Shown here: one piece after another, positions 1-64,000 of the stretch
How positions within the stretch are numbered: position 1 is the first letter of the stretch
Layout of the letters: each line of letters begins with the position of its first letter
Translations under genes and position numbers: made by a program
Notes under the pieces: generated by a model
Database searches by the model: none
What the model was told of the DNA's origin: nothing
Seen by the model: only the letters and a program-made list of their open reading frames with translations
Assembly (NCBI GenBank): GCA_025058345.1
Contig: JANXEN010000004.1
Span: forward strand, 50,929 to 114,928
Reading direction: 5' to 3'
Source: Sulfolobales archaeon
Lineage (GTDB): Archaea > Thermoproteota > Thermoprotei_A > Sulfolobales > NBVN01
Length of the DNA stretch: 64,000 nucleotides

Positions 1-529
1 TATCATAGAATACTTTCTCAAGCCTCCTATCAGAGAGTGGATTGCTAACTATTTTAAAATTCTTTAAAGGTGCGGAAGGACCTTGAGGGGGTAAGTGCTC
101 ATCAAAAAATATCCTAGGTTTCGGTACTTTCTCAAAAACCATTTCAGTATCTACAGAATTTACTGTAAGGGCCAATTCTTGGAGACTTTTAACGTACTTA
201 TTGTTTACGTCATTAACTAACGTCACGTAAGTACCTCTAATCAAAGAATATCGAAACCCTAAAATCTCGTTTAATGATAGGTTAACCCATTCTTCTGGCG
301 AATCATATATTGATGTATCACCAATCTCTGGCGGTGCGGCAGGTCCTAAACTAACGTAAGGATAACCATACCTACCAACGAACAGTGATGGTGGTGAAGA
401 GCCATAAATGTTGTTACTTCTTATTCTTGAATCGTTAATTATCATCCTAAGCATGAGGGGACAATACGATAGGCCGCATAGGTTTTTCCCACCTCTACAC
501 TTAACGCATGCACTTCCATTAATTTGCAT
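1..529 (-). CDS. Nre-family (COG1602-like) putative DNA-repair protein, N-terminal part; gene continues beyond the left window edge
   Basis: Own minus-strand translation from ATG 529-527: MQINGSACVKCRGGKNLCGLSYCPLMLRM...GRYGYPYVSLGP..., open to base 1. The N-terminal Cys knuckle resembles archaeal Nre proteins as I recall them. Absent from the ORF track because it is edge-truncated. Confidence 0.45.
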   Translation of the reverse strand, partial: MQINGSACVKCRGGKNLCGLSYCPLMLRMIINDSRIRSNNIYGSSPPSLFVGRYGYPYVSLGPAAPPEIGDTSIYDSPEEWVNLSLNEILGFRYSLIRGTYVTLVNDVNNKYVKSLQELALTVNSVDTEMVFEKVPKPRIFFDEHLPPQGPSAPLKNFKIVSNPLSDRRLEKVFYD

Positions 530-831
530 GGTAGTCAATCCCTTTTCCTAACCACCTAGTATAATACTTATTGAAATTAGGTATAAAGTTAACTAAACTA
601 CTAAACCCAGTTTAGTCTAAAGCATTGTTTCAAAAGACCTGATAATGTAACAGAGCCTCATTACCTTTATGGGTTTACGTATTTCTCTTATTCTCCTCTT
701 CATTTTATTAATGATATTTTAAGTAAGATATAGCATTATAGAAAAATTATAAAATAATTACGCAGTCTTAAATTTATAAAAAAATAAAGTTTTTAATCTA
801 AGTAATTATACTTATTTCTTGTGGTGAAATA

Positions 832-1575
832 TTGTATATAAATCCAGCTAAATGTGTAGCATGTACACATTGTGTCCCTTATTGCCCTACAAGCGCTATT
901 CAAATAGTTAGTGAAGCTGGAAGGACTTTTGCAAAAATCGATGAAGATAAATGCGTTGAATGCTGGATATGTTATAGAGTTGCTAGATGTCCTAAAGATG
1001 CATTTGAGCCAACCCCGCCTGAGAAGATGCCATTTGTAAGAAGGCTTAAGTTCTTCTTCGCATCAGCAACTGCCGTATGGCCTGAGACAGGTATGGCTGG
1101 TAGGGGTACTGAGGAAATGAAGACTAACGATGTTACAGGTAGGTTTAAATTCGGTGAGATCGGTTTCGCCCTCGACATGGGTAGGCCTACAGGTGTAGGT
1201 GTTAGAGTATCAGATGTCGAGAAAATGTGTAAGGCTATAGCTCCATACGTTGTGTTTGAAATGGAAAACCCAGTAACGAAGTTGTTAATAGACCCTAAGA
1301 CCGGTGAAGTACGCAGCCCTGAACTACGTAACGTTTACCTACTCTCAGCAGTTGTCGAAGCTAAGACGTCAAAAGAGTTAGCACCTAAGGTACTAGAAAT
1401 CGTTAGGGAAGTTAGCAAGGAATTAAACACTGTAATATCTGTTGGGTTAGTATGCCGTGTAAAGCCTGATGGTGAACCTGAGGCTTACGAAGTACTCAGG
1501 CAAGTCGGTATAGAGCCGAGACCAAACATGAAGATCAACATAGGTTTAGGTAAACCATTTGTTGGGTGGGAGTAA
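832..1575 (+). CDS. Ferredoxin-domain protein (2x[4Fe-4S] N-terminus) fused to an uncharacterised ~185-aa domain
   Basis: Motifs CVACTHCVPYCP and CVECWICYRVARCP in the first 55 aa. TTG start. Stop overlaps the next gene as TAATG (1573-1577). Confidence 0.7.
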   Translation: MYINPAKCVACTHCVPYCPTSAIQIVSEAGRTFAKIDEDKCVECWICYRVARCPKDAFEPTPPEKMPFVRRLKFFFASATAVWPETGMAGRGTEEMKTNDVTGRFKFGEIGFALDMGRPTGVGVRVSDVEKMCKAIAPYVVFEMENPVTKLLIDPKTGEVRSPELRNVYLLSAVVEAKTSKELAPKVLEIVREVSKELNTVISVGLVCRVKPDGEPEAYEVLRQVGIEPRPNMKINIGLGKPFVGWE

Positions 1576-2204
1576 TGACACACACACTTCATAGGCAAGG
1601 TACGTACGAAGAACTTAAGGAAGACTTCATAGTGCTTGTAATGTCCGCCAAGTGGTTTAATGATAAAGGAGCTGCACCTAAATTAGCAGAAGCTCTGAAA
1701 ATATTGAATAAATATTCTCCAGTAAACACTGGAGATATGACTCAGGCAAGCATGTATAGAGCAGGATTCGGTATTAAACCGGTAGAGAAGTTATTGCAGG
1801 GCTGTCATGACAGGTCTATATTCCATGGTGTTTACACCGATTTAGAAACTGTGAAGAAGGTCGTTGATGAATTGAAGGCTGCAGACCTAGGTATGTCGGT
1901 AGTTATAAGTGGTCTTTATAATGAGGTTAAGAAAATAACGAGACCGCATACAGTTAATTTATCGATAGGTATTTGGGGGAAGACAGAGCTGTTACCTAAG
2001 CATGAAGAAGTACTCAAGATATGCACTATGTGTGGCCATCAATTCGTGTCAAGACACCTGGTAATGAAGTTGGCTCAGGACGTTAAGAGAGGTAGAATTA
2101 CAGCTGAAGAAGCTGCTGAAGTAATGGCTGCATGCTGTAGTTGCGGCATATTCAACCCAGTGAGGGCTATAAAGCTAGTGAATCAGCTTATTCAAAAGAT
2201 ATAA
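1566..2204 (+). CDS. Uncharacterised Cys-containing protein, translationally coupled to the ferredoxin-domain gene (likely start ATG 1575)
   Basis: ORF of about 209-212 aa with Cys motifs CTMCGH and CCSCG. TAATG overlap with the upstream gene. No family recognised. Confidence 0.6.
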   Translation: MGVMTHTLHRQGTYEELKEDFIVLVMSAKWFNDKGAAPKLAEALKILNKYSPVNTGDMTQASMYRAGFGIKPVEKLLQGCHDRSIFHGVYTDLETVKKVVDELKAADLGMSVVISGLYNEVKKITRPHTVNLSIGIWGKTELLPKHEEVLKICTMCGHQFVSRHLVMKLAQDVKRGRITAEEAAEVMAACCSCGIFNPVRAIKLVNQLIQKI

Positions 2205-2228
2205 TTTAATTTATCAACCATTTTAACG

Positions 2229-2234
2229 TTTTTT
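2229..2234 (+). terminator. Oligo-T tract (T6) 25 nt after the stop of the 1566-2204 gene
   Basis: Read directly. Archaeal termination commonly uses oligo-T tracts. Confidence 0.3.
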
Positions 2235-2262
2235 AGGTTTACCTTTCTAAGCATCTTATAAG

Positions 2263-3549
2263 TTGAAATACTTAACGTTTATAAGGGTTTTAGGTAGAAG
2301 TAAGAAGGTGGTTATTGTGAGTGTTCAAAAGTCCTTAGTTGGTGTATTGATTGTCTTGGTTATCGTTGCTGGTGTTGGCGGTTATTTCGCAGGTTCTTCA
2401 GCCGCCCCACCGCCGAGGACTATAACCTCAGTAGTCACTCAAACAGTAACTACTACTGTTGCAGCAGCTACAGTAACACGTACTGTAACTACAACACTCC
2501 CAGCTCAGACAGTAACTTCAACAGTAACACTACCACAGCAAACGATCACAATAACAGTAACTAGAACACCAACTCCAACACCTACTGTAACTCCAATACC
2601 TCCATCGCCGCCACCATATTGGCCGAAAGAAATTATAATAAGAGTTGGTGGTATCGGAGGCGCCTGGTATCCGATTGGCGCCGGATTAGGAGACCTGATT
2701 TCCAAACATCTTAAAGTTCAGTCCACAGTTCAGCCAGGTGGTTCAGGCCCTAATATATTAGCCTTATCTAAGAATGAAGCTGATATTGGGATGGCTTATG
2801 CTTGGCAGTCTGCGGTTGCTAAAGACGAGAGAGCTGCGAGGGAGTATTGGGGAGAGCCTATAAACTTCAGTAACGTAAAACTTCTTGCTGGGGGACTTTA
2901 TAGTCAGGTCTACCAGGCGGTGAAGCTTAAGGGGTTCCCAGCAAATAACTTCAAAGAATTAGCTGATATGGTTAAGGCAGGACAGAGGGTAGCTATAGGC
3001 ACTAACATTAGAGGTACTGCTGAGGAATATACTGTTAGGACTTTGCTTGCTAGATATGGAGTAACGTATGATGATATTAGAAGAGCTGGAGGTACGGTAT
3101 TCCTAGGTGCTCATACAGATGTTGTTCAAATGATGAGGGAAGGTAAGATACAGGTTTATGTTGCTTTCGGTGGTGTCCCATACAGTGCGATGGTTGAAGC
3201 CGATACAACGATGGAGTTAGAACCATTTACATTGACTGAGGAAGAGTTTAAGTTCATGACTGAAAGCTTCGGCTTCAAGAGAACTGTAATACCGAAGGGT
3301 TCTTATAGGTGGGTTAAGGTGGATTATCCAACAATAACTGATTATCCAGTCTTTCTATGTAGGGCTGGGCTGCCAGATGACTTTGTCTACTTCGCTGCCA
3401 GGCTTCTTGACGAGTATAAAGACACAATTTCGGCGGCTGCGAAGTATTTTGCTGAATACGACCCAAGTAAGGGATGGCAGTTAGGTGGTTTATGGGACCT
3501 CCATCCAGGGGCAGCTAAGTACTATAAAGATAAAGGCTATATGCCTTAA
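2263..3549 (+). CDS. TAXI-family TRAP-type solute-binding protein, membrane-anchored via an N-terminal helix and a Thr/Val/Pro-rich stalk
   Basis: N-terminal TM segment (LVGVLIVLVIVAGVGGYF). About 65-aa T/V/P low-complexity linker. TAXI-like core beginning IIIRVGGIGGAWYPIGAGLGDLISKHL. Confidence 0.75.
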   Translation: MKYLTFIRVLGRSKKVVIVSVQKSLVGVLIVLVIVAGVGGYFAGSSAAPPPRTITSVVTQTVTTTVAAATVTRTVTTTLPAQTVTSTVTLPQQTITITVTRTPTPTPTVTPIPPSPPPYWPKEIIIRVGGIGGAWYPIGAGLGDLISKHLKVQSTVQPGGSGPNILALSKNEADIGMAYAWQSAVAKDERAAREYWGEPINFSNVKLLAGGLYSQVYQAVKLKGFPANNFKELADMVKAGQRVAIGTNIRGTAEEYTVRTLLARYGVTYDDIRRAGGTVFLGAHTDVVQMMREGKIQVYVAFGGVPYSAMVEADTTMELEPFTLTEEEFKFMTESFGFKRTVIPKGSYRWVKVDYPTITDYPVFLCRAGLPDDFVYFAARLLDEYKDTISAAAKYFAEYDPSKGWQLGGLWDLHPGAAKYYKDKGYMP

Positions 3550-3558
3550 ATTAAGTCA

Positions 3559-3564
3559 TTTTTT
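3559..3564 (+). terminator. Oligo-T tract (T6) 10 nt after the TAXI gene stop
   Basis: Read directly. Confidence 0.3.
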
Positions 3565-3616
3565 AATAATTATTCATATCTATTTTTAAGCAATTCTCGA
3601 CGGTTTTACTAAGAGG

Positions 3617-4828
3617 GTGTGGATAATGAATAAATGGATAATTTTAATGTGTTCCACGACTGTAATGATGGTTATAAGTATTTATCAATATTCATGGTCG
3701 TTATACGCTTATGCCATTAGCGATGAACTTAGATGGAGCATCACCACTATTTCATTAGCCTTTACGATATTTGTCTATGCTTCTACATTCATTCAACCAT
3801 TCTCAGGGTTTCTAGCAGATAAATATGGGTCAAGGAAATTAGCGTTGATATCGTCGACCTTAGTTGGTCTGGGGTTCCTACTTTCTTCATACGTTTCAAG
3901 TCCCACAGAATTATATCTTACTTACGGGTTGGGATCGATTGGTGTAGGCACTCTGTACGGCATAGCAACCGCTACGGCAGTGAAGTGGTTCCCTGAACGT
4001 AAAGGGCTTGCTACCGGCATAGTAACTTTCGGATTCGGTGCTGGGGCTTCTTTATTTAACCTACCTATTCAGGGATTAATTAGTGCTGGCGGATTTCGCA
4101 TGGCCTTTACTTACGTGGGGTTATTTATGTTGGTGGCGTTAGCGCCTTTTTCTTACTTATTGATATACCCAAAGGGTGGTACGCAGAGGAAACTAGGGAA
4201 TAAGCAGGTCACTGACGTCAACTATACGCCATTCGAAATGCTTAGAACCAAGCAGTGGTACTTAATATATTTAACTTTCATAATAACGCCTGCTGCTGCA
4301 TTAATGTTTGGAGCTCAAATTAAATTAATGGCATCGGAGTTCAACATACCGACATCATATCTAAATATCGTTTTGGTTACGTTCCCTCTTGCTAACGGTT
4401 TAAGTAGAATTATAGCTGGGATCATATCTGACCGCATTGGTAGGGAATTAACAATGACTTCGTTTTATTTACTACTAGGCACTTCATTACTGGGGTTATC
4501 ATATCTTGGTGGATCTCCTTCAATGTTCTTATTATTTACTCTTGCAGCTTCGCTGCTTGGTGGAGCTCCTTACACATTTTACCCATCAATAATAGGGGAT
4601 TATTACGGGGTTAGATACTCAACAGTAAATTACGGAATAACATATACTGCGAAGGCTTGGGCCGGTCTTATTTCTGGATGGATAACAGCTTATTTGGTTG
4701 AAACATACGGAAGTTACACATTACCACTAACTACCATCGCTCTTCTCTGCATTGTTGCGGCATTGTTAAGCTCACCTATTATATTAAAACCTCCAAAGAG
4801 ACATGTAAGTGATAGAGCATTAAGATAA
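3617..4828 (+). CDS. MFS transporter (oxalate/formate antiporter-like)
   Basis: 403 aa with about 12 hydrophobic segments. MFS loop motif GFLADKYGSRK between TM2 and TM3. Confidence 0.75.
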   Translation: MWIMNKWIILMCSTTVMMVISIYQYSWSLYAYAISDELRWSITTISLAFTIFVYASTFIQPFSGFLADKYGSRKLALISSTLVGLGFLLSSYVSSPTELYLTYGLGSIGVGTLYGIATATAVKWFPERKGLATGIVTFGFGAGASLFNLPIQGLISAGGFRMAFTYVGLFMLVALAPFSYLLIYPKGGTQRKLGNKQVTDVNYTPFEMLRTKQWYLIYLTFIITPAAALMFGAQIKLMASEFNIPTSYLNIVLVTFPLANGLSRIIAGIISDRIGRELTMTSFYLLLGTSLLGLSYLGGSPSMFLLFTLAASLLGGAPYTFYPSIIGDYYGVRYSTVNYGITYTAKAWAGLISGWITAYLVETYGSYTLPLTTIALLCIVAALLSSPIILKPPKRHVSDRALR

Positions 4829-4829
4829 G

Positions 4830-5597
4830 GTGTTTAATGTGGCATCTAAGTTAAGTTCTGAAGAGTTAGTGGTTAAGTTTTTCAGCAGGTTGTTTGAAAT
4901 TACTCGTAAAGGTGATGGAAATGAAGACTCGATTAAGGAATTGACAAGCATGCTTGAAGGTGTGACTGAGTCTGATGAAAGCGGTTTTTACTCAGTAATT
5001 TACTTACTTCTGCTGAACTTACCTGACGACTTACTTAAATTAAGTGATAAGGATAGAATTAAGTATTTCCTGAAGTCTCATAAAGCCTTAGTAGCTAGTT
5101 TTAGGAAAGTACTTAGGATATGGGTAGGTAACCAGAGGGAAATTATAGAGTACTTAGAAAATTCTGGTGTCGCTGACCACCCGTTAGCCAACGTATTTGT
5201 AATTAGCGAAATTCTCGGTCTGCTAGATCCTTTAAGTCCTGACACATTCGTTATTAGGGGTAATATCTACTTAAACTACCTTAAAATACTTAAGGAGTAT
5301 GAAGCGAAGGCAGGCCTTCCCCTAAAGGTTCAGGCTGATAGAGCGTTTAAAAATGCGTTGGAGCTTTACTCAAAGGCAGTTAGCATGGACATTAATTGTT
5401 ATGAAGGTTACTTAGGGTTGGCACGTCTCTATACATTAGTTAATGATTTAGATCAGGCTCTCACTAATTATGAAAATGCTCTAAGGTGTAGGAGGTCTTG
5501 TGAAGTACTTAAGGAGGTCGCAGATATCTATATTCTTAAAGGACTAAATGATGTTGCGTATAGGTATCTAGAGGAATGTAAAGACGATGTAAAGTGA
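4830..5597 (+). CDS. Hypothetical protein with C-terminal TPR-like repeats
   Basis: GTG start 2 nt after the MFS stop. C-terminal helical repeats (YEGYLGLARLYTLVNDLDQALTNYENAL...). Confidence 0.55.
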   Translation: MFNVASKLSSEELVVKFFSRLFEITRKGDGNEDSIKELTSMLEGVTESDESGFYSVIYLLLLNLPDDLLKLSDKDRIKYFLKSHKALVASFRKVLRIWVGNQREIIEYLENSGVADHPLANVFVISEILGLLDPLSPDTFVIRGNIYLNYLKILKEYEAKAGLPLKVQADRAFKNALELYSKAVSMDINCYEGYLGLARLYTLVNDLDQALTNYENALRCRRSCEVLKEVADIYILKGLNDVAYRYLEECKDDVK

Positions 5598-5721
5598 TTG
5601 TGTTCTATTTAATAATATTTTCTTAATAGTTGTTGATCTATCAATCTCTTAAAAGTAATTATTATGTAAATTATAATCAAAAACTTATTATTCGCTGTAG
5701 TTTAGTCATTAAAGGGTTATA

Positions 5722-6771
5722 ATGGTTAGAACTGCTGTAAAAGTTCTAGTAAATGGTTATGGAGTTATCGGGAAGAGGGTTGCTGATGCAGTAATTAAGC
5801 AAGATGATCTAAAGTTAGTAGGGATTTCTGACGTAGTTGCTGATTGGAGAGTTAAAATGGCACAGGCTAAAGGAATTAATGTCTATGCTTCCTTGCCTGA
5901 GAAAGTTGATGAAATGAAGAAAGGTGGTGTACAGGTACATGGCACCCTTGAAAATTTGCTTAGAGACGGTGATGTTGATGTAGTTGTCGATTGCACGCCA
6001 GCTAAGGTGGGCGCTAAGAATAAGTCTTTGTATGAGAAGTATGGTATTAAGGGGGTTTTCCAGGGTGGGGAAAGACATGAAGTTGCTGGTATATCTTTCG
6101 TAGCTCAGAGAAATTACGAGGATGCTTTAGGTAAGCAGTTTGTCCGGGTCGTTAGCTGTAATACCACCGCCATATGTAGAGTTGTTGGAGGACTACATGA
6201 AAGGCTTGGTGTTAGTAAGGCTAGGGTGGTGATAATTAGGAGGGCGGTCGACGTTTGGGAGTCCAGCCGCACCGGAATTATGAACACCGTAGTTCCTGAG
6301 CTTCATATACCTTCTCATCATGGGCCAGACGCTCAGACAGTCATACCAAGTCTTAACATAACTACTTTAGCTGCTAAAGGGAGTCATAACTTATACCACC
6401 TCCATATGGCGATGGTGGAGTTAAAGAACCAGGTGAGGGTAGAGGATGTCATCAATGTCTTGGAAAGCGAGCCTAGGATAGTTTTTGTAAGCGGTTCCGA
6501 TGGTGTGGAAGGACTTAACTCTATATTTGAAATATCTAGAGATTTAGGTAGGTCTAGAGGGGATCTCTACGAGGTCCCTGTATGGTACGACAGTATTTCA
6601 GTATCACATGACGGTAAGGAGGTCTACTTAATATGGGCGACCCCAAACGAATCGAACGTAATTCCAGAAAACATAGATGCTATAAGGTCTATTACAGAAC
6701 TTGAATCAAATCGCTTCAACTCAATTAAGAAAACAGATACGTCTCTAAACGTTATTAAGAAGTTATATTAA
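5722..6771 (+). CDS. gap: Glyceraldehyde-3-phosphate dehydrogenase, archaeal type II (phosphorylating)
   Basis: VLVNGYGVIGKRVADA Rossmann N-terminus and catalytic SCNTT motif. The 349-aa length is typical of archaeal Gap. Confidence 0.9.
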   Translation: MVRTAVKVLVNGYGVIGKRVADAVIKQDDLKLVGISDVVADWRVKMAQAKGINVYASLPEKVDEMKKGGVQVHGTLENLLRDGDVDVVVDCTPAKVGAKNKSLYEKYGIKGVFQGGERHEVAGISFVAQRNYEDALGKQFVRVVSCNTTAICRVVGGLHERLGVSKARVVIIRRAVDVWESSRTGIMNTVVPELHIPSHHGPDAQTVIPSLNITTLAAKGSHNLYHLHMAMVELKNQVRVEDVINVLESEPRIVFVSGSDGVEGLNSIFEISRDLGRSRGDLYEVPVWYDSISVSHDGKEVYLIWATPNESNVIPENIDAIRSITELESNRFNSIKKTDTSLNVIKKLY

Positions 6772-7965
6772 GTCTTTAGGGATAATTGAAGATGCGTATG
6801 GAAGTATTAATACATCACCACTACCAACTAATTCAAAGCCGTATTTAATTGCTGTCTCCACATTATTTGCTTTTTTATATAGCTTAGACTCCTTAATATT
6901 ATTTGACACTATTACTATTTCTGACTTAGTAGCTATTCTAGCTATAGCATATGCCTTATGGTATCCTAAATCGAATTTCTCTTTAATAAAATTAATCACA
7001 TCCTCAGGCCCCATATTCGAGTATATAATTTCCTCCGTCTTATTTTCTCCAATACCCTCTTTACACTCAGCAAGTAGTATGATCACACCTCCAGGTCTTA
7101 CACATTTAAATGCTACCTCTAACGCTTTATGAGCCTGATACAGATTAATGTCCTTAGGATATCCCCCAGGTGATGCGACAACTATGTCGTATTTCCTGCC
7201 AATTTCAACCCCGTATAACTCATTAAACATTTTAACTGCTTCTCTATGCGCCTTTATAAAGTGTCCAGAAAAACAACCTAAAATCTCCTTACTCTCACTT
7301 AAGACTACATTTACGATGAAGTTAAGGTCAGCCATGCTTGCAGCTTCCTCTATATCCATTCTAACAGGATTCCCATCTATACGTCCTAATTCTGCTCCTG
7401 GCAGTAACATCATCTTATGGTTTTCCTTTATGCTCTCGTACGAAGCTATGCCTGGAAGTATGCTCTTGCCACCGCCACTATATCCAGCGAAGTAGTGGGG
7501 GTCAACATTAGCTATGGCTATCTTTAAATCCGAATTAAGTGCTAATGAGTTAATGGATATAGGTGTCCCTCGACTGGTTTTACCTAAGTAACTTAAGGAA
7601 TTAAAGTCTCTGCAGTCATGGTCTAGAACTCTGAAATTATTAAATATGTCAACACCTAACAGTTTAATCCATTCACCTACGGTATGCCGCCTATGTATCC
7701 CTGTAGCAAAGATTATGTATATATTTTCTTTTCGCACACCTAAGGAAAGCAATCTATTTACAACTACAGGAACTATCTTACTTGTAGGGCAAGGTCTAGT
7801 TATATCACTTACTATTAACGTGACTGTCGAATTAGTATCTAATAATTCCCTCAAATTTGTCTGGTCGATGGGGTTATCAAGAGACTTGGAAATGATCTCT
7901 ACTTCATCTTTAGGCCCTGGTATATGTTTTGGTGTTATGGTAGTAGCACTTAAATGTTCGATCAT
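6763..7965 (-). CDS. larA: LarA-family (nickel-pincer cofactor dependent) 2-hydroxyacid racemase/epimerase homologue
   Basis: Motifs SDITRPCP, ATGIHR, PHYFAGYSGGGKSILPG, ENHKMM and YQAHKAL match the LarA catalytic/NPN-binding positions as I recall them. A conserved N-terminal strand (FSIPYG) lies upstream of the listed ATG (see findings). Confidence 0.75.
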   Translation of the reverse strand: MIEHLSATTITPKHIPGPKDEVEIISKSLDNPIDQTNLRELLDTNSTVTLIVSDITRPCPTSKIVPVVVNRLLSLGVRKENIYIIFATGIHRRHTVGEWIKLLGVDIFNNFRVLDHDCRDFNSLSYLGKTSRGTPISINSLALNSDLKIAIANVDPHYFAGYSGGGKSILPGIASYESIKENHKMMLLPGAELGRIDGNPVRMDIEEAASMADLNFIVNVVLSESKEILGCFSGHFIKAHREAVKMFNELYGVEIGRKYDIVVASPGGYPKDINLYQAHKALEVAFKCVRPGGVIILLAECKEGIGENKTEEIIYSNMGPEDVINFIKEKFDLGYHKAYAIARIATKSEIVIVSNNIKESKLYKKANNVETAIKYGFELVGSGDVLILPYASSIIPKDLI

Positions 7966-8116
7966 TATATAGCTATTGCCGTACGGAATCGAAAATTTCG
8001 TATCCTACACCTCTAACATCACGTAATAAATTTCTTCATTAAGTTATAAATGTAATTATCAATGATGATTATCTGTTCGTGGTGTTAAGATTTTTAAATT
8101 TGATAAATAAAGTGTA

Positions 8117-9136
8117 TTGGGTGGAGTTGTAATGGTGTTATCGTTAGGAATTTCTAAAACTATGTCATTAGTTATTGTGGTGTTGTTAGTTGCGGTAGTT
8201 GCTGGAGGGATTTACTACTACTCTGCAGTCACAGCCCCTCCACAATATCCGTCAAAACCTATTACATTTATAGTGTCTTGGTCAGCGGGGGGAGGTACAG
8301 ACCGTACCGCCAGAATGATTGCTGCATTGTTAGAAAATATGAGTGGTTGGAAAACCGTAGTAGAGAATAGAGTTGGTGGTGGGGGTACTGTAGGGCATCT
8401 AGCGATGGCTACAGCATCTCCGGATGGTTATACTGTTGGCATTATAACTTTCGAATTATCTACTTTTGAATGGATGGGTTTAGCAAACGTGTCTTATAAA
8501 AACTTCAAGCCAGTATTACTATACAACAGGGATCCTGCTGCAGTAATTGTTAGAGCGGATGCCCCATGGAAGGACGTCATAGAGCTTACTAATTACATAA
8601 AGGCAAATCCGGGGAAGTTAAAAGCTTCAGGTACTGCTAAAGGCGGTGTTTGGGATATAGGTAGAATTGGATGGTTAAAAACAGCTGGTGTAGATCCGGA
8701 GGCATTACCTTGGGTACCTAGTACTGGTGCAGCGCCATGTCTTCAGGAATTAATTGCTGGTGGTATTGATATATGTACATGTAGTTTGCCTGAGGCTGGG
8801 CCTCTCATCGAGGCTGGTAAAGTTAAAGCGTTAGCCGTGATGGCAGATGAGAGGAATCCAGCATTCCCTGACGTACCTACCTTAAAAGAGAAAGGGATTA
8901 ATTGGGCTTTCGGTACGTGGAGAGGAGTTGCAGTACCTAAAGATACCCCAGACCATATAGTTAAGACGCTTCACGACGCTATCAAGAAGGTCATAGATTC
9001 TCCGCAATGGAAAGATTTTATGAGTAAAAACGGTTTCGGGATGGCTTATTTACCTTCCAGTGAATTCGCGAAGTTCCTAGAGAATGACTATAAGGTTGTT
9101 GGCGAACTTCTAAAGGCAGCCGGCTACGTGAAGTAA
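8117..9136 (+). CDS. tctC: Tripartite tricarboxylate transporter, substrate-binding subunit (TctC/Bug family)
   Basis: N-terminal TM/signal, then PITFIVSWSAGGGTDRTARMIA and the GTW.G..VPK.TP motif typical of Bug/TctC. Followed by tctB and tctA. Confidence 0.85.
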   Translation: MGGVVMVLSLGISKTMSLVIVVLLVAVVAGGIYYYSAVTAPPQYPSKPITFIVSWSAGGGTDRTARMIAALLENMSGWKTVVENRVGGGGTVGHLAMATASPDGYTVGIITFELSTFEWMGLANVSYKNFKPVLLYNRDPAAVIVRADAPWKDVIELTNYIKANPGKLKASGTAKGGVWDIGRIGWLKTAGVDPEALPWVPSTGAAPCLQELIAGGIDICTCSLPEAGPLIEAGKVKALAVMADERNPAFPDVPTLKEKGINWAFGTWRGVAVPKDTPDHIVKTLHDAIKKVIDSPQWKDFMSKNGFGMAYLPSSEFAKFLENDYKVVGELLKAAGYVK

Positions 9137-9180
9137 GCAAGTATTCATTAACTTAACAAAACTTTTTATTCATTTTTACG

Positions 9181-9699
9181 TTGTTGATTAGCGGGGGATT
9201 TATGATGAAAGATCTCACAGTTAGCATTATAAGTATTACATTAGGTTTATTTATCATTATGTTATGTAGGGATTTACCAATGTTTATAGCGAGGGGTTAT
9301 CCAGGTCCTTCATTCTTCCCTCTATTACTTTCATCGGTGTCGATTCTATGCGGTTTAATTCTCTTGATTAAGTTCTTTAAAGATGTAAGGAAGGGAGGCA
9401 TATCATCTAATCTAAGATTTAATTTTAGGGTGTTAAGGCAGGTACTTAATAATAAACCAGTTATAAATGCCTTAAAGTTTTCTGCTCTATTAGTTGCTTA
9501 CATATTGCTGATACCTTATGCTGGTTTCTTCTTAGTCTCGCTCATATTCATGTTTATAACTCAAGTAGTTTATGGAGTGTCTACCTTAAAGGCCTTCGCC
9601 ATCAGTTCAGCCGTTATACTCTTCGTATACGTATTGTTTATCGGTATCCTCAAGGTTGTGGTTCCAGAACCTATCTTAGGTCAACTGCTTTATAGGTGA
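9181..9699 (+). CDS. tctB: Tripartite tricarboxylate transporter, small membrane subunit (TctB)
   Basis: 172-aa protein with about four TM segments, lying between tctC and tctA. Confidence 0.7.
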   Translation: MLISGGFMMKDLTVSIISITLGLFIIMLCRDLPMFIARGYPGPSFFPLLLSSVSILCGLILLIKFFKDVRKGGISSNLRFNFRVLRQVLNNKPVINALKFSALLVAYILLIPYAGFFLVSLIFMFITQVVYGVSTLKAFAISSAVILFVYVLFIGILKVVVPEPILGQLLYR

Positions 9700-9706
9700 G
9701 TACCAT

Positions 9707-11191
9707 ATGTTCTTCGAAATACTTCAACTAATACTACAACCACATGTGTTGTTTGCGATATTTATCGCCGAGTTATTTGGAGTCTTCATAGGTGCTATGC
9801 CAGGGTTAACGGCTACTATGGCTACTGCCCTTATAGTGCCCTTCACTTACTTCATGGATCCGTTAGCAGGTATATCTATGATTATAGCCATGACTGCCGT
9901 AGCTATTTTCGCTGGTGATATACCAGCGGTTTTACTTAAGATTCCGGGCACACCTGCATCTGCAGCTCAAACACTTGATGCTTATCAGTTGGGTAGGTCG
10001 AAACCCGTGGAAACGCTTTCTACCGACTTAGTATGTAGTGCTTTAGGGGGTATAGTAGGGTCTCTTATACTTATATTTACCTCACCAATACTTGCTGAAT
10101 TCGCCGTAAATTTCTCAACCGTTGAGTATTTCTGGCTTACTTTGTGGGGTCTATCCATGGCGATTGTTATATCGGCTGAACAACCTATTAAAGGGGTTTT
10201 AGGGGTCATTATAGGGTTTTTAATAGCAACTATAGGCATTGAGCCAGTGTACGGTTATGTAAGGTTTACTTTCGGTAGGGTCGAACTCCTCAGCGGGATA
10301 AGCTTTATACCGGCGATGATAGGGTTATTCGCGATACCTGAGTTACTTAAGCAGATATCGAAGCCGCATGAAAAGTATCTAGTTCAGCTATTAAGGGGTG
10401 GAAAAACTTATGAGATGATATCAACGGCTTTGAAAAAGTTTAAAACGACGGTAGCAAGGTCGTCACTGATCGGGACGTTCATCGGCGCATTACCTGGTGC
10501 AGGTGCAGATATCGCTGCATGGGTATCCTATGGAGTGGCTAAAAGGGTTAGCAAAAAACCTGAAGAATTTGGTAAGGGAACCATAGAAGGTGTTATTGCA
10601 GCAACATCAGCTAATAACGCAGCCCTAAGCGGTGCTTGGATACCGTTACTGGTTTTCGGGATTCCAGGGGATTCAATAACAGCAATAGCATTAGGTGCTT
10701 TGATGGCTCACGGATTAAGACCTGGACCTATGTTGTTTCAGAGACATGGAACTTTAGTATCTGCTATGTTTGCAGTATTTATATTGGCTAATTTACTGAT
10801 GTTGTTGATAGGTTATCTAGCTATCAGACTATCAAGCAATATATTGAGGATACCTAGAAATGTTTTAGTACCTCTAATAGCTGTGTTCTGCGTTATAGGT
10901 TCTTACGCGGTCAACAATAGTTTATTTGATGTATGGTCGATGTTGGTGCTCGGTATATTGGGATACTTCATGGAGAGGTTGGGAATACCTATACCGTCGG
11001 TTGTTTTAGCAATAATTTTAGGTCCTATGGTTGAGTTCAACTTTATCACCACTTTAATGAAGTCTGACTTAAATCCAATTATATTTGTATCTAGGCCAGT
11101 GGCGGCTGGATTAGCGTTTCTAACCATCTTTACTTGGGTGCTTCCGTTTATAAGGACTAAGAAGTTGCGAATTAAAGGAAGTGAGTCGTAA
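9707..11191 (+). CDS. tctA: Tripartite tricarboxylate transporter, large permease (TctA)
   Basis: 494-aa polytopic protein. Motifs GAMPGLTATMATAL, KIPGTPASAA and GALPGAGADIAAW are typical of TctA. Confidence 0.85.
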   Translation: MFFEILQLILQPHVLFAIFIAELFGVFIGAMPGLTATMATALIVPFTYFMDPLAGISMIIAMTAVAIFAGDIPAVLLKIPGTPASAAQTLDAYQLGRSKPVETLSTDLVCSALGGIVGSLILIFTSPILAEFAVNFSTVEYFWLTLWGLSMAIVISAEQPIKGVLGVIIGFLIATIGIEPVYGYVRFTFGRVELLSGISFIPAMIGLFAIPELLKQISKPHEKYLVQLLRGGKTYEMISTALKKFKTTVARSSLIGTFIGALPGAGADIAAWVSYGVAKRVSKKPEEFGKGTIEGVIAATSANNAALSGAWIPLLVFGIPGDSITAIALGALMAHGLRPGPMLFQRHGTLVSAMFAVFILANLLMLLIGYLAIRLSSNILRIPRNVLVPLIAVFCVIGSYAVNNSLFDVWSMLVLGILGYFMERLGIPIPSVVLAIILGPMVEFNFITTLMKSDLNPIIFVSRPVAAGLAFLTIFTWVLPFIRTKKLRIKGSES

Positions 11192-11240
11192 CTGTCGTTA
11201 TTTAAATAGGGTTGAAGCTTTACTCTTAATGGTGGTTTAA

Positions 11241-11891
11241 ATGAAGCTGGTGAATTACGTCGTCGGCCCGTTATCTACTAACTCATATGTTATATATGAT
11301 GAAGTGACTATGGATGCTATAGTTATAGACCCAGGCAGTAATGAATTAGTACCTAAGTGTAGGGAATTAATTGGTAAAGGACTTAAATTCAGTAAGATCA
11401 TAGCCACACATGGTCATGTAGACCACGTAGCTGGAGTTAAGTCATTAAGGGAAATTACCGGTGCTAAGTTCATGCTTCATAAATCTGATATTGAGATCAT
11501 GGACATTAGCTTAGATTGGGGATGGGAGCTTGGGTATAATTTAAGTCTTGAGGACTTAAGCCCTGACTACGTCTATGAAGGTGATGAGGTAGTAAGCCTA
11601 GGTGACTTGGAGATTAAGATAATCCATACTCCCGGCCATACTCCTGGATCCATAGTTCTCTACATACCTTCCTTGAAAATAGCTTTTACTGGTGATACAC
11701 TATTCCGTGAGAGCGTCGGTAGAACAGATTTAATGGGCGGCTCATGGCCTGCGTTAAAGGAGAGTATAAGGAGATTGGCAAATACCTTCAATAGCGAAAC
11801 AATCATATATCCTGGACATGGACCTAGTTCTACATTAGGTTATGAGCTGAGAAATAACCGCTTTGTTAAACATATCTTAAGAGGAGGTTAG
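11241..11891 (+). CDS. MBL-fold metallo-hydrolase (glyoxalase II-like)
   Basis: ATHGHVDHVAG (HxHxDH), HTPGHTPGS and downstream GD/GHG motifs. Confidence 0.85.
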   Translation: MKLVNYVVGPLSTNSYVIYDEVTMDAIVIDPGSNELVPKCRELIGKGLKFSKIIATHGHVDHVAGVKSLREITGAKFMLHKSDIEIMDISLDWGWELGYNLSLEDLSPDYVYEGDEVVSLGDLEIKIIHTPGHTPGSIVLYIPSLKIAFTGDTLFRESVGRTDLMGGSWPALKESIRRLANTFNSETIIYPGHGPSSTLGYELRNNRFVKHILRGG

Positions 11892-13165
11892 TTATCTAAC
11901 CTTATCGTATCCCCGTTTATTGGGTAGTAAACGCTTAAGTCATTCCTATGTTTTCTTAACCTTTCTATAAACTCCCTTCCAACGCTTTCCTCGGTATGCA
12001 TAACTACAACATGTTTGATATTATTAACACCCCTTAAAATGTTGGTAAGTCCTTCAGAATCTGCGTGGCTCGAAAAATCGAACCATTTAACCTTAGCTTT
12101 AACGAGTTGGCCGTTATCCTCTAATAATCCGGATTCAAGTAATTTCCTCCCAGGGGTTCCCCTTGCCTGGTAGCTAACTAAGAAGATACCGTTTTTGGAG
12201 TTATTAGCAAATTGTTTTGCGTAGTACTGTGCTGGACCTCCCTTGAGCATGCCTGCTGAAGCGACGATAACTATTCCTTTTTCCTTAGTTAATTTCCTTC
12301 TCTCACCTGAGGTTTTAACCATATTGAACTTCTTTAAAGCGCTTATAAGTAAGCCGTACATGTTTATGTACTCTGGATAGCTTGAAACTACTTCACTGAC
12401 GTACCTAACCATACCATCGTAGTATACATTGAGTCCAGGGAGATATTGGTATAACACACAAAGTAGCTCTTGTGCCCTCCCTAAACTAAAGACTGGAATT
12501 AATACGTTACCACCATTTTCTACAACTTCTAATATTGAATCTATTAACTCCTTCTCGACATATGGACGGGGTGGGTGAAGCGAATTACCGTACGTTGCTT
12601 CAGTGATTAATATGTCTGCGCTTACACCTCCATAAGATGCAGGCTTTACAAGTTTAGTCTCTGCTGTGTTTACATCCCCGGTATACAGTACTCTTACACC
12701 ATCTAACTCGATGAGAGCCATAGCGCTTCCAGGGATGTGCCCAGCATTTAATAAAGATATTTTGAAGTCCCCAAGTTCAACCCACTCATTAAGGCTGAGT
12801 TCAATGACGTTATCTAGGAGCGTGTTTAGTTCGTTATACTCATATGGTATGTAATATCCTGAAATCCTTAGGAAGTCCTCTACCATTACTCTAATTAACG
12901 GTTTACTTAAGTTGGTGGTTATGGTTGGAGGTTTAGCTGATGAGTAGATAAGTGGAGCAGCACCCACATGATCTAGATGAGCATGGGATATAATTATACC
13001 CTCTACTAATGAAGGTTTGATATGTTGAGGGAATTGCGGGACATCGTTCTCAGTGAAGTTCACGCCATGGTCCAACAATAAGTACCTTCCATTATATCCT
13101 AAGGCTACTGCACTTCTACCTACTTCACGACCACCGCCAAGCATCTTTATTTCTACGCTTTTCAT
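11888..13165 (-). CDS. beta-CASP family ribonuclease (aCPSF2-type, MBL fold)
   Basis: MLGGGREVGRS N-terminus, SHAHLDHVGA motif and C-terminal beta-CASP motifs (FSSHAD, HTE). The 425-aa length fits aCPSF2. Confidence 0.8.
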   Translation of the reverse strand: MKSVEIKMLGGGREVGRSAVALGYNGRYLLLDHGVNFTENDVPQFPQHIKPSLVEGIIISHAHLDHVGAAPLIYSSAKPPTITTNLSKPLIRVMVEDFLRISGYYIPYEYNELNTLLDNVIELSLNEWVELGDFKISLLNAGHIPGSAMALIELDGVRVLYTGDVNTAETKLVKPASYGGVSADILITEATYGNSLHPPRPYVEKELIDSILEVVENGGNVLIPVFSLGRAQELLCVLYQYLPGLNVYYDGMVRYVSEVVSSYPEYINMYGLLISALKKFNMVKTSGERRKLTKEKGIVIVASAGMLKGGPAQYYAKQFANNSKNGIFLVSYQARGTPGRKLLESGLLEDNGQLVKAKVKWFDFSSHADSEGLTNILRGVNNIKHVVVMHTEESVGREFIERLRKHRNDLSVYYPINGDTIRLDN

Positions 13166-13235
13166 GGTATTTTACATCCGATCAGTTAACTATAGTTTAT
13201 ATTTTCCTTATTAATAAACATTACTTGGGATTTAA

Positions 13236-13610
13236 ATGATTCCGTTGAGTCCAAGAGAACTTAAACGAACTCTCAAGAAGTTGGGCATAAATGTTGAGGA
13301 GTTGAATGAGGTCTCTGCCGTAATTCTAGAAACTAAGGACTCTGAAATAGTTATTGAGAACCCTCAGGTAGTGGTTTTCACCTCTCAAGGTCAGAAGATT
13401 TATCAAATTGTGAGTAAGGACGAGAAAGTCATAAGTAAAAAACCATCTATTGACGTATCTCAGGTTAAGTTCTCTGAAGATGACGTAAACTTCATTATGA
13501 GTCAAGCTAATGTTGACCGTGAGGTAGCAGTTCAAGTGTTAAAGGATGCTGACGGAGATATAGCTAAGGCATTAATTCTTGTTGATGAGAGAAAGTCAAG
13601 GAAGGTTTAA
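13236..13610 (+). CDS. nac: Nascent polypeptide-associated complex protein (archaeal NAC, with C-terminal UBA-like domain)
   Basis: SPRELKRTLKKLGINVEEL N-terminus, NAC beta-barrel region and a C-terminal VDREVAVQVLKDADGDIAKALI UBA-like helix bundle. Confidence 0.85.
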   Translation: MIPLSPRELKRTLKKLGINVEELNEVSAVILETKDSEIVIENPQVVVFTSQGQKIYQIVSKDEKVISKKPSIDVSQVKFSEDDVNFIMSQANVDREVAVQVLKDADGDIAKALILVDERKSRKV

Positions 13611-14315
13611 GGTAGCGTTTCTCAAATTACTGATTAACGTGTTTATGTCTTCAGTTAAAGATAGAATTAAAGGTACTCCTTCTCTATCAGCTAACTTAAC
13701 CGCTAGAGGATCTACCCTCTTAGGTCCGTGAAGTATTATCGTAGCTGGCTTAGCCGGCGCAACCCTCACAGCTATCATTGGGGATCTACCAGTACTCACT
13801 TTAGTGAAGACTAAGGCCCTTCTAGTATTCATGCCCATAATCTGCCAGAACTCGTTCCCGCTTAAGCCTTCAATAGCTTCTAAGCTATCTATTACCGTAT
13901 ACCCGTATATTTCATCCGTTGAAGATATGTATGAGTTTACTATAAATCCCTCAACGATGTTTACCAGTAAATCCAACCTTATTGGTGAGTTCAACTCTTT
14001 AACGTCAAGTATTGCAGTACTGTATAAAAGATTTAAATTTTTGGCTAATTCCTTAGTGACTATCCAACCTCGTTCACCATCAATTGTTAGAAGGGCATCA
14101 ACGTATTTCTTTATGAATCTAGCTCCTGGAGTCCTTCTATTTTTTTCATAATCACTTATGACACTGGCTGAAATCCCCATGATTCTGGCAATGTCTAACT
14201 GCGATGACTTAAAAATTTCTCTCCATTTCCTCAAGGAACTTCCGTAATTATTACTTAGGACCATATCTCCCGCAATCCTTTTAGCGATAAGCTCCTTAAG
14301 GTACTCGTTAACCAT
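13596..14315 (-). CDS. XRE-type HTH transcriptional regulator with uncharacterised C-terminal domain
   Basis: SSQLDIARIMGISASVISDYEKNRRTP helix-turn-helix, followed by a ~150-aa C-terminal domain conserved in archaeal regulators. Confidence 0.65.
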   Translation of the reverse strand: MVNEYLKELIAKRIAGDMVLSNNYGSSLRKWREIFKSSQLDIARIMGISASVISDYEKNRRTPGARFIKKYVDALLTIDGERGWIVTKELAKNLNLLYSTAILDVKELNSPIRLDLLVNIVEGFIVNSYISSTDEIYGYTVIDSLEAIEGLSGNEFWQIMGMNTRRALVFTKVSTGRSPMIAVRVAPAKPATIILHGPKRVDPLAVKLADREGVPLILSLTEDINTLISNLRNATLNLP

Positions 14316-14376
14316 ACCTCAATTACCACTACTTACTTAGTAATAAATTAATAAACAATTTCAAACCTGCGAATCT

Positions 14377-15249
14377 TCAGTTAAAGATAGCTCTTATAAT
14401 TGGTTTCCAATCCATCCCCTGCATATATGAAACACTTACTCTGGGAGGAATCTCTATTATTGAGGATGGATTCAACTTATCCACTATATTTGAGGATTTA
14501 AGTCCCTCCTCACCTAAATCACTAATTACTTCCTTAACTAGCTTCCTAATTCTGGGTAGGTCATCGAATAATATGGTATATCCATGACCAATTGATATAA
14601 CTCCATTTAAGTGTTCTAGAAGTGAAATGTAGGGGATGAATGCATCGTTGAATGATTCTACAAGAATAACGTCCTTCCCCTCACACCTCCTTTTAAGACA
14701 TAGGTTCAAGTTATCATCAATCCAAGGTTGTTTCAGCATCTTAACTAAATTATCTAATTCAATTTCCCTGGCACCTACGACATTCGATAATTCCAGTAAA
14801 TCATTCATTAAGGACTTAGCAACATGATTGAGGTTACTCTTAATAATAAAATGATTAACGCCACTGCCTTCACATGAAGTAATCCTAGCCAAAACCATTT
14901 GCTTAAACTGGTCAAATGCATCAATTAAGTATCTACCAAACGCACCATTATTGAGGTACTTAGCAACATCAACTGGACTCATGAGCAAATCTACAGGATT
15001 CGTAATTGGTATTTCCTCTCTGTTGATAATTCCTAGATCTAAGTAAGTTAGAACATCCGACCCAACAAGTAGCTTAAGCATTTTACTCCTAACTACTGTA
15101 GTGTATTGTGTCCAAGCACTATGACCAGCTACCGGCTTATATATGCTGGCTCTATATCCTTGACTTATTAGATACTTAGTAAGTGCTGTAGAAAACCAAG
15201 TCTTACCTGAATCATGAACGAATAGTCCGTTAACTAGTATTATCTTCAA
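14377..15249 (-). CDS. P-loop NTPase with dethiobiotin-synthetase-like fold (function unknown)
   Basis: N-terminus VNGLFVHDSGKTWFSTALTKYLISQGYRASIYKPV resembles the DTBS/CobQ P-loop plus the KPV motif. TTG start. Longer (290 aa) than BioD. Confidence 0.45.
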   Translation of the reverse strand: MKIILVNGLFVHDSGKTWFSTALTKYLISQGYRASIYKPVAGHSAWTQYTTVVRSKMLKLLVGSDVLTYLDLGIINREEIPITNPVDLLMSPVDVAKYLNNGAFGRYLIDAFDQFKQMVLARITSCEGSGVNHFIIKSNLNHVAKSLMNDLLELSNVVGAREIELDNLVKMLKQPWIDDNLNLCLKRRCEGKDVILVESFNDAFIPYISLLEHLNGVISIGHGYTILFDDLPRIRKLVKEVISDLGEEGLKSSNIVDKLNPSSIIEIPPRVSVSYMQGMDWKPIIRAIFN

Positions 15250-15308
15250 TAGCTCGCCCTAAATAAAACTTAGGTGAGAACTTATATATTGCTAATTATT
15301 ATATAGCT

Positions 15309-16265
15309 TCACTTAGTAGATTGCTTTGACTTACCATTAAAGAGTTCTAATGAAGCTTTGACTATGGATTCACTGTTTAGTCCATAGAAATCTAGCAGCT
15401 CTCTAACACTCTTTGCTGACCTTCCATAACCTAAAACGCCGATAACTTTCATGGGAACTGGGTATCTTTGAGTGAGTATTTCAGCAATAGTTGAACCCAC
15501 GCCACCAAATACCGAGTGTTCTTCAATAGTTACTATCCTTCCACAATTCCGAGCAACCTTCTCTATAGCGCCCTCATCAGTTGGTTTTACATTAATTAAG
15601 TTAATTACTGTGGATTTTATGCCGTATTTCTTAAGTTTATGTGATGCCTCTAAGGCGTCTTGAAGAACTGGGCCAGCAGCTACGATAGCTAAATCACTTC
15701 CCTCCTCTAGGATGTATACATTACCAGGCCTGTATTCGTAATCATATTCATCAGTAATTGATGGTGAGTAGTCGCGTCCAACTCTGAAGTAGAGGGGACC
15801 CTTAACCTCCTTGATGATGACTGGTAAACTTCTCAAAATGTCTTTTACGTCCGCTGGCACTACGACTGACATGTTATGAATGACTCTCATTAAGGCTATA
15901 TCCTCAAGCGATTGATGACTTGATCCGTCAGGATGGTCGCTAAAGCCTGAGTGGGTTCCAATTATTTTAACATTTAAGTTCATTCTACCTAAAGTGTTTC
16001 TAATTTGCTCCCATGCTCTAGTAATGAACATTGAGAACGCACAGATAACTGGTACAGCACCTGCGGAAGCTAAACCAGCTGCAAAACTAACCATATGTTG
16101 TTCAGCAATACCTACGTTAAAGTACCTATCCGGGAACTTGCTGCCGAAGAGGTTTGCCCTAGTAGCTCTCCCAACATCAGCAGTAATTACAACTAAATCC
16201 GCCACTTCACTGCCTAATTCACATAGTACTGTACCAATAGCATCACGCGGTGTGTTAATCACCAT
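15309..16265 (-). CDS. Transketolase, C-terminal section (pyrimidine-binding and C-terminal domains)
   Basis: Motifs [18 protein letters not shown] and [17 protein letters not shown]. Sits directly downstream of the N-terminal section gene. Confidence 0.9.
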
Positions 16266-16267
16266 TA

Positions 16268-16933
16268 CTACTCAACTCTTTGGATGTGAGTATCCTCTAG
16301 TTGCTTAAGTCCTTTACCCCTCACAGTCTTAGCGAATATTACAGCCGGTTTCCTAGATCTAATCGCTCCATCTAAAGCCGATACGATACTCGCGACTGCA
16401 TGGCCGTCGCATAGGAAGACCTCCCACCCAACAGTTCTCCATATCAACGGCATATAATGCTTAGGTTTTACCTCAGATAATTTTCCATCTAATTGGTATC
16501 CATTAAAATCTATAATTACGATCAAGTTATCTAAACCCCTATGTACTGCATCCGTCATAGCCTCCCACACCTGACCCTCGTCCTGCTCACCATCACCCAT
16601 AACAACATAAACCCTACCTACACCCCCTCTGGACTTAATCCATGAGGCAACACCCATCCCGAAACTCAGTCCCTGCCCTAGACTGCCTGTAGACATATCA
16701 ACTCCAGGTATAGCTATGTCTGGATGTCCCTGAAGTATAGAATCCAGTGACTGCAACTTCATTAACTCCCCGTAATGTATCGACCCAATATCTGCTAGTA
16801 AAGCATATAGTGCCGGAGCTGCATGACCTTTACTGAGCACCAACCAATCTTTGGTTAATGGATCGCCACTCAGCCTGATATATCTCTTAAGAAGTACTGT
16901 TAAGATCTCAACACAACTTAATGTAGAACCCAT
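16268..16933 (-). CDS. Transketolase, N-terminal section (TPP-binding); true start probably upstream of the listed ATG
   Basis: Motifs [11 protein letters not shown] and [13 protein letters not shown]. The frame stays open to 17095 and encodes the family-typical N-terminal helix, but with no ATG/GTG/TTG (see findings). Confidence 0.85.
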
Positions 16934-17185
16934 GTGGAGGTTCTTTTCATAATGATGGATGTCGATTATTAGTTTTCTGACTTTCTCTGAAGTAAGTTCT
17001 AATTGGGTATATTCTTCTACTTTATATTTTGGAATTGCATCGCCTACACCAAGAATTATATGATACAGTTGCTGGGGTATATAACCTTTTTGTTTTTAAT
17101 TAATTAAATAAATTTCATTATCCATCAACGCATATAAGATGGAAATTAATTTAATTATAGTAAAGCATAATAACTAGACTTTATT

Positions 17186-18457
17186 ATGAAATATGAGGTA
17201 ATCATGGCTGGAGAGCAGACATTAACTGAAAAGATATTAAGTAGGGCAGCTGGTAAAGCAGTCACTCCAAACGATATAGTAGAAATATCGGTTGATTTAA
17301 TAGGATTTCACGATTTAACGGGATTTCACGTAATTGAGGTTATTGAGAGCGTAGGCTATAAATACATACCAAACCCTGAAAAATTAGTTATAGCTTTTGA
17401 TCACCTAGTTCCCCCACCTGACGTAAGGAGTGCTGAAATACAGAAACTCGTTAGGGAATTAGCACGTAAGAGTAAAGTGTTGAATTTTCATGACGTGGGT
17501 GACGGCATCCTCCATCAATTACTGTTGGAGAAGTATGTGGAACCAGGCCAGGTAGTAGTTGGTGCAGACAGCCATACGTCGACTGCAGGGGCCTTAGGCG
17601 CGTTTGCTCAAGGTATGGGAGCTACTGATGTAGCTGCTGCCTTACTTACAGGTAAGACTTGGGTTTCAGTACCTCAATCATTTAAGGTAGTTCTTAAGGG
17701 AGTTCCTAAGAAATGGGTTACTGGGAAGGATGTAGCTTTAGAAATACTTAGGGAGTTCAAGGCCGATTACTTCAATGGTATGTCCCTTGAGTTTTATGTT
17801 GAGAAATCGAGCGAGTTCCCCATGGATTATAGGGCAACGGTATCTAACATGGGTATAGAGTTTAATGCTGATTCAACTCTATTCGTACCTGATGCAGAGA
17901 CATATAGCTATTTAAAAAATGAAAGAGGTGTCGAGTGTAAGATGATTTCACCAGATAAAAACGCATCATATGTAGATGAACATGTAATTGATTTGAAGGA
18001 TGTTGATCTACTTGTTGCAGCCCCCTATAGTGTAGATAACGTTAAAGGTGTTCGTGAGGTTGAGGGAATGGAGGTCGATATGGTATTCATAGGTTCTTGT
18101 ACTAATGGTAGGCTAAGTGACCTAGAAATAGCTGCTAAGATGATGAAAGGTAGGAAGGTTAGGAGTAGGTGTGTAGTTATTCCAGCATCTAGGAAGGTTT
18201 TCAATAAGGCCCTTGAACTAGGATATATACAAACGTTAGTTAGTGCTGGATGCGTAGTTACATTTAGCACCTGCGGTCCATGTATAGGCGGGCATTTCGG
18301 TGTTGCAGGTCCTGATGAGGTAATACTTTCCACCTCAAATAGGAATTTTAAGGGAAGGATGGGTAGTCCGAACTCTAAGACGTTTTTAGTAGGTCCATCA
18401 GTGGCTGCCGCTTCAGCGGTCTTAGGTAAGGTTTCTGAGCCTGGTGAGTTGCAATGA
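17186..18457 (+). CDS. leuC: 3-isopropylmalate dehydratase / homoaconitase large subunit
   Basis: Aconitase-family motifs (GADSHT, GSCTNGR, CGPCIG). Overlaps the small-subunit gene by 4 nt. Confidence 0.85.
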
Positions 18458-18942
18458 TAGTTAGTGGTAGGGTTATAAAGTTAGGAGATAAGATTGACAC
18501 GGATTTAATAATACCTGCAAAACACCTTAAGTACACAGATCCTCAGTATTTGGCGCAACATGTACTTGAACCTCTAGACCCAGAATTCCATAAGAAGGCA
18601 TCTAAAGGCGTCGTCTTAATTGCAGGAAAGTTATTTGGTATGGGTTCCTCCAGGGAGCAGGCTGCAATAGCTCTTAAGGCTGCTGGAGTTAAGGCTGTGT
18701 TAGCTGAATCTTTTGCAAGGATATTTTTCAGAAACGCAGTTAATAATGGATTACCAGTAATGTCTTGCTCTAAGATTACTGAATTTGTGGTAGATGGTGA
18801 TTACATATCCGTAAATCTATCAACCGGTGAGGTCTCACTACCTGAAAAAGGCATTAATCTGAAGTGTAAAGAGTTGCCTGAAGTGGTTATTAAGATCTTA
18901 AGTTCTGGAGGTTTGATTGAGTACTTAAAGGGCGTTAAGTAA
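18454..18942 (+). CDS. leuD: 3-isopropylmalate dehydratase / homoaconitase small subunit
   Basis: Motifs [21 protein letters not shown] and the swivel-domain pattern [16 protein letters not shown]. Confidence 0.85.
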
Positions 18943-19027
18943 TTAAAAAATATTTACGTAATTGGTAGAAAAAGTTTTTATACTCTAGCCCCTTCTTAAG
19001 AAAGGGATCTGTATTGCTATACGTGAA

Positions 19028-20185
19028 TTGAATTCCGGATTTGGATTAAATTCTACAAAGTACGTAAGAATATTAGATACCACATTAAGAGATGGGGAAC
19101 AAACACCTGGTATTGCTTTAAAGCCAGAGGATAAGTTAAGGATAGCTTTAGCTCTTGAGGAATTAGGTGTAGACTCTATAGAGGCTGGATTCCCAATAAC
19201 TAGTAAGGGTGAGTTCTTAGCAGTTAAGATGATTGCTAATGAGGTAAGGGATGCTGAGGTTATAGCTTTAGCGAGGTCTTCGAAGGAAGACGTAAATAGA
19301 GTTCTTGATAGTGGGGCTGACGCGGTACACTTATTCATAGCCACTTCAGACATACATATGAAGTATAAATTAAGTATGAACCACGAGGAAGTTATTGAGA
19401 AGGCTGTTGAGTCCGTAGATTACGCTAAGTCGCATGGACTTATAGTCGAGTTTAGTGCTGAGGACTCCACTAGAAGTAGGCGTGAGTTCTTGGTGAAGGT
19501 ATTTCAGGAAGTAGTTAATGCAGGCGCTGATAGGATCGATATTGCGGACACAGTAGGTGTTATGACTCCACAATCCATGGCTGAACTCGTAAGGTACGTT
19601 AGGAACGGGGTAAAAGGTAATTATGTCTTAAGTGTACATTGCCATAACGACTTCGGTATGGCTGTTGCTAATAGTGTAACGGCTGTAGAAAGTGGGGCAG
19701 ACCAAGTACATGTAACTGTCCTTGGCGTGGGGGAAAGAGCTGGAAACGCTGCATTGGAGGAAGTAGCTGCGGCATTAACTTTCCTCTTGGGGTTCAGAAC
19801 CAATTTGAGGCTAGAGCTTATATCAAGTACAGCTGCGTTGGTGTCTGAGTTATTTGATTTAAGTATCCAGCCTAATAAGCCCATAGTTGGAATCAATGCA
19901 TTCTCACATGAGTCTGGAATACATGTTCACGGAATATTGGGAAATCCTCTAACTTACGAACCTATAGATCCTTCAGCCATCGGTATGAAGAGGAGAATAG
20001 TATTAGGTAAACATAGTGGTAAGCATGCCGTTGCGTATATGCTGAAGCAGTTGGGTTTAGAAACTAATGAAGAGATAGTTGATGAAGTTCTTAGGAGGAT
20101 TAAAGACCTCGGTGATAGTGGCTACAGAGTAGATTATGAAGATTTCATCAATATTGTTAAGTCTGTGGTAGGTGACCTTAAATGA
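19028..20185 (+). CDS. leuA: 2-isopropylmalate synthase family enzyme (short form; could also be citramalate or homocitrate synthase)
   Basis: Motifs ILDTTLRDGEQ, HCHNDFGMAVANS and the HESGIH TIM-barrel motif. It lacks the long C-terminal regulatory domain, so substrate specificity is uncertain. Confidence 0.8.
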   Translation: MNSGFGLNSTKYVRILDTTLRDGEQTPGIALKPEDKLRIALALEELGVDSIEAGFPITSKGEFLAVKMIANEVRDAEVIALARSSKEDVNRVLDSGADAVHLFIATSDIHMKYKLSMNHEEVIEKAVESVDYAKSHGLIVEFSAEDSTRSRREFLVKVFQEVVNAGADRIDIADTVGVMTPQSMAELVRYVRNGVKGNYVLSVHCHNDFGMAVANSVTAVESGADQVHVTVLGVGERAGNAALEEVAAALTFLLGFRTNLRLELISSTAALVSELFDLSIQPNKPIVGINAFSHESGIHVHGILGNPLTYEPIDPSAIGMKRRIVLGKHSGKHAVAYMLKQLGLETNEEIVDEVLRRIKDLGDSGYRVDYEDFINIVKSVVGDLK

Positions 20186-20356
20186 TTTACATATACTGTG
20201 GCCAGCATAAAGATTTAAAACGTTCAAAGTGCTTGAGATAAGTTGGTGATGGAGTTGGAAGTACGCCAAATTCATTAATTCTAACTAAAACGTATGTGAA
20301 TGAGTTTAATGGAGTTGAATTAACTCCGTTGAGTAATTTAAAAGTTCTTCACATAG

Positions 20357-22061
20357 GTGGAGGTTATGCCTACCGGAGCTAAGTTAGTAGTTGAAGCTTT
20401 AAAAAGAGAAGGGGTTAAGACGATCTTCGGAATACCAGGTCTTTCCAATATGCCTATATATGATGAGTTGGTCGACTACTTAAGGAATGAAGAAATAAGA
20501 CACGTGCTTATGAGGCATGAGCAAGGTGCAGCACATGCTGCAGACGGTTATGCAAGGATCAGCGGTAAACCGGGGGTGTGTACGGCTACATCAGGACCTG
20601 GATCTATGAACTTAGTTACTGGTTTAATAACCGCTTATTGGGATAATAGTCCAGTCATATCTATTACTGGGCAAGTTCCCAAAAGTTATATTGGGAGGAA
20701 ATCATTTCAAGAAGCCGATGTTGTAGGTGTGATGCAGCATGTAGCTAAGTACGTTATCCAGATAAAAGAAGCTAACGAAATACCTTTGTGGATTAAGAAC
20801 GCATTCTACTTAGCAACCAGCGGTAAACCAGGCCCAGTTGTTGTTGATATCCCGAGAGACCTTCTAAACGCTAACATTAATGATGTAGCATGGCCTGAGG
20901 AACCTGTTGTCTTAGGATATAGACCTTTCAAGAGCGTGATTAACCCTTCAGATATTACTAAGGCTGTTAGGATGTTATTGGATGCTGAAAGACCTCTAAT
21001 ACTCGTCGGTGCTGGAGTCTTCTGGTCAGACGCTACTGAAGAAGTTATTAGGTTATCTGAGTTATTGGTATGTCCAATAATATCTACCTTGTTAGGTAAG
21101 TCAGCCGTCCCACATGACTACCCGTTATACCTCGGTGTTGCTGGATATTATGGCAGAGCTGAAGCTAATAACGCATTTCTAGAGGCTGATGTAGTCCTAG
21201 TTGTTGGGGCAAGACTAAGTGATAGGACTTTACCAACATACGGTGATATAACTAAGGACGGTAAGAAATTAATTATAGTTAACATAGACCCGACAGATGT
21301 TATGAAATTGCCTATTAAGGTTGATGTAGAGATATACGGTGATGCTAAGAAGGTATTGAAAGCATTCCTAGAAATTATTAACTCTATGGGCAGGAAGGTT
21401 AGTAGAATAGGTTGGGTCTCTAGAGTTAAGGAGTTTAAGGAGTATTACTCTAAATATTACTATGTAGATGATGATGGATTAAAGCCTTGGAAAATTTTAA
21501 AGATTATCAGAGATGTCATACCTAGCGATGCTATAATCACTACTGGAGTAGGTAAGCATCAGATGTGGATCATGAATTTCTGGGACGTCCTTAAACCTAG
21601 AACCCTAATAACTTCAGGAGGTATGGGGACTATGGGGTTTGGATTTCCCGCCGCTATTGGCGCAAAGATAGCGAAACCGGATAGGGCAGTCATAAATCTA
21701 GACGGCGATGGTTCCTTTTTAATGACAATGAATAACTTAGCTACAGCTGTAGACTATAATATACCAGTAATTACGGTGGTGTTTGATAATAGGTCTTTAG
21801 GTTTAGTTAGGCAGGTTCAGGAACTGTTCTTCAAAGGTAGGGTCGTTGGTGTGGACTTCGGCATGTCAACCGATTATGTAAAACTTGCGGAAAGCTTTGG
21901 TGCCGTAGGTTACGATGTTAAGGATTACAACGATTTAAGGGCTTCTTTAAGGAAATCATTAGAGGATAGCGTTGCCTCAGTTATTAGAGTGCCTGTCGAT
22001 AGGGATGAATTCGCTTTACCTCAACTACCGCCTGGTGGTAGTCTTAAGGAGGTGATACTCT

Positions 22062-22084
<23 letters not shown>
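20357..22084 (+). CDS. ilvB: Acetolactate synthase large subunit (TPP-dependent)
   Basis: Motifs RHEQGAAHAADGYAR and GGMGTMGFGFPAAIGA...DGDGSFLM (TPP motif). An A/T box at 20334-20344 sits 27 nt upstream of an in-frame ATG at 20366, an alternative leaderless start. Confidence 0.9.
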
Positions 22085-23421
<1,337 letters not shown>

Positions 23422-23455
23422 TTTATTCTAATATTTGCTTGAGAGTTAAAGAATT

Positions 23456-25126
23456 TTAATGAATTAACTCTTTAAACACAGCTCCAGTATTTGCGGAGGT
23501 CACTAAGTCGGAATACCTGCTTAGGATCCCTCTCCTGTATTTCTTACTCGGTGGTCTGAAGCTCCTAATTCTCTTACTCAACACATCGTCTGGAACTATT
23601 AAGTCGATTTTCTTAGACACGAGATCTATAGCTATAGTATCACCATTCTCAACGAACGCTATAGGACCGCCTTCAGCGGCCTCAGGAGATACGTGACCGA
23701 TTACTAGGCCTCTAGAAGCACCTGAAAACCGTCCGTCAGTAACTAGAGCAACTTCCTTATCTAATCCTTTACCAGCTAATACAGAGGTAGTTGTAAGCAT
23801 TTCCCTCATTCCAGGGCCTCCTTTAGGGCCTTCGTATCGTATTACAACAACATCTCCGCTTAATATCTCTCCCTTAAGGACTGAGTTCACCGCATCCTCC
23901 TCGCAGTCAAATACCTTAGCCTTTCCTCTAAAGTATTTAATCTCGGAAGAAGCTGCAGATAACTTTATGACAGCTCCATTAGGCGCTAAACTCCCTTTAA
24001 GTATTAACAAACCACCTCTACTGAGCCATGGATCATCTACGGACTTAATTACATCTCTCCTCAAAACATTAGCATTATTCATCAACTCCTTAACCGTTTT
24101 CAGGCTCACGGTCATCCTATCTTCATGTATTAAGCCCTTTCTACTTAACTCCTTCATCACCGCGTAGATACCTCCAGCCTCATGAAGGTCCTGCACGTGG
24201 TGCTTACCGGCAGGACTTAATTTACATAACGTAGGGGTTTTATCACTTAATTCGTCGAAATCGTTGAGAGTTATATCTACCCCAGCTTCTTTAGCTATGG
24301 CGGTAAGATGTAATACCGTATTAGTAGAACCTCCTAAAGCCATATCAACAGCTATAGCGTCTAGGAATGCCTCCCTACTCAATATCTGAGACGGCTTTAG
24401 GTCCCTCTTCACTAAATCAACTATCAACATCCCCGAATACTTAGCTATCCTCACCCTCTCTGAGGATACAGCTAATGCTGTACCATTACCAGGTAATGAA
24501 ACACCTAAGGCCTCGCTTAAGGCCCCCATAGTATTTGCTGTGAACATTCCAGCACAAGATCCAAAACCCGGACATGCTACATCCTCAATTACCTTAAGAT
24601 CATCAAGGGATAACTTCCCTGAGTTTACAGCTCCGACAGCCTCGAAAACATCATGGAGGTCTATTTCATGTCCGCGGAACTTGCCTGCTAACATAGGGCC
24701 TCCAGCAACGAAGATCGACGGTATGTTAAGCCTAGCCATAGCCATAAGCATGCCGGGAACGATCTTATCACATGAACCTATCATTACCAAACCGTCGAAA
24801 TGGTAGGATTTAGCAACGGTCTCTATTGAGTCAGCTATTAACTCCCTAGACGGCAATGAGTACTTCATACCTTCATGACCCATAATTATACCATCGCATA
24901 AACCGATGGTGTTGAATTCTAAAGGTGTCCCGCCATTCATTCTTACTCCAGCCTTAACATTATCGGCTATCTCTCTTAGATGAGCATGTCCAGGAATTAA
25001 CTCATTCCAAGAATTAGCTATACCTATGATGGGTCTATTAAGTTCATCATCTGTTAAACCTAATGCCTTAAACAACGACCTATGAGGAGCTCTTTCTATT
25101 CCTACCTTAACTATGTCACTCCTCAA
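23456..25126 (-). CDS. ilvD: Dihydroxy-acid dehydratase
   Basis: MRSD..ERAPHRSL N-terminus. Motifs CDKIVPGMLMA, GGSTN and TDGRFSG. Confidence 0.9.
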   Translation of the reverse strand: MRSDIVKVGIERAPHRSLFKALGLTDDELNRPIIGIANSWNELIPGHAHLREIADNVKAGVRMNGGTPLEFNTIGLCDGIIMGHEGMKYSLPSRELIADSIETVAKSYHFDGLVMIGSCDKIVPGMLMAMARLNIPSIFVAGGPMLAGKFRGHEIDLHDVFEAVGAVNSGKLSLDDLKVIEDVACPGFGSCAGMFTANTMGALSEALGVSLPGNGTALAVSSERVRIAKYSGMLIVDLVKRDLKPSQILSREAFLDAIAVDMALGGSTNTVLHLTAIAKEAGVDITLNDFDELSDKTPTLCKLSPAGKHHVQDLHEAGGIYAVMKELSRKGLIHEDRMTVSLKTVKELMNNANVLRRDVIKSVDDPWLSRGGLLILKGSLAPNGAVIKLSAASSEIKYFRGKAKVFDCEEDAVNSVLKGEILSGDVVVIRYEGPKGGPGMREMLTTTSVLAGKGLDKEVALVTDGRFSGASRGLVIGHVSPEAAEGGPIAFVENGDTIAIDLVSKKIDLIVPDDVLSKRIRSFRPPSKKYRRGILSRYSDLVTSANTGAVFKELIH

Positions 25127-25253
25127 TTAAATCACCTTATTGACTAAATTGTTGAATTTAAAAACGTTATCTTGAAGTGCAGCATGTACTACCCCATCAT
25201 TAAAGAACTGTGAGTGTGACTATGGGGATAAGGTTTAATCAATGCCTTTCGAA

Positions 25254-25733
25254 TTAAAGACTTATGTAGGTTAAGCCGAATTTATTAATTCTCTCAATGA
25301 GGTTCTTTACCGTCCTAGAGACATCATCTTTCTTCATAACTGCATTAGTCGGAAACCAAGCAACGTCGACAGCGTCACCTCCAGCCTTCAGGGAACCGTT
25401 TATAGATTTATCGTCGAATAAGACATCTAAAATTACGTAATGATACTGTACCTTACCTAAATCATCTTTTACGACGTTATTGCAGATCCATACCACACCT
25501 AGGGGAATAGCCTCAATCCCTGTCTCTTCCTTAAGTTCCCTAATTGCTGCTGAGTATATATCCTCACCTGCCTCAACAACACCACCAGGGATTGACCATT
25601 TACCCTTCCCGGGAGGGTAACCCCTCTTCACAAGGAGGATTTCGTTATCCTTTAGTAAGACAGCACCTACAGCAACTATAGCGTACCTCGGGTACTCCCT
25701 AGTTAATATACTTGACATGTTTAACCCGCACAA
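25254..25733 (-). CDS. NUDIX hydrolase
   Basis: Nudix box GGVVEAGEDIYSAAIRELKEETG. Confidence 0.85.
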   Translation of the reverse strand: MCGLNMSSILTREYPRYAIVAVGAVLLKDNEILLVKRGYPPGKGKWSIPGGVVEAGEDIYSAAIRELKEETGIEAIPLGVVWICNNVVKDDLGKVQYHYVILDVLFDDKSINGSLKAGGDAVDVAWFPTNAVMKKDDVSRTVKNLIERINKFGLTYISL

Positions 25734-25793
25734 TAAATCCGTAAAAACAATTTAAACCTAATAATCACGGCGTCAAACATGTGAAGACTTGTT

Positions 25794-26201
25794 TCATTCC
25801 TTAATTACATCAAGTATTATCGATGGACATACCTTCTTAACTCCCGGCATGTTAGAAATCTCCTTATGTATCTTAGCCATATTGTCACTGTCTTTAGCCC
25901 AAATCGTCGCTATTATAGGGTGATCACCACTCGTTAAAGATAAATACTTAACGTAATCCCGCGTTTTAAGGCCGGTAAGCACGTCGTAGAGAAATTGAGG
26001 ATCTACGTCAATACCTGTAATCGATACAGACTTATATTCCAATTTCCTTGGGTCAAGGACAGCTGTATATTTTTTAATAACTCCTAGGTTTTCCAGCCTT
26101 TTAATTCTCTTAATTACAGCTACATCGCTTATACCTACTTCCTTAGCAATCTCCACGTAGGAGGTTCTTGCATTGTTGGTAAGTATTGAAATTATCTTCA
26201 T
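25794..26201 (-). CDS. Lrp/AsnC-family transcriptional regulator; start probably upstream of the listed ATG
   Basis: HTH ARTSYVEIAKEVGISDVAVIKRIKRLENLGVIKKY plus a C-terminal RAM domain. An in-frame upstream segment ELLDEKD completes the family N-terminus (see findings). Confidence 0.85.
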   Translation of the reverse strand: MKIISILTNNARTSYVEIAKEVGISDVAVIKRIKRLENLGVIKKYTAVLDPRKLEYKSVSITGIDVDPQFLYDVLTGLKTRDYVKYLSLTSGDHPIIATIWAKDSDNMAKIHKEISNMPGVKKVCPSIILDVIKE

Positions 26202-26239
26202 ATCCTTCTCATCTAGTAACTCAGATATTTTAAGTCACC

Positions 26240-26572
26240 TCAACAATAACAATATTTTTTAACGCATTCAAATATAAATTTATTGTTTAAGGCATTCACG
26301 TATGAAACTTCCTCCATTCTACTCACTTTCCGCAATCTATGTAACGTGCAATATTCAACCACATGTAAAACTTCATTTCGACCTACTTCTACATCATTTA
26401 TAAGAGGTTCATAAGTTTTACGATTAGAAACTACCATATCCTTCACTTTAAAGTACTCATCTGAGTTAATGGGTCCTGACATGAAGATCTTAGATAAGTG
26501 ATTTATCGACTTTAATTTCAAGTCTTCAACTATATAGATATGAGTACGCATAACTTCACCTAATTTTTTCAT
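26240..26572 (-). CDS. Hypothetical protein (110 aa)
   Basis: ORF only; no motif recognised. Confidence 0.4.
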   Translation of the reverse strand: MKKLGEVMRTHIYIVEDLKLKSINHLSKIFMSGPINSDEYFKVKDMVVSNRKTYEPLINDVEVGRNEVLHVVEYCTLHRLRKVSRMEEVSYVNALNNKFIFECVKKYCYC

Positions 26573-26776
26573 TCTTATCCCGAAATTTATAATTTATAAA
26601 GCTAATAAGGTTAACTGATTTTTTTAGTTTGAGTTTTTAATTTTATTGAATTATTAAGGTATCTTTTAGATTCATGATCTATTTGTCATAAATATTAACT
26701 AATATTACTAAGATTTTTCGAAGAAATCTCACTAATCAACTTAAAAGCTAAAAATATAAATTGCTATTGAGTAGAT

Positions 26777-27568
26777 GTGAGATTAGCTGGATGGGGATTA
26801 ATTAAGGAGTTAATAACAGCTTCAGATGTTGTTCTAGAAGTAATTGATGTAAGGGACCCTATCAACACGAGGAATACGAAGGTGGAGTCTTTGGTATTGA
26901 AATTAGGAAAGCATTTAATTCTTGTTCTCAATAAGTCTGACTTAGTACCTAGAGAGGTTGCTGAAAGTTGGAAGGAATACTTCAAATCGTTAGGTATTAA
27001 ATCAATTTATATCTCAGCTAGGGATAGGCTCGGCACTAAAGTTCTACGTGAAGAGCTCAGTAAATTAAGTAAAAGGCCGTTAATAATTTCCGTTATTGGA
27101 TTGCCTAAGGTAGGTAAATCTACGTTGATAAACACTTTAAAAGGTAGGCATTCAGCCAGTACTTCATCCCTTCCAGGCAGTCCTGGATATACTGCGAAAT
27201 CACAACTATATAGAATTGGGAAAGGTATATATCTAATCGATACACCTGGTTTAATCCCACCTAGAGGCGGTGATGTAGAATCGATTATAAGGTCTAATGA
27301 AGTTGATAAGTTAAGGAACGTTACTTCAGTAGCCGTTGAATTGATTAAAAAGATATTGAAGTTTAATAGGAATGCATTTATGGATGCTTATGGTATTAAC
27401 GAGGCAGACCCCTATAGAATCTTAGAGGCTTTAGCCAATAAAAGAGGTTGGGTAGCTAAGAAAGATAGAGAGCCTCTTCTCCATGAAGCTGCTAAAGCAG
27501 TAATTAGGGATTATTTCGATGGAAAGCTGTCTTACTACTTTACACCTGATGAACTCATGGACTCATAA
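26777..27568 (+). CDS. Circularly permuted GTPase (YlqF/RbgA-YawG family, ribosome biogenesis type)
   Basis: Permuted motif order: G4 LNKSDL, then G1 GLPKVGKST, then G3 DTPG. Confidence 0.8.
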   Translation: MRLAGWGLIKELITASDVVLEVIDVRDPINTRNTKVESLVLKLGKHLILVLNKSDLVPREVAESWKEYFKSLGIKSIYISARDRLGTKVLREELSKLSKRPLIISVIGLPKVGKSTLINTLKGRHSASTSSLPGSPGYTAKSQLYRIGKGIYLIDTPGLIPPRGGDVESIIRSNEVDKLRNVTSVAVELIKKILKFNRNAFMDAYGINEADPYRILEALANKRGWVAKKDREPLLHEAAKAVIRDYFDGKLSYYFTPDELMDS

Positions 27569-27582
27569 TTTTTTAAAATCAC

Positions 27583-28434
27583 TTAAGGTGGGTTAACCCC
27601 GTAAAATTTTACTACGTTGTCTATATTTAGCTTGGCTATATACTCTTCATCAACTACACCTTCGTTGATTAGAGCTAATTGATTCTTTATTATTTCCCAC
27701 GGAAATGATGCAACGCCTGGACGTTTAGGATCGTCTATAAAGTCACTTTCAACCATGTATGTTGGGGTTAGCTTTCTAACACCCTCATTAATTACCTTTG
27801 ATTTTCCGCATAGTGTGAATGTGAAACCTGAGTTATATGCCTCTATACCGGTTTTTATATCTAAGTGGTGTAAAAGTACTGAATGCTTCTTTATCGGGAT
27901 ATAATTTAAAACCTCGTTTAAATCCTTAATAGTTAATAAGCCACACTGCTCTAGATGTAGGTGAACTACCGTATCTAAATCTTTAGCGAGTTTTAAACCG
28001 TATCTAAGTACGATTTCATTGATTAAGAACCCTTCAGGGGAGGTTTTATAGTGAGGCCTTCCAACTTCACCTATACCATCTAGCAATCCATTCTTTATTA
28101 AAGTGCTTATATGTTCAAGAACCTTGTACGCTAGGTTTAGAGCATCTTCGTACTTCAGTGATTGAGTGTTTATTAGTCTTTCTAGGTCTGCAGGATGTAC
28201 ACCAGCTAGGCACTTAACTTTAAGTCCTTCCTCTTTAGCTAATTTACATTCTCTAAGTAGTATTTCGACGCTCTTAACATAACCATCAAAGTCATGGTTA
28301 AGGCCGTAATGTATTGGAGGTAAGGAAACTAAGGTTATGAACCATCCATTTAGGCTTTTGAATTTTTTAGCGATGTTTTTGATGCCGAGTCCTTTAATCG
28401 GATTTGAATGTAAATGCGCGTCTGCAAACAACAT
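27583..28434 (-). CDS. TatD-related metal-dependent hydrolase
   Basis: N-terminal FADAHLH metal-binding motif and later HLH / HH histidine motifs. Confidence 0.65.
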   Translation of the reverse strand: MLFADAHLHSNPIKGLGIKNIAKKFKSLNGWFITLVSLPPIHYGLNHDFDGYVKSVEILLRECKLAKEEGLKVKCLAGVHPADLERLINTQSLKYEDALNLAYKVLEHISTLIKNGLLDGIGEVGRPHYKTSPEGFLINEIVLRYGLKLAKDLDTVVHLHLEQCGLLTIKDLNEVLNYIPIKKHSVLLHHLDIKTGIEAYNSGFTFTLCGKSKVINEGVRKLTPTYMVESDFIDDPKRPGVASFPWEIIKNQLALINEGVVDEEYIAKLNIDNVVKFYGVNPP

Positions 28435-28472
28435 CGTCGTCCCACATAGACTCTTAAATAAATTAACGCTTA

Positions 28473-29750
28473 TTAAGCTTCAACTACTTGAATGAGTTCC
28501 TTCTGAGATAGTTTAGTAGCTCTTAAGTATTTGCTGCTGACGTTTCTTAAATCTCTGTTTTCCCCCATGATCATTACGGTGACTAACTTGACCCCTAACG
28601 CCTTTAATTTTCTCCTAATCAAGTGTTCTGATATTCTATCCTCTCCATCCGTTATTAAAATTATGTCTGAGATACCTTTGCTGTTTCCGAACCTTATGTC
28701 GTCACAGGCGGTGACTAAGGCCTTAGTTATGTCCGTCCCACCACCACTTTTAACTCTAGCCAAATAGTCTATAAATGAAAGGACTTCATTACTTCTTAAT
28801 CTCTTTGATATCTTAACTAACTGGTGTGGTGAGCCGTCAAAAAATCTTATGAAGTATTCCCTACGTTCTTTTCTTGATTTCATATACAGAGCGATTGCTG
28901 TTGCCTTAGCCCACTTAATTTTATCTCCCTCCATGCTGCCTGATTTATCAAGTAATACGTAGAGGGGACCTCTACTCTCAGGTAATGCTTTATCATAAAG
29001 TAATAGTTTACCTTCAGATATTTTCATATTTAGGTAAAATTTAGGATAGATAAGTTCTGTAGGTACTAATCTCTCAACATCTGAGCCTAACTCATAGCCA
29101 TGCAACTCGCCTTTAGAGGACTTAGTGGTTTTCCTTTTAACTTTGTGAGAAATTTTAGGAATCCATGAGACTACCTCCAATAATTTCTTAACGTCAGTTG
29201 ACTTAGCAAGTCTTAATACATCTTCAGCGCTTTCCTCTAAGTCTAATGTAGTACCTGTACCAGCTTCATTACCTTCACTAAGCATTTTCTCTACATTCTT
29301 TAACACGTCCCCTTCCTCCTTAACGTACTTTAATGCATTATTAACAGCCTTTCTTAGGGTACCTCCATCAACTTCGCTAATTTCGCGATTTATATCTCCC
29401 TCATTTCCTTTTCCATAGGTCAATTCTTCATTTAGGTGTTGTAGGAAACTGGCCGACAATAAAACGCTCATCATAGAGTTAATTAATGTATGTCTTTTAA
29501 TATCCTTTAAAACATCGCTAGATATTAACTCCTTAATTACTTTATAGTTTTTCTCCTTCCCGTACGGTATGCTTGTTTGAGGTATTAATACAGGGAAAGG
29601 TAAGTACATAGCGTAGTAGGTATCGATAGCTAGTTCTAGGTCAGTCTTTATATGTCCCTTGCTAAGCCTCCAGGCTATGTTTGATACCTTCTCACCGCGG
29701 TATATAACTAGAGGGTCCTCATACTTAATCCCTTTAAGAACCCCAGGCAT
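28473..29750 (-). CDS. VWA-domain protein, ViaA-like partner of the upstream RavA-like ATPase
   Basis: C-terminal VWA with MIDAS LLDKSGSMEG, plus GGGTD and ILITDGED. The start overlaps the ATPase stop as TAATG at 29750. Confidence 0.8.
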   Translation of the reverse strand: MPGVLKGIKYEDPLVIYRGEKVSNIAWRLSKGHIKTDLELAIDTYYAMYLPFPVLIPQTSIPYGKEKNYKVIKELISSDVLKDIKRHTLINSMMSVLLSASFLQHLNEELTYGKGNEGDINREISEVDGGTLRKAVNNALKYVKEEGDVLKNVEKMLSEGNEAGTGTTLDLEESAEDVLRLAKSTDVKKLLEVVSWIPKISHKVKRKTTKSSKGELHGYELGSDVERLVPTELIYPKFYLNMKISEGKLLLYDKALPESRGPLYVLLDKSGSMEGDKIKWAKATAIALYMKSRKERREYFIRFFDGSPHQLVKISKRLRSNEVLSFIDYLARVKSGGGTDITKALVTACDDIRFGNSKGISDIILITDGEDRISEHLIRRKLKALGVKLVTVMIMGENRDLRNVSSKYLRATKLSQKELIQVVEA

Positions 29751-32062
29751 TAGGTAATCCTACCCCTTATCATTTCCATAGCCGTATCTATCAACCCTAT
29801 AACTTCATTAGCTACCTTTTCAACATCCTTATTACTACTTTCAAGCATTAGACTAATCACTCTCTCCTTAGTAACTTCTAGATCCCTGTATATTTCTCTA
29901 AATCTCATCTCGACAAACCTTGATTCAACGTTACGCAGTGATGAAACGTAATTAAGTATTTCCTTTACATTAACCTTTATCTCGTTAAGTTCTCTTAGAT
30001 ACTTGTATGGAGTCTTAAGCTCTTCTGAAAGTATCGTGTTAACTTTATCTAATTCTTCTTGGTCCTTCGGAACAACGTACTTTATAACTATTAAATCATC
30101 TTCATTAGCTACAGCCCTACCATTCATCATTGCATGAGCAGCAATTATCTTTAAAGTCTTTCCCTTCCTTCTATCGGTTACGTGTATACCTCTCCCTTCA
30201 AGAACTGCAAGCAGTTTAACGAATTTACTTTTAATGGCATCTACGTTTACGCTTAAAACACTCTTATGTAACTCTCTTAAATGGTCAATCGTCATAATCT
30301 TACCTTCCCTACCATACCCATCCGTAAGGCTTAGTTTAACCTCTAAGTCCCAAGACTTACTCAACAAATCATGCCATAGATCTTCACTAACCGGCTTTAC
30401 GAAGTGCCTCATGGTGAACCTATCGTAGAATGCCTCAGTTTCAGGTTCGTCAGGTACCTCATTACTTGCACCAAATAAACTCCAAAGAGGTACTTTAATT
30501 TCGCTATATCCATCATATAGAATCCTTTCTTGAAGTATGGTATTCAATGAGTTAAGGATCGCTGAGTTCGCCTTAAAAATTTCGTCTAAGAAAGCTATAT
30601 CAGCCTCAGGTAACTTACCATACGTTATCCTAACATACTTCCCTTCATGTAACGCCCTTATATCGAGAGGTCCGAAAATTTCAGCCGGTTCAGTAAAACG
30701 CGTTAATAAGTACTTGAAGAATTTAGCTTCGAGTAGATCTGCAGCCCTACGCACTAAGGCTGACTTAGCAGTATTATGTGAGAGTAAACCGTTAGTGAAG
30801 AAGGCATGAGTTACCGGGATGTGGAAGTCGTAGACATTGAATGAACCACTAATGAAGCTTACGTCATATACTGCATCAAAGATTGGTTGCTTCTTTAACT
30901 GAGACTTTAAGTATTTTTGGCCATCACTTAACGATTTAATTAACGATGCTAATGCTGCGTTTTTAGTAGGAGATATAAACCCTATATCATCTTTAAACTT
31001 TTTAAGTCCATCAACGTCGGAAATCTCTAAGATGCCAACACATCTAGACCCTTTAAATTTAACAATACAGTTATTTGACCTAACCCTAGCAATTATTCCA
31101 TGTCTTAATAACAGCACTTGAACCTCTCTTAACAAATCATCTTTAAGACCCTCTAAAATTAAATAACTACCGTAGTTGTAAGATGGTGATGTAGCATATA
31201 ATAAATTCCCGCACGTCTCAAAGAGAGCCCTTAAAAACGCTCCAGACACCCTCCTAGGCGACTCTAATACTACCTTCGGAATTCTATTTTTATCAGAACC
31301 GATGATTAATGCCTTAAGTATGTTACGGAGGTATGGACTATTGATTCTTACATTCTCTACTACGGATACGTCATATTTATTCGTAGTTTTTCTTACTTCG
31401 GTTATGAGGTCTTTACCTATTACTCTATATATTAAATTGATTGTGTGGTTAATGAGGAAGTCCTCACCCTCTTTGAAACTGAATTCTACGTAATCGCCAA
31501 CTAAAGCACCTCTTATGAGGAATATTCCAAGCAATTCACTTAGTAACTCATCAAATAATATATATTGGTAATCAAATCTGGAGTCAAGCATTACACTCCT
31601 TGCAGGAATTCTAATTAAATCTGTAGGGGATGGGATCTGTGAAATTAGTCTAACCCTATCACCAGGTCTTAATGATTTAGCCTCTACCCAACCTCTATCA
31701 GTCATTATAGGATGATTGGGGGTCACTTCTAAGGAGAAACCTAAGTTAGTGGTAACTCTAACGACTTCCCTCACCTTATATATATGGAGTTGAGTAGCCT
31801 CCGCATTCGGTAGAACAGGAAAGGAAACATCGTAAACCCCGGTGGGGAGTCCGGAGGCGATATCGTCAATGTGGTATAACTTCCCATCATAACTGCTTAT
31901 CAACGTATTTCCTACTACACAGCCAGGCTCACCTATAAATGTGCAATGCTCCCGAGCTAGGAGCGTCAATACTACGACTTTAGCCTCCTCATCACGTCCT
32001 ATGAAGGGATCTTTCAAAACATCTAAGAACGTTCTCAATCTATCAACTAATTCACTCATCAC
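29750..32062 (-). CDS. RavA/MoxR-like AAA+ ATPase interrupted by an intein in the Walker A loop
   Basis: The extein reads FIGEPG|TAKSALVRR...YLLTRFTEPAEIFGPLDIRALHEGKYVRITYGKLPEADIAFLDEIFKANSAILNSLNTILQER. This closely parallels the E. coli RavA core as I recall it. Extein is 387 aa, intein 383 aa. Confidence 0.85.
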   Translation of the reverse strand: MMSELVDRLRTFLDVLKDPFIGRDEEAKVVVLTLLAREHCTFIGEPGCVVGNTLISSYDGKLYHIDDIASGLPTGVYDVSFPVLPNAEATQLHIYKVREVVRVTTNLGFSLEVTPNHPIMTDRGWVEAKSLRPGDRVRLISQIPSPTDLIRIPARSVMLDSRFDYQYILFDELLSELLGIFLIRGALVGDYVEFSFKEGEDFLINHTINLIYRVIGKDLITEVRKTTNKYDVSVVENVRINSPYLRNILKALIIGSDKNRIPKVVLESPRRVSGAFLRALFETCGNLLYATSPSYNYGSYLILEGLKDDLLREVQVLLLRHGIIARVRSNNCIVKFKGSRCVGILEISDVDGLKKFKDDIGFISPTKNAALASLIKSLSDGQKYLKSQLKKQPIFDAVYDVSFISGSFNVYDFHIPVTHAFFTNGLLSHNTAKSALVRRAADLLEAKFFKYLLTRFTEPAEIFGPLDIRALHEGKYVRITYGKLPEADIAFLDEIFKANSAILNSLNTILQERILYDGYSEIKVPLWSLFGASNEVPDEPETEAFYDRFTMRHFVKPVSEDLWHDLLSKSWDLEVKLSLTDGYGREGKIMTIDHLRELHKSVLSVNVDAIKSKFVKLLAVLEGRGIHVTDRRKGKTLKIIAAHAMMNGRAVANEDDLIVIKYVVPKDQEELDKVNTILSEELKTPYKYLRELNEIKVNVKEILNYVSSLRNVESRFVEMRFREIYRDLEVTKERVISLMLESSNKDVEKVANEVIGLIDTAMEMIRGRIT
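30773..31921 (-). mobile_element. Intein (383 aa) with LAGLIDADG-type endonuclease-like insert, located between G and T of the GEPG-TAKS P-loop
   Basis: Cys1 (CVVGNTLI). Block B TPNHPIMT. LAGLIDADG-like helices LLGIFLIRGAL and FLRALFETCGNL. Block F/G VYDFHIPVTHAFFTNGLLSHN followed by +1 Thr. Boundary codons checked on the sequence (TGT at 31921-31919, AAT at 30775-30773). Confidence 0.85.
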
Positions 32063-32155
32063 TTTAAACCTCGTAACTCCAGTAGATTTGTTCTTGCAAA
32101 CCTTAAAAATCTAGGTAATTAAGATTAAAAACCTAAATCATAATAAAATTGATAA

Positions 32156-32229
32156 GGGGCCGTAGTTTAGCTTGGTAGAATGCAGGGCTTGGGCCCCTGT
32201 GGTCCGGGGTTCAAATCCCCGCGGCCCCA
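32156..32229 (+). tRNA. tRNA-Pro (anticodon UGG)
   Basis: Acceptor stem GGGGCCG/CGGCCCC. T arm CGGGG-TTCAAAT-CCCCG. Anticodon arm CAGGG-CTTGGGC-CCCTG gives anticodon TGG with G37. Discriminator A; CCA not encoded. Confidence 0.9.
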
Positions 32230-32471
32230 CTAAGTGACTGAGGTTTCGGTAAGAACGATTAAGTCTACAGATATAGGTGGGTCGTAAGCCATCATCAAAA
32301 TATCCTGATTTGAGTAGTAGGAGGGTGATATTTTTAAGTAATTCCCTCCACTCTCATAAAATGGGTGGGCCCTTAATCAATTCTCTTATATATGGTTATA
32401 ACCCTGAATTGTCTCAAATGCTTCATGTGTAGATATACGTTAAAGATTTAGCAAGGCGGGTATATTTAAAG

Positions 32472-33014
32472 CTATGTCATCGATCCCGCATTACCTAGAA
32501 GGTCATTGATAAAGCGTTTAAGTAACTCAATTCCATCTAAGTAAGCCCCAGGCATTAGTTTACTAGCGTCTTCATAGCTTGATGGACATGCAGCCACTAC
32601 TAGGCATCCACTATTGAACTGTGTCGGTAGGTGATGATTTATGATGGCTTCAAACAACTTTATTAGGGCTTCCTTACTAAATAACCAGCTTTCAGAAATT
32701 ATGGAGTAAACTTTAATCGCGCATGCCGAACACCTATCATTGAAATACCTGTATACCTCAATGCAGAAATCTTTCAGCACCTCGTCGACGTCGTAGATTC
32801 TAATGGGTTCGTCTGACGGACAGAAATCAATCGATGGCACCTCAAAATCCTTATATCTAGATAAACCATTTAGTACATAGTTAATGGTAGTTGGGTCACC
32901 CTCTACGTAGAGGTAAGGTCCATCTAGATTTGCGCCACTCTTTATCAATAGATATAGTAGTGTTAGGTTTATTTTTAATTCCCCATCCTCCAAGACCTTT
33001 AGTCTGAACCCCAT
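32472..33014 (-). CDS. Hypothetical protein (180 aa), Cys-containing, no recognised family
   Basis: ORF only. Divergent from a small RHH gene. Confidence 0.45.
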   Translation of the reverse strand: MGFRLKVLEDGELKINLTLLYLLIKSGANLDGPYLYVEGDPTTINYVLNGLSRYKDFEVPSIDFCPSDEPIRIYDVDEVLKDFCIEVYRYFNDRCSACAIKVYSIISESWLFSKEALIKLFEAIINHHLPTQFNSGCLVVAACPSSYEDASKLMPGAYLDGIELLKRFINDLLGNAGSMT

Positions 33015-33110
33015 ATACTACACCGATTGTCGTCACTATAACTAGGCATTACTTTCGTTTAACTCTCTAAGCAATTTATTTACATATTCCTATATATAAA
33101 CCGTACAGCG

Positions 33111-33305
33111 ATGGTGAGATCGGCGTTGTCGATGAGGGTTATTACATTTAAGCTATCTGATGAGGTCGTGGAAGCTGTAGATAGATATGCGTTAGAGCAT
33201 ATGATGACGAGGTCTGAAGTCATTCGCCTTGCTATTAGGAATTTCATAAGTTCCTATGAAATCAGCTATAAACCTCCTAAGGTAAAGAGATTAGTAATTA
33301 GATAG
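33111..33305 (+). CDS. Ribbon-helix-helix (CopG/MetJ-like) DNA-binding protein
   Basis: MRVITFKLSDEVVEAVDRYALEHMMTRSEVIRLAIRNFI matches the RHH strand-helix-helix pattern. The real start may be the ATG at 33132. Confidence 0.65.
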   Translation: MVRSALSMRVITFKLSDEVVEAVDRYALEHMMTRSEVIRLAIRNFISSYEISYKPPKVKRLVIR

Positions 33306-33406
33306 CTGTTTTTTGTCGTAGTTAAACCCTACTTAAATTATGGGAGATCAGTTGGGGATTCTGAATTCATCAATCATTAGCGGTAGATCTCCTCATCTCA
33401 ACTAAT

Positions 33407-34636
33407 TTAACTTATTAGATCTTTCCCGGTTATTAAGTTCTTTACACATTCGCGCATTTTTTCTATTCCTTCCTCAATGGTTGAGATATCGACGGCGAAA
33501 CTCAACCTTATGTAGTCCTTACCGAATTTGTCTGGAAATGCTGTTCCAGGGAGGGTTACTACACCATACTTCATCAGCAGGTGGTTCACAAATTTCTCAA
33601 CACTTATTTTACAATTTCTAAGTATTTCACTTACGTTAGGGAATACGTAGAATGCTCCCTTACTGGCCCATACCTCCAAACCTTCAATGCTACTGAGTTT
33701 GCCATATATTAAGTCTCTCCTCTTTTTAAAGAGTTCTATCATCTTCTTAACATCGCTTTCAGATTTCTGGAGTGCAGATATAGCAGCTTTCTGAACGAAG
33801 CTCGTTGCACAGCTATAGACGTTTACGGCCAACACGCTTAGTCGAGGAATTACATCATTTCTAGCAACAACGTATCCTAACCTCCACCCAGTCATGGAAT
33901 ACGTTTTGGAGAAGCCGTTTACGTAGATTACATAATCACGCCAATCAGGGAACGATAGGAAGGACTTAAACTTAACATCATCATATATGAAGTGGTCATA
34001 TATTTCGTCGGATAACACTATAATTTTCTTCCTTCGAGCTATTTCCATTATCTGCTCTATTTCTTCAGAGTTAAATAAAGCTCCGGTAGGGTTGTGGGGG
34101 TTGTTAACTACGATCATCTTAGTTTTAGAGGTAATGGAGTCTTCTATGGTTTCGATATCTAACTTAAAACCTCCTTCCTTACCTAACCATTTAAGCGGCA
34201 CATACTTAGGTCTAGCTCCTAAAAACTTAGCAATCTCCGGATATGCAGGGAAGGAAGGTTCTGGGACGATTATTTCATCACCCTCTTTTAAGTATGCAGC
34301 AATTGTTAGGAATAACGCTGCCTTAGCTCCAGGTGCTACAACAATTTCTGAAGGTTTGACATCAGATCCGTACCTGCTGTTTAAGTGGGTGCTTAATGCA
34401 TCTCTCAACTCATAAATGCCAGCTGTTTCTGTGTATCCAGTAAACCTTGAGTCAAGTGCTTCCTTAGCTGCATCTATTATGTGACTGAATGTTGGTATGT
34501 CCGGTTGACCTATCCCAAAGTTGTATATCTTAACCCCTTTACTTGCTAGTTCCTTGGCTTTAGCTAGATATGCGAATGCTGCCTCACCACCTAGTTCATT
34601 AAGTATTCCTTTAGTATTTACTGTTGGGGCCGACAA
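33407..34636 (-). CDS. Class I/II pyridoxal-phosphate aminotransferase (aspartate aminotransferase-like)
   Basis: Motifs GQPD, NNPHNPTG, SDEIY and the SFSKTYSMTGWRLGY PLP-lysine motif. Confidence 0.85.
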   Translation of the reverse strand: MSAPTVNTKGILNELGGEAAFAYLAKAKELASKGVKIYNFGIGQPDIPTFSHIIDAAKEALDSRFTGYTETAGIYELRDALSTHLNSRYGSDVKPSEIVVAPGAKAALFLTIAAYLKEGDEIIVPEPSFPAYPEIAKFLGARPKYVPLKWLGKEGGFKLDIETIEDSITSKTKMIVVNNPHNPTGALFNSEEIEQIMEIARRKKIIVLSDEIYDHFIYDDVKFKSFLSFPDWRDYVIYVNGFSKTYSMTGWRLGYVVARNDVIPRLSVLAVNVYSCATSFVQKAAISALQKSESDVKKMIELFKKRRDLIYGKLSSIEGLEVWASKGAFYVFPNVSEILRNCKISVEKFVNHLLMKYGVVTLPGTAFPDKFGKDYIRLSFAVDISTIEEGIEKMRECVKNLITGKDLIS

Positions 34637-34726
34637 CTATTTAGCACCTAATAACTAATAAAATTTAGTTTAAATATGTATTGTGAGTAATTACTTTAGA
34701 TTTAAAAGTTTAGAGAATAAATATAG

Positions 34727-35347
34727 ATGAATATTATGGAGTCTAAGGATTTACTTAACTTAATCTTAACACGGAGGAGTATTAGGTGGTTTAAGCAGGA
34801 TTTGGTGCCGGACGACTTACTATATAAGATTTTGGAATGCGGTTTAAGAGCTCCTAACGCGGGTGGCTCTGAACCCTGGTACTTTATAGTAGTTAGGAAA
34901 GATGATGTGAGGAGGGAGATACATAAACTACTTCTTGAGGCACATCGATTATATGCCACTTCCTCACTTAAGGAGCCGATACCTAAAGATAAGGTGGATA
35001 AATGGTTAAGAAGAATTAGTGAAGGGATGTACTACGCACCGGTCTATATAGCAGCTTATGCGGATTTTAGGCGTATGACTCATAAAGAACAGCTGTTGGA
35101 TGTTGAGAGGACGTTCATCATTCAGAGTGTTGCAGCAGCTATTGAGAATATGCTGATAGCAGCGCACTCATTAGGTATTGGTGCAGTGTGGTTAGGGGTC
35201 CCCCTCCTGATGCGTAAGGTATTCGACGACATTTTTAGACCTCCAGAAGGATGCGAGCTCCAAGCAGTTATTGCTTTGGGGTATCCTTCAGAAACACCGA
35301 AAAGTAGGTTGGGAAAGGGTATTAATGAAGTAGTGAAGTTTATTTAA
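34727..35347 (+). CDS. Nitroreductase-family flavoprotein
   Basis: N-terminal motif RRSIRWF and APNAGGSEPW. Typical length. Confidence 0.8.
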   Translation: MNIMESKDLLNLILTRRSIRWFKQDLVPDDLLYKILECGLRAPNAGGSEPWYFIVVRKDDVRREIHKLLLEAHRLYATSSLKEPIPKDKVDKWLRRISEGMYYAPVYIAAYADFRRMTHKEQLLDVERTFIIQSVAAAIENMLIAAHSLGIGAVWLGVPLLMRKVFDDIFRPPEGCELQAVIALGYPSETPKSRLGKGINEVVKFI

Positions 35348-35648
35348 CTTCACAACGTTTAAAAATTATAGCTTTGTTGGACCTACGAACCTCCTAATCT
35401 GGTATAAATTGCATATATTTTTACTAATTTCGGTGTCGAAAACATTGAAACCGCCATTAAGGATTTATTAATCGAGTGGAACCACATATACCACTTAGGG
35501 ATTTTGGCCTAAGCATCGTTGAATAAATCATTCCTTGAGATAACTATTTTACTACCGACTCCATAGAGTTTTTAGATTGTGGTGATTAAGTATTAGGTAT
35601 GTCTACATATCGTGGGATAATGCAGTTAAGCTGTCCTACGAATTAGCT

Positions 35649-36215
35649 ATGAAAGTTAGTGAAAGTAATTACCTACCAGATGTAATTGTTGCTGTTTCCA
35701 GGGGTGGTTTGATACCAGCCCGAATCGTTAGCGATGTTATGAATGTAGATGGAGTTCATAGCATTAAGGCTAGTCTATGGGGAGTAGGTGGTAGGATCTC
35801 TAATGAGGTATTAATTCACGGCGTCGAGTTACCTATTAAGGATAAAAAGGTATTGATAGTTGATGATGTGGTTGATAGTGGTTTAACCTTAATTAAGATA
35901 GTGAGTCACGTTAAAAGCTTCGGCCCTATAGATGTTAGAACCGCAGTACTTCATGTAAAGCCTTCATCCAAATACCTACCTGATTACTATGTAAGTAAGT
36001 TGGATGAGTGGCTATGGGTCATCTATCCTTGGACTTCTTTAGAAGTTTTATACTCAGTTTTACACAAGCACTACGGCTGTAAAGTCAAGGATTTTGATGT
36101 GGATGCATTAATTAACGAATTCTACAAGTTAACTGGTGTTGGCTTAACCCAGAATCAGCGAGATTTATTAGCCGTAGCTAAGAAACATTATTTAAGTGCT
36201 TTATGTAGAGGTTGA
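35649..36215 (+). CDS. Type I purine phosphoribosyltransferase (HGPRT/XPRT-like); start probably upstream of the listed ATG
   Basis: PRPP motif VLIVDDVVDSGLT and AVSRGGLIPARIVSD. An in-frame upstream YVYISWDNAVKLSYELA completes the family N-terminus (see findings). Confidence 0.8.
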   Translation: MKVSESNYLPDVIVAVSRGGLIPARIVSDVMNVDGVHSIKASLWGVGGRISNEVLIHGVELPIKDKKVLIVDDVVDSGLTLIKIVSHVKSFGPIDVRTAVLHVKPSSKYLPDYYVSKLDEWLWVIYPWTSLEVLYSVLHKHYGCKVKDFDVDALINEFYKLTGVGLTQNQRDLLAVAKKHYLSALCRG

Positions 36216-36268
36216 GTAGTTAATAACTTATTTTATGGTGGAGTGTAGTAAGTTCTAGGGGTTAAGCG

Positions 36269-36889
36269 TTGAGCGACGAGCTATTAATTAAGAGTATAGT
36301 CGGGTATGGTGTAGATGTGAGTAAGTTAAGTAAGTTTAAGGAGGTCGGTAGTGAATCCCCGCACGGTATTTACGTCTACGATAGAATTAGTGATGAGTGG
36401 ATATTAACTGTGTTAGAGGGGGATGCATTCAAACCTATTATAGACGGCTCATATGTAATTTACTTCGATAATTCTAAGTGCCATGCTTGTAGATCCTTCG
36501 ATGGTAATTGGTTCCCATATGTCCGTAGCGTTGCTAAGAAGTTAAACGACTATTACTTCATTATAATACTATGTGAATGGTTTTCACGGAAGTGTTCTTC
36601 GAATGCGGCAAGTAAGTCGTTTAAGGAGTATGAAATACATGCATCTCCAGCCCTCTATTTAATACACTCTAAAAATGGAAACGTCGTATATAAGGAGAAG
36701 TATGAGGGTAGGCTTAATCAAACAGAACTAATTAAAGTTATTGAGGAATTCAACTCGAGAGTTGATAAGTTTATGAGGGGGGAGAAGGTTGAGTTACCTA
36801 AACCTGAAGAGGATGTTGATATTACTGAAGTGATTAAGAAGTTGATTGAGATACTGAGTGAGGCAAGCAAGTCTAATAAATCGAAATAA
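36269..36889 (+). CDS. Thioredoxin-fold protein with CxxC motif (function unknown)
   Basis: VIYFDNSKCHACRSF (CHAC) in a Trx-like context. TTG start. Confidence 0.5.
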   Translation: MSDELLIKSIVGYGVDVSKLSKFKEVGSESPHGIYVYDRISDEWILTVLEGDAFKPIIDGSYVIYFDNSKCHACRSFDGNWFPYVRSVAKKLNDYYFIIILCEWFSRKCSSNAASKSFKEYEIHASPALYLIHSKNGNVVYKEKYEGRLNQTELIKVIEEFNSRVDKFMRGEKVELPKPEEDVDITEVIKKLIEILSEASKSNKSK

Positions 36890-36890
36890 C

Positions 36891-37370
36891 TTACCTCTCC
36901 CCAAAGTAAGATCCCCTATACTGCTTTGAACTCCTCTCAACCATCTTTATAAATATTAACTGAGCTATCTGTGCACCTCTCCGTATCTTTATTCCATATT
37001 CGTTGTAAATAACTAATAGTCCGTAGCCTCTACCTTCATAACCGGGATCCCAAACAGCTGTGAATAACGAGGCTCCAGACCTGATAATCGACGACCTAGG
37101 TATGGACAAGGCAATCGAGTCTTCAGGAATTCTAACGTATTCAGCATAACGTACGATGTAATACCCTTTAAGTAATTTGTAGAAGCTCTCTTTATCGGTG
37201 TTAACTTTTAAGTAACTGGGTATAGTCTTATCGTCAACATCTATAGTACCATCAGAACCAACCATAAATACCTCATCTAGAGTTAGTTTAACACCACTAC
37301 AATCTAACGAATCAGCAGGATACCCAAGATTTAGTAAGTGTTGAGGTGGGATTATCAATTTCACTACCAA
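36891..37370 (-). CDS. dUTPase / dCTP deaminase family protein
   Basis: SSIIRSGASLFTAVWDPGYEGRGYGLLV...GAQIAQLIF matches trimeric dUTPase-family motifs. Confidence 0.7.
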   Translation of the reverse strand: MVVKLIIPPQHLLNLGYPADSLDCSGVKLTLDEVFMVGSDGTIDVDDKTIPSYLKVNTDKESFYKLLKGYYIVRYAEYVRIPEDSIALSIPRSSIIRSGASLFTAVWDPGYEGRGYGLLVIYNEYGIKIRRGAQIAQLIFIKMVERSSKQYRGSYFGER

Positions 37371-37471
37371 GTAATATCGTAATTAAGGTATTGTTTAAAA
37401 AGTAGTTCCTTAACGACGAACTGCTAGTTCCTTAAGCTGTTCCACGTAGTACCTATTATAGAACTTAAGCG

Positions 37472-37993
37472 ATGGTAATCATGAGTGAGAAAATGAGTGA
37501 AAAAAGAATGAAGGCATCTCTCCTAGTAACTATATCTCTAGCCATAATTGCAATAAGTATGGTTACAGTAGTTATGTACGCCCAACCAAATAAAAAAGGT
37601 TTAGGAATAGCATCTAATAATGTTGATGATTCAAAGAATTTTGAAGTTCAGAAAATGATTAGATATCGTTACCTACCTCCAGGTAAGGGATTAGGGTTAA
37701 TTAAGAACGTCGAACTAAGTGAGGAATTCAAAAACAACATCCTAGATATATTGAGTAGTAACGAAAACACTTCTAAGTTGCTTGATGAAGGGTATGAAGT
37801 CACCTTAATTAGACCTATAATTAAACTAGTGGTTCTAGGTGATGGTAGCGTAGTATTAAAGGTTGTGGAGGTTCAAGTAACTCTATATAAGAAGGGTGAA
37901 GGAGTATTCCAAGTACTAATAGATTATGAGGCTAAGGAAGTGGTAAACGTATTTGGTCAAAAATACTGTAAATGTGCCAGCTCAACTAGTTAG
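37472..37993 (+). CDS. Membrane-anchored/secreted hypothetical protein
   Basis: N-terminal hydrophobic anchor ASLLVTISLAIIAISMVTVVMYA. No family recognised. Confidence 0.5.
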   Translation: MVIMSEKMSEKRMKASLLVTISLAIIAISMVTVVMYAQPNKKGLGIASNNVDDSKNFEVQKMIRYRYLPPGKGLGLIKNVELSEEFKNNILDILSSNENTSKLLDEGYEVTLIRPIIKLVVLGDGSVVLKVVEVQVTLYKKGEGVFQVLIDYEAKEVVNVFGQKYCKCASSTS

Positions 37994-38020
37994 AATAGAG
38001 AGCGGCAAATTAATAAACTA

Positions 38021-38026
38021 TTTTTT
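38021..38026 (+). terminator. Oligo-T tract (T6) after the 37472-37993 gene
   Basis: Read directly. Confidence 0.3.
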
Positions 38027-38156
38027 ATAAATCGTAATCTAACTTTTAATTAAAGAATTAAAGTAGATAGATAACTTCTAATGATGGGGTGAAGTCATGC
38101 TATGGAGCAATGACAATCTCCATTTATGTTTTAGACAAGCATATATGAATTAGTTC

Positions 38157-38180
38157 CTAACCCGTTCTCTAACCCGTTCT
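38157..38180. repeat. Perfect tandem duplication of the 12-mer CTAACCCGTTCT, upstream of the ABC operon promoter region
   Basis: Read directly: 38157-38168 and 38169-38180 are identical. It lies about 10 nt upstream of an A/T box (38191-38200) and 46 nt upstream of ATG 38226. Confidence 0.8.
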
Positions 38181-38195
38181 TAAGGTTATCTTTTA

Positions 38196-38212
38196 ATAAG
38201 TTTTAACGGCAT
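38196..38212 (+). promoter_or_regulatory. 17-nt element ATAAGTTTTAACGGCAT overlapping a TATA-like box; an identical copy at 56784-56800 lies upstream of the nucleotidyltransferase gene
   Basis: Both copies read directly from the sequence. Both lie 14-25 nt upstream of a gene start on the + strand. Confidence 0.4.
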
Positions 38213-38225
38213 TTTAACGTAAGGG

Positions 38226-38918
38226 ATGTGTTTGAGTGAAAGTTATGTAGTGCTTAAGGATGTGTGGAAAATTTACAGGACGGGCGCCGTAGAGTGGCCT
38301 GCGTTACGAGGTGTTAACTTAAGTATTGATCGTAAAACATTCACTGCAGTTATAGGTCCTTCAGGAAGCGGTAAATCCACTTTACTCAACATAGTTGGAG
38401 GTCTTGATAGACCGACCAGCGGCTCTGTCGTCGTTGGAGGTATGGACATCAGTAAACTTAATGGAAGGAAGCTAGCTAATTATAGAAACACACACATCGG
38501 CTTTGTTTTCCAGAGCTATAATCTCCTAAATTACCTTACTGTGTTCGAGAATGTGGAGTTACCTTTAGTTATTAAAGGTGTTGATAGTAGGGTGAGGAGG
38601 GATGCAGTGCTTAGCATGTTGGATATGTTCGGTCTTAGGGAGATGGCCTACAAGAGACCTGTAGAGCTAAGCGGTGGTGAGCAGCAGAGGGTAGCAATAG
38701 CTAGGGCGTTAATAAACTCACCTAGCCTCATATTGGCTGATGAACCTACTGGTAACTTAGACTCTAAGAACGCTCAAATAGTTGTGGAAGCCTTTAGAAA
38801 ACTGGTCAGCGAGCATGGTAAAACTATACTTATGGTAACCCACAATATTGAGCTTACTAAGTATGCAGACGTTATTGTTAAAATGAGGGATGGAAATATA
38901 GTTGAGGTGAGTTCGTGA
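38226..38918 (+). CDS. ABC transporter ATP-binding protein, MacB/LolD/FtsE type
   Basis: Walker [11 protein letters not shown]-loop, signature [15 protein letters not shown] and Walker [12 protein letters not shown]. Confidence 0.9.
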
Positions 38919-41857
38919 TGAGTAGGTATAAATTAATATTATGTGCGCTAATTTTCATTCTAGTAAGTCAAGTAGCGTCCTCAATGAAATTATATAGTGA
39001 GGGTGAAAAGTTTGAGGTGCTCACAGTTATATGGGGAACAGCGTCAACCCCTGCTGAGGTAGGCCCTGGGGACGTCGGGCAGCTAACCATAGTGTTAAGG
39101 ACTAAGAACTCTATTCAATCATCTACGTTAGTTGCGTATCTAGACCTACCGAAGGGATTAACTTCAATAAACGGTGAATCAACCGCTATTACATACCTTA
39201 AATATGGAGGTACTTCAATACCTGCAGGCACCGTCTTGGAACTACAATTTAGAGTTAAAATTGCGGATAGTGCTGCTTTAGGGCGACATACCGCTAAACT
39301 AACTTTAGAGTATGTTGTGGAAGTCCTCTACTATAGTAGGACGTACAGCGACGAAATATACGTAACCATACCTATAAGCGGTAGACCTGATATAAGCATC
39401 TACAGCTATCCATCAGAAGTTAATCCAGGCAAACAATTAATAACCTTCAAGTTAAGCAATAATGGAACAGCAGCAGCTAATAAAATATCCATAGATATCT
39501 CGCTTCAGCCATCTCTATTTATCAACACATCTAAAATTGAATTGAGTAATTTAACACAAAATGGCGATTCATCAGTAAGTATTGAGGCATTCATACCCCC
39601 ATCACTTTCAAATTCCACTATAACTATAACTTCATCAATAACTTACTATGGACCGCTATCAGTCCTATACTCAAAAACATTCAGAAACGTCATATATGTA
39701 AATCAGTACGAAAAACCGTTACTAGACCTTCGCACAGATTTAACTGAAGTATCAAGCAGCGCTGTATCGAATCTATACCTAACTATCATAAACAAAGGAG
39801 GTTTTGCTAAGGACTTAGTAATCAGACTGTCGACACAGCAACCACTTCAAATATGCGGTAAATCCCTTTATTTAGTAGATTCTTTAAAGTCAGGGGAAAA
39901 TACATCTCTACCTGTAAAGCTATGCGCGCTGCCAACGTCAACTGACGTAATTACACCAATTACTGTATCAGTAGACTATAGCGATGTGTATGGTGTAGTA
40001 AGCTCTAAAACATATAACCTACCCATAACTTTAAGGGCTGTTCGTGAGTCACCATTAAGTCCCTACCTAATTACTAGGGAAATACCAGGAGGGATTGAAA
40101 GTAGGTTAATGCTTAACTTAAGTAATCTAGGTAATACTTATTTGAAAAACGTAAGTGTTCAATTAACTCTCCCACAAAACATCATAGTACTTACGTTACC
40201 GCAATTCAAGTTAGATACCATTGACCCTATGGGTTTCGTAATCATTGATTTTCCGATTAAAGCGTCGTATGTTGATTCAACTACTTATTCTAAGGTAAGT
40301 TTTCAAGTAGGATATACAGACCCTTCAGGTAATTACTTCATAAATACCTACGACTTCGCTATAGTTATTAAACCGCAGGAATTACGTCCGTTACTAACTG
40401 TTAAAATTGAGCCGAAGACGTTTAACCCACTGTCGACAGGTTCACTATTGATTGGTTTGGTAAGTAGTGATGAAGTTAACAACTTAGTTGTTTCGGTATC
40501 CAATGAGGGTACACCATTGATTTTAAGCGGTAGTAAAGAGCTCGTAATAGGTAAGTTAAGCCGGAATGAGGAACGTTCCGTTAGCATTCCATATGTAGTA
40601 GGTAATAAACCTGGGACTTACTCACTCATCATTAATGTTAAATACGTGGATTCAGTCGGTGTTTTAAGGAGTTCTACACATACATATGCGATAGAGGTAT
40701 TACCACTCAAGAACGTTCTAAACATAAGTGTATACCCTTCAACAGTTTTATCAAGCAGCACTACAACCATAGAGTTTACGATTACGAATGTTGGTGATAG
40801 CCGTATTAAGGATCTCATGCTGAGTATCAATCCTCAAGGTTCAGCAATAACTTTAGCTGAGTCAGCAAAGCACTACATAGGTGATTTAGAACCGAAGGGA
40901 AGTAAGGTCTTAAAAGTTGCAGTAAGAAGTAGCTACGTATCAGCGTATACGACGGTACTTATTTCATTAGGAGTCACTTACTACGACGTTCTAAACCAGC
41001 TATACAGTGAGACGTATACGTCAACGTTAGTGGTAGAGCCTAAGACACCGTTAAGTAAGCTAGACATCACAACTAATGCGACGGAGTTAACTATAGCTTC
41101 AATCAATAACGTTGCTATAAAGTTAAGGAATACAGGAAGTGAGGTGATTGAGGGGATAAGCTATAGGATTACTTCAGGTTCTGCTTTAAACATCATCGGT
41201 GCAAACGATGGTTATATCCCAACTTTAAAACCTGGTGAATCGGTAACTATAAATGTACCTATATATGTGACCTTAACAAGTACATACACCTCGAATATCG
41301 TCCTCAGCCTTACATATACCGATAAATCTTTAGGCAGTGTTAGGAATGAAGATAAGACATTCACCTTATTGTTGAGGGGTAAGGTTGACTTAAGGGTCAT
41401 AGATTATGTGGTAATGCCTACTGCGGTGAGTGTAGGTCAAACTTTCTCGGTTTCACTTACATTAATAAACGTAGGGGTAACACCGGCGTATTCGACGTTT
41501 ATCAGTCCTGTACTTACTGGTATGCCTGTCAGAAGTGCTACGGAGGAAAGGACGATATATCTAGGTAATATTGAGGTTGGTTCAACTACAGCTGCTACAA
41601 TAACTCTACAACTAATGAACACATCTGAACGTATCGTTAGGTTACCAATAGTTATTACGTACTTAGATAATTTAAGAACACCTCAGAATGTGACATCCGA
41701 AGTAGTTATTAGGGTATCTCCATCTATGAATGTTTCCCCTACAGCATCACCGGGCAATTTGAGTAGGGGTAACGGCTCTCTACCGATTTACATGATCATT
41801 ATAATCGCCGCTGTTGCTGTGGTTGCTTTAGTTGTTTGGAAACTTATGAGGAGGTAG
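38915..41857 (+). CDS. Large surface protein: signal/anchor, eight tandem ~112-aa CARDB/S-layer-domain-like beta-sandwich repeats, and a C-terminal TM anchor
   Basis: Repeat-terminal Y-x-D motifs at aa 133, 245, 355, 468, 578, 690, 802 and 917 give a 110-115-aa period. At least 14 N-x-S/T sequons. C-terminal LPIYMIIIIAAVAVVALVVWKLMRR. The start overlaps the ATPase stop (TGATG). Confidence 0.8.
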   Translation: MMSRYKLILCALIFILVSQVASSMKLYSEGEKFEVLTVIWGTASTPAEVGPGDVGQLTIVLRTKNSIQSSTLVAYLDLPKGLTSINGESTAITYLKYGGTSIPAGTVLELQFRVKIADSAALGRHTAKLTLEYVVEVLYYSRTYSDEIYVTIPISGRPDISIYSYPSEVNPGKQLITFKLSNNGTAAANKISIDISLQPSLFINTSKIELSNLTQNGDSSVSIEAFIPPSLSNSTITITSSITYYGPLSVLYSKTFRNVIYVNQYEKPLLDLRTDLTEVSSSAVSNLYLTIINKGGFAKDLVIRLSTQQPLQICGKSLYLVDSLKSGENTSLPVKLCALPTSTDVITPITVSVDYSDVYGVVSSKTYNLPITLRAVRESPLSPYLITREIPGGIESRLMLNLSNLGNTYLKNVSVQLTLPQNIIVLTLPQFKLDTIDPMGFVIIDFPIKASYVDSTTYSKVSFQVGYTDPSGNYFINTYDFAIVIKPQELRPLLTVKIEPKTFNPLSTGSLLIGLVSSDEVNNLVVSVSNEGTPLILSGSKELVIGKLSRNEERSVSIPYVVGNKPGTYSLIINVKYVDSVGVLRSSTHTYAIEVLPLKNVLNISVYPSTVLSSSTTTIEFTITNVGDSRIKDLMLSINPQGSAITLAESAKHYIGDLEPKGSKVLKVAVRSSYVSAYTTVLISLGVTYYDVLNQLYSETYTSTLVVEPKTPLSKLDITTNATELTIASINNVAIKLRNTGSEVIEGISYRITSGSALNIIGANDGYIPTLKPGESVTINVPIYVTLTSTYTSNIVLSLTYTDKSLGSVRNEDKTFTLLLRGKVDLRVIDYVVMPTAVSVGQTFSVSLTLINVGVTPAYSTFISPVLTGMPVRSATEERTIYLGNIEVGSTTAATITLQLMNTSERIVRLPIVITYLDNLRTPQNVTSEVVIRVSPSMNVSPTASPGNLSRGNGSLPIYMIIIIAAVAVVALVVWKLMRR

Positions 41858-41860
41858 GTA

Positions 41861-43081
41861 ATGAATCCGTACGACGCATTAAGATTAGCCTGGAAGCAAT
41901 TGGTTCAACGGAAGTTGAGGACTGCTCTAACTGTTTTAGCTGTGGCTGTAGGGGTTATGGTGATAATAGCACTGTCATCACATACTCAGGGACTTTACGT
42001 TAGTTTCATAGCTAATTTCGAGAAACTCGGACCTACTACGGTAATAGTTACTTCAGCCGGGACTAGACTTTTAAGTGACACGGATTTATATAGAATTGCG
42101 GAGCTCCCTAATGTAGCCAGTGTTATACCGATGAGGAGTTTAGGCGGTAGTGTTGAGGGTTTAAACACTAGGGTTTCTATTGTTGGGGTAAGGTCGTATG
42201 AATTGAAGGAACTGCTTGGAGGGAACGTAGATTTAAACGACGGTAATCTATTTCCTGATTCACCCATACCCGCCGCAGTAGTTGGTTACAATATCGCGTA
42301 CGACCCATCTAGTGGTAGGAAATTAATTGATGTTGGTCAAGTGATTGTAGTAAGGGTCGGAAGTAGATCATTAGTCCTCAACGTGTTGGGGATACTTAAC
42401 TACTACGGTAGTTCAGTATTCCTCTCATCACCTGATGACACCATCTACATACCGTTGGAGTACTTCGTACGGTTTAGCGGAACTCAAGGGTATTCAGCAG
42501 TTATGGTTAAGGCATCCGACGTAAGTGTAGTTAGTGAAGTTGCTGATAACGTTAGGACGTTACTAGGTGCTAGAGCTAGAATTACTACAGTTCAATCAGT
42601 TATAAACACCTTCACTACGATTTTAAATCAGATAAACTTATTGTTAGTCAGTATTGCAAGCACTTCATTCATAGCAGCTGGCTTAGGAACATTTAACATA
42701 ATGATGATCTCGGTCTTAGAAAGAACTAGAGAGATAGGTCTTATAAAGGCTTTAGGGATGAGGGATTCTGAAGTATTACTCCTTTATCTAACTCAGGGGT
42801 TATTAGTTGGGATTATAGGTGGGTTAATAGGATTCGGCTTAGGTATCGTTCTATCTCATGCGTTGAGTTACGTCTTCTCATTTGGTATGGGAGCAGCGCC
42901 TGTTGGTGGAGGACCTGGTGCAGCTAGATCTTCCAACTTCGCAAGCTATACACCTATAGTAAGTAATTACTACACACTTATCGCTATATTCCTCTCAATG
43001 TTCACTACCGCGGTTGCATCTATCTACCCGTCTTGGAGGGCAGCAAGGTTAAATCCGGTTGAAGCACTTAGATATGAATGA
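41861..43081 (+). CDS. ABC transporter permease, FtsX/MacB type (TM1, large extracytoplasmic domain, three C-terminal TMs)
   Basis: LRTALTVLAVAVGV TM1, a ~220-aa loop and the FtsX-domain motif ERTREIGLIKALGM. GGAGG at 41850-41854 sits just upstream of the ATG. Confidence 0.85.
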   Translation: MNPYDALRLAWKQLVQRKLRTALTVLAVAVGVMVIIALSSHTQGLYVSFIANFEKLGPTTVIVTSAGTRLLSDTDLYRIAELPNVASVIPMRSLGGSVEGLNTRVSIVGVRSYELKELLGGNVDLNDGNLFPDSPIPAAVVGYNIAYDPSSGRKLIDVGQVIVVRVGSRSLVLNVLGILNYYGSSVFLSSPDDTIYIPLEYFVRFSGTQGYSAVMVKASDVSVVSEVADNVRTLLGARARITTVQSVINTFTTILNQINLLLVSIASTSFIAAGLGTFNIMMISVLERTREIGLIKALGMRDSEVLLLYLTQGLLVGIIGGLIGFGLGIVLSHALSYVFSFGMGAAPVGGGPGAARSSNFASYTPIVSNYYTLIAIFLSMFTTAVASIYPSWRAARLNPVEALRYE

Positions 43082-43159
43082 TAATTAGTACCAGGAATAT
43101 TAGGATTACCTACGTTACGATTTCAATTTTTGCGCTGTAGTAAAAAAGTTTGAAGGAAT

Positions 43160-43813
43160 CTAATTACGGGTTATTATATCAAACAACTCTGTTAAGTCTC
43201 TAATTACGTAAGTAGGTTCTACATTATTTAAGGTAGTATTATCCCTCGATCTCTTAACGTATACTGAAATAGCGCCCACGGATTTAGCCGGTTTTATATC
43301 GTACTCGGTATCACCAACAATTAAAGCTTCATGAGGTGGGATTTTGGTGCGTTTTAGGGCTTCGAGGTAGAGGTCGGGATAAGGTTTACTTCTAGTTACC
43401 TCTTCCCCAGCAACTAAAACATCGAAATATCCAATAATGTTGAAGTATTCTAACATGATTAGGAGCAGTGGTATCGATGTGGATGTCGCGATTGAGAGTT
43501 TAATTCCGTAGCTCTTTAAACCTTGAATGGTGTCGTAGACCTCAGGAAATACGGTAACTGCGTTATTCCTAAGTAGGTTTAAGAATATTTTATCTTTAAA
43601 GAATCTTATCGTTTTATAGTTCTTAACGGCTTCCCTCCCTAGAACCATCTCGGTTATTACATCTCCTCTAGCCCCAATATATTTACGTATCTCATCTATC
43701 GATACATTTCCATACCCAACTAATTTGTAGGCGTTTGCCCAAGCTATGGCGTGTGCTTCGTTACTATCTATTAATGTCCCATCTAAATCGAAGATGACTG
43801 CCTTAATTACCAT
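43160..43813 (-). CDS. HAD-superfamily hydrolase (beta-phosphoglucomutase/phosphatase-like)
   Basis: Motif I FDLDGTLIDS, motif II ATS and motif III VGDTEYD. Confidence 0.8.
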   Translation of the reverse strand: MVIKAVIFDLDGTLIDSNEAHAIAWANAYKLVGYGNVSIDEIRKYIGARGDVITEMVLGREAVKNYKTIRFFKDKIFLNLLRNNAVTVFPEVYDTIQGLKSYGIKLSIATSTSIPLLLIMLEYFNIIGYFDVLVAGEEVTRSKPYPDLYLEALKRTKIPPHEALIVGDTEYDIKPAKSVGAISVYVKRSRDNTTLNNVEPTYVIRDLTELFDIITRN

Positions 43814-43822
43814 TTTAGATGC

Positions 43823-44620
43823 CTACATGATATCTTTAGATACTTTTCTGACTTCGAATTGCTTTAAAGACCTAGAAATCATCTCCGCGACTTTACCCTC
43901 CACCTGATCAGCCATAGAATCAAATACCTCTGTATTTACGTCGTAATTTAAGTACTTTCCTAGAAGGAGTAATAGATGTTTCGCAGCTCTGTAGTCGAAC
44001 TCATCTACTTGCACTATAGGTTCCCAGGTCTCTGATAGTAGTACAACGGCAGGTATGTCATAGTATGAGGCCCAACCAACTATTGCTCCATTAACTCCAG
44101 AAACTACACCGCTCTGTAGGAGTTGGGCATCATACTTTAAGAACTCATTAATTAACTTTTCATTATTACCGGTTACATATATGTTTCTCCTACCACTTAC
44201 GTTAGCCACCACATATGCTGCAGTAGCTATCACCTTATCTAAACCGTTTCTATGGAGGTACTCTAGGATGTGGTCGCAGAATTCGTTCTGAGCTTCAGGA
44301 GTTGCTGGCTGTGCGTTAGCCGTTAACACTAAGCCTAGTGGAGTATCATGTAGTGTCGCCTTAAATAAATTGGCTAGTCCGTTGCTGATGTTGACTTGGG
44401 GGGGATAGCTATACATGTAGAACTCGGCAACTAATTTTGACTGCGTTGATGCAATAACGTGGTTAGCTACGGTGTATGCAACACCTCCCATACCTGGGAG
44501 GCCGACGATTAGAGTTCTACCTCTAGGAATAAATTCACGTATCTGCTTAACTTTGAACAGTGTATCACCTAAAACATCACACAATATATAATTTAAAAAC
44601 CTAAGGGATACTCCCATCAC
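43823..44620 (-). CDS. PAC2-family (proteasome assembly chaperone-like) protein
   Basis: LIVGLPGMGGVAYTVANHVI resembles the PAC2 N-terminal motif. Typical length of about 265 aa. Confidence 0.6.
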   Translation of the reverse strand: MMGVSLRFLNYILCDVLGDTLFKVKQIREFIPRGRTLIVGLPGMGGVAYTVANHVIASTQSKLVAEFYMYSYPPQVNISNGLANLFKATLHDTPLGLVLTANAQPATPEAQNEFCDHILEYLHRNGLDKVIATAAYVVANVSGRRNIYVTGNNEKLINEFLKYDAQLLQSGVVSGVNGAIVGWASYYDIPAVVLLSETWEPIVQVDEFDYRAAKHLLLLLGKYLNYDVNTEVFDSMADQVEGKVAEMISRSLKQFEVRKVSKDIM

Positions 44621-44746
44621 GTATTCTTTCTTAAACGATTACACGGTCAGACTTCCTGGAACATCACGTAAACCGGTTATCAAATCGCGGTACTCCGAAA
44701 ACGATTTAATATTTTACCTAGTAACTAATGCTTAAGCGGTGTCTAA

Positions 44747-45298
44747 ATGATAAGTAGGACTGAAGCTCTTAATTTGCTCAATAGATATTTAACTAACGAT
44801 AGAAATGTAAAGCACTGTATATCTGTTGAAGTAATTATGAAATTTCTAGCTCGTAAGTTAGGTGAGGATGAAGAGCTGTGGGGGATTACCGGATTACTTC
44901 ACGACATAGACTACGAACTTGTTGGTAAAGACTTAAGTAGACATGGATTGTTAGCGAAGGAAATTTTAAAGGATTTACTACCGATGGAGGCTCTAGAGGC
45001 TATAACCTCACACAACGAATTAACCGGCTGTACATCAGAGTCAAAAATATCTTACGCTCTTAAAGCTGCAGATCATATTTCTGGGTTATTAGTAGCTACT
45101 GCTCTAGTCATGCCTAGTAAAAAGATTGGTGAGGTTCGCATTGATTCTGTGATGAAAAAGTTCAAACAGAGAGATTTCGCGAAAGGTGTTGATAGGGGAA
45201 GGATACTGCTATGTGAGAAACTAGGTTTAAATCTGGAGGAGTTCATCTCACTATCTTTAGATGCGTTGAAAACTATTAGTCATGAGTTGGGTTTATAG
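44747..45298 (+). CDS. HD-domain phosphohydrolase
   Basis: H...LLHDID HD motif and downstream His residues. Confidence 0.7.
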   Translation: MISRTEALNLLNRYLTNDRNVKHCISVEVIMKFLARKLGEDEELWGITGLLHDIDYELVGKDLSRHGLLAKEILKDLLPMEALEAITSHNELTGCTSESKISYALKAADHISGLLVATALVMPSKKIGEVRIDSVMKKFKQRDFAKGVDRGRILLCEKLGLNLEEFISLSLDALKTISHELGL

Positions 45299-45316
45299 CG
45301 AGTAACTAAACTCGCA

Positions 45317-45811
45317 TCAACTCCTCAAACCATTCCAATAGACTCTATATGAGATTTTATCATGCAGGTATAGGGTTATATGTGGGTAGGTGTTTTTAAT
45401 TCTGCTTAGAACAAGTTCATCGTCATCATGATATTCAATTATGTTGAAGCCTTCATTAATTGCTTTCCCAAGAAGCTCTAATTTTAAAGTGTCTGCAGGT
45501 CTACGATCGTATCGCTCTCTCATGTATATCTTATCAGGGTTTAAGTCGTAAAATAGCCCTAACTGATTTATTGTTTGCTTATATAGTTTCTTAGGTCTTC
45601 CAGTTATAATTATTACTCCATAGACCCCAACTTTAGATTTGATTAATTCTCTCGCAACGTCACGTGGTCTATCTAAGTTCATCAGGCTTTCGTCGAAGAA
45701 TATCTCCCAGAAGTTCTCTGATTCGCTAATCTTAGATAGTTCTTTGGCTACCTTCAACCTCTCATCGATATCAACTAAGACACCATCTACGTCGAAGGCT
45801 ATGTAATTCAT
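45317..45811 (-). CDS. HAD-like hydrolase (small, nucleotidase/phosphatase-like)
   Basis: Motif I FDVDGVLVD, ITGR and a C-terminal DD motif. Confidence 0.6.
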   Translation of the reverse strand: MNYIAFDVDGVLVDIDERLKVAKELSKISESENFWEIFFDESLMNLDRPRDVARELIKSKVGVYGVIIITGRPKKLYKQTINQLGLFYDLNPDKIYMRERYDRRPADTLKLELLGKAINEGFNIIEYHDDDELVLSRIKNTYPHITLYLHDKISYRVYWNGLRS

Positions 45812-45884
45812 TAGCCCGCTTCATCATATACACTATAATTAAGCTTATATATTAAGTGGTTTAAAGTAATGTAGGGGATATCGA

Positions 45885-46175
45885 TTGAGTCGAGATCAGG
45901 TACTAGGTTTCGGGATGGTGATAATCTCCATCATCGTCATCGCTACCTACGCTTGGTTAGTATTCCTAAGTGATTTAGCGATCATGATCCTTAAGTTAAC
46001 AGGTTTTGCTGCAATATTAGCTGTGTTTGGAATTTTAGCATGGATAGGTTACACATTAGCGACAACACCACCACCCAAACCTATAGAGGAAATCGAGAAG
46101 GAAATAGAGGATGAATTAAAGAAGCTGGAAAGTAGTGCACAAAAACCAGCTGTTGAAGAGAGTAAAGGTAGCTAA
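45885..46175 (+). CDS. Small membrane protein (two TM helices, acidic C-terminal tail)
   Basis: Two hydrophobic segments followed by EEIEKEIEDELKKLE. A T7 tract lies downstream. Confidence 0.5.
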   Translation: MSRDQVLGFGMVIISIIVIATYAWLVFLSDLAIMILKLTGFAAILAVFGILAWIGYTLATTPPPKPIEEIEKEIEDELKKLESSAQKPAVEESKGS

Positions 46176-46228
46176 AGTTATTGTAATTATCTAATTCAAA
46201 CAGTCAATTAATGGTTGATGTAAGGCTA

Positions 46229-46235
46229 TTTTTTT
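46229..46235 (+). terminator. Oligo-T tract (T7) after the 45885-46175 gene
   Basis: Read directly. Confidence 0.3.
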
Positions 46236-46270
46236 AAGAAAGTTAGTATATGGGTTTTCCATTAATTTAG

Positions 46271-46513
46271 TCATGCTTTCGATATCAGAACCTCTACATA
46301 ACCTAATTCTTCCTTCTTAGCAGAAATTCTGAATCCATATCTATCAACGAAAACTTCAAGAACCTTAATTGGAATGTCTTCAGTGCTGACTCTAATTAAG
46401 GCCTCGGACTCAGTTAAATTCTTGAGGAAATTATTAAGTAGCACGGCGGGATGGCTAGTACATCCCGGCTCTCTATACCTAAGGTCAATGACTTTAATTT
46501 TCGGTTTAGACAT
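46271..46513 (-). CDS. Small TusA/SirA-like-fold protein (tentative)
   Basis: 80 aa. The layout IDLRYREPGCTSHP...ALIRVSTED...VLISKA resembles the TusA topology, but the CPxP motif is not canonical. Confidence 0.35.
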   Translation of the reverse strand: MSKPKIKVIDLRYREPGCTSHPAVLLNNFLKNLTESEALIRVSTEDIPIKVLEVFVDRYGFRISAKKEELGYVEVLISKA

Positions 46514-46611
46514 CTAACCCCCCTAATTGAATAATCCTTTAATTAAAAATCTTTAAGTTGATCTACTTAACTCAGACATATTAGCACTTAGAATAACGTT
46601 ACGTTTATTAA

Positions 46612-47817
46612 TTAATGGATGCTATGTTGTATTACTACGTTATCCTTAAGAAGTTTTTCTATCTCTTCGGATGTGTATCCTAATTCCTTAAGGATAACTG
46701 CTGTATGCTCACCTAATTGCGGGGGAGGTTCATACTTCCCAATATCGAATTCTCTACCTAGAAACTTTATGGGGCTGGAAATAGTTTTTATAACACCTAG
46801 AGATTTATGCCGCATCTCCCTTACCATCTCTCTAGCGACTGAGTGTGGATCTTTAAGCGCTTGACTGACCTTATTTACCGGAGCTGCAGGCACTCCAGCA
46901 TCCCTAAGTTTCTTAACCCAATAATCAACACCCTCCTTCATAAACACCCCTTCAAGCATCTTAATTAATTCTTCCCTATGTTTAACTCTTTCATAGTTTG
47001 TTGAGAATTTAGGATCGTTAATTAATTCTGGTATACCTATGCATGTGCAAAAGTCTTTCCATATGTTATCATTACCAACAGCAATTATGAAGTAACCGTC
47101 TTTAGCCTTAAATGCTTGGTAGGGAACTATGTTGGGATGCGCGCTACCCATCCTTTGAGGGTCTATCCCTAACGTGAAGTAGTAACCGGCTTGATGCGTT
47201 AGAATAGAAATAGAGCTATCCAGTAAAGATAGATCTATATGCACTCCAACTCCTTTATGGAGGATTGAAAGTATAGCAATTACCGCATACATACCGGTGA
47301 TTATGTCAGCTATAGGTACTCCAAACTTAACAGGCGGTCTATCAGGCTCACCAGTTAAGTCCATTAAACCACTCATAGCTAATGCTATGAGATCATATCC
47401 AGGTAAATCTTTATAAGGACCGTATTGACCGAAGCCAGATATGGAGCAGTAGATAATCTTAGGATTTATTTTTGACAGCGTCTCATAATCTATTCTAAGT
47501 TTCGAAGCGACTCCAGGTCTGAAAGATTCGATTAAGACGTGTGAACGACTAACAAGTCTGTAAATCACTTCCTTACCTTTATCGCTCCTAAGATCTACTA
47601 CAATACTTCTCTTACCTCTATTAACTGATGCGAAATAAGCACTATATTTATCTGAGTAAAACGGAGGTCCCCAATCCCTAGCGTGGTCGCCTGACGGAGA
47701 CTCTACTTTAATGACGTCCGCACCTAGGTCAGCTAAGATCATTGAAGCGAATGGACCTGCCATAGCTGATGTGAGGTCAACAACTCTAATACCGCTTAAT
47801 GGATAATTATCAGTCAT
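46612..47817 (-). CDS. Family III CoA-transferase (CaiB/BaiF type)
   Basis: N-terminal motif GIRVVDLTSAMAGPFASMILADLGADVIKVE, then ESFRPG. About 400 aa. Confidence 0.85.
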   Translation of the reverse strand: MTDNYPLSGIRVVDLTSAMAGPFASMILADLGADVIKVESPSGDHARDWGPPFYSDKYSAYFASVNRGKRSIVVDLRSDKGKEVIYRLVSRSHVLIESFRPGVASKLRIDYETLSKINPKIIYCSISGFGQYGPYKDLPGYDLIALAMSGLMDLTGEPDRPPVKFGVPIADIITGMYAVIAILSILHKGVGVHIDLSLLDSSISILTHQAGYYFTLGIDPQRMGSAHPNIVPYQAFKAKDGYFIIAVGNDNIWKDFCTCIGIPELINDPKFSTNYERVKHREELIKMLEGVFMKEGVDYWVKKLRDAGVPAAPVNKVSQALKDPHSVAREMVREMRHKSLGVIKTISSPIKFLGREFDIGKYEPPPQLGEHTAVILKELGYTSEEIEKLLKDNVVIQHSIH

Positions 47818-47902
47818 ATGACTTCACATCATAAGTATTCGATGGTAAATTATAACTTTTAGATTTATATGTCTTAAGGCCATACTTAACTAAGGGTTAA
47901 AT

Positions 47903-48619
47903 GTGGAGGGCGATAATGGTAGAAGGAAGTCTAGGCTTATATCATTGGTTAAGGCGTTATTAAAGTCGGATAAGCTGATCTACCTTGAGGACAGCAGTAA
48001 GTGGTTATTGATAGCTTCGGGCAACGTTAAAAGCAATACTAAAATACTTTCGAATGCTGTTGTAACCTCTTTAGGTGTCTTGCTAATGTCTATCTCAGCC
48101 CGTACCTCATTAATCACTCCATTTACTGAAGTACCTTTCACTTTTCAGACGTTAATTTTAATCATTTTAACCCTTCTGCTTAAGAGGGATGCATGGAAGG
48201 TTGTTACCACTTACTTAATGCTAGGGTTTGCAGGTCTCCCCGTCTTCGCCTATGGTGGGGGGTTGCAATACTTAATGAGCCCTACCACAGGATACTTAAT
48301 AGGTTTTTTAACGGCTTCCTTATTAGGTTACCTCGTAGGTAATAAAAGGAGTATCGTTAGGTTTGTACTTCTGTCCTTATCGGCTATATGCCTCGTATAT
48401 TTATTCGGTTGGATGTGGTTATCAATATATTATAGTGTCACCACAGGTTTTCTCAACGTATTTAATTCTATGTTCATGGCTTTTATCCGAGGTGTACTCC
48501 CATTCATAGTGTGGGATGTTATGAAGGCTTTAATTGCATCATTGATAGCGTATGAGGTATCCAGAGCAACACATGCTTTAAAGGCAATAAAATCACTATT
48601 AGGTAATTTTCTAAGGTAG
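47903..48619 (+). CDS. bioY: BioY-family biotin transporter S-component (with ~40-aa N-terminal extension)
   Basis: FTFQTL...AGLPVFAYGGGLQYLMSPTGYLIGF core typical of BioY. No ecfA/T or bioMN genes in the window. Confidence 0.75.
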   Translation: MEGDNGRRKSRLISLVKALLKSDKLIYLEDSSKWLLIASGNVKSNTKILSNAVVTSLGVLLMSISARTSLITPFTEVPFTFQTLILIILTLLLKRDAWKVVTTYLMLGFAGLPVFAYGGGLQYLMSPTTGYLIGFLTASLLGYLVGNKRSIVRFVLLSLSAICLVYLFGWMWLSIYYSVTTGFLNVFNSMFMAFIRGVLPFIVWDVMKALIASLIAYEVSRATHALKAIKSLLGNFLR

Positions 48620-48625
48620 TTTAAC

Positions 48626-50110
48626 TTGATGAAGGAGTTATTGACTGAGCTTTCATCTCTAAGTGATGTGGTGAGCGGGTCTAGGGAAGAATACTTCGTC
48701 ATCAGCAAACTTAGAGAGTTTTTCGAAAGATTAAACGTTCATGCAATTCTTGCAGCAGTTGATGTTATGTCTTGGAGGGATGTCTACTGCAGTGTTAACG
48801 GCATTCAATGTAAGTCTCTCCCCCCAACCCGTAGCTGTGAGGTGGGTGGTTTATTGACGGATGATTTAAGGGATTGTGATGGAAAAATATTAGTTACTAG
48901 TACAACTGAATTCCCAGACAATGTTTGGGTTATTTACAACTTAGCGGTTGAGCGTGGAGCAAACGCAGTTATATTCTATGACGCTTATCCAAGCAGGCAT
49001 AGAAGAATCGTGATTACCGGTGTTTGGAGTTACTCTCTTGGAGAGGGTGGCTTCCCTCCAATCCCCGCTGCTCATTTAAGGTTAGAAGATGGGGCTAGGC
49101 TAAGGAATTTAATAGGCTCCTACGTAGATTTAAGGTGTATTACTGAAACTAAGTTAAGTACCGGGTATAACGTTGAGGCATTCATCGGCGGCCGTAAGGA
49201 AAGAGAGATCTTAATAACAGCACATCATGATAGGTGGTTTACAGGATTTAGGGATGATTTAGTAGGCCTTTACGCTCTACTTAAATTAACCCACAGAACT
49301 CTACATACGCAAACCCCGAAGTATACGTTGAGGTTAGTGAGTTTTACTGCTGAGGAGTTCGGCAATCCTAAGTTAAGTCCTTGGTATTGGTCGTACGGCT
49401 CGAGGGAATACGCATCTACTTCTAAACTAGATAATGTTGAATTCGTAGTTAATCTCGACACAGCATGTATGGAACCCGTAAGGGTAAACGCTACAGGACC
49501 TGAGATTGGTAAGTACTTCGTGAGGCATTCAACCATCAATTACATCTATGAGGGTTTCGACCACCCATACAGTGATGGACTAACTTTCAGTTCTAGAGGT
49601 ATACCTGTTACAACTCTCCAGAATTTAAGGGATATTGATGATATTTATCACACAGACCTAGATACGTTTTTCGATGTTGAGTCTTTTACAGATGGTGTCA
49701 CTTCATGGATCTTGAACGCAGTAAATAACTATGATGTAGATAAGCTTGAATTCAAGGAATATTATGAGGTCCTTAAAAGCTCACTACCACATGAGCTTAA
49801 GTCATTTATCGATAAAATTCTAGCCACATCAGATCCTCTAGTTATGAGTAAAATTTTCAGAGAGATATCTAAGGAATTAGTGAAGCCGGTTATTTTAGGT
49901 AGTTATAGGGATTTAAATAAAGACTTAATCACCTTATTAGCCCCTCATGCTTTAATAATCAATAACTTAAGGAGGGGCATTAAGTCAGAACTACGTATAG
50001 CAGGTAGTGAGGAGGAGCTTTGCTGCTCTACGTTAGACGATAATGAAGCAATTCATAAATACATGAGCTATCTTAACGATGTATTGGCTAAATCAATTTC
50101 AATTAAGTGA
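48626..50110 (+). CDS. M28-family metallopeptidase-like protein
   Basis: Motifs ITAHHD, FRDDLVG and FTAEEFG, then LD and YHTDLD, consistent with the co-catalytic zinc ligand order of M28. Confidence 0.6.
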   Translation: MMKELLTELSSLSDVVSGSREEYFVISKLREFFERLNVHAILAAVDVMSWRDVYCSVNGIQCKSLPPTRSCEVGGLLTDDLRDCDGKILVTSTTEFPDNVWVIYNLAVERGANAVIFYDAYPSRHRRIVITGVWSYSLGEGGFPPIPAAHLRLEDGARLRNLIGSYVDLRCITETKLSTGYNVEAFIGGRKEREILITAHHDRWFTGFRDDLVGLYALLKLTHRTLHTQTPKYTLRLVSFTAEEFGNPKLSPWYWSYGSREYASTSKLDNVEFVVNLDTACMEPVRVNATGPEIGKYFVRHSTINYIYEGFDHPYSDGLTFSSRGIPVTTLQNLRDIDDIYHTDLDTFFDVESFTDGVTSWILNAVNNYDVDKLEFKEYYEVLKSSLPHELKSFIDKILATSDPLVMSKIFREISKELVKPVILGSYRDLNKDLITLLAPHALIINNLRRGIKSELRIAGSEEELCCSTLDDNEAIHKYMSYLNDVLAKSISIK

Positions 50111-50171
50111 TAACATTTACTAACATCCTAAATTCCCTATAACTCACATAGATTGGAATTAGAGTTACAAC

Positions 50172-50585
50172 CTAACTACCTATAATTTGAACTACTACCG
50201 TTCTGAAATTTCTAGGGCCGTCAAGCTCTAACAGCATTATTTCCTGCCATGTTCCAAGCATTAAGCGCCCCTTATGCAGCGGAATCACTTTCCCAGGACC
50301 TAATATTGCCGATGCTATATGGGCGTAGGCGTTATTATCTATCTCATCATGTTCCCAACCAGCATCTGCGGGTATGTTTCTTCTTATCCACTCAACATAG
50401 TCATTAATTATTCTAGGCTCAAACTCATTAACTATTACAGTTGCCGTTGCGTGAGGTACGTAAATGGTCACTATACCGTCATTAATTCCCGACTCCTTAA
50501 TTACTTGGTTTACTTGTTCAGTAATCTTTAAGACCTCCATCTTCCTTTTTGTGGTGACTCGCAGTTCTTTTAAGTAAGTCTTCAA
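50172..50585 (-). CDS. YjbQ/UPF0047 family protein (secondary thiamine-phosphate synthase-like)
   Basis: VPHATATVIVNE...NAYAHIASAILGP...GTWQ pattern. Confidence 0.75.
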   Translation of the reverse strand: MKTYLKELRVTTKRKMEVLKITEQVNQVIKESGINDGIVTIYVPHATATVIVNEFEPRIINDYVEWIRRNIPADAGWEHDEIDNNAYAHIASAILGPGKVIPLHKGRLMLGTWQEIMLLELDGPRNFRTVVVQIIGS

Positions 50586-50632
50586 TGGAGTCGCCCTACT
50601 TACGATATTTAATAACGTACTTATATTTTGGT

Positions 50633-50950
50633 TTAAGTGCTTAGCATTCCGATTATTTCGTTAATGTACTTAATTCCTTGTTCGAATGTTTTAATTCCCT
50701 TCTCAGTCACTCTATATCTCAATCCTTCGGAATTCTTGACAGGCTCTATGAGTCCTTCCTTAACCATCTTATAGATTACTGCGTAAACTGTTATCGTCGC
50801 TGGTTTAACGTTGAATCGATGGGACAGTTCTTTCTTTATATCATAAGCTCGAAGCTCGCTAGAGTCCTTTAACACTTTAATTATATAAAGCCATAGGTTC
50901 TCGATAGTTATCTTTCTTTGCAGTCTTTCGTAAGCCTTAGATTCAGCCAC
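50633..50950 (-). CDS. PadR-family transcriptional regulator
   Basis: Winged-helix pattern LWLYIIKVL...AYDIKKEL...TVYAVIYKMVKEGLIE. Confidence 0.75.
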   Translation of the reverse strand: MAESKAYERLQRKITIENLWLYIIKVLKDSSELRAYDIKKELSHRFNVKPATITVYAVIYKMVKEGLIEPVKNSEGLRYRVTEKGIKTFEQGIKYINEIIGMLST

Positions 50951-51043
50951 TTCAACCCCTACGGTATTTATGGCTTCCTTAGTTAATATTTATAGCGGTA
51001 AATATTTATATCTGTAAATATAAGATTAATTAGGTTAGACCCG

Positions 51044-52144
51044 ATGATTAGGGTAGGCATTGTTGGCGTAGGTAATATAGCTTCAATGTTTATACAGTCG
51101 ATTCATCATTATAGAGCTACTGGAAGTAATAAAGGATTGATACATCACAGAATTGGTAGATACGGCGTCAGAGATATAGATGTCGTCTACGCCATTGATG
51201 TATCTAAATATAAGGTAGGTAAGGAATTGAGGGAAGCTATTTTCCAACCACCTAATCAAGTCCCTAAGCTAGTAGATCTTCCCCCCACCGGAATCACTGT
51301 GAGGATGGGTAAGGTATTAGATGGTGTTGCCGAGCATATGGTAGATGACTTCCCACCCTCCCACCTTCCAGAACCAAGTATGGAGGAATTAGCTAGAGAT
51401 TTAAGGGACTCAGGGGTTGATGTATTAGTAAATTTATTACCTGTAGGGAGTTCGAAGGCAACTAGATTCTATGCTGAAGTAGCTGCAATGGCAGGGGTAT
51501 CATTCATTAATTGCATCCCAGAATTTATAGCAAGTGAGGATAGATACAGTAAATTGTTTGAGGAACGTAGAGCAACCCTCCTAGGTGACGACATTAAGGG
51601 CCAACTAGGTGCGACTATAGTACATAGAGCTCTTGCTAGATTGGTATCGATGAGGGGTGGTGAGGTAATTGAGTCCTATCAACTCAACGTAGGTGGTAAT
51701 ACAGACTTCAAGAACATGTTGGAGCAGTCTAGGTTACATAGTAAGAAATTAAGTAAGAGCTTAGCTGTGGCTTCAACTCAGCCAGATCCTTATGACGCGT
51801 TAAATAAGGTTTTCGCAGGGCCTAATGGGTTTATACCCTTCCTAGGTAATACTAAGGTATCCTACATATATATTAAGGCGTCAGGGTTTATGGGTCTACC
51901 AGTAACTCTAGATGTTAAGCTGACCGTTGACGATAAGGCTATGGCATCAGCTATATTAGTAGATGCGGTGAGGTTAGCTAAGGTTTTGAATGATTTAGGT
52001 ATTTACGGAGCTCCACCATGGGCGTCTGCACCTTACTTCAAACACCCACCCAACTTGGTTAAATCTGATGAGGAAGCCCTTGAGGAATTATACTTAAGGT
52101 TAGAAGAATATAGAGTGGAAGTTGATCCTAAGTACGTTATTTGA
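51044..52144 (+). CDS. myo-Inositol-1-phosphate synthase (archaeal short form)
   Basis: Motifs GIVGVGNIAS, LPVGS, NCIPEF, GDDIKGQLGAT and NVGGNTDF. Confidence 0.8.
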   Translation: MIRVGIVGVGNIASMFIQSIHHYRATGSNKGLIHHRIGRYGVRDIDVVYAIDVSKYKVGKELREAIFQPPNQVPKLVDLPPTGITVRMGKVLDGVAEHMVDDFPPSHLPEPSMEELARDLRDSGVDVLVNLLPVGSSKATRFYAEVAAMAGVSFINCIPEFIASEDRYSKLFEERRATLLGDDIKGQLGATIVHRALARLVSMRGGEVIESYQLNVGGNTDFKNMLEQSRLHSKKLSKSLAVASTQPDPYDALNKVFAGPNGFIPFLGNTKVSYIYIKASGFMGLPVTLDVKLTVDDKAMASAILVDAVRLAKVLNDLGIYGAPPWASAPYFKHPPNLVKSDEEALEELYLRLEEYRVEVDPKYVI

Positions 52145-52162
52145 ATTATTAATTTATTCTCT

Positions 52163-53554
52163 TTAGTACTTAAGCATTAACGACTCGTACTTCCTTAGAT
52201 GTTCAACGGCTTCAGAGACGTCCATGAACAAGTCATCTACTTTAGCAACATCGACTTCAGCAACTTTACTAGCACCCCTCACCCTAGCGCTTTCAGCAGC
52301 TATACTCAATAACTGCGATGCATATCTGAGGCTTCTTCTACTCCCAATCTCCGTTAACTTACTTAGTGCTGACTCCTCAAGCTCTATCCCCTCCTCTATG
52401 GAACGTATTTTCAATATTTCCTTAATGCTTTCGGGGTCATAGGTTTCTGTTCCTATGATTACTGCTCTATCTACTAAATCAGCAGGGAATCCGAGAGGTG
52501 CTTCCACATCAGTGCCTCTTATTCTAGCGAAGCCTCTATTAGTAGCTAATATAAGTATTGGTGATAGCTCGCTCTCTATAGCTCTCCCTAAAAACGCGAA
52601 GCACTCAATATCTAGCATGTGCGCATCATCTATGAAGAGGACTCCTGGATACAGTCGAGCCTTACCACTATCAACCCATTCCTTTACTTGCTTATCAACC
52701 TCAGCAATTATCTCAGGCCCTAACTCCTTGACTTCAACACCTCCAAAGAATATAGATAGGAAGCTTCCGGACCTCCTCCTAGCTATCATCCTATCTAAGT
52801 CTGAGAGCGTTAAGTAGTAAATAAATTCTTTCTGCTTCTTAACTTTACCATTAGGTCTTTGTATCTTAAACTTACTGCCAACTTCATAGTACTTCCTTCC
52901 ATGCTCGCTTTCCTCACTTATACCAAGTACTGAAACCCTTCCTGTTTCCGCATCTATTTGAATGACGTAGCCTTCCTTAACACCCTGCTGAATAAGCTGC
53001 TCAGCAATCTCATCACTGACTTCTAAAGTCCTCTCATCATCTTTAGTTTTCAAGGTTACAGAAGCTCTCTCGATAACTCTCATATATGGGTTATATGGAT
53101 GGGGGCCTGAGACTACGTTGAATTTAACTACCTCACCTTCATATACATCCCTCATCTCATGTATTTCAACACCTATCGCCTTCCTCATAGCTCCAAGAAG
53201 CACTTCAGTCTTCTTAATTTCTGCACTATAAACTTCCGCGGCACTCATCGCGATGAACGGGACGTTCATACCTAGTTCTCTAGCTATAGCGACTGCCAGT
53301 GCGGTCTTACCTGTACCGGGCGGGCCTGCAATAATTATTAGCTTTCCAGCCCACTTACCCTCCTTAATCATCCTAACAAGTAATCCAGCTGCCTCCCTAG
53401 CCTTCTCCTGACCAACCATCCCATCCTTAACTTTAATCGCTTTATGGTTTTCATCAAGGCCTAATCCCTTTATATGAGTATGTAGGCCAACACGCCTTAA
53501 CTTAACAGAGCTTTCAGGAGGTAACTCTCTTATCGACTCACTCATATGGATCAC
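52163..53554 (-). CDS. TIP49/RuvB-like (RuvBL) AAA+ protein
   Basis: HTHIKGLGLDE N-terminus and Walker A GPPGTGKT. An OB-fold-like insertion of about 170 aa precedes Walker B LFIDDAHMLD, which is the diagnostic TIP49 architecture. Confidence 0.8.
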   Translation of the reverse strand: MIHMSESIRELPPESSVKLRRVGLHTHIKGLGLDENHKAIKVKDGMVGQEKAREAAGLLVRMIKEGKWAGKLIIIAGPPGTGKTALAVAIARELGMNVPFIAMSAAEVYSAEIKKTEVLLGAMRKAIGVEIHEMRDVYEGEVVKFNVVSGPHPYNPYMRVIERASVTLKTKDDERTLEVSDEIAEQLIQQGVKEGYVIQIDAETGRVSVLGISEESEHGRKYYEVGSKFKIQRPNGKVKKQKEFIYYLTLSDLDRMIARRRSGSFLSIFFGGVEVKELGPEIIAEVDKQVKEWVDSGKARLYPGVLFIDDAHMLDIECFAFLGRAIESELSPILILATNRGFARIRGTDVEAPLGFPADLVDRAVIIGTETYDPESIKEILKIRSIEEGIELEESALSKLTEIGSRRSLRYASQLLSIAAESARVRGASKVAEVDVAKVDDLFMDVSEAVEHLRKYESLMLKY

Positions 53555-53600
53555 CCAATAAATAATTACTTCAAGGGATTTTTAGGGTTTAATATACGAA

Positions 53601-55088
53601 TTAACTCCTTAGACTTATTAATACTTGAGCATGGGGATCTGCTGATTCGAACTTAAATGATACTATGTTACTGTAATCACTTAGGTCTATTACGTTCTTC
53701 CCTATACTGATATCCACTATGTCTGTGTTATGGAGTGTTGGAGGTAGTCCGAGGTCATAATCATATATCTTTAAATAATTATCCCTTGTAGCTTTAACAT
53801 ACATAGACGCCTTCCTATAATTGTTAATGGGTATACCACCCCATGCAGAGTTACCTACGATGTTACCAGACACCCTAATGATGTTAGGTAAATCGGAGCA
53901 CCTCAGTACGTTATCGATATTTAGGGTCATTAAGTCTCTCTCACCTATGTCGTATGGTGTGGCATCATCTGCGCCTAGGTTAGCCATAGTGTTGCAACCT
54001 AATATTAATTTACTTCCTACATGTTCTATGGACGTTACGCGTGCACCGAAAGAACCTAAGACCTTAACTGTGGGTGGAGTTATGTAAAGTATGTTTGAAG
54101 TTGTTGGAACGTAGTTTAAAGTCCTAGCTATTTCTTTCAATTCCGCGTTCGAGGTCTTCATTATGGCGTGGGTATATGAGTTGAAGGGTATTGCAATACC
54201 ACCTCCTATAATCACGTGATTAGTTCTTATCGGTCCGTAATCTTTCTTCGAAAAATCGTAAAGCCTTATGAAATGCAGGCTCTCCTTTCCACTCTCTGAA
54301 GGGTCAAAAATTATCACACCACCTCTGACGAATACGAATAACCTCCCATACGCGGCTGCAATAGAGCCCACCTGCAGTGGCCTTGAAGTACCTTCGCCAT
54401 CAACTGAAACGTCCTTTAAATCATTACTTAATTCTATATACCTCCAATCACCTTTAACTAAGTCAAGGCATTGAATGCCATATATTCCGTTAATTCCTAC
54501 TGAGATATCGAAGCAGGCCATGTCCCCTATTACCGCACCCTTCATGCTTGGTTTATTGCTCAATAAATCCGTTCTGTAATTCTTCATATCTAAGCTGTAG
54601 ACACCTAATGACCTACTTCCATCAGCTCTTGAAATAAGTAACCTCACATTCAGTGGATCGAAAGCTAAGGAAGACACTTCACCGACCCACTCATTCTTCA
54701 ATCCTGCAGTATCTTTCCATAGAAGGTCAACCCTCCCTTCATGTACGTCATATGAATGAATGTGTGAGTACTTATTAGTGAAGTCTATTCTCCCATAACC
54801 ATTCAACGCTTCATACTTAGCAGGGCAGTTAATCCAACCACCGAAATATATCTTATTATCAACTGCCTCCACGGCGTTGTAGGTGTCTCCACCTGACCTA
54901 GGTTCCGGGCCTAAAAGGTCGAAGTTATAGACCTTAAATCCTTCTTTACTTATAAAATACGCCTCAGCATCGAATGATAGGGTGAAGTAAAGCACATTCA
55001 TATGGAACTTTAATCCGAAGATGCCGCCTGAACCCCATTCAGGACCTTTCCTCGGCCTAAACCTATAGATAGGTAAATCCAACAACAA
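53601..55088 (-). CDS. Conserved-looking hypothetical protein (495 aa), probably co-transcribed with glgA
   Basis: The start lies 6 nt after the glgA stop on the same strand. Beta-rich sequence with repeated G-x-hydrophobic strands. No family recognised. Confidence 0.6.
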   Translation of the reverse strand: MLLDLPIYRFRPRKGPEWGSGGIFGLKFHMNVLYFTLSFDAEAYFISKEGFKVYNFDLLGPEPRSGGDTYNAVEAVDNKIYFGGWINCPAKYEALNGYGRIDFTNKYSHIHSYDVHEGRVDLLWKDTAGLKNEWVGEVSSLAFDPLNVRLLISRADGSRSLGVYSLDMKNYRTDLLSNKPSMKGAVIGDMACFDISVGINGIYGIQCLDLVKGDWRYIELSNDLKDVSVDGEGTSRPLQVGSIAAAYGRLFVFVRGGVIIFDPSESGKESLHFIRLYDFSKKDYGPIRTNHVIIGGGIAIPFNSYTHAIMKTSNAELKEIARTLNYVPTTSNILYITPPTVKVLGSFGARVTSIEHVGSKLILGCNTMANLGADDATPYDIGERDLMTLNIDNVLRCSDLPNIIRVSGNIVGNSAWGGIPINNYRKASMYVKATRDNYLKIYDYDLGLPPTLHNTDIVDISIGKNVIDLSDYSNIVSFKFESADPHAQVLISLRS

Positions 55089-55094
55089 CCACCC

Positions 55095-56714
55095 CTAGAG
55101 TGATCTGTAAAACGCGTATAATCTTGCTTTTTCATAGCAACTCATCAGCGTACTCCATAGGTTCCCCTCTCTAAACTTACTATTAACCCAATTGATGGCA
55201 TTCATCCTAATGTCCCGTACTCTATCACTTATTATTAAGTCCTTAACCCAGCCAGTCCTTATATCTTTGATTAAATCGCGGCGGCCGCGATCAACTACTT
55301 CCGTAAGGAAAACCATTGACTCTAAAGTCTCAGCCACACCTCTTATATCGTCTATTGATACGCATGTTCCACTGCCGTCGGCGTTATGTTTAAGGTCTAA
55401 TAAAGTTTCAGGTAGTCCACCAACGTTGGAGACCACAACAGGGGTTCCTAACGCTTGCGCCTCTATAGAGACTATGCCGAATGGTTCATATCTCGATAAC
55501 GCAGCGTAAACATTAGCTGAATACACCAGTAATTTAATCACCCACTCATCTATTCCTGAAAGTATCAAAGCCGCTCGACCCCATCGTTCTTCCACTAGCT
55601 TTGAAATAAGTCCTTCAAAATCCTTATCCCCTATTCTTATACCAGCTATCAAAACACCTATTCGGCTATCCATATAATCTAATGACTTAATAAGTATGTC
55701 GAAGCCTTTCTGCCAAGTAATCCTGCCTGAACTCACGATCAAGAACTCGCATCTATTTAAACTTCCTAACTTAACCACATTGGCGTTAGATAGGATGTAG
55801 TTAGTGATGTAATTCCTGACCACATTTCTTGACGCGTTACCCACTTTCCTTAACGCTAAATCTATTATTGAACTTACGTCCCAATCAGTGACGTTATATA
55901 TGACACATGTCTTAGGCTCTAACCACTTACCAAATCTGCTTAGTATCTCATTCAAGTAGCTGTAGCTATTACTTGCTAGTGCGTCAGACTCCAACACCGT
56001 AAAGTTATCTACGTTACCGTAGGTGGAATCCCATAGATGTTCAGTGTAGAGTGTTTCATGTTTATTAGATAACCATATTTTATGAGGCACGTTCGGTATT
56101 CCACACCAATCCTCTGAAGCGTAGTGCCATGGGAATGACGGTGATGAAAGCAGATGTATTGAGTGGAGATGAGGGACTTTAACTCCCTTCATCTCAAAGT
56201 ATATCTTAAGTAGTGAACCGGCGAGTCCGGAGGCCCAATCATTAGAATGTATTACGTCAGGTAATTCATCAAAATACTCAACCCAATGTCTCAACGATCT
56301 ACTGAATAGGCATGCCTTCTCAGGTAAATCTTTATAGATCTCCCATGAATCTAAGAACTTCCCAGTTTCATAATCCAAACCCTTAAATATAATTAATCTC
56401 GCACCGTAGTAGAACCCTTCTTCAGCACCAATGCTGTAGTGATATCGGTTACCGTCTAAACCTTTTCTAAAGCCTGAGACCGAGAAATTACTTAAACTCC
56501 TTAAGTTAAACTTCCTACTATATTCCTCAGATAGATGCCTGCCATGCGAAGGAATAAATATAGTGACCTTCAATCCATTCTTAATTAATGTCTTGATAAA
56601 GAGACTCACTGCCTTACCTAGACCTCCTACCCTTGCAAACTCGTCAAGTTCGAAAGTAATGACCCAAACGCTCTTTATCATTCCTGAATTAATCAACGTC
56701 CATCCCTTTAACAA
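55095..56714 (-). CDS. glgA: Glycogen synthase (archaeal GT-B, GT5-like)
   Basis: FELDEFARVGGLGKAV N-terminal motif and C-terminal EPFGIVSIEAQALGTPVV GT-B motif. Confidence 0.8.
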   Translation of the reverse strand: MLKGWTLINSGMIKSVWVITFELDEFARVGGLGKAVSLFIKTLIKNGLKVTIFIPSHGRHLSEEYSRKFNLRSLSNFSVSGFRKGLDGNRYHYSIGAEEGFYYGARLIIFKGLDYETGKFLDSWEIYKDLPEKACLFSRSLRHWVEYFDELPDVIHSNDWASGLAGSLLKIYFEMKGVKVPHLHSIHLLSSPSFPWHYASEDWCGIPNVPHKIWLSNKHETLYTEHLWDSTYGNVDNFTVLESDALASNSYSYLNEILSRFGKWLEPKTCVIYNVTDWDVSSIIDLALRKVGNASRNVVRNYITNYILSNANVVKLGSLNRCEFLIVSSGRITWQKGFDILIKSLDYMDSRIGVLIAGIRIGDKDFEGLISKLVEERWGRAALILSGIDEWVIKLLVYSANVYAALSRYEPFGIVSIEAQALGTPVVVSNVGGLPETLLDLKHNADGSGTCVSIDDIRGVAETLESMVFLTEVVDRGRRDLIKDIRTGWVKDLIISDRVRDIRMNAINWVNSKFREGNLWSTLMSCYEKARLYAFYRSL

Positions 56715-56894
56715 TCGTAGTTAACGTATAATAATGTTTTATACAGCAATCATTATCTAAATATAGTCAATTAAAAAATGTTTATAAGTTTTAACGGCAT
56801 ATAAATACATGGGGTTCTTATTATAGGGGATTCTAATTTATCTAAAGCGATAATACCTATAGGGGGATTAGGGACAAGACTATACCCCTTAACT

Positions 56895-58073
56895 GTGGAT
56901 ACTTCTAAGGCAATGATTAGGTTCTTAAATAGGAATCTCATAGACTTCACGATAATGAAGTTAGCCAGGCAGGGAATTAGGGAATTCTATCTCGGGGTTA
57001 GTGGTTACGTAAATTATGTGGGGTTGTTTGACCACTTAGGTAGCGGTGAAGCCTTTGCTTATAAATTGAACCTACACGACAGTGAAATTAGGGTTAGATA
57101 CCAACCTAACATCGAATCTAGAGGTAATGCGGAATCTGTTAAATTAATTATGGATTACTACGACTTGAATGAAGACTTGGTGGTTGTTCAGGGGGATACT
57201 TTATTTGATGTAGCCCTAAGCGACTTGTACTACTTCCATAAGGATAAAGGGGCTTACATGACCATCGTGCTTAAGGAATTGGAAGATGAGTCTAAACTTA
57301 GGCACTTCGGTGTTGCAGATATTAATCCTGACGGTCAAATATTAAGGTTTGTGGAAAAGCCGCAGACCCCTTCGGAAGCGCCATCCAACCTCATAAATAC
57401 TGGAATATACATAGTGTCTGCAGAGTTTAGGGATTTCTTCAGCAGTGGTGTAGGTAAGAATCTTTATGAGGCCGGTGAATTAGATTTCGGGAGGAATGTA
57501 ATTCCTGCCTTAATAGATTGTGGATTAAAAGTTTATGGTTATGTATCCAAAGGGCTGTGGTTCGATATCGGTAACCCAGATGCTTATAAGGAATCGGTGC
57601 ATTATATGTTAAGAGCTTTAAGCGATGAAGAACTAAATGTTGACTTCTCATATTCTGGAATTAGGTTCATGGGTAAGACGGCACTCTCTAGGAAACTTCA
57701 GAGGAACATCATTGATAGATTAGAGAAAGGCGACTTAAAGATTGAGGGTGACGTACTTCTAGGTAGGCACATCTTTCTAGGAAACGGTGTTAAGATACTA
57801 AACTCAGTGATAGATCACTACACAGTAGTAAATGATGAGACGTTTATTGACGACTCCATAATCATGGATAGGTGCTTCTTAGGGGGTAGGACCGTCATAA
57901 TTAACAGTATTATAGGGAGGCATGTGAAGATAGGTAATAACGTAACAATTAAGAATAGCTTAATAGGTAATAACGTATTTATAGGCAATAATGCAGTAGT
58001 AATAAATTCTAAGATATGGCCCCAAAAATACGTCGCACCCCATCAGATACTAAAAGATAGCGTAGTGACGTAA
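56895..58073 (+). CDS. Sugar-1-phosphate nucleotidyltransferase with C-terminal left-handed beta-helix; start upstream of the listed GTG
   Basis: The glycine-rich signature KAIIPIGGLGTRLYPLT lies in frame upstream (56844-56894) of the first canonical start. Other motifs are VVQGDTLF and EKPQ. C-terminal hexapeptide repeats (IGNNVxI). Confidence 0.8.
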   Translation: MDTSKAMIRFLNRNLIDFTIMKLARQGIREFYLGVSGYVNYVGLFDHLGSGEAFAYKLNLHDSEIRVRYQPNIESRGNAESVKLIMDYYDLNEDLVVVQGDTLFDVALSDLYYFHKDKGAYMTIVLKELEDESKLRHFGVADINPDGQILRFVEKPQTPSEAPSNLINTGIYIVSAEFRDFFSSGVGKNLYEAGELDFGRNVIPALIDCGLKVYGYVSKGLWFDIGNPDAYKESVHYMLRALSDEELNVDFSYSGIRFMGKTALSRKLQRNIIDRLEKGDLKIEGDVLLGRHIFLGNGVKILNSVIDHYTVVNDETFIDDSIIMDRCFLGGRTVIINSIIGRHVKIGNNVTIKNSLIGNNVFIGNNAVVINSKIWPQKYVAPHQILKDSVVT

Positions 58074-58082
58074 TAATTAGGT

Positions 58083-59309
58083 GTGGTTCTGATGGTTAAA
58101 TACATTTTTATTTTGTTTGAAGTTCATCAACCACGCAGATTACGGGGCGGCCTTACGGAAGGATTGATAAGGAACAACTCAGATCATGGTTGCCTATATA
58201 ATCTCCTCTTCGATGAAAGACGTAATGAAGACATACTTAAAAAGGTAAGTAGTAACTGCTATATACCTACTACTAAATTACTCTTAGATAATTTAAGGGA
58301 GTACAGAGGGAACATTAAGATAAACTTCAGTTTCTCAGGCATTGTTTTGGAGCAATTCATGAAGTATTTTCCAGACGCTCTGGAGTTGTTTAAAGATTTG
58401 ATTAGGTTAGAACTTGCCGATGTAGTTGTAGAGCCATACTACCATAGCTTAGTATCGGTTTACGAAGATCATGGGGAATTCATCTCACAGATAAATGAGC
58501 AAATACATCTGGTTAAGGAGTTATTTGAGGTTACACCTAAGGCATTCGTCAACACTGAGTTAATCTACAATAACCTAATAGCTAATACTGTTAAAGAAAT
58601 GGGGTTTGATGTCGTAGTTACTGAAGGTGTTGATAGGGTCCTAAACGGCAGAAATCCAAATCACGTATATCTAGGGGGTAGTTCTGGGATTAAGCTCCTA
58701 CTGAGGAATTATAGACTCAGCGATGATGTAGCCTTCAGATTCAGTAATAAGTCATGGGATCAGTACCCCCTTTTTGCTGACAGATACGTTGATTGGATTA
58801 TTCGATCACCTGGCGATTTAGCGGTCATAGCAATGGATTACGAAACTTTTGGGGAGCACCACAGGGCTGATACAGGTATTTTCGACTTTCTAAAACACTT
58901 CATTAATTACTTAGGTAAAAATGGTGTTTCCGCTCTCGGTGCCTCTGAAGTAGGTAAGGCATTCGATCCAGTCGATATCTACGATGTACCGTCAGATAGT
59001 ACCATAAGTTGGGCCGATGTGGAGAAGGATCTAAGTGCATGGTTAGGAGATAGGGAACAGATAGCAGTTTTCAATAGACATAAATCACTACTTCAGTTAA
59101 TAGGAGAATTAGGTATTGATTTACTTAAGATCTGGAGATACTTAAGTACTAGCGACCATTACTACTATATATCGTCGAAGGGTGGGGCTAGTGGCGAGGT
59201 CCATAGGTATTTCTCACCCCACGGCTCTAGAACAAACGCGTATTGCCTGTTAAATAACGCATTAACGATTCTTGAGTTAAGGATTCTTGGATACCTAAAT
59301 AGTAGGTAA
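58083..59309 (+). CDS. GH57-family glycoside hydrolase (alpha-amylase/branching-enzyme family)
   Basis: LFEVHQP N-terminus, VVEPYYH (nucleophile Glu region) and AMDYETFGEH (acid/base Asp region). Confidence 0.8.
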   Translation: MVLMVKYIFILFEVHQPRRLRGGLTEGLIRNNSDHGCLYNLLFDERRNEDILKKVSSNCYIPTTKLLLDNLREYRGNIKINFSFSGIVLEQFMKYFPDALELFKDLIRLELADVVVEPYYHSLVSVYEDHGEFISQINEQIHLVKELFEVTPKAFVNTELIYNNLIANTVKEMGFDVVVTEGVDRVLNGRNPNHVYLGGSSGIKLLLRNYRLSDDVAFRFSNKSWDQYPLFADRYVDWIIRSPGDLAVIAMDYETFGEHHRADTGIFDFLKHFINYLGKNGVSALGASEVGKAFDPVDIYDVPSDSTISWADVEKDLSAWLGDREQIAVFNRHKSLLQLIGELGIDLLKIWRYLSTSDHYYYISSKGGASGEVHRYFSPHGSRTNAYCLLNNALTILELRILGYLNSR

Positions 59310-60878
59310 TTTAATGAGTTGCGGGTAATACTCCCTCAATACTCTAATCATAGAGACCCTGGGTATGAAAGACCTCATCGATGAAAGTGAAATCCTATAA
59401 TAAGCCTCAGGATTAGAGATAATTAAGTTAGCGGCTTCGAGTAATGTCTTCTTGAGTTCCTGATACTCCCTCTCATTTATTTCATCAGCCTCAGGACCTA
59501 CGTAATTTATAGGCTCCCTTATATCGTCACCGAAGAGCCATCCATTGACACCATGAACCACCAACTCTAGAATCCCACCATCTCTAGAACTTATCGTAGG
59601 TACCGCGTTAACAGCGGCCTTCATGTAGCTAGTGCCGCAGGCCTCCCAACCTGAAAACGGCGTAAATAGAAGTAGGTCAACACCAGATAATAGTTTCTTA
59701 GCGATATCGACTGTATATTCAGGTAGGTATATAACGTTCTCCCTCTCCCTATGCAGCTTCATAAACTCTTTCATCACTTCTAATCCCCAACCGTCATTAG
59801 GATGTGCCTTACCTGATAGTATGAAAACTATACGTTTATCCCTTAATTCTTTAATTAACCTAACTATCAACCAAGGTCTCTTATAAGCTACAATTCTCCT
59901 CCCCCACATCACTAAGATCTTACCCTCAATAGAGACGTCCTTAAAATTCCTTAGAAAACCCTCTAACTCGTTCCTGATCTTACGTTTAAATTCAGGTAAG
60001 GTGTCTAGCGTTAGTTTATGTGATTCGTAAATTTCTCTCAGCTTTGGATGCATCCACCTCTCAATGTTGATGCCATTAGTTACGTAAGATAGCTTATCAC
60101 CGAAATGTGGGAAAATCTTTAACAATATATCTAAGTGTTTAGCAGATACGGCAAACGCTTGGGAAGATGCTGCGAGACCTACATCAGTTAATACCACCTC
60201 AGGATTTATTAAGTTATAGCAATATTCGCTGTGGATTAAGTTCCTTGGAAAACTCGGATGCCCCCAAATCCCTGCAGTATGTATTACAAGCCTATACTTA
60301 CCGGGTATTTTAAGGATCAACGGTAAGAACGCTGTATAGGCTTCTTGAAGATCGATGTACGTTATATTATATATTGGGATGTTTCTTCTGATGAACTCAG
60401 CAACAGATTTTGCGAAGAACGTGTACTTATAGAACTTCTCATCTAGACTACTCTCTATATATAATCTATCAATTAATTGAGAAGCCCATTGGGGGGATGT
60501 AGGTCTTAGGAATACAGCTTTCGCGTTACCATTCTCGTAGATAAGTGGTTCGACCTCAACATCTTCACTCCTTAGCCTTATCCTAAATTTATCCATGGGT
60601 TTTAAAAGCTTCAGAAATTCTTCAGGCTGAGGTTGCGGTTTAGGTATAGGATTACCATCCGCATCGAATTCGTAACTCACGTAACCATTTGAATACATTA
60701 AAGAAAAGGTGACATAACGTAACCCTAAAGTTGCTGCGGCGTAAAATTTATCACCCTCAAGAACCCCTAAGCCCCCCGCATAGGTGTGTCCTATATCTAG
60801 AGCCATATCTGGAGTTACGCTAATGATGTTGTATTCCTCACCCATTAACGGGTCAAGGGGTTCGACCGGGATAACCAT
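59295..60878 (-). CDS. glgP: Alpha-glucan (glycogen/maltodextrin) phosphorylase, short archaeal GT35 form
   Basis: YAGGLGVLEGDKFYAAATLG N-terminal motif and the EACGTSYMKAAVN PLP-lysine motif. Confidence 0.8.
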   Translation of the reverse strand: MVIPVEPLDPLMGEEYNIISVTPDMALDIGHTYAGGLGVLEGDKFYAAATLGLRYVTFSLMYSNGYVSYEFDADGNPIPKPQPQPEEFLKLLKPMDKFRIRLRSEDVEVEPLIYENGNAKAVFLRPTSPQWASQLIDRLYIESSLDEKFYKYTFFAKSVAEFIRRNIPIYNITYIDLQEAYTAFLPLILKIPGKYRLVIHTAGIWGHPSFPRNLIHSEYCYNLINPEVVLTDVGLAASSQAFAVSAKHLDILLKIFPHFGDKLSYVTNGINIERWMHPKLREIYESHKLTLDTLPEFKRKIRNELEGFLRNFKDVSIEGKILVMWGRRIVAYKRPWLIVRLIKELRDKRIVFILSGKAHPNDGWGLEVMKEFMKLHRERENVIYLPEYTVDIAKKLLSGVDLLLFTPFSGWEACGTSYMKAAVNAVPTISSRDGGILELVVHGVNGWLFGDDIREPINYVGPEADEINEREYQELKKTLLEAANLIISNPEAYYRISLSSMRSFIPRVSMIRVLREYYPQLIKLPTI

Positions 60879-61015
60879 TGCTAATCACTACCTCACCAAG
60901 CTTTACTATAGTATGATTACTTGCTATTTAACACTTTCTACTTTAAAAATTAATCTTAAGTCATTATAAGATCGTAGGTGGTTCCATCACTAGATTAATT
61001 AACTTCTACACATCT

Positions 61016-61657
61016 ATGATTGAGGGAAAATCATTGCATTTAGATGTTGTGAAGTTGATTTACGAGTTAAGTAAGGAAGAACATGAGAAACACATTAGGG
61101 ATTTAAATACTTATTGGGTTTCCGACCTAGTTAGGTGTTTACTGAAAAAAGATTATGAGGTGAAGTACCCAGAATTGAGTCTTAGGGATATCTTCATCCC
61201 CTACTACATCTCAGGCACCTTAATACATAAGGGGCTGCAGAGCATTCTGAAAGAGAAATTTGGTGAACGCGTAGAGACCGAAGTTGAAGGTGTTAAGGAG
61301 GTGCTACTTCCGGATGGAGGTAAGGTAATAGTTAAAGGTAGGGTTGATGCAATACTATTCAGCGAAGGCGTTAGGGTTGGACTAGAAATTAAGACCTCAA
61401 GGTCTGACTTAAACATCCCTCATGAGCAGCATTTAGAGCAAGTTATGATTTACAATTGGTTGATGGATCTACATCACTCCTTACTTATTTATATCACCTT
61501 AGATAGAGTCACGCAGTTTAGCGTGCTTGATAAGTTCTCTGAATCTGAAGTAGCGGATATAATAGTTAATGCGAAATATCCTAGGTATAGTTGGGAATGT
61601 AACTACTGCGTGTACGCAGTTATGTGCCCTTATAAAAGAGCTCTAGGCACTAAATGA
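61016..61657 (+). CDS. Cas4-family PD-(D/E)xK nuclease with Fe-S cysteines, stand-alone (no CRISPR/cas neighbours)
   Basis: N-terminal Cys (DLVRC), GRVDAI...GLEIKTS (D..ExK), QVMIYNWL (QhxxY) and the C-terminal CNYCVYAVMCP (Cx2Cx5C). Confidence 0.7.
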   Translation: MIEGKSLHLDVVKLIYELSKEEHEKHIRDLNTYWVSDLVRCLLKKDYEVKYPELSLRDIFIPYYISGTLIHKGLQSILKEKFGERVETEVEGVKEVLLPDGGKVIVKGRVDAILFSEGVRVGLEIKTSRSDLNIPHEQHLEQVMIYNWLMDLHHSLLIYITLDRVTQFSVLDKFSESEVADIIVNAKYPRYSWECNYCVYAVMCPYKRALGTK

Positions 61658-61713
61658 CTTAGTTAATCATGAATTAAGTAATAGCGCGTTATGGGTTCAA
61701 CTATCGGTGATCT

Positions 61714-62319
61714 ATGTTGCTAGAGGTGTTTGAATGTTCTAAAGAATGTGTAGATGTGATAGATGAGGTAATATATAGTGCAATGGAACATTACCACATC
61801 CGCTACGTTAACGCCTGCTTAGGTCTTGGCATATGTAGGGGTTTAGTAGCTGTTTTAAATGGTAATGTATGTGGTGTAGGTGTCTATTACGTAGTTGAGT
61901 CATATCCCCATAAGGTCGGTATTCATTACTACGTTGCAGTTAAGGCGGAGTTTAGAGGTATGGGAGTTGGTAAGGCGTTGATTTCATCGATGGAAGAGCT
62001 CATGTCATCAGATCATGTCAGCATATACTTAGCGACTGCTAAAAGTGGGAATGAAGTCATTAAATCCATTCTTAGTAGGTTGGGATATATCGAAGTACCT
62101 TTAAATTCTTTAGGAAGGTTGTCAGATGTCGTAAAGAAATTGACATGCGGATATGATGACGACTTATTATTCATGAGGTTCTACAATAATCTTAATAAAT
62201 TACCGACTTCAGCGTTGGATTTCCTTACAGCTCATCCTAATTCAGATCTAATTAATAAGTTATGGCGCAAGTTGTGCTATGATGTATGGCGAAATACTCA
62301 AAACATTGATGTAACTTAA
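61714..62319 (+). CDS. GNAT-family N-acetyltransferase
   Basis: Motif A VAVKAEFRGMGVGKALI. Confidence 0.7.
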   Translation: MLLEVFECSKECVDVIDEVIYSAMEHYHIRYVNACLGLGICRGLVAVLNGNVCGVGVYYVVESYPHKVGIHYYVAVKAEFRGMGVGKALISSMEELMSSDHVSIYLATAKSGNEVIKSILSRLGYIEVPLNSLGRLSDVVKKLTCGYDDDLLFMRFYNNLNKLPTSALDFLTAHPNSDLINKLWRKLCYDVWRNTQNIDVT

Positions 62320-62367
62320 GTCATCCTTAATAATCTAATTCAAGATATTCGATTGGTGTGTTAAGTA

Positions 62368-63687
62368 TTGGAGGAGGAAGTTGTATCGATATTAAGTGAT
62401 TTGGTCTCCATCCCTACAGTAAATGACCCTGTTAGGGGTATAAAACCTTCAATTGATGCCGCTAGGTATATACATGAGTACCTCGCAAGGCATAGCATCG
62501 AATCCAAAATCGTTGAGTCAGATGGGTTCTACAGCGTTATAGGTTCCGTAGGAAGCGGCGATCCTCAATTAATGTTCTTAGCTCATTATGATGTAGTGCC
62601 TGTTGAAGGGCAGTCATGGAATTACGACCCTTTTAAGTTGACTATAGTTGATGGTAAGGCTTTCGGCAGAGGGTCGTTGGATGATAAGTCTAATGTTGCA
62701 GCATTCATGGTAACCTTAAAAGAGTTAAGTAAGTTAAACATCAGTAAGAAAATCTTATTCGCATTTACTGGTGATGAGGAGGTTAGTGGTGAGAACGGTG
62801 CGCATTTAATTGTTAAGGACTTACTAAACACGAACTCACTGCCTAAATACTTAGTAAATGGTGATGGCGCTAACCATACTGTAATTTACAGAAGGAGAAA
62901 GATATTTGAGGTATTAATGAGGGTTCCTAAGAAGTTGAAAGTCGTCAAGGGTAGTAGGTATACCAAATCATTTAATTCTTACTATCCAGTAAGCCAACAT
63001 GCACATGCTGCGTACTTTGTTGCAGGAGTTGACGTACATCCATTACTAAGTGCTTCAGTATTTGTTAGGGAGATGAAGGCGTACGTAAGTCGACTATGCG
63101 GTAATTTCGTAAAATCTAATGTAGTGCCTCAATTTATCGATTTAGAATACGTAATCCCTGAACGATCCGGTGATGAATGTATCGTAGATTTAGGTCTAAC
63201 GGACTTAGTTAGAGGCTTAATAGCTATTACTAAGATGCCTATCGCAGTTAAGGCTTTCAGCGAGTACGGCATATCGATAAACCCTAACGTCTACTATTTT
63301 AACGATATGCATAACTTAGTATTTGATGTTAGGGCTATGAGTACTAAGGAATTAGTTTTAGACGCATTTAAGGCAGCTTTGAAGGAACTCTCCTTAGATG
63401 CTGAGGTGTATGTTCAGAGTGATGTTGGAGGTTACATGAATACATCGAGAAGTTGCTTACTTATAAAAGCTTTTGAGGAAGTTCTTAATGGACTTGACTT
63501 AAGATATAGTGTTGGTGAGGGAGCAGGAGCGAGTGACTCAAGGTATTTTGTTATACATAGTGTTGACGCAGTAGATTTCGGACCTGTAGGTGGTGGTATG
63601 CACGGCAGTGATGAATATGTAGATATGTCATCGTTGAAGATGCTGCCTAAGGTATATTTAGAGGTTGCTAAAAAGGTACTATTTTAG
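62368..63687 (+). CDS. M20-family metallopeptidase/deacylase (ArgE/DapE/LysK-like)
   Basis: Motifs AHYDVVP, GRGSLDDKSN, GDEEVSG and the C-terminal GGGMHGSDEY. Confidence 0.8.
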   Translation: MEEEVVSILSDLVSIPTVNDPVRGIKPSIDAARYIHEYLARHSIESKIVESDGFYSVIGSVGSGDPQLMFLAHYDVVPVEGQSWNYDPFKLTIVDGKAFGRGSLDDKSNVAAFMVTLKELSKLNISKKILFAFTGDEEVSGENGAHLIVKDLLNTNSLPKYLVNGDGANHTVIYRRRKIFEVLMRVPKKLKVVKGSRYTKSFNSYYPVSQHAHAAYFVAGVDVHPLLSASVFVREMKAYVSRLCGNFVKSNVVPQFIDLEYVIPERSGDECIVDLGLTDLVRGLIAITKMPIAVKAFSEYGISINPNVYYFNDMHNLVFDVRAMSTKELVLDAFKAALKELSLDAEVYVQSDVGGYMNTSRSCLLIKAFEEVLNGLDLRYSVGEGAGASDSRYFVIHSVDAVDFGPVGGGMHGSDEYVDMSSLKMLPKVYLEVAKKVLF

Positions 63688-63690
63688 GGG

Positions 63691-63730
63691 GGAGGTGAAT
63701 TTACGCCTCCTTCTTCTCCTTCTTCTTTTC
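63691..63730 (+). terminator. Hairpin GGAGGTG-AATTTA-CGCCTCC followed by a long pyrimidine/T-rich tract, 4 nt after the M20 gene stop
   Basis: 7-bp stem (one G-U pair) read directly, followed by TTCTTCTCCTTCTTCTTTTCC. Confidence 0.35.
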
Positions 63731-63838
63731 CTTACCGCGGCTACATTTAGGCATATTTAGGACCCTTTATTAATTTACTTATTAAGTATTAATAAAATTA
63801 ACTCACCTGATTTCCAATAACATTTGATTAGTTGGATT

Positions 63839-64000
63839 ATGTTAGAGTTTTAGCTGTTTTAACAGCGCCGATGATTTTAGATACTTCAACACCTCTTTTA
63901 GCCTTAGTTACCTCAACCTCTTCAGTAAATACTATAGCGCCTGAAGGGCATGTGCTTGCACATGCTGGCGGTAGGTTCTTCGCTAATCTATGTCTACATA
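63839..64000 (-). CDS. C-terminal end of a 4Fe-4S dicluster-domain protein; gene continues beyond the right window edge
   Basis: Own translation of the minus strand: CRHRLAKNLPPACASTCPSGAIVFTEEVEVTKAKRGVEVSKIIGAVKTAKTLT, then stop. The C..PPAC...CPSGAI motif is ferredoxin-like. Confidence 0.5.

Follow-up and report, generated by a model that had tools for sequence, protein, structure and literature searches.

The question raised by this locus is how translation of a transketolase N-terminal subunit gene (tkt) begins when its reading frame offers no canonical start codon ahead of the conserved N-terminal helix. In the window, by which we mean the whole 64-kb stretch of DNA analyzed here, the listed open reading frame (16268-16933, minus strand; MGSTLSC...) encodes 221 amino acids and, by Pfam, represents the remainder of the N-terminal subunit. 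It is followed by the gene for the C-terminal subunit (15309-16265, minus strand), whose ATG lies 2 nt past the N-subunit stop codon TAG; the junction reads TAG-TA-ATG, with a TGA in the C-subunit frame three codons ahead of the ATG. Re-reading the minus strand bore out everything that an earlier, sequence-only reading had stated about the tkt 5′ end. The frame is open from an in-frame TAA (17098-17096, minus strand) down to the listed ATG (16933-16931), and this upstream stretch, KQKGYIPQQLYHIILGVGDAIPKYKVEEYTQLELTSEKVRKLIIDIHHYEKNLH, contains no stop and no ATG, GTG or TTG. Its in-frame near-cognate codons are ATA 17080, CTG 17068, ATA 17059, ATT 17056 and ATT 17035. An ATG does occur at 17040-17038 (minus strand), displaced by +1 relative to the tkt frame so that the in-frame GCA begins with its G. 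Gene callers that require a canonical start output the 221-amino acid form, whereas the NCBI pipeline takes the ATT at 17035-17033 (minus strand) as the start, both in the window's genome (255-amino acid protein P0001) and in the relative L004.

Several lines of evidence indicate that the segment upstream of the listed ATG belongs to the enzyme. In the stop-to-stop ORF, the Pfam Transketolase_N match begins at residue 37 and precedes the listed Met by 18 codons, and a solved split transketolase N-subunit (PDB 6YAK) aligns from the Glu at 17017-17015; homology therefore extends upstream of the listed start. The tkt-frame segment encoding the N-terminal helix (AIPKYKVEEYTQLELTSEKVRKLIIDIHHYEKNLH, 16934-17038, minus strand) aligns without gaps across the clade. 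Over the 29 codons that precede the listed ATG, comparison of 10 lineages gave a pS of 0.65, a pN of 0.29 and a pN/pS of 0.45, and the tkt frame is free of stops in all 10 whereas the other two frames carry one to eight. This pattern shows that the upstream helix region is translated in the enzyme frame, and with it we reject the suggestion of the sequence-only reading that the protein might be genuinely truncated. Alignment of orthologous loci, which that reading had proposed as a check, showed that relatives keep the upstream helix segment and likewise lack a canonical in-frame start: the same arrangement recurs in at least 10 divergent lineages, species-level relatives at 68-82% protein identity, with no in-frame ATG, GTG or TTG ahead of the helix. 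The tkt DNA of the window is furthermore identical in the Logan assembly of SRR15826899 and in a second NCBI assembly, GCA_026413615.1, and in a third NCBI assembly, GCA_033582295.1, the 30 nt that lead up to the called start are unchanged; the two NCBI assemblies are independent because a 1-nt indel elsewhere separates them. With independent assemblies in agreement, the feature conserved among relatives and the upstream codons constrained, the locus bears none of the marks of an artefact or a pseudogene. The missing in-frame start is confirmed as real, and it means that throughout one clade of hot-spring archaea the gene of a housekeeping enzyme has retained no start codon in frame.

An alignment of 12 clade sequences from at least 10 lineages (labelled L004, L009-L015, L178 and so on), which all lack a canonical start in frame upstream of the motif, revealed a conserved block of 26 nt with the form GGTG, 6 or 7 nt, ATG-NNN-YTC-CAA-AAY. 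Of the columns of this block, GGTGT(A)AGGCGATGnnAyTCCAAAA, 22 of 26 are invariant while synonymous sites are near saturation; no other part of the 170 nt, apart from the TATA box and the codons for His-Met-Gly-Ser (CATATGGG), is as conserved. The pattern is intact in L178, which was left out when deriving it. Both the Shine-Dalgarno-like core GGTG (17050-17047, minus strand; 12/12 sequences), which lies 6 nt before the displaced ATG, and that ATG itself are invariant, and the sole indel of the block sits between them (GGTGTA versus GGTGTAA), which marks this stretch as non-coding spacer. In subclades L009/L004, L010/L178/L092 and L013, the extra A creates an in-frame TAA directly before GGC GAT, and entry into the enzyme frame must consequently occur at or after GGC GAT. 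Many canonical starts in the window also have GGTG 5-8 nt before them, but because the window contains 42 instances of GGTG-N5-8-ATG, compared with approximately 24 in shuffles, a single occurrence is not significant by itself and we reject the pairing of a Shine-Dalgarno-like element with an ATG as significant on its own. At the tkt 5′ end, the combined GGTG and ATG signal is found solely in the displaced frame. Further upstream lies a TATA box, TTATATA (17084-17078, minus strand), preceded by an A-rich BRE-like stretch and near-invariant as TTATA.A in 11 clade sequences. The usual distance in Sulfolobales from TATA centre to transcription start site is about 26 nt, and the position of the box predicts a tkt transcription start at approximately 17056-17052. 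Measured from the end of the box, the ATG at 17040 is 37 nt downstream, and 34-38 nt in relatives; a leaderless start codon would be expected about 25 nt after the box and 0-5 nt from the transcription start, a spacing that this ATG does not have.

Other readings of this region were set aside. An Rfam search of the whole 64-kb window yielded a tRNA-Pro as its sole gathering-threshold match; in the tkt leader it detected neither a TPP riboswitch nor any other known RNA. Inspection by eye led us to discard a C/D-box sRNA overlapping the tkt 5′ end, for which a GUGAUGA-like motif exists in some lineages only and D boxes are absent, and a palindromic operator, TGGAATTCCA, whose symmetric positions do not co-vary. 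The TTG or GTG of cTTGGTG is in the +1 frame in the window and then meets TAG, and in L009-type sequences it is in frame but then meets TAA. Stop-codon readthrough was rejected because the frame relation of the upstream stop varies among subclades.

The displaced ATG opens a short reading frame in +1, ATG CAA TTC CAA AAT ATA AAG TAG (MQFQNIK*; 17040-17017, minus strand), whose M-x-[F/L]-Q-[Y/N] pattern is order-wide and occurs in 53 of 56 sequences. We applied a synonymous-site test to 112 conserved-residue columns in 57 Sulfolobales transketolase genes and found that only two of them, an Asp column (GAT in 52/53) and a Pro column (CCA in 55/57), are near-frozen at synonymous sites; these are the codons that overlap the +1 ATG and the CAA codon of the mini-ORF. 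At seven other conserved Asp columns the GAT fraction is 0.61-0.77, and a GAT to GAC change would abolish the ATG without any cost to the protein, yet is almost never seen. Within the mini-ORF, tkt-frame third positions (+2, +5, +8, +11 and +14) are more conserved than second positions. This constraint ends at codon 5, with the stop following 0-7 codons later order-wide and 0-5 within the clade, and since the +1 stop comes directly after codon 5 in three lineages, any shift of frame must occur at codon 5. Sulfolobaceae and Ignisphaera, both of which have a normal in-frame tkt ATG, conserve the mini-ORF as well, and its primary function may therefore be something other than frameshifting. In having its own initiation signal, an overlap with the main start and a conserved series of codons, it has the features of an overlapping mini-ORF; the nucleotide-level constraint, which is present in 57 genes including those of the cultured and genetically tractable Sulfolobus, Acidianus and Metallosphaera, points to such an element having gone unrecognised. 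It is directly testable in S. acidocaldarius or S. islandicus.

How might ribosomes that begin at this ATG come to make transketolase? Our best reading, to which we assign somewhat less than an even chance, is initiation at ATG 17040-17038 followed by a -1 slip at C_CAA_AAT (17032-17026, minus strand), a candidate shift site that starts 14 nt after GGTG and places the Asn codon A_AAT in the A site. The N-subunit mRNA would begin approximately 10-15 nt before the ATG, as judged from the TATA box, and ribosomes would bind via GGTG 17050-17047 and initiate at the +1 ATG. Once Met-Gln-Phe-Gln has been read and the Asn codon AAT occupies the A site, some of them would slip back one base on C_CAA_AAT, perhaps aided by the initiating Shine-Dalgarno pairing 14 nt upstream and, in some relatives, by a stop codon directly after the Asn codon; such stops (AAC TGA or AAT TAA) are present in L011/L093, L012/L144 and L015 and absent in the window. 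Slipped ribosomes would synthesize MQFQN-YKVEEYTQLE..., with an intact N-terminal helix and the expected N-terminal peptide MQFQNYKVEEYTQLELTSEK, and those that do not slip would terminate at TAG 17019-17017.

The layout of the locus is consistent with this proposal. Two ORFs overlap, the tkt frame lies -1 to the mini-ORF and is open from 17095, and the frame arrangement and the putative shift site are kept in all 12 clade sequences, where TCCAAAA[T/C] is invariant but for the T/C wobble base of the Asn codon. Outgroups have CCA ATA at the position of the shift site, and it is a clade-specific ATA to AAA change that creates A_AAY. When compared with the slippery heptamer X_XXY_YYZ, the A-site half A_AAT fits whereas the P-site half C_CAA does not, and the post-slip P-site tRNA-Gln would have to move its pairing from CAA to CCA with a central mismatch. 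We found no conserved hairpin or pseudoknot downstream at tkt in the clade: the consensus fold has an energy of -4.3 kcal/mol and shows no covariation, which led us to reject both a conserved frameshift-stimulating structure and a hairpin hiding the ATG. The other start-less lineages (L037, L101, L029, L032/L038 and L090) carry C_CAA_TAT, which is not slippery, so the slip model does not generalise to them. An immediate -1 shift at the AUG, with the product MAIPK..., is disfavoured because codons 3-5 of the +1 frame are constrained. Two further points count against the slip model: some of the block's conservation may be a legacy of coding sequence, since GGTG...GATG corresponds by homology to Gly-Gly-Gly-Arg-Asp-Gly codons of Sulfolobaceae, and CCA AAA could just specify Pro-Lys. 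A frameshift at the start was among the explanations offered by the sequence-only reading, and it gains support in that the displaced ATG and GGTG form the most conserved feature of the region and are under nucleotide-level selection order-wide; that the ATG is used and that slippage follows at this site, we infer.

Precedent for such recoding comes from the same archaeal order, where fucA1 of Saccharolobus solfataricus undergoes programmed -1 frameshifting with A-AAA-AAT as its slippery site (PMC1616953, PMC8211752), and stop codons and Shine-Dalgarno sequences are listed among known frameshift stimulators (PMC1616953). As in our model for tkt, fucA1 has two overlapping frames with the downstream one in -1, an A-site AAT (Asn) preceded by A, a short overlap and a zero frame that soon meets a stop. 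By contrast, its shift takes place after 81 codons rather than after 4-5 codons directly following initiation, it possesses a canonical heptamer and a putative downstream stem-loop where tkt has the non-canonical C_CAA and no conserved downstream structure, and it has been proven by experiment, whereas the tkt shift is proposed from sequence. The start-codon rules of Thermoproteota rest on a few cultured Sulfolobaceae, and fucA1 is to our knowledge the only programmed frameshift demonstrated in archaea; if true, the tkt shift would be the second to be documented and the first to occur right at a gene's start. In E. coli dnaX, a Shine-Dalgarno-like element lies approximately 10-14 nt upstream of an A-rich shift site, which resembles the placement of the tkt GGTG 14 nt before C_CAA_AAT. 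The dnaX element is internal, and it works with A_AAA_AAG and a strong downstream hairpin, whereas in the tkt model a single element would serve both initiation and slippage. The mini-ORF also resembles a leader peptide in that it comprises 5-12 codons, has its own Shine-Dalgarno-like element, overlaps the main start and encodes M-x-F/L-Q-Y/N, but its location in Sulfolobaceae, out of frame within the main ORF and downstream of the canonical start codon, departs from the layout usual for leader peptides; we know of no ligand or stalling motif for it. Recoding has already been suggested for this gene pair and order: a passage in PMC3119797, citing Cobucci-Ponzano et al. 2010, refers to a frameshift proposed to join the N and C transketolase halves in S. 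solfataricus and A. hospitalis. That proposal places the recoding at the N/C junction, where the N-subunit gene has its 3′ end, whereas our finding concerns its 5′ end.

Among the alternatives to slippage, near-cognate initiation at the in-frame AUU 17035-17033, giving (M)PKYKVEEY..., survives best and is nonetheless unlikely. It would be guided by the weaker Shine-Dalgarno-like AGGCGA, whose imperfect GGCG core (17044-17041) ends 5 nt upstream, GGTG being 11 nt away. In its favor, NCBI chose this codon in both genomes noted above, and since the Lrp, LarA and PRTase genes of the window show in-frame near-cognates (ATA, ACG and ATT, respectively) 6-7 nt after GGTG, Shine-Dalgarno-directed initiation at such codons looks usable in this organism. 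In 8 of the 12 clade sequences (L010, L178, L015, L089, L011, L093, L012 and L144), however, the codon reads ACT, which is not near-cognate, while the rest of the block is kept; an AUU start cannot therefore be the shared mechanism, and it gives no account of an out-of-frame ATG that is ideally spaced from GGTG and preserved at a synonymous site. The option of AUU or AUA initiation raised by the sequence-only reading thus stands for tkt in weakened form. Genes with conserved non-canonical starts, such as bacterial infC, resemble tkt in having no canonical start and in having ATT, ATA or CTG assigned by pipelines on homology, but the AUU of infC is conserved and autoregulatory; in tkt at least, the homology-based rescue of NCBI picks something other than the conserved signal.

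We regard as quite improbable a scenario in which the mini-ORF is regulatory, with ribosomes terminating at TAG 17019-17017 and reinitiating in the enzyme frame at a non-canonical codon that overlaps the stop or lies close to it (the window has GTA 17020, relatives ATA or CTG). The order-wide conservation of the mini-ORF, even where frameshifting is unneeded, would suit this scenario, a start near 17020 would leave the N-terminal helix complete, and the mini-ORF stop always overlaps an in-frame NTA or NTG (AUAG in L009/L010/L178, AUAA in L014 and CUGA in L011/L012/L093). That overlap, however, is dictated by the geometry of the frames and shows no excess of near-cognates (approximately 5/9 observed versus 5/8 possible), and GTA in the window and L013, like TTA in L015 and L089, has two mismatches to AUG. 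The position of the stop moreover varies within the clade while mini-ORF codons 3-5 are frozen, the opposite of what reinitiation predicts.

A leaderless or near-leaderless mRNA from about 17059-17054, translated from the in-frame AUA 17059 or AUU 17056 to give (M)ILGVGDAIPK..., is less credible still. The 5′ end predicted from the TATA box falls at ATT 17056, and Sulfolobaceae proteins have a Gly-rich N-terminus whose coding sequence is homologous to GGT GTA GGC GAT. Against it, leaderless initiation is reported to depend strongly on a 5′-terminal AUG, and the leaderless position at tkt holds only non-AUG codons, and these in the window only. Near-cognates are absent from L011, L012, L014, L015 and L089 over the stretch that runs from the predicted 5′ end, or from the in-frame stop, to GAT, and in L009, L010, L013 and L178 the extra A places the in-frame TAA between the predicted 5′ end and the gene, removing an upstream leaderless start from three subclades.

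Erosion of the 5′ end, whether the cell makes only the 221-amino acid form starting at ATG 16933 or a small, drift-prone genome has turned the gene into a pseudogene, is very improbable: it would accord with other damaged starts in the lineage (for example, the PRTase start bears a 4-nt insertion and that of the nucleotidyltransferase carries substitutions) and with the output of callers needing canonical starts, but the 29 upstream codons are under purifying selection and stop-free while synonymous sites are saturated, and the segment removed would be the family's N-terminal helix. A single-base assembly or sequencing error, as the sequence-only reading had also allowed, can be dismissed as having a negligible chance, for although one added G after the ATG would produce an ordinary ATG GCA ATT... 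start, the assemblies agree and the same frame relationship recurs in 12 divergent sequences from different studies.

The window holds four further genes that had been reported to lack a start, and the suspected excess of such cases is borne out by orthologue and Pfam support and by the NCBI pipeline, which on the same DNA called ATT, ATA and ATT starts in 3 of 21 genes; because NCBI itself called non-canonical starts, the excess is real. Support is strongest for the nucleotidyltransferase, whose Pfam domain begins 17 codons before the first canonical start and whose GGxGTRL motif therefore lies upstream of it. For the PRTase the domain begins 10 codons upstream and orthologues have approximately 20 more N-terminal residues; for Lrp support is modest, the HTH domain beginning 5 codons upstream; and LarA is supported by orthologues but weakly by Pfam. 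At the Lrp start (26226-26241, minus strand), GAGGTGA is followed after 6 nt by an in-frame ATA (26228-26226); the corresponding codon in the L005 orthologue is ATG. LarA (7999-8011, minus strand) has GGTG, 6 nt holding an in-frame TAG, and an in-frame ACG (8001-7999), which is conserved with a 7-nt spacer in L004, where the window's ATG 7965 is replaced by ACG. The PRTase start (35579-35594, plus strand) shows an out-of-frame GTG GTG, an in-frame TGA and an ATT (35592) 7 nt after GGTG; its L177 orthologue starts at an in-frame GTG, relative to which the window has the 4-nt insertion. At the nucleotidyltransferase (56781-56826, plus strand), a TATA box, TTTATAA (56781-56787), precedes an ATG (56809-56811, in cATGGGGtt) at a leaderless position but +1 out of frame, opening the mini-ORF MGFLL*; L173 has an in-frame TTG one base before the ATG position, L172 a +1 ATG and L174 no ATG in any frame.

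Lrp, LarA and PRTase thus have an in-frame near-cognate at normal Shine-Dalgarno spacing, and in tkt, the nucleotidyltransferase and PRTase a canonical start codon is present but out of frame; orthologue comparison led us to reject a single mechanism for all five. A broader interpretation, which we put forward as speculative and rather doubtful, is that an ancient five-codon +1 mini-ORF (a Shine-Dalgarno-like element, then AUG-x-F/L-Q-Y/N) overlapping the 5′ end of Sulfolobales tkt genes acts as a translational control element, that several uncultured lineages repeatedly lost the canonical start so that the mini-ORF is now the sole ribosome entry and the enzyme arises via a -1 frameshift a few codons in, and that these same lineages use AUA, AUU, ACG and CUG at Shine-Dalgarno-defined positions in approximately 5-10% of genes. 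Standard gene callers truncate approximately 5-10% of proteins in these MAGs. The NCBI form of the PRTase is 194 amino acids, a length that implies a CTG start at 35631.

On the minus strand, the reading frame of the 221-aa transketolase N-subunit ORF that begins at ATG 16933 (MGSTLSC...) stays open upstream as far as TAA 17098-17096, and the intervening stretch, KQKGYIPQQLYHIILGVGDAIPKYKVEEYTQLELTSEKVRKLIIDIHHYEKNLH, holds no in-frame ATG, GTG or TTG. Homology nonetheless extends upstream of the listed Met, as the Pfam Transketolase_N match begins 18 codons ahead of it and 6YAK, a solved split-transketolase N-subunit, can be aligned from the Glu at 17017-17015. The sequence-only reading had placed the N-terminal helix upstream of the first canonical start and had pointed to a displaced ATG, and frame reading, Pfam and 6YAK show this to be accurate. 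The displaced ATG (17040-17038, minus strand) is +1 to the enzyme frame, its G forming the first base of an in-frame GCA, and it opens a short ORF, MQFQNIK*, hereafter the mini-ORF. NCBI annotates the start at ATT 17035 on the same strand, which yields a 255-aa protein. At the 3' end, the N- and C-subunit genes are spaced TAG-TA-ATG (16263-16276, minus strand), and a TGA interrupts the C-subunit frame three codons 5' of its ATG.

An alignment of orthologous loci had been suggested as a check, and we collected ~60 such archaeal loci (L-numbers) by scanning GTDB species representatives and metagenomes. The window's clade, comprising at least 10 species-level lineages with 68-82% protein identity (the window, L009/L004, L010/L092/L178, L013, L014, L015, L089, L011/L093 and L012/L144), likewise lacks, in all members, any canonical in-frame start codon ahead of G-D-[A/V/G]-[I/T]-P-K. 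The clade alignment (A3) shows a conserved BRE/TATA element, TTATATA (17084-17078, minus strand), and a block, GGTGT(A)AGGCGATGnnAyTCCAAAA, in which 22 of 26 columns are invariant. Its sole indel is an extra A between GGTG and ATG in L009, L010, L013, L178 and L004. This A creates an in-frame TAA directly ahead of GGC GAT, so in the lineages that carry it whatever lies 5' of GGCGATG is non-coding and ribosomes must join the enzyme frame at or 3' of GGC GAT. The single start-like signal common to the whole clade is GGTG, 6-7 nt and the +1-frame ATG, a spacing that matches many canonical starts within the window; GGTG-N5-8-ATG occurs there 42 times against 24 ± 5 in shuffles, a single instance not being significant alone. 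From this ATG the +1 frame reads ATG NNN YTC CAA AAY, with a stop 0-5 codons further on. L178, fetched after the pattern was drawn, has the predicted block intact. These data reveal a conserved, previously unremarked out-of-frame SD-ATG element.

How ribosomes would pass from this element into the enzyme frame is suggested by a substitution that separates the clade from all outgroups, ATA to AAA, which turns C_CAA_TAT into C_CAA_AAY. The resulting heptamer begins 14 nt past GGTG and is invariant in 12/12 clade sequences save for the Asn wobble base. In the model that we tentatively prefer, ribosomes would initiate at ATG 17040, led by the SD, and then slip by -1 at 17032-17026 (C_CAA_AAT), giving the product MQFQN-YKVEEY... 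In three lineages a stop codon lies directly 3' of the heptamer, which pins any shift to its Asn codon and would supply a recognised frameshift stimulator. Counting against the model, the P-site half (C_CAA) is non-canonical; a conserved downstream structure at the shift site was not found in the clade. The proposed mechanism is a plausible hypothesis. If true, programmed frameshifting would gain a new variant; if wrong, what is left is at least conserved non-canonical initiation together with an unexplained overlapping mini-ORF.

Initiation at AUU 17035, the codon called by NCBI, appears unlikely given that 8/12 clade sequences have ACT at that place. Reinitiation following the mini-ORF would also deliver ribosomes to the enzyme frame, and we regard it as quite improbable. 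We give little credence to a leaderless AUA/AUU start, as such codons occupy the leaderless position in the window only and the extra-A lineages have their in-frame TAA before GGC GAT. A truncated protein or eroding gene, the former an option raised from the sequence alone, is very unlikely in light of the 29 codons from Pro-Lys to the listed ATG. Here mean pS is 0.65 and mean pN 0.29 (ratio 0.45, against 0.73 and 1.16 for the two other frames), synonymous sites being near saturation between clade lineages, and stops in the enzyme frame are found in 0/10 lineages, compared with 1-8 in each of the other two frames. The clade alignment is also gap-free between the Asp and the His-Met-Gly-Ser motif once L089, which carries a 9-nt (three-codon) insertion, is left out. 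Together, these patterns of substitution indicate that the segment upstream of the listed ATG is translated.

Sequence error is the least credible explanation, and assembly error, also raised earlier, is excluded, since the DNA is identical in independent assemblies (the Logan assembly of SRR15826899 and the second NCBI MAG assembly, GCA_026413615.1) and the same situation holds across at least 10 species-level lineages. A third NCBI assembly, GCA_033582295.1, has the same 30 nt 5' of the called start; a 1-nt indel elsewhere distinguishes it from GCA_026413615.1, so that these two are independent. The arrangement is thus neither an artefact nor peculiar to the window genome. In the two NCBI assemblies of this organism listed as L002 and L003, an A run 5' of a beta-CASP/metallo-beta-lactamase gene (~13426-13871 of the locus) varies in length by a single base, and the NAC-domain gene is called from TTG (121 aa) in one and ATG (124 aa) in the other; such differences show how unstable start calls are in this lineage.

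The mini-ORF extends beyond the start-less clade. In an alignment of 57 unique Sulfolobales N-subunit genes, the major-codon fraction was calculated for 112 conserved-residue columns, of which only the Asp and Pro of the N-terminal D-x-x-P motif exceed 0.95: Asp is GAT in 52/53 (0.61-0.77 at seven other Asp columns) and Pro is CCA in 55/57 (0.16-0.70 at six others). Enzyme-frame third positions +2, +5, +8, +11 and +14 are conserved at 0.95, 0.88, 0.91, 0.96 and 1.00, and second positions +4, +7 and +13 are lower (0.66, 0.55 and 0.75). This is the pattern expected of an additional constraint acting in the +1 frame, ATG-x-[T/C]TC-CAA-[T/A]A[T/C], or M-x-F/L-Q-Y/N, which is preceded by a G-rich SD-like stretch and stops at mini-ORF codon 5. 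At position +15, 54/56 sequences have T or C, even though the enzyme-frame residue beginning there is variable (S, P, L, Y, Q). One caveat is that genes can be subject to unusual codon constraints close to their 5' end, where these codons fall; such constraints would not obviously favour CCA over CCT or ATA over ATT. Sulfolobaceae and Ignisphaera, whose ordinary in-frame ATG sits a few codons 5', carry the mini-ORF as well, and its original role was therefore presumably not making transketolase. The embedded ATG likewise occurs in the AG1 group, which has a normal in-frame ATG (loci including L017-L025 and L104-L139). In all three groups a G-rich stretch lies 5-8 nt 5' of it (equivalent of window 17041-17024), with mini-ORFs such as MEFQYQ* and MELQYH*, and host-frame synonymous sites are frozen exactly there. 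The literature searched yielded no description of the 5' mini-ORF or the start-less clade.

Other start-less lineages lie outside the clade (L037, L101, L029/L126/L035, the Acidilobaceae L032/L038, and L090). They keep the non-slippery CAA TAT (CCA ATA T), and the frameshift model therefore does not cover them. L090 and L107 are Sulfolobaceae-like genes from one metagenome. L107 has a normal leaderless ATG; in L090 (~1420-1510) that codon is ATA and 1 nt is deleted, so that only the embedded +1 ATG is left, apparently through a recent loss of the canonical start that occurred independently.

Among known systems, the proven -1 frameshift in fucA1 of S. solfataricus (site A-AAA-AAT; PMC1616953) shares an identical A-site half, A_AAT, with the clade heptamer; SD-stimulated frameshifting in dnaX, infC-type non-AUG starts and short regulatory ORFs are also among the closest. 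A frameshift fusing the N and C transketolase halves has been proposed in S. solfataricus and A. hospitalis (PMC3119797); the proposal concerns the same gene pair but the N/C junction, a different site from the 5' element.

The sequence-only reading had extended the same situation to Lrp, LarA, the PRTase and the nucleotidyltransferase. All four cases are real, though heterogeneous in their start regions and orthologues. In Lrp, whose HTH domain begins 5 codons ahead of the first ATG, GAGGTGA is followed after 6 nt by in-frame ATA 26228, where the corresponding codon of the L005 orthologue is ATG. LarA has GGTG, 6 nt and in-frame ACG 8001, which is kept with a 7-nt spacer in L004; the L004 orthologue (10929-12167) is intact (76% identity over 413 residues) and without a canonical start, the window's internal ATG 7965 is ACG there, and NCBI called no gene at the locus. 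For the PRTase, a 4-nt insertion in the window puts GTG GTG out of frame and an in-frame ATT lies 7 nt past GGTG; the L177 orthologue starts with in-frame GTG, and the length of NCBI's call (194 aa) implies that it begins at CTG 35631. In each of these three genes an in-frame near-cognate codon stands at exact SD spacing, which suggests that near-cognate initiation directed by SD sequences is used here. Directly 5' of LarA and in its frame is a four-codon ORF, ATG TTA GAG GTG TAG (8005-8019, minus strand), after which the frame resumes as GAT ACG AAA...; it is not kept in L004, where a 1-nt indel shifts the frame.

In the nucleotidyltransferase, the essential GGxGTRL motif is upstream of the first canonical start, and the leaderless position (TATA+22) is occupied by an ATG that is displaced +1 from the frame, within cATGGGGtt. 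Orthologues there have an in-frame TTG (L173), another +1 ATG (L172) or no ATG (L174), and ~six related lineages have truncated gene calls only. The out-of-frame ATG is followed by GGGG (56809-56815, plus strand), and tRNA-Gly on GGG, re-pairing perfectly one base back, could restore the frame (MGVLIIGD...); L172 has ATGGGA, so the G run is not conserved.

In the stretches examined, ~5-10% of genes have degenerate or displaced start codons, which are thus a property of these lineages. In L005, which belongs to the clade but to another genus, the NCBI starts are ATC for transketolase and ATT for isopropylmalate synthase. In the latter gene (6821-8060 on the minus strand of that locus), TTC replaces the TTG start of the window. 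A leaderless AUC/AUU start is suggested by GGGATC, which both genomes conserve 23-24 nt past the TATA box. A sixth such case may be a gene with a weak PD-(D/E)XK nuclease match (60947-61657, plus strand), which has GGTGG, 5 nt and in-frame ATC (60977-60988) 10 codons 5' of its first ATG (61016). The window's only tRNA gene, and its only Rfam hit at gathering threshold, is tRNA-Pro (TGG) at 32156-32230 on the plus strand.

Follow-up and report, generated by a model that had tools for sequence, protein, structure and literature searches.

Three co-directional genes in a stretch of 64,000 nucleotides from a Sulfolobales archaeon (the whole of which is hereafter referred to as the window) encode an ABC ATPase, a surface protein of eight beta-sandwich domains (hereafter protein B) and a MacB-type permease, and many TACK archaea have kept this trio together as a unit. 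The three products probably form a physical complex, and they are tentatively proposed here to be encoded by one operon building a single membrane machine, in which an anchored rod would serve a MacB-type extruder as an adaptor.

Type VII ABC systems such as FtsEX-EnvC, FtsEX-PcsB and FtsEX-RipC act by mechanotransmission to an extracytoplasmic partner, and the bacterial systems each work through a dedicated partner of this kind (MacA, LolA, EnvC and others). To our knowledge, type VII systems are understood only in bacteria. The locus offers a concrete and widely conserved candidate partner for a type VII motor in single-membrane, S-layered archaea, with a modular logic of conserved base, variable stalk and conserved head. 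No description of the triad was found in the full-text literature searched, in agreement with the initial annotation, which knew of no characterised archaeal example.

Organisation of the locus and expression signals

The three genes lie on the + strand, overlapping or nearly abutting, with coordinates exactly as first annotated (Table 1). The TGATG overlap between the first two genes at 38916-38920 was borne out, with the TGA stop of the ATPase gene at 38916-38918 and two candidate starts for B, GTG 38915 (980 aa) and ATG 38918 (979 aa). A gap of 3 nt separates B from the permease gene, whose GGAGG motif, also noted earlier, has a spacing of 6 nt. Shine-Dalgarno (SD) motifs precede both internal genes and none precedes the ATPase gene, while a TATA-like box is present only 5' of the first gene. 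Its spacing, read with what is generally known of crenarchaeal operons, predicts that the first gene is leaderless or has a very short leader. The tandem repeat 5' of this putative promoter is a possible operator. Different tandem repeats are seen at the equivalent position in related loci. The oligo-T tract is a candidate archaeal terminator ahead of the next gene downstream, which is convergent (43160-43813, - strand).

Table 1. Features of the ATPase-B-permease locus (positions in the window)
Feature	Position	Strand	Basis or remark
Perfect tandem direct repeat, CTAACCCGTTCT x2	38157..38180	+	Read from sequence; unique in the window
TATA-like box, TTTTAATAA	38191..38199	+	Sequence; ~27-35 nt 5' of ATPase ATG
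ABC ATPase, 230 aa, LolD/MacB/MJ0796-like nucleotide-binding subunit	38226..38918	+	Pfam, NCBIfam, PDB sequence matches
SD-like GAGGTGA	38904..38910	+	Sequence; within 3' end of ATPase gene, 5' of B start
Protein B, 980 aa: signal peptide, eight CARDB-like beta-sandwich domains, linker, TM helix, basic tail	38915..41857	+	ORF, Pfam, hydropathy, AF2
Predicted Sec signal peptide, aa 1-23 (...VASS|MK)	38915..38983	+	h-region of ~15 residues; homologue N-termini
Head pair D1-D2, aa 31-266, distal rod end	39005..39712	+	In every family member; per-domain HMM mapping
Spacer domains D3-D6, aa 267-712, variable-number stalk	39713..41050	+	Missing from 4-domain homologues
Base pair D7-D8, aa 713-936	41051..41722	+	D8 carries the most conserved stretch of the B family
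S/T/P-rich linker (aa 937-954), TM helix (955-975), basic tail KLMRR	41723..41854	+	Hydropathy, AF2
GGAGG Shine-Dalgarno motif	41850..41854	+	Sequence; 6 nt 5' of permease ATG 41861
MacB-type permease, 406 aa: TM1, extracytoplasmic domain, TM2, coupling helix, TM3, TM4	41861..43081	+	Pfam, AF2, Foldseek
Permease extracytoplasmic domain, aa 57-243	42029..42589	+	Between TM1 and TM2
Oligo-T tract TTTTT	43127..43131	+	Sequence; 46 nt past permease stop

A 173-aa TM protein encoded upstream (37472-37993) was considered as a fourth component and rejected, as it is conserved only where close relatives have the entire neighbourhood in common. Across the triads as a set, there is no conserved fourth gene. 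Neither a HlyD/MFP (membrane-fusion protein) domain nor an outer-membrane factor domain was detected in the window operon or in any family context fetched, and no gene for an enzyme, a substrate, a membrane-fusion protein or a LolA-like acceptor was found near the triad.

The ATPase and the permease

Searches with the ABC_tran, CARDB, MacB_PCD and FtsX models, suggested by the initial annotation as a check, gave matches to all four. The ATPase matches ABC_tran in Pfam (5.6e-33), and its best NCBIfam models are LolD (the top one, 2.5e-69), DarD, MacB (7e-62) and FtsE, all scoring below their equivalog cut-offs (for LolD, 233 bits against 308). Its motifs are intact, with Walker A at residue 44, the signature at 148, Walker B with the catalytic E at 168 and the H-loop at 205, and the Q-loop is present. 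The closest solved chains are Spr0694 (5xu1_A, 6e-60) and then MJ0796 (1e-57).

The permease matches MacB_PCD (4.8e-23) over positions 1-206 of the 207 in the profile, as well as FtsX (8.3e-18). Hydropathy, Pfam and AlphaFold2 (AF2) agree on a topology of four TM helices in which a large extracytoplasmic domain separates TM1 from TM2; in the AF2 model (pLDDT 80.8), TM1 spans residues 18-56, the extracytoplasmic domain 60-243, TM2 244-287, TM3 302-342 and TM4 369-395. The best Foldseek matches are MacB (5gko; E 1e-22, TM-score 0.72), LolE (3e-20) and Spr0695 (2.5e-19), YtrF, HrtB and YbbP are also matched, and MacB 5nik is the best sequence match among the solved structures (5e-20). The lolCE model gives 76 bits against an equivalog cut-off of 362. 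The flanking genes thus bear out the earlier assignment to a type VII (MacB superfamily) ABC system. The accompanying label of FtsEX type did not survive: the NCBIfam models FtsX_Gpos, FtsX_Gneg and FtsX_actino match with E-values of 6e-5 to 3e-4 only (about 20 bits against cut-offs of 225-255), the matches are confined to the TM part, and FtsX ranks 48th among the fold matches, with MacB, LolE and Spr0695 the closest.

Fold, motifs and anchoring of protein B

Protein B matches CARDB in Pfam (3.1e-12, 47 bits against a gathering cut-off of 22.7) and the related sandwich families NPCBM_assoc (35.2 against 24.4 bits) and TRAPPC13_C (39.9 against 27.9 bits). The AF2 model (pLDDT 75.9) confirms the eight tandem beta-sandwich domains proposed for an anchored surface protein, with all-beta domains at residues 33-154 (D1), 160-262 (D2), 270-374 (D3), 381-486 (D4), 494-595 (D5), 602-708 (D6), 716-821 (D7) and 826-933 (D8). 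The inter-domain geometry of the model is unreliable (pTM 0.34) and the length of an extended rod is therefore an assumption. A Foldseek search of the whole rod against the PDB returned generic multi-Ig proteins only (HYDIN/ASH and macroglobulin MG domains), with no functional lead, and a PDB sequence search with the B family profile gave no match.

The repeat period of ~112 aa is real. The repeats are visible only at the level of profiles and structure, because they are too diverged for self-BLAST, which did not detect them. The motif (V/I)xYxD, said to end each of the eight repeats, was found at five of the eight claimed sites (starts 353, 465, 575, 687 and 914), the other three reading LEYVV (131), ITYYG (242) and LTYTD (799). 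A sixth strict match, VAYLD, occurs at residue 73, outside the claimed positions. B carries exactly 14 N-x-S/T sequons (at least 14 were first reported), but composition-preserving shuffles of the sequence give 10.8 +/- 2.9 (P = 0.17), a chance range that leaves the glycosylation argument without weight.

Hydropathy places a hydrophobic segment at residues 2-27. Across the family, the N-termini have a K/R n-region, an h-region of 12-17 residues and small residues at -3 and -1, and so look like Sec signal peptides that are cleaved. The earlier description of a signal or anchor at this end therefore holds for the signal and not for the anchor, and the C-terminal helix is probably the sole anchor of B. 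A second, N-terminal anchor giving a hairpin topology was rejected in view of the h-region lengths, the small -3 and -1 residues and the occurrence of both odd and even domain numbers. The C-terminal TM helix with its basic tail was corroborated by hydropathy (952-980) and by AF2 (helix 958-979; tail KLMRR), and 42 family C-termini aligned on the TM end show a simple TM helix followed by a polybasic tail, with no conserved motif before the helix. Recognition by an archaeosortase, exosortase or sortase (PGF-CTERM, PEF-CTERM, LPXTG) was also considered and set aside, as the NCBIfam CTERM sorting-signal models do not match B and the pre-TM motif is lacking.

Modular architecture and conservation of the B family

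The family comprises 1774 representatives at E <= 1e-3 and 117 at E <= 1e-30. Its lengths are quantised at ~525, 640, 760, 880, 975, 1097 and 1203 aa, corresponding to 4 to 10 domains. Mapping with per-domain HMMs on 41 distinct homologues indicated that the minimal protein is D1-D2-D7-D8 and that extra domains are added exclusively between D2 and D7, the number of these spacers ranging from 0 to 6, with four here. The D1-D2 head pair is duplicated in one homologue (L020).

The most conserved stretch of the family lies in D8 (NVGTxxA ... YLGNIEV ... YxDNLR). D8 has a mean pairwise identity of 49.9% against 47.8% for the permease, while D1 (36.7%), D2 (29.4%) and D7 fall within 29-37%. Residues 853-892 have low pLDDT despite the conservation of D8. 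The distance matrices of the three genes correlate with r = 0.81-0.92 in a mirror-tree comparison, a signal not separable from the shared species phylogeny, and the ~26 non-redundant pairs are too few for coevolution analysis. A word-indexed homologue search with a profile of the C-terminal module gave only 4 matches.

Distribution and genomic context

The ATPase-B-permease order is kept well beyond close relatives, in 49 of the 53 loci in which both flanks could be assessed, and the junctions are mostly 4-nt overlaps. A loss of synteny in related genomes, named in the initial annotation as grounds for refutation, was thus not what was found. The B sequences, 41 of them distinct, come from at least seven lineages (Sulfolobales, Desulfurococcaceae, Fervidicoccaceae, Thermoprotei, Bathyarchaeota, Methanomethylicia and Culexarchaeum), and the surrounding genes are otherwise unrelated. 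A search started from the permease, and hence unbiased with regard to B, found B in six of eight contexts. A genome scan with a tighter alignment returned 8 loci through a single pattern, a figure that under-samples the breadth of the family and has the Euryarchaeota outside its coverage. The linkage between B and the ABC genes is not obligate: B occurs without them at three loci, beside a GT2 glycosyltransferase and other beta-sandwich proteins, and two related pumps occur without B.

In at least six lineages the gene directly upstream of the triad encodes a PadR regulator, and a related B-less pump beside a DrrAB-like ABC pair is likewise preceded by a PadR gene; none is present in this window. 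One triad locus (L080) is situated among housekeeping genes.

Comparison with known systems

MacAB-TolC of E. coli and A. baumannii (PDB 5nik, 5gko) shares with this locus the fold and topology of the permease (four TM helices, a full MacB periplasmic core and the coupling helix), an ATPase of the same subfamily and an accessory envelope-spanning partner encoded in the same operon. It differs in that the ATPase and the permease are separate polypeptides here, that there is no HlyD-type membrane-fusion protein (MacA), outer membrane or TolC, that the partner is a C-terminally anchored Ig-like rod instead of an N-terminally anchored coiled-coil/beta-barrel hexamer, and that the gene order is ATPase-partner-permease. 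The monoderm MacB-like pumps, Spr0693-0694-0695 of S. pneumoniae (PDB 5xu1), which includes the closest solved ATPase and a permease with TM-scores of 0.64-0.66, and YknXYZ/YtrEF of B. subtilis, whose YtrF is close in fold to the permease here, likewise have separate nucleotide-binding and 4-TM permease genes, a single membrane and an operon-encoded third extracytoplasmic component. In those pumps, however, the third component is an adaptor of the MFP family (Spr0693, YknX), whereas here it is a CARDB rod of unrelated fold, with no MFP.

LolCDE provides the top NCBIfam match for the ATPase (LolD) and one of the top matches for the permease (LolC/E), as well as strong fold matches (LolE, LolC), and works on membrane-anchored proteins from the outer face. 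The scores here are nevertheless far below the equivalog cut-offs, a single permease gene (homodimer) replaces the LolC/LolE pair, B has no lipobox and is anchored by a TM helix instead of acyl chains, and LolA and LolB are absent. With FtsEX-EnvC/PcsB/RipC the locus has in common the ABC superfamily and the principle of mechanotransmission, but the extracytoplasmic domain here is of the full MacB type and not the FtsX type (Porter plus X-lobe), B has neither a coiled coil nor a hydrolase domain, and there is no division-gene context. The archaeal relative MJ0796 of M. jannaschii (PDB 1f3o, 1l2t), second-best among the solved relatives of the ATPase, is a model ABC ATPase studied only in isolation and has been described as the closest LolD homologue (PMC8277102). 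MJ0797 is not mentioned in the literature searched.

Proposed machine and alternative explanations

In the proposed machine, a type VII motor consisting of a MacB-type permease dimer and two ATPases would carry B as an archaeal-specific, stoichiometric stalk subunit. B would be exported by Sec, be anchored through the C-terminal helix with its polybasic tail, and stand upright, its Ig-like domains forming a rod. The base of the rod, made up of D8, the linker and the TM helix, may dock onto the permease, a geometry to which we give about even chances, with the conserved head D1-D2 at the far end. The lineage-specific number of spacers would set the reach, ~30 nm here if the rod is extended, which is roughly the distance from membrane to S-layer. 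By mechanotransmission, the type VII mode assumed for this motor, ATP-driven opening and closing of the permease extracytoplasmic domain would expel or extract a substrate from the outer membrane face. The rod would be the counterpart of the membrane-fusion or adaptor proteins of MacAB-type pumps, guiding the substrate or transmitting movement across the pseudo-periplasm. This adaptor role in efflux is the more doubtful part of the proposal. Closed Ig-like sandwiches are not known to serve as conduits, and there are no signs that B oligomerises. The frequent upstream PadR gene suggests an inducible role in efflux or detoxification, for example of amphiphilic toxins or peptides. Should the system be no more than a common resistance pump under PadR control, with B as mere decoration, its interest would be modest.

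That B is functionally unrelated and was merely inserted between the genes of an ordinary efflux pump might be argued from the pumps without B and the B copies that stand alone; it is effectively refuted by the gene order, with overlapping codons, kept in 49 of 53 assessable loci of phylum-level diversity and in different neighbourhoods, and all the parts diverge in a correlated way. B could instead be the cargo of the motor. LolCDE extracts membrane-anchored proteins, the permease fold is near LolE/LolC and the ATPase near LolD, and a motor of this kind might extract the C-terminal anchor of B and either set the protein free or pass it on to the S-layer or into the medium. Also in favour, a culture supernatant of Thermococcus barophilus contained CARDB and NPCBM_assoc proteins of 76-80 kDa (PMC10667668), whose membership of the B family is not established. 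Against it, genes joined by 4-nt overlaps on either side imply that the products are made in roughly equal amounts, an unusual arrangement for a cargo; pulling out a complete TM helix that carries a conserved polybasic tail on the cytoplasmic side would be costly; the membrane-adjacent D8 is the most conserved domain; there is no LolA-like acceptor gene nearby; and the related PadR-linked pumps without B imply that the motor has a function of its own. Release of B as cargo is unlikely, and a partner subunit is favoured on the grounds of translational coupling, permease-like conservation of the base and the PadR-regulated B-less pumps. The operon stoichiometry also argues against B being a bulk S-layer protein; the label 'COG1361 S-layer domain' is used without experimental support in PMC10694973 and PMC10354927.

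Other readings accept B as a partner and assign it a different task. Permease movement could, through the rod, switch on an extracellular enzyme or remodel the S-layer or surface in growth or division, a mode known for FtsEX-EnvC/PcsB/RipC and one for which the conserved distal head pair could bind the partner; the L080 locus among housekeeping genes would fit as well. Such regulation is quite unlikely, since the permease is not FtsX-like (FtsX models at ~1e-4, fold rank 48) and contains a complete MacB_PCD, B is neither a hydrolase nor a coiled-coil activator and has no such conserved neighbour gene, and the PadR linkage points to stress or efflux and not to division. CARDB-type domains are commonly adhesive or ligand-binding, although a Pfam family name is no functional test. 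The head of the rod might accordingly capture an external ligand (an antimicrobial peptide, a toxin, a polymer or a neighbouring cell) and present it to the pump or report its occupancy, as the conservation of D1-D2, its duplication in L020 and the resistance-type contexts under PadR regulation would allow. We give this only a small probability: neither a binding site nor a ligand suggests itself, delivery to the permease would not be easy from a point 15-35 nm above the membrane, and the head is less conserved than the base. Such capture or sensing is comparable to target-protection or flux-sensing systems of the BceAB type. Highly improbable is a bridge like LptB2FG-LptC-LptA, in which the motor would drive lipids or glycolipids along the stacked beta domains, from the membrane up to the S-layer; it has in its favour an ABC extractor and a single-pass anchored beta-rich protein in the same operon, and a domain number that could match the envelope width, but the B domains are closed Ig/CARDB sandwiches, unlike open beta-jellyrolls with their hydrophobic groove, the ABC system is type VII and not of the LptFG type, and there is no sign of head-to-tail oligomers.

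A more far-reaching form of the proposed stalk-bearing motor seems unlikely: a length-tunable Ig stalk reaching the S-layer would make it a new class of archaeal envelope machine that pushes, pulls or gates at the S-layer instead of pumping small molecules, with the spacer number as a ruler for the pseudo-periplasm width of each lineage. If stalk length does track envelope width, the dimensions of the envelope could be read from the genomes of uncultured archaea. At the S-layer, such a machine might insert or remodel lattice subunits, release vesicles or surface structures, or open a path for exported material.

Organisation and possible regulation of the operon

The genes for the ATPase, the repeat protein (hereafter B) and the permease form a triad, and the TGATG stop/start overlap described between the first two in the initial annotation is present. 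SD-like motifs precede both internal genes, the first gene having a TATA-like box only; crenarchaeal operons are usually laid out in this way, with a leaderless first gene and SD-led genes after it. Scans for sigma-70 promoters and hairpin terminators, both models being inapplicable to an archaeon, gave nothing above shuffled sequences. The tandem repeat adjoining the TATA-like box may be the operator of some regulator; other tandem repeats, such as GAGTTTCAG-AAGTTTCAG in the homologous loci L003/L017, occupy the equivalent promoter position in related loci.

Coordinates of the triad and associated features in the window
Feature	Position	Strand	Remarks
tRNA-Pro (TGG)	32156-32230	+	sole RNA gene that Rfam and ARAGORN detect in the 64-kb window
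173-aa protein	37472-37993	+	one N-terminal TM helix, no Pfam match; 232 nt upstream of triad
Perfect 12-nt tandem direct repeat, CTAACCCGTTCT x2	38157-38180	+	just 5' of TATA-like box; unique within the window
TATA-like TTTTAATAA	38191-38199	+	~30 nt 5' of ATPase gene, which has no SD motif
ABC ATPase ORF	38226-38918	+	230 aa
SD-like GAGGTGA	38904-38910	+	precedes B gene
ATPase stop TGA	38916-38918	+	overlaps B start (GTG 38915 or ATG 38918)
B ORF	38915-41857	+	980 aa
Conserved stretch of domain D8	41471-41590		aa 853-892 of B
SD-like GGAGG	41850-41854	+	precedes permease gene
Permease ORF	41861-43081	+	406 aa
Permease TM3-TM4 loop	42887-42964		aa 343-368; GMGAAPVGGGPGAARSS...
TTTTT tract	43127-43131	+	3' of permease, as is a convergent gene

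In at least six lineages, unrelated ones among them (L014, L020, L024, L045/L047/L049, L053, L057/L058 and L081), the triad is directly preceded by a gene for a PadR-family regulator (5e-16, 1.6e-18); the window has none. In L079 (832-1401), PadR precedes a related MacB-type pair without B, beside a DrrAB-like ABC pair. PadR regulators are common controllers of detoxification and efflux genes, and only these contexts hint at an inducible efflux or detoxification role.

Identification of the ABC components

The four profiles named in the initial annotation were all matched, ABC_tran by the ATPase (5.6e-33), CARDB by B, and MacB_PCD and FtsX by the permease. All the catalytic motifs of the ATPase are intact and, among solved chains, S. 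pneumoniae Spr0694 (5xu1) and M. jannaschii MJ0796 are nearest to it. Its best NCBIfam models, LolD, DarD, MacB and FtsE, all scored under the equivalog cut-offs; thus, it is a member of this class and none of those proteins itself. The ATPase of one MAG copy (L009:3660-4339) is broken into two ORFs, an apparent frameshift or assembly error.

The permease covered the entire MacB_PCD profile (4.8e-23) and matched the FtsX TM domain (8.3e-18), and its model (pLDDT 80.8; 45-sequence alignment) has the canonical MacB topology. A. baumannii MacB (TM 0.72), LolE and Spr0695 were the nearest folds, with FtsX at rank 48 and FtsX-specific models reaching ~1e-4 at best. Therefore, of the proposed MacB/FtsEX-type assignment the MacB part is retained and the FtsEX part is not. 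A Gly/Pro-rich disordered extracytoplasmic loop (pLDDT 34-38) lies between TM3 and TM4 and differs in length between homologues. Every sequence and fold feature tested places the ABC part firmly in the type VII superfamily, as had been proposed.

Linkage of B to the ABC genes

B has close homologues in Sulfolobales MAGs (52-97% identity, each ~979 aa); these have the whole neighbourhood in common and are therefore uninformative on linkage, so distant relatives were examined by two routes. With the permease as query, which is unbiased as to B, homologues of 32-48% identity were found in eight contexts, in six of which a CARDB-repeat gene separates that of the ATPase from that of the permease (886 aa in Fervidicoccaceae, 1090 aa in another Sulfolobales lineage, 546 aa in Thermoprotei, and 905 aa, 641 aa and one partial copy on three further contigs); it is missing from the Bathyarchaeia locus L004, an ABC pair without B, and from the most divergent homologue. 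With B as query, its conserved C-terminal module being used for genome and metagenome scans, 8 genome loci (Thermoprotei, Bathyarchaeota, Culexarchaeum, Methanomethylicia, Desulfurococcaceae) and 62 metagenome loci were obtained, a partial taxonomic census, each scan having been seeded by a single pattern.

Among 77 loci, many of the metagenomic ones being interrelated, 49 have the ATPase upstream and the permease downstream, three have neither ABC gene and one has the permease only, with a truncated B ORF; contig ends make one or both flanks not assessable in the other 24 (permease visible in 16, ATPase in 3). Synteny thus extends well beyond close relatives, and the initial proposal stands on this point. 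At nearly every junction the genes overlap, with a spacing of -4 nt. B is represented by 41 distinct sequences in the 45 complete triads, 26 of them at <92% identity, and comparison of the triads revealed neither a fourth gene common to all nor natural fusions of the triad genes. B occurs without ABC genes in L010 (4198-6486), L011 (2211-4502) and L029, with a length of ~762-767 aa; in L010, the only such locus examined, it adjoins a GT2 (cellulose-synthase-like) glycosyltransferase and secreted TIG/MG2 beta-sandwich proteins. The linkage is thus strong but not obligate.

Domain architecture and conservation of B

B scored above threshold with CARDB, and related sandwich families matched as well. 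Its AlphaFold2 model comprises eight all-beta domains (D1-D8) flanked by an N-terminal helix and a C-terminal TM helix (pLDDT 75.9; pTM 0.34, a low value expected for beads on a string), and the fold search returned nothing but generic multi-Ig proteins. The ~112-aa repeat period noted initially is real. The (V/I)xYxD motif said to end every repeat is found, in its strict form, in five of the eight, and the 14 N-glycosylation sequons are present without being in excess, the S/T/N-rich composition predicting 10.8 +/- 2.9 (P = 0.17).

An exhaustive profile search with B yielded 1774 cluster representatives at E <= 1e-3 and 117 at E <= 1e-30. A near-universal plan was observed, with an N-terminal hydrophobic segment, N-terminal and C-terminal modules, a TM helix and a polybasic tail, and lengths cluster around 525, 640, 760, 880, 975, 1097 and 1203 aa, successive classes being one domain apart. 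Mapping with per-domain HMMs made from the window protein identified the four-domain members as D1-D2-D7-D8, while longer members add spacers solely between D2 and D7. One member, the L020 homologue (762 aa; D1-D2-D1-D2-D7-D8), has a doubled head pair in place of added spacers. In one MAG copy (L005:4115-7004) the N-terminus of B is detached as an 82-aa ORF, again an apparent frameshift or assembly error. The N-termini of the family resemble cleaved Sec signal peptides (basic n-region, h-region of 12-17 residues, small residues at -3/-1); mature B is thus most likely of type I, with D1 distal and D8 beside the membrane. A conserved sorting motif was not found in the C-terminal anchor of the family.

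Mean pairwise identities over 26 non-redundant triads are 59.8% for the ATPase, 47.8% for the permease and, within B, 49.9% for D8, 36.7% for D1, 33.7% for D7 and 29.4% for D2; the membrane-proximal domain is therefore constrained as the permease is. The distance matrices of the triad components all correlate (r = 0.81-0.92), which indicates inheritance as a unit, a signal inseparable from species phylogeny. Residues 853-892, in D8, are the most conserved of the family and invariant among close homologues, yet have the lowest confidence when B is modelled in isolation (pLDDT 28-45), and may thus form a surface ordered only upon binding of a partner.

Comparison with known systems and probable function

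MacAB-TolC has an MFP and an OMF, whereas the triad has neither; the triad scores far under the LolCDE cut-offs, with one permease gene, and falls outside FtsEX in the comparisons with FtsX. The B family, defined by head pair, variable stalk, base pair, TM helix and polybasic tail and by a gene placed between those of the ATPase and the permease, had no counterpart among solved structures. Nor is it described in the searchable literature; what comes closest there are 'COG1361 S-layer domain' or CARDB proteins left unannotated, and MJ0796 treated as an ATPase on its own. The claim that the triad lacks a characterised match is thus upheld, and the system is a known motor with a previously undescribed, archaeal-specific partner of the CARDB/Ig-like sandwich class.

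Translational coupling, a gene order kept across phylum-level diversity and a base domain conserved like the permease argue for B as a stoichiometric third subunit of a MacB-type complex, which we consider probable. The full statement, which joins this subunit to a geometry and an adaptor role, is tentative, and we lean slightly against its holding in every part. B would dock on the permease dimer through D8, its linker and its TM helix, and the rod would project across the pseudo-periplasm, the number of spacers setting its reach; the ABC motor would use mechanotransmission to expel a substrate from the outer face of the membrane, or to extract it there, and B would by analogy fill the adaptor-protein role known in the bacterial MacAB, YknXYZ and Spr0693-95 systems.

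B could instead be cargo, extracted as a substrate of the motor, which is unlikely. Activation of a surface process in the manner of FtsEX is less likely again, and a part of B in ligand capture or sensing is given the same low standing. An Lpt-like bridge appears highly improbable. That B is a chance neighbour, as the loci with B and no ABC genes might suggest, is scarcely credible beside the conserved order of the triad.

Other features of the loci

The 173-aa protein encoded upstream of the triad probably does not belong to the system, being conserved only in close relatives with the whole neighbourhood in common. An intein (Intein_splicing and LAGLIDADG hits) is present in the gene for a MoxR-type AAA ATPase that lies ~6 kb 5' of the triad in a related Sulfolobales MAG (L001:1-1207).

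Follow-up and report, generated by a model that had tools for sequence, protein, structure and literature searches.

The window, by which we mean the whole 64,000-nt stretch of DNA that was analysed, carries on its forward strand a gene predicted to encode a sugar-1-phosphate nucleotidyltransferase. Its neighbours are a divergently transcribed GT5 glycogen synthase gene, a downstream GH57 enzyme gene and an alpha-glucan phosphorylase-like gene, and this synteny is kept in relatives. Directly downstream of the glycogen synthase gene, and on the same strand as it, lies a gene for a DUF2139 protein that is conserved in archaea (E 3e-124; 53601-55088, reverse strand); it could belong to the glycogen cluster as a component of uncharacterised role. 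The features of the nucleotidyltransferase locus, together with those of the other window genes considered below, are listed in Table 1.

Table 1. Features of the nucleotidyltransferase locus and of other genes in the window
Feature	Position	Strand	Details
TATA box TTTATAAG	56781..56788	+	TATA-like 8-mer, found in 16/16 orthologous promoters; putative promoter element, judged by archaeal geometry
In-frame TAA	56802..56804	+	Closes the enzyme frame on its 5' side
ATG mini-ORF MGFLL*	56809..56826	+	One base out of frame; ATG followed by G4; stop TAG at 56824-26
G-run GGGG	56811..56814	+	First G is the predicted transcription start
ATT, proposed start codon	56820..56822	+	+10 from the predicted transcription start, 5 nt after the G-run
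ATA, alternative or second start codon	56823..56825	+	+13 from the predicted transcription start
GGLGTRL nucleotide-binding loop	56862..56882	+	5' of the first canonical start
GTG	56895..56897	+	First canonical start; 392-aa gene call
Proposed CDS, sugar-1-phosphate nucleotidyltransferase	56820..58073	+	417 aa from ATT 56820, stop included
Starts with the TATA-22 nt-GGG layout	13236, 47903, 15249, 5722, 36269, 50585, 45811		Canonical codon at +7 to +12
Phosphoribosyltransferase (PRTase)	35579-35649	+	Shine-Dalgarno GTGGTGA, 6 nt, ATT 35592; next canonical start is ATG 35649
Lrp/AsnC regulator	26201-26245	-	GAGGTGA, 6 nt, ATA 26228; first ATG 26201 is residue 10, within the first HTH helix
LarA/Mar2-like protein	7965-8020	-	GAGGTG, 6 nt, ACG 8001; frame opens at 8004
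Transketolase N-terminal subunit	16933-17095	-	54 codons without ATG/GTG/TTG; first ATG within the GH-G thiamine-diphosphate motif

The protein matched the Pfam family NTP_transferase (PF00483) with an E value of 4.6e-37 and a score of 128.3 bits, compared to a gathering cut-off of 21.2, over profile positions 1-237 of 245; this domain is followed by C-terminal left-handed beta-helix domains, and 264 homologues were found at E ≤ 1e-30. Profile position 1 aligned with residue 14 of the extended frame (K 56844), which indicates that the homologous N-terminus and its G-loop truly lie upstream of the first canonical start. NCBIfam placed the protein among the NDP-sugar pyrophosphorylases. RmlA-long, GlgC-like and archaeal GlmU-type NDP-sugar synthases share with it the full PF00483 domain from the G-x-G-T-R-L loop onwards and the C-terminal hexapeptide repeats, but the window protein falls under every NCBIfam equivalog cut-off. 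With 133.7 bits against the 424.9 of the glgC equivalog TIGR02091, it is GlgC-like by context only, and the glycogen cluster, as the sole pointer to the substrate, suggests glucose-1-phosphate. In the best explanation of the locus, the gene encodes a functional sugar-1-phosphate nucleotidyltransferase of the glycogen gene cluster.

After the in-frame TAA the enzyme frame (frame 0) reads IHGVLIIGDSNLSKAIIPIGGLGTRLYPLT, and the first ATG, GTG or TTG in it is the GTG at 56895. The near-cognate codons in this frame are ATA 56805, ATT 56820 and ATA 56823. A preliminary description, made from the letters alone, had reported the TAA, the frame, these near-cognates, the ATG at 56809, the G4 run and the TATA-like element, and on rechecking all of these were correct. 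Its central claim, that the first canonical start comes only after the codons of the nucleotide-binding loop, was likewise borne out by the position of the Pfam domain and of GGLGTRL. At a canonical-type codon frequency of 0.044, the chance of 30 codons without a canonical start is about 0.26. The start-less gap alone is not improbable; what exceeds chance is a conserved catalytic segment inside the gap, repeated in 16 orthologues.

These orthologues comprise 16 distinct loci, i.e. the window and 15 others at 52-96 % amino acid identity, and the 15 other 5' regions were taken from species-representative genomes, JGI metagenomes and Logan/ENA assemblies, which are independent samples. Over the 17 codons at 56844-56894 the pN/pS was 0.062, and from K 56844 up to the GTG every one of the 17 third positions varies, compared to only two of the 17 second positions. 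The loop motif GGLG[TV]RL is present in all 16 sequences, the sole difference being a T to V exchange in L044, and synonymous change was seen at every third codon position of the motif. The low pN/pS and the bias of the variation towards third positions indicate that the segment is protein-coding in the enzyme frame. On this codon-level evidence, the comparison shows a segment upstream of the GTG that is evidently translated, that has no canonical start and in which an ATT, ATA or ATC codon (ATH) is kept in position and frame.

The GTG at 56895 is, in our reading, a false start chosen by gene callers. If the protein did begin there it would be a loop-less inactive or regulatory paralogue, unless the locus were a pseudogene or the product of an assembly error. 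Gene callers did pick the GTG start in seven relatives, and seven of the 12 closest database proteins (P0001, P0005, P0006, P0008, P0010, P0011 and P0044) are called at 385-392 aa, cut in the same way as that of the window. However, seven of the 16 orthologues have GTA, a non-start, in place of the GTG, the constraint on the codons before it and the near-invariant loop are those of a translated catalytic segment, and the entire 420-aa frame is unbroken in every relative. A contig that is 96 % identical (L039), assembled from the independent run SRR7039829, contains the identical ATGGGGTT and CATGGGGTT with the same G4, and the start-less state is common to all orthologues. Both a sequencing or assembly error (G4 for G5) and a pseudogene or loop-less paralogue, which the preliminary description had offered as options, were rejected on these grounds, and the loop, whose loss from orthologues it had regarded as the sign of a degenerate paralogue, was present in all of them. 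Initiation at the GTG is the least likely of the readings considered here.

In each of the 16 orthologues the G-run begins 28-31 nt after the first base of the TATA box, mostly 30 nt as in the window, and the run itself takes forms such as GGG, GGGG, GGGAG and GGTGGG. Archaeal TATA boxes are centred near -26/-27, and this spacing therefore predicts a transcription start at the first G, which is 56811 in the window. The G-run, which would open a 9-nt leader, may in addition function as a weak Shine-Dalgarno-like element. At least seven other promoters of the window share the arrangement of TATA, 22 nt and GGG and have their ATG, GTG or TTG start at +7 to +12, and in about half of the window genes a G-rich Shine-Dalgarno-like motif precedes the start by 3-9 nt, most often by 5-7 nt. 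Among the leaderless genes of the window, the distance from TATA to ATG was too noisy to separate a transcription start at 56809 from one at 56811. An Rfam search of the nucleotidyltransferase leader gave no credible match.

A fixed layout of TATA 8-mer, 22 nt, GGG and a start at +4 to +12 is common to many first genes, and was noted before 13236, 47903, 15249, 5722, 36269, 50585 and 38226. If the first G is the transcription start, such mRNAs would carry leaders of 3-11 nt that open with a Shine-Dalgarno-like element, and these G-started short leaders would be an unusual type between leaderless and Shine-Dalgarno-led mRNAs. An exact 17-mer, ATAAGTTTTAACGGCAT, occurs at 56784-56800 and again at 38196-38212 (both forward strand), and its offset from the TATA box is identical in the two promoters. 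The second copy lies in the promoter of an operon for a MacB-type ABC transporter, which comprises ABC_tran, a CARDB-domain protein of 980 aa and MacB_PCD/FtsX. The 17-mer is not conserved in the orthologous nucleotidyltransferase promoters except that of L039, and it could be the site of a shared regulator or the result of a promoter duplication.

The TATA-22 nt-GGG template of the window puts the start codon at the very positions that ATT 56820 (+10) and ATA 56823 (+13) occupy. Within the zone from +8 to +14, a frame-0 ATT, ATA or ATC was found in 15 of the 16 orthologues, in each case beginning at +9 to +13, compared to one of the 16 in each of the other two frames, and canonical frame-0 starts are absent from this zone in all 16. 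When near-identical sequences were collapsed to 13 groups, the counts were 12/13 against 2/26 (Fisher p 2.8e-7), a value that overstates independence through the kinship of the sequences and that is weakened further by ATH being common, at 8 % of codons. In five orthologues (L004, L018, L020, L006 and L048) a stop codon directly precedes the ATT, and there can thus be no earlier frame-0 initiation there. Three sequences (L038, L041 and L044) have an in-frame TTG or GTG farther upstream, at or before the predicted transcription start; the GTG at +2 in L044 and the TTG at -2 in L038 could serve instead in those genomes. More distant relatives at 53-55 % identity (P0012, P0019 and L007) begin at a called Met, which is an ATG in L007.

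Taken together, this evidence suggests that translation of the nucleotidyltransferase probably starts at ATT 56820, or at ATA 56823, on a short G-started leader. Such an ATH start would be kept across a family-level clade of uncultured hot-spring archaea that resemble Sulfolobales and Desulfurococcaceae. The preliminary description had argued that something non-standard must happen at the locus, and of its options non-canonical initiation is the one that is retained, as are the two codons, which it had already named; slippage on the G-run, a sequencing error and a pseudogene are not. By sequence alone the two codons are indistinguishable: column 56823 is ATH in all six of the closest relatives (the window, L039, L003, L001, L038 and L040), compared to only three of the six at column 56820.

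The sole exception among the 16 is L002, in which an ATT stands at +10 but one base out of frame. Its region 2960-3020 has ATG-GGA-TGT-TAA in the enzyme frame, which closes that frame, and the first TATA-like box is followed 18 nt later by another, GTATAAG. The deviation is probably an indel in a co-assembled MAG, the other possibility being a real inactivation.

A further observation speaks against an ATH start. In the six closest relatives the frame-0 triplets before it, GGG-[GA]TT-CT[TAG], differ in a codon-like manner (G-V/I-L), mostly at third positions, which would fit translation from farther upstream. A frame-0 start elsewhere could be ATA 56805, the first near-cognate named in the preliminary description, or a start on the terminal GGG codon that depends on the 5' end. 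Besides the apparent codon constraint on G-[VI]-L-I in these six relatives, the TAA-ATA common to the window, L039 and L003 is in its favour. However, ATA 56805 precedes the predicted transcription start by 6 nt, and its place is taken by TTA in L001, L038 and L040; we know of no precedent for initiation on GGG; and frame 0 is closed up to the ATT in the five orthologues named above. We consider a start at either of these sites quite unlikely.

The ATG at 56809 was also assessed as a source of the protein. It occupies -2 to +1 of the predicted transcription start, so that if transcription begins at the first G its A and T are probably untranscribed, and its mini-ORF probably does not function as a start. 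The orthologues commonly have T or C at -1, and NTG triplets at the G-run therefore arise often. Such a triplet overlies the run in frame 1 in six sequences (the window, L039, L003, L001, L045 and L048) and in frame 0 in three of the 16 (L002, L038 and L044), and it is absent from seven of the 16 (L040, L004, L018, L020, L006, L005 and L041).

A leaderless mRNA from A 56809 would nevertheless place an AUG at the 5' end, and two routes to the enzyme could be drawn from it: the tRNA-Gly might slip by -1 on G-GGG (AUG-GGG to GGG-GUU) to give MGVLIIGDS, or the MGFLL mini-ORF might be followed by re-initiation at AUU or AUA. The product of a frameshift, or of a G5 run, would begin MGVLIIGDSNLSK rather than at the ATH codon. 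NTG-GGR with the enzyme frame at -1 is found in the window, L039, L003, L001 and L045, and G-GGG or G-GGA would let tRNA-Gly re-pair in five sequences; the canonical X-XXY-YYZ heptamer is absent. The residues MG[VI]LI of the slip product are those of frame 0 and resemble MGVLIKEF, the start of the gene call P0004; that call begins at a TTG overlapping the G-run and predicted transcription start, and is not a G5 product. For re-initiation, inspection showed that the stop of the mini-ORF overlaps (AUAG) or abuts the ATH codon in the window, L039, L003 and L045.

A -1 frameshift is known from a crenarchaeal gene, fucA1 of Saccharolobus solfataricus, which is similar in that its intact product is not readable from a single canonical ORF. 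There a conserved slippery heptamer inside the gene reportedly joins two long ORFs by programmed -1 frameshifting, whereas the out-of-frame element of the present locus is a mini-ORF of 3-6 codons at the predicted transcription start, conserved neither in frame nor in presence. Against frameshifting or re-initiation, moreover, stand the sequences in which the NTG is missing or already in frame 0, the NTG of L048 that runs straight into a stop, the enzyme frame that is closed up to the ATT in five orthologues, and the position of the ATG relative to the transcription start predicted from the 30-nt TATA spacing. Stimulatory structure was not detected: the 5' 90 nt (56811-56900) fold no better than shuffled sequences at 37 °C (z -0.99), and at 75 °C 14 of the 16 orthologues have no fold in their first 32 nt.

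Slippage from ATG 56809, or a G5 run that would bring it into frame, had been proposed in the preliminary description and was not upheld, given the same G4 in L039, the unconserved NTG frame and the lack of structure. As a general mechanism a -1 frameshift from this ATG was rejected, on the inconsistent NTG frame, the stop before the ATT in five orthologues and the same want of structure; downstream slippery sites (A-AAA-AAC in L004, A-AAT-TTC in L006, with a GGG-initiated frame) were discarded because they are not common to the groups. For the subclade of the six closest relatives, frameshifting or re-initiation is unlikely, and the small chance that we leave to it is owed to the third-position-biased GGG-[GA]TT-CT[TAG] of those sequences.

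An extra G could also be added during transcription, if RNA polymerase slipped on the template C-run and turned AUGGGG into AUGGGGG, with the ATG then in frame. The G-run would lie at +3 to +6 of the putative leaderless transcript, which is where reiterative transcription acts in bacteria (pyrBI and pyrG), and with a G added the ATG would come into frame in the window, L039, L003, L001 and L045. However, these are only five of the 16 orthologues, the runs are merely 3-5 nt long, a literature search did not find the mechanism documented for an archaeal RNA polymerase, and the ATH model covers 15 of the 16 with one mechanism. We regard this reading as very unlikely.

In predicted folds at 37 °C, the G-run pairs with pyrimidines that follow it by 10-20 nt, with the ATH codons in the loop. 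The pairing in the window (56811-56834) is GGGGUUCUU/AUUAUA/GGGGAUUCU, and it recurs loosely in about 10 of the 16 sequences. A 5'-terminal hairpin presenting AUU-AUA in its loop was nonetheless rejected as a candidate, since it lacks significance (z mostly above -2) and is lost at 75 °C.

Under the preferred reading, that of an ATH start, transcription would begin at the first G of GGGG (56811), 30 nt past the first base of the TATA box, and would produce the 9-nt leader GGGGUUCUU, the G-run of which might serve as a weak Shine-Dalgarno element. ATT or ATA would presumably be read as Met by the initiator tRNA, and the expected N-terminus would be MIGDSNLSK from the ATT or MGDSNLSK from the ATA, with or without the initial Met. 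Such a start probably keeps translation of the first cistron low or dependent on the stringency of initiation. A weak start on the first cistron of a glycogen operon could hold the committed step of glycogen synthesis at a low level that depends on stringency.

Near-cognate initiation itself is known. In Escherichia coli the pcnB gene starts at AUU, and genetic code table 11 includes ATT, ATC and ATA among the possible starts. Bacterial infC, the gene for IF3, has an AUU start that is the basis of IF3 autoregulation (PMC4705826). The nucleotidyltransferase resembles infC and pcnB in that the AUU would stand at normal spacing after a ribosome-binding element, would start a full-length essential or metabolic protein, and is kept without reversion to AUG. 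It differs in several respects: archaeal initiation proceeds by aIF1, aIF1A and aIF2 rather than IF3; the third base varies between T, A and C among the archaeal orthologues; and the enzyme is no initiation factor, so that the autoregulatory logic of infC is not directly applicable. For archaea, a review gives AUG, GUG and UUG as the only start codons (PMC7531240), and aIF1 of S. solfataricus discriminates against AUU in vitro and excludes AUU-mRNA from the 30S complex (PMC4705826). Efficient initiation at AUU would therefore require that little of the protein is needed or that discrimination is relaxed in this lineage. In a search of full-text literature, AUH starts that are conserved or frequent in archaea were not found described, an absence that is weak evidence as subscription journals were mostly outside the search. 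What we regard as new is that such a start seems to be in stable, clade-wide use in a metabolic gene of archaea and to be frequent in the lineage, both as judged from sequence comparison.

The latter point comes from a check of window ORFs with long stretches before the first canonical start, which gave four further cases. The phosphoribosyltransferase frame opens two codons before ATT 35592, and the initial Met of the orthologues P0128 (MKYVYISW) and P0130 (MRYIYISWD) aligned exactly with this ATT. Two relatives at 73 and 62 % identity (L049 and L050) have AGGTGA, 6 nt and ATC, and AGGTGG, 6 nt and ATT, respectively. A Shine-Dalgarno element followed after 6 nt by ATT, ATC and ATT in three genomes, at the position of Met in distant orthologues, makes this an independent second case of a putative ATH start, and the protein would begin M-RYVYISWDNAVK. 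For the Lrp/AsnC regulator, position 1 of Pfam HTH_AsnC and Met-1 of Pyrococcus furiosus LrpA (1i1g) aligned at residues 4-5. The LarA/Mar2-like gene may start at ACG 8001; homology to the malate racemase PDB 6d6z runs from residue 5, and the first ATG is residue 14. In the N-terminal subunit of transketolase, residue 27 is the first with homology to PDB 6yak, a split-chain TKT, and the candidate start is ATT 17035, after GGTGTAGG.

With the nucleotidyltransferase included, this suggests that five of about 55-60 window genes (approximately 8 %) are without a canonical start. Compared to E. coli, the apparent frequency is far greater, with four or more further genes of the 64 kb apparently behaving in this way. 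Two weaker candidates were also seen, both on the forward strand: AGGTGG, 4 nt and ATC 60986 in the gene for a PD-(D/E)XK protein, and GGGA, 5 nt and ATT 19013 in a homocitrate/isopropylmalate synthase-like gene, for which a TTG five codons later is equally possible. No unusual initiator tRNA was found in the window, where a tRNA-Pro is the only tRNA present.

It is conceivable, and we put it forward tentatively, that the lineage has a widened start repertoire, in which AUU, AUA and AUC, and perhaps ACG, at the normal Shine-Dalgarno distance would be stable starts for several per cent of genes. If this is true, start-codon discrimination by aIF1, aIF2 or the initiator tRNA would be relaxed or altered compared to Saccharolobus and Pyrococcus. 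AUH kept at 52-96 % identity, a second gene in three genomes and the roughly 8 % suggested for 64 kb would together show that the stringency of start-codon choice depends on the lineage, which would then offer a natural system for the study of aIF1-dependent fidelity. The same repertoire would mean that standard gene callers systematically cut the N-termini of such genes; in the present case, callers of the Prodigal type remove the catalytic loop. The NCBI pipeline (PGAP) sets ad hoc non-canonical starts, as in ATA for P0002 (MPIGG) and CTG for P0121. As a result of such N-terminal cuts and ad hoc ATA or CTG starts, metabolic reconstructions from MAGs may score functional genes as defective.

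Elsewhere in the window, the gene for a MoxR-type AAA+ ATPase (29750-32110, reverse strand) contains an apparent intein, with Intein_splicing and LAGLIDADG_3 matches between residues ~100 and 446.
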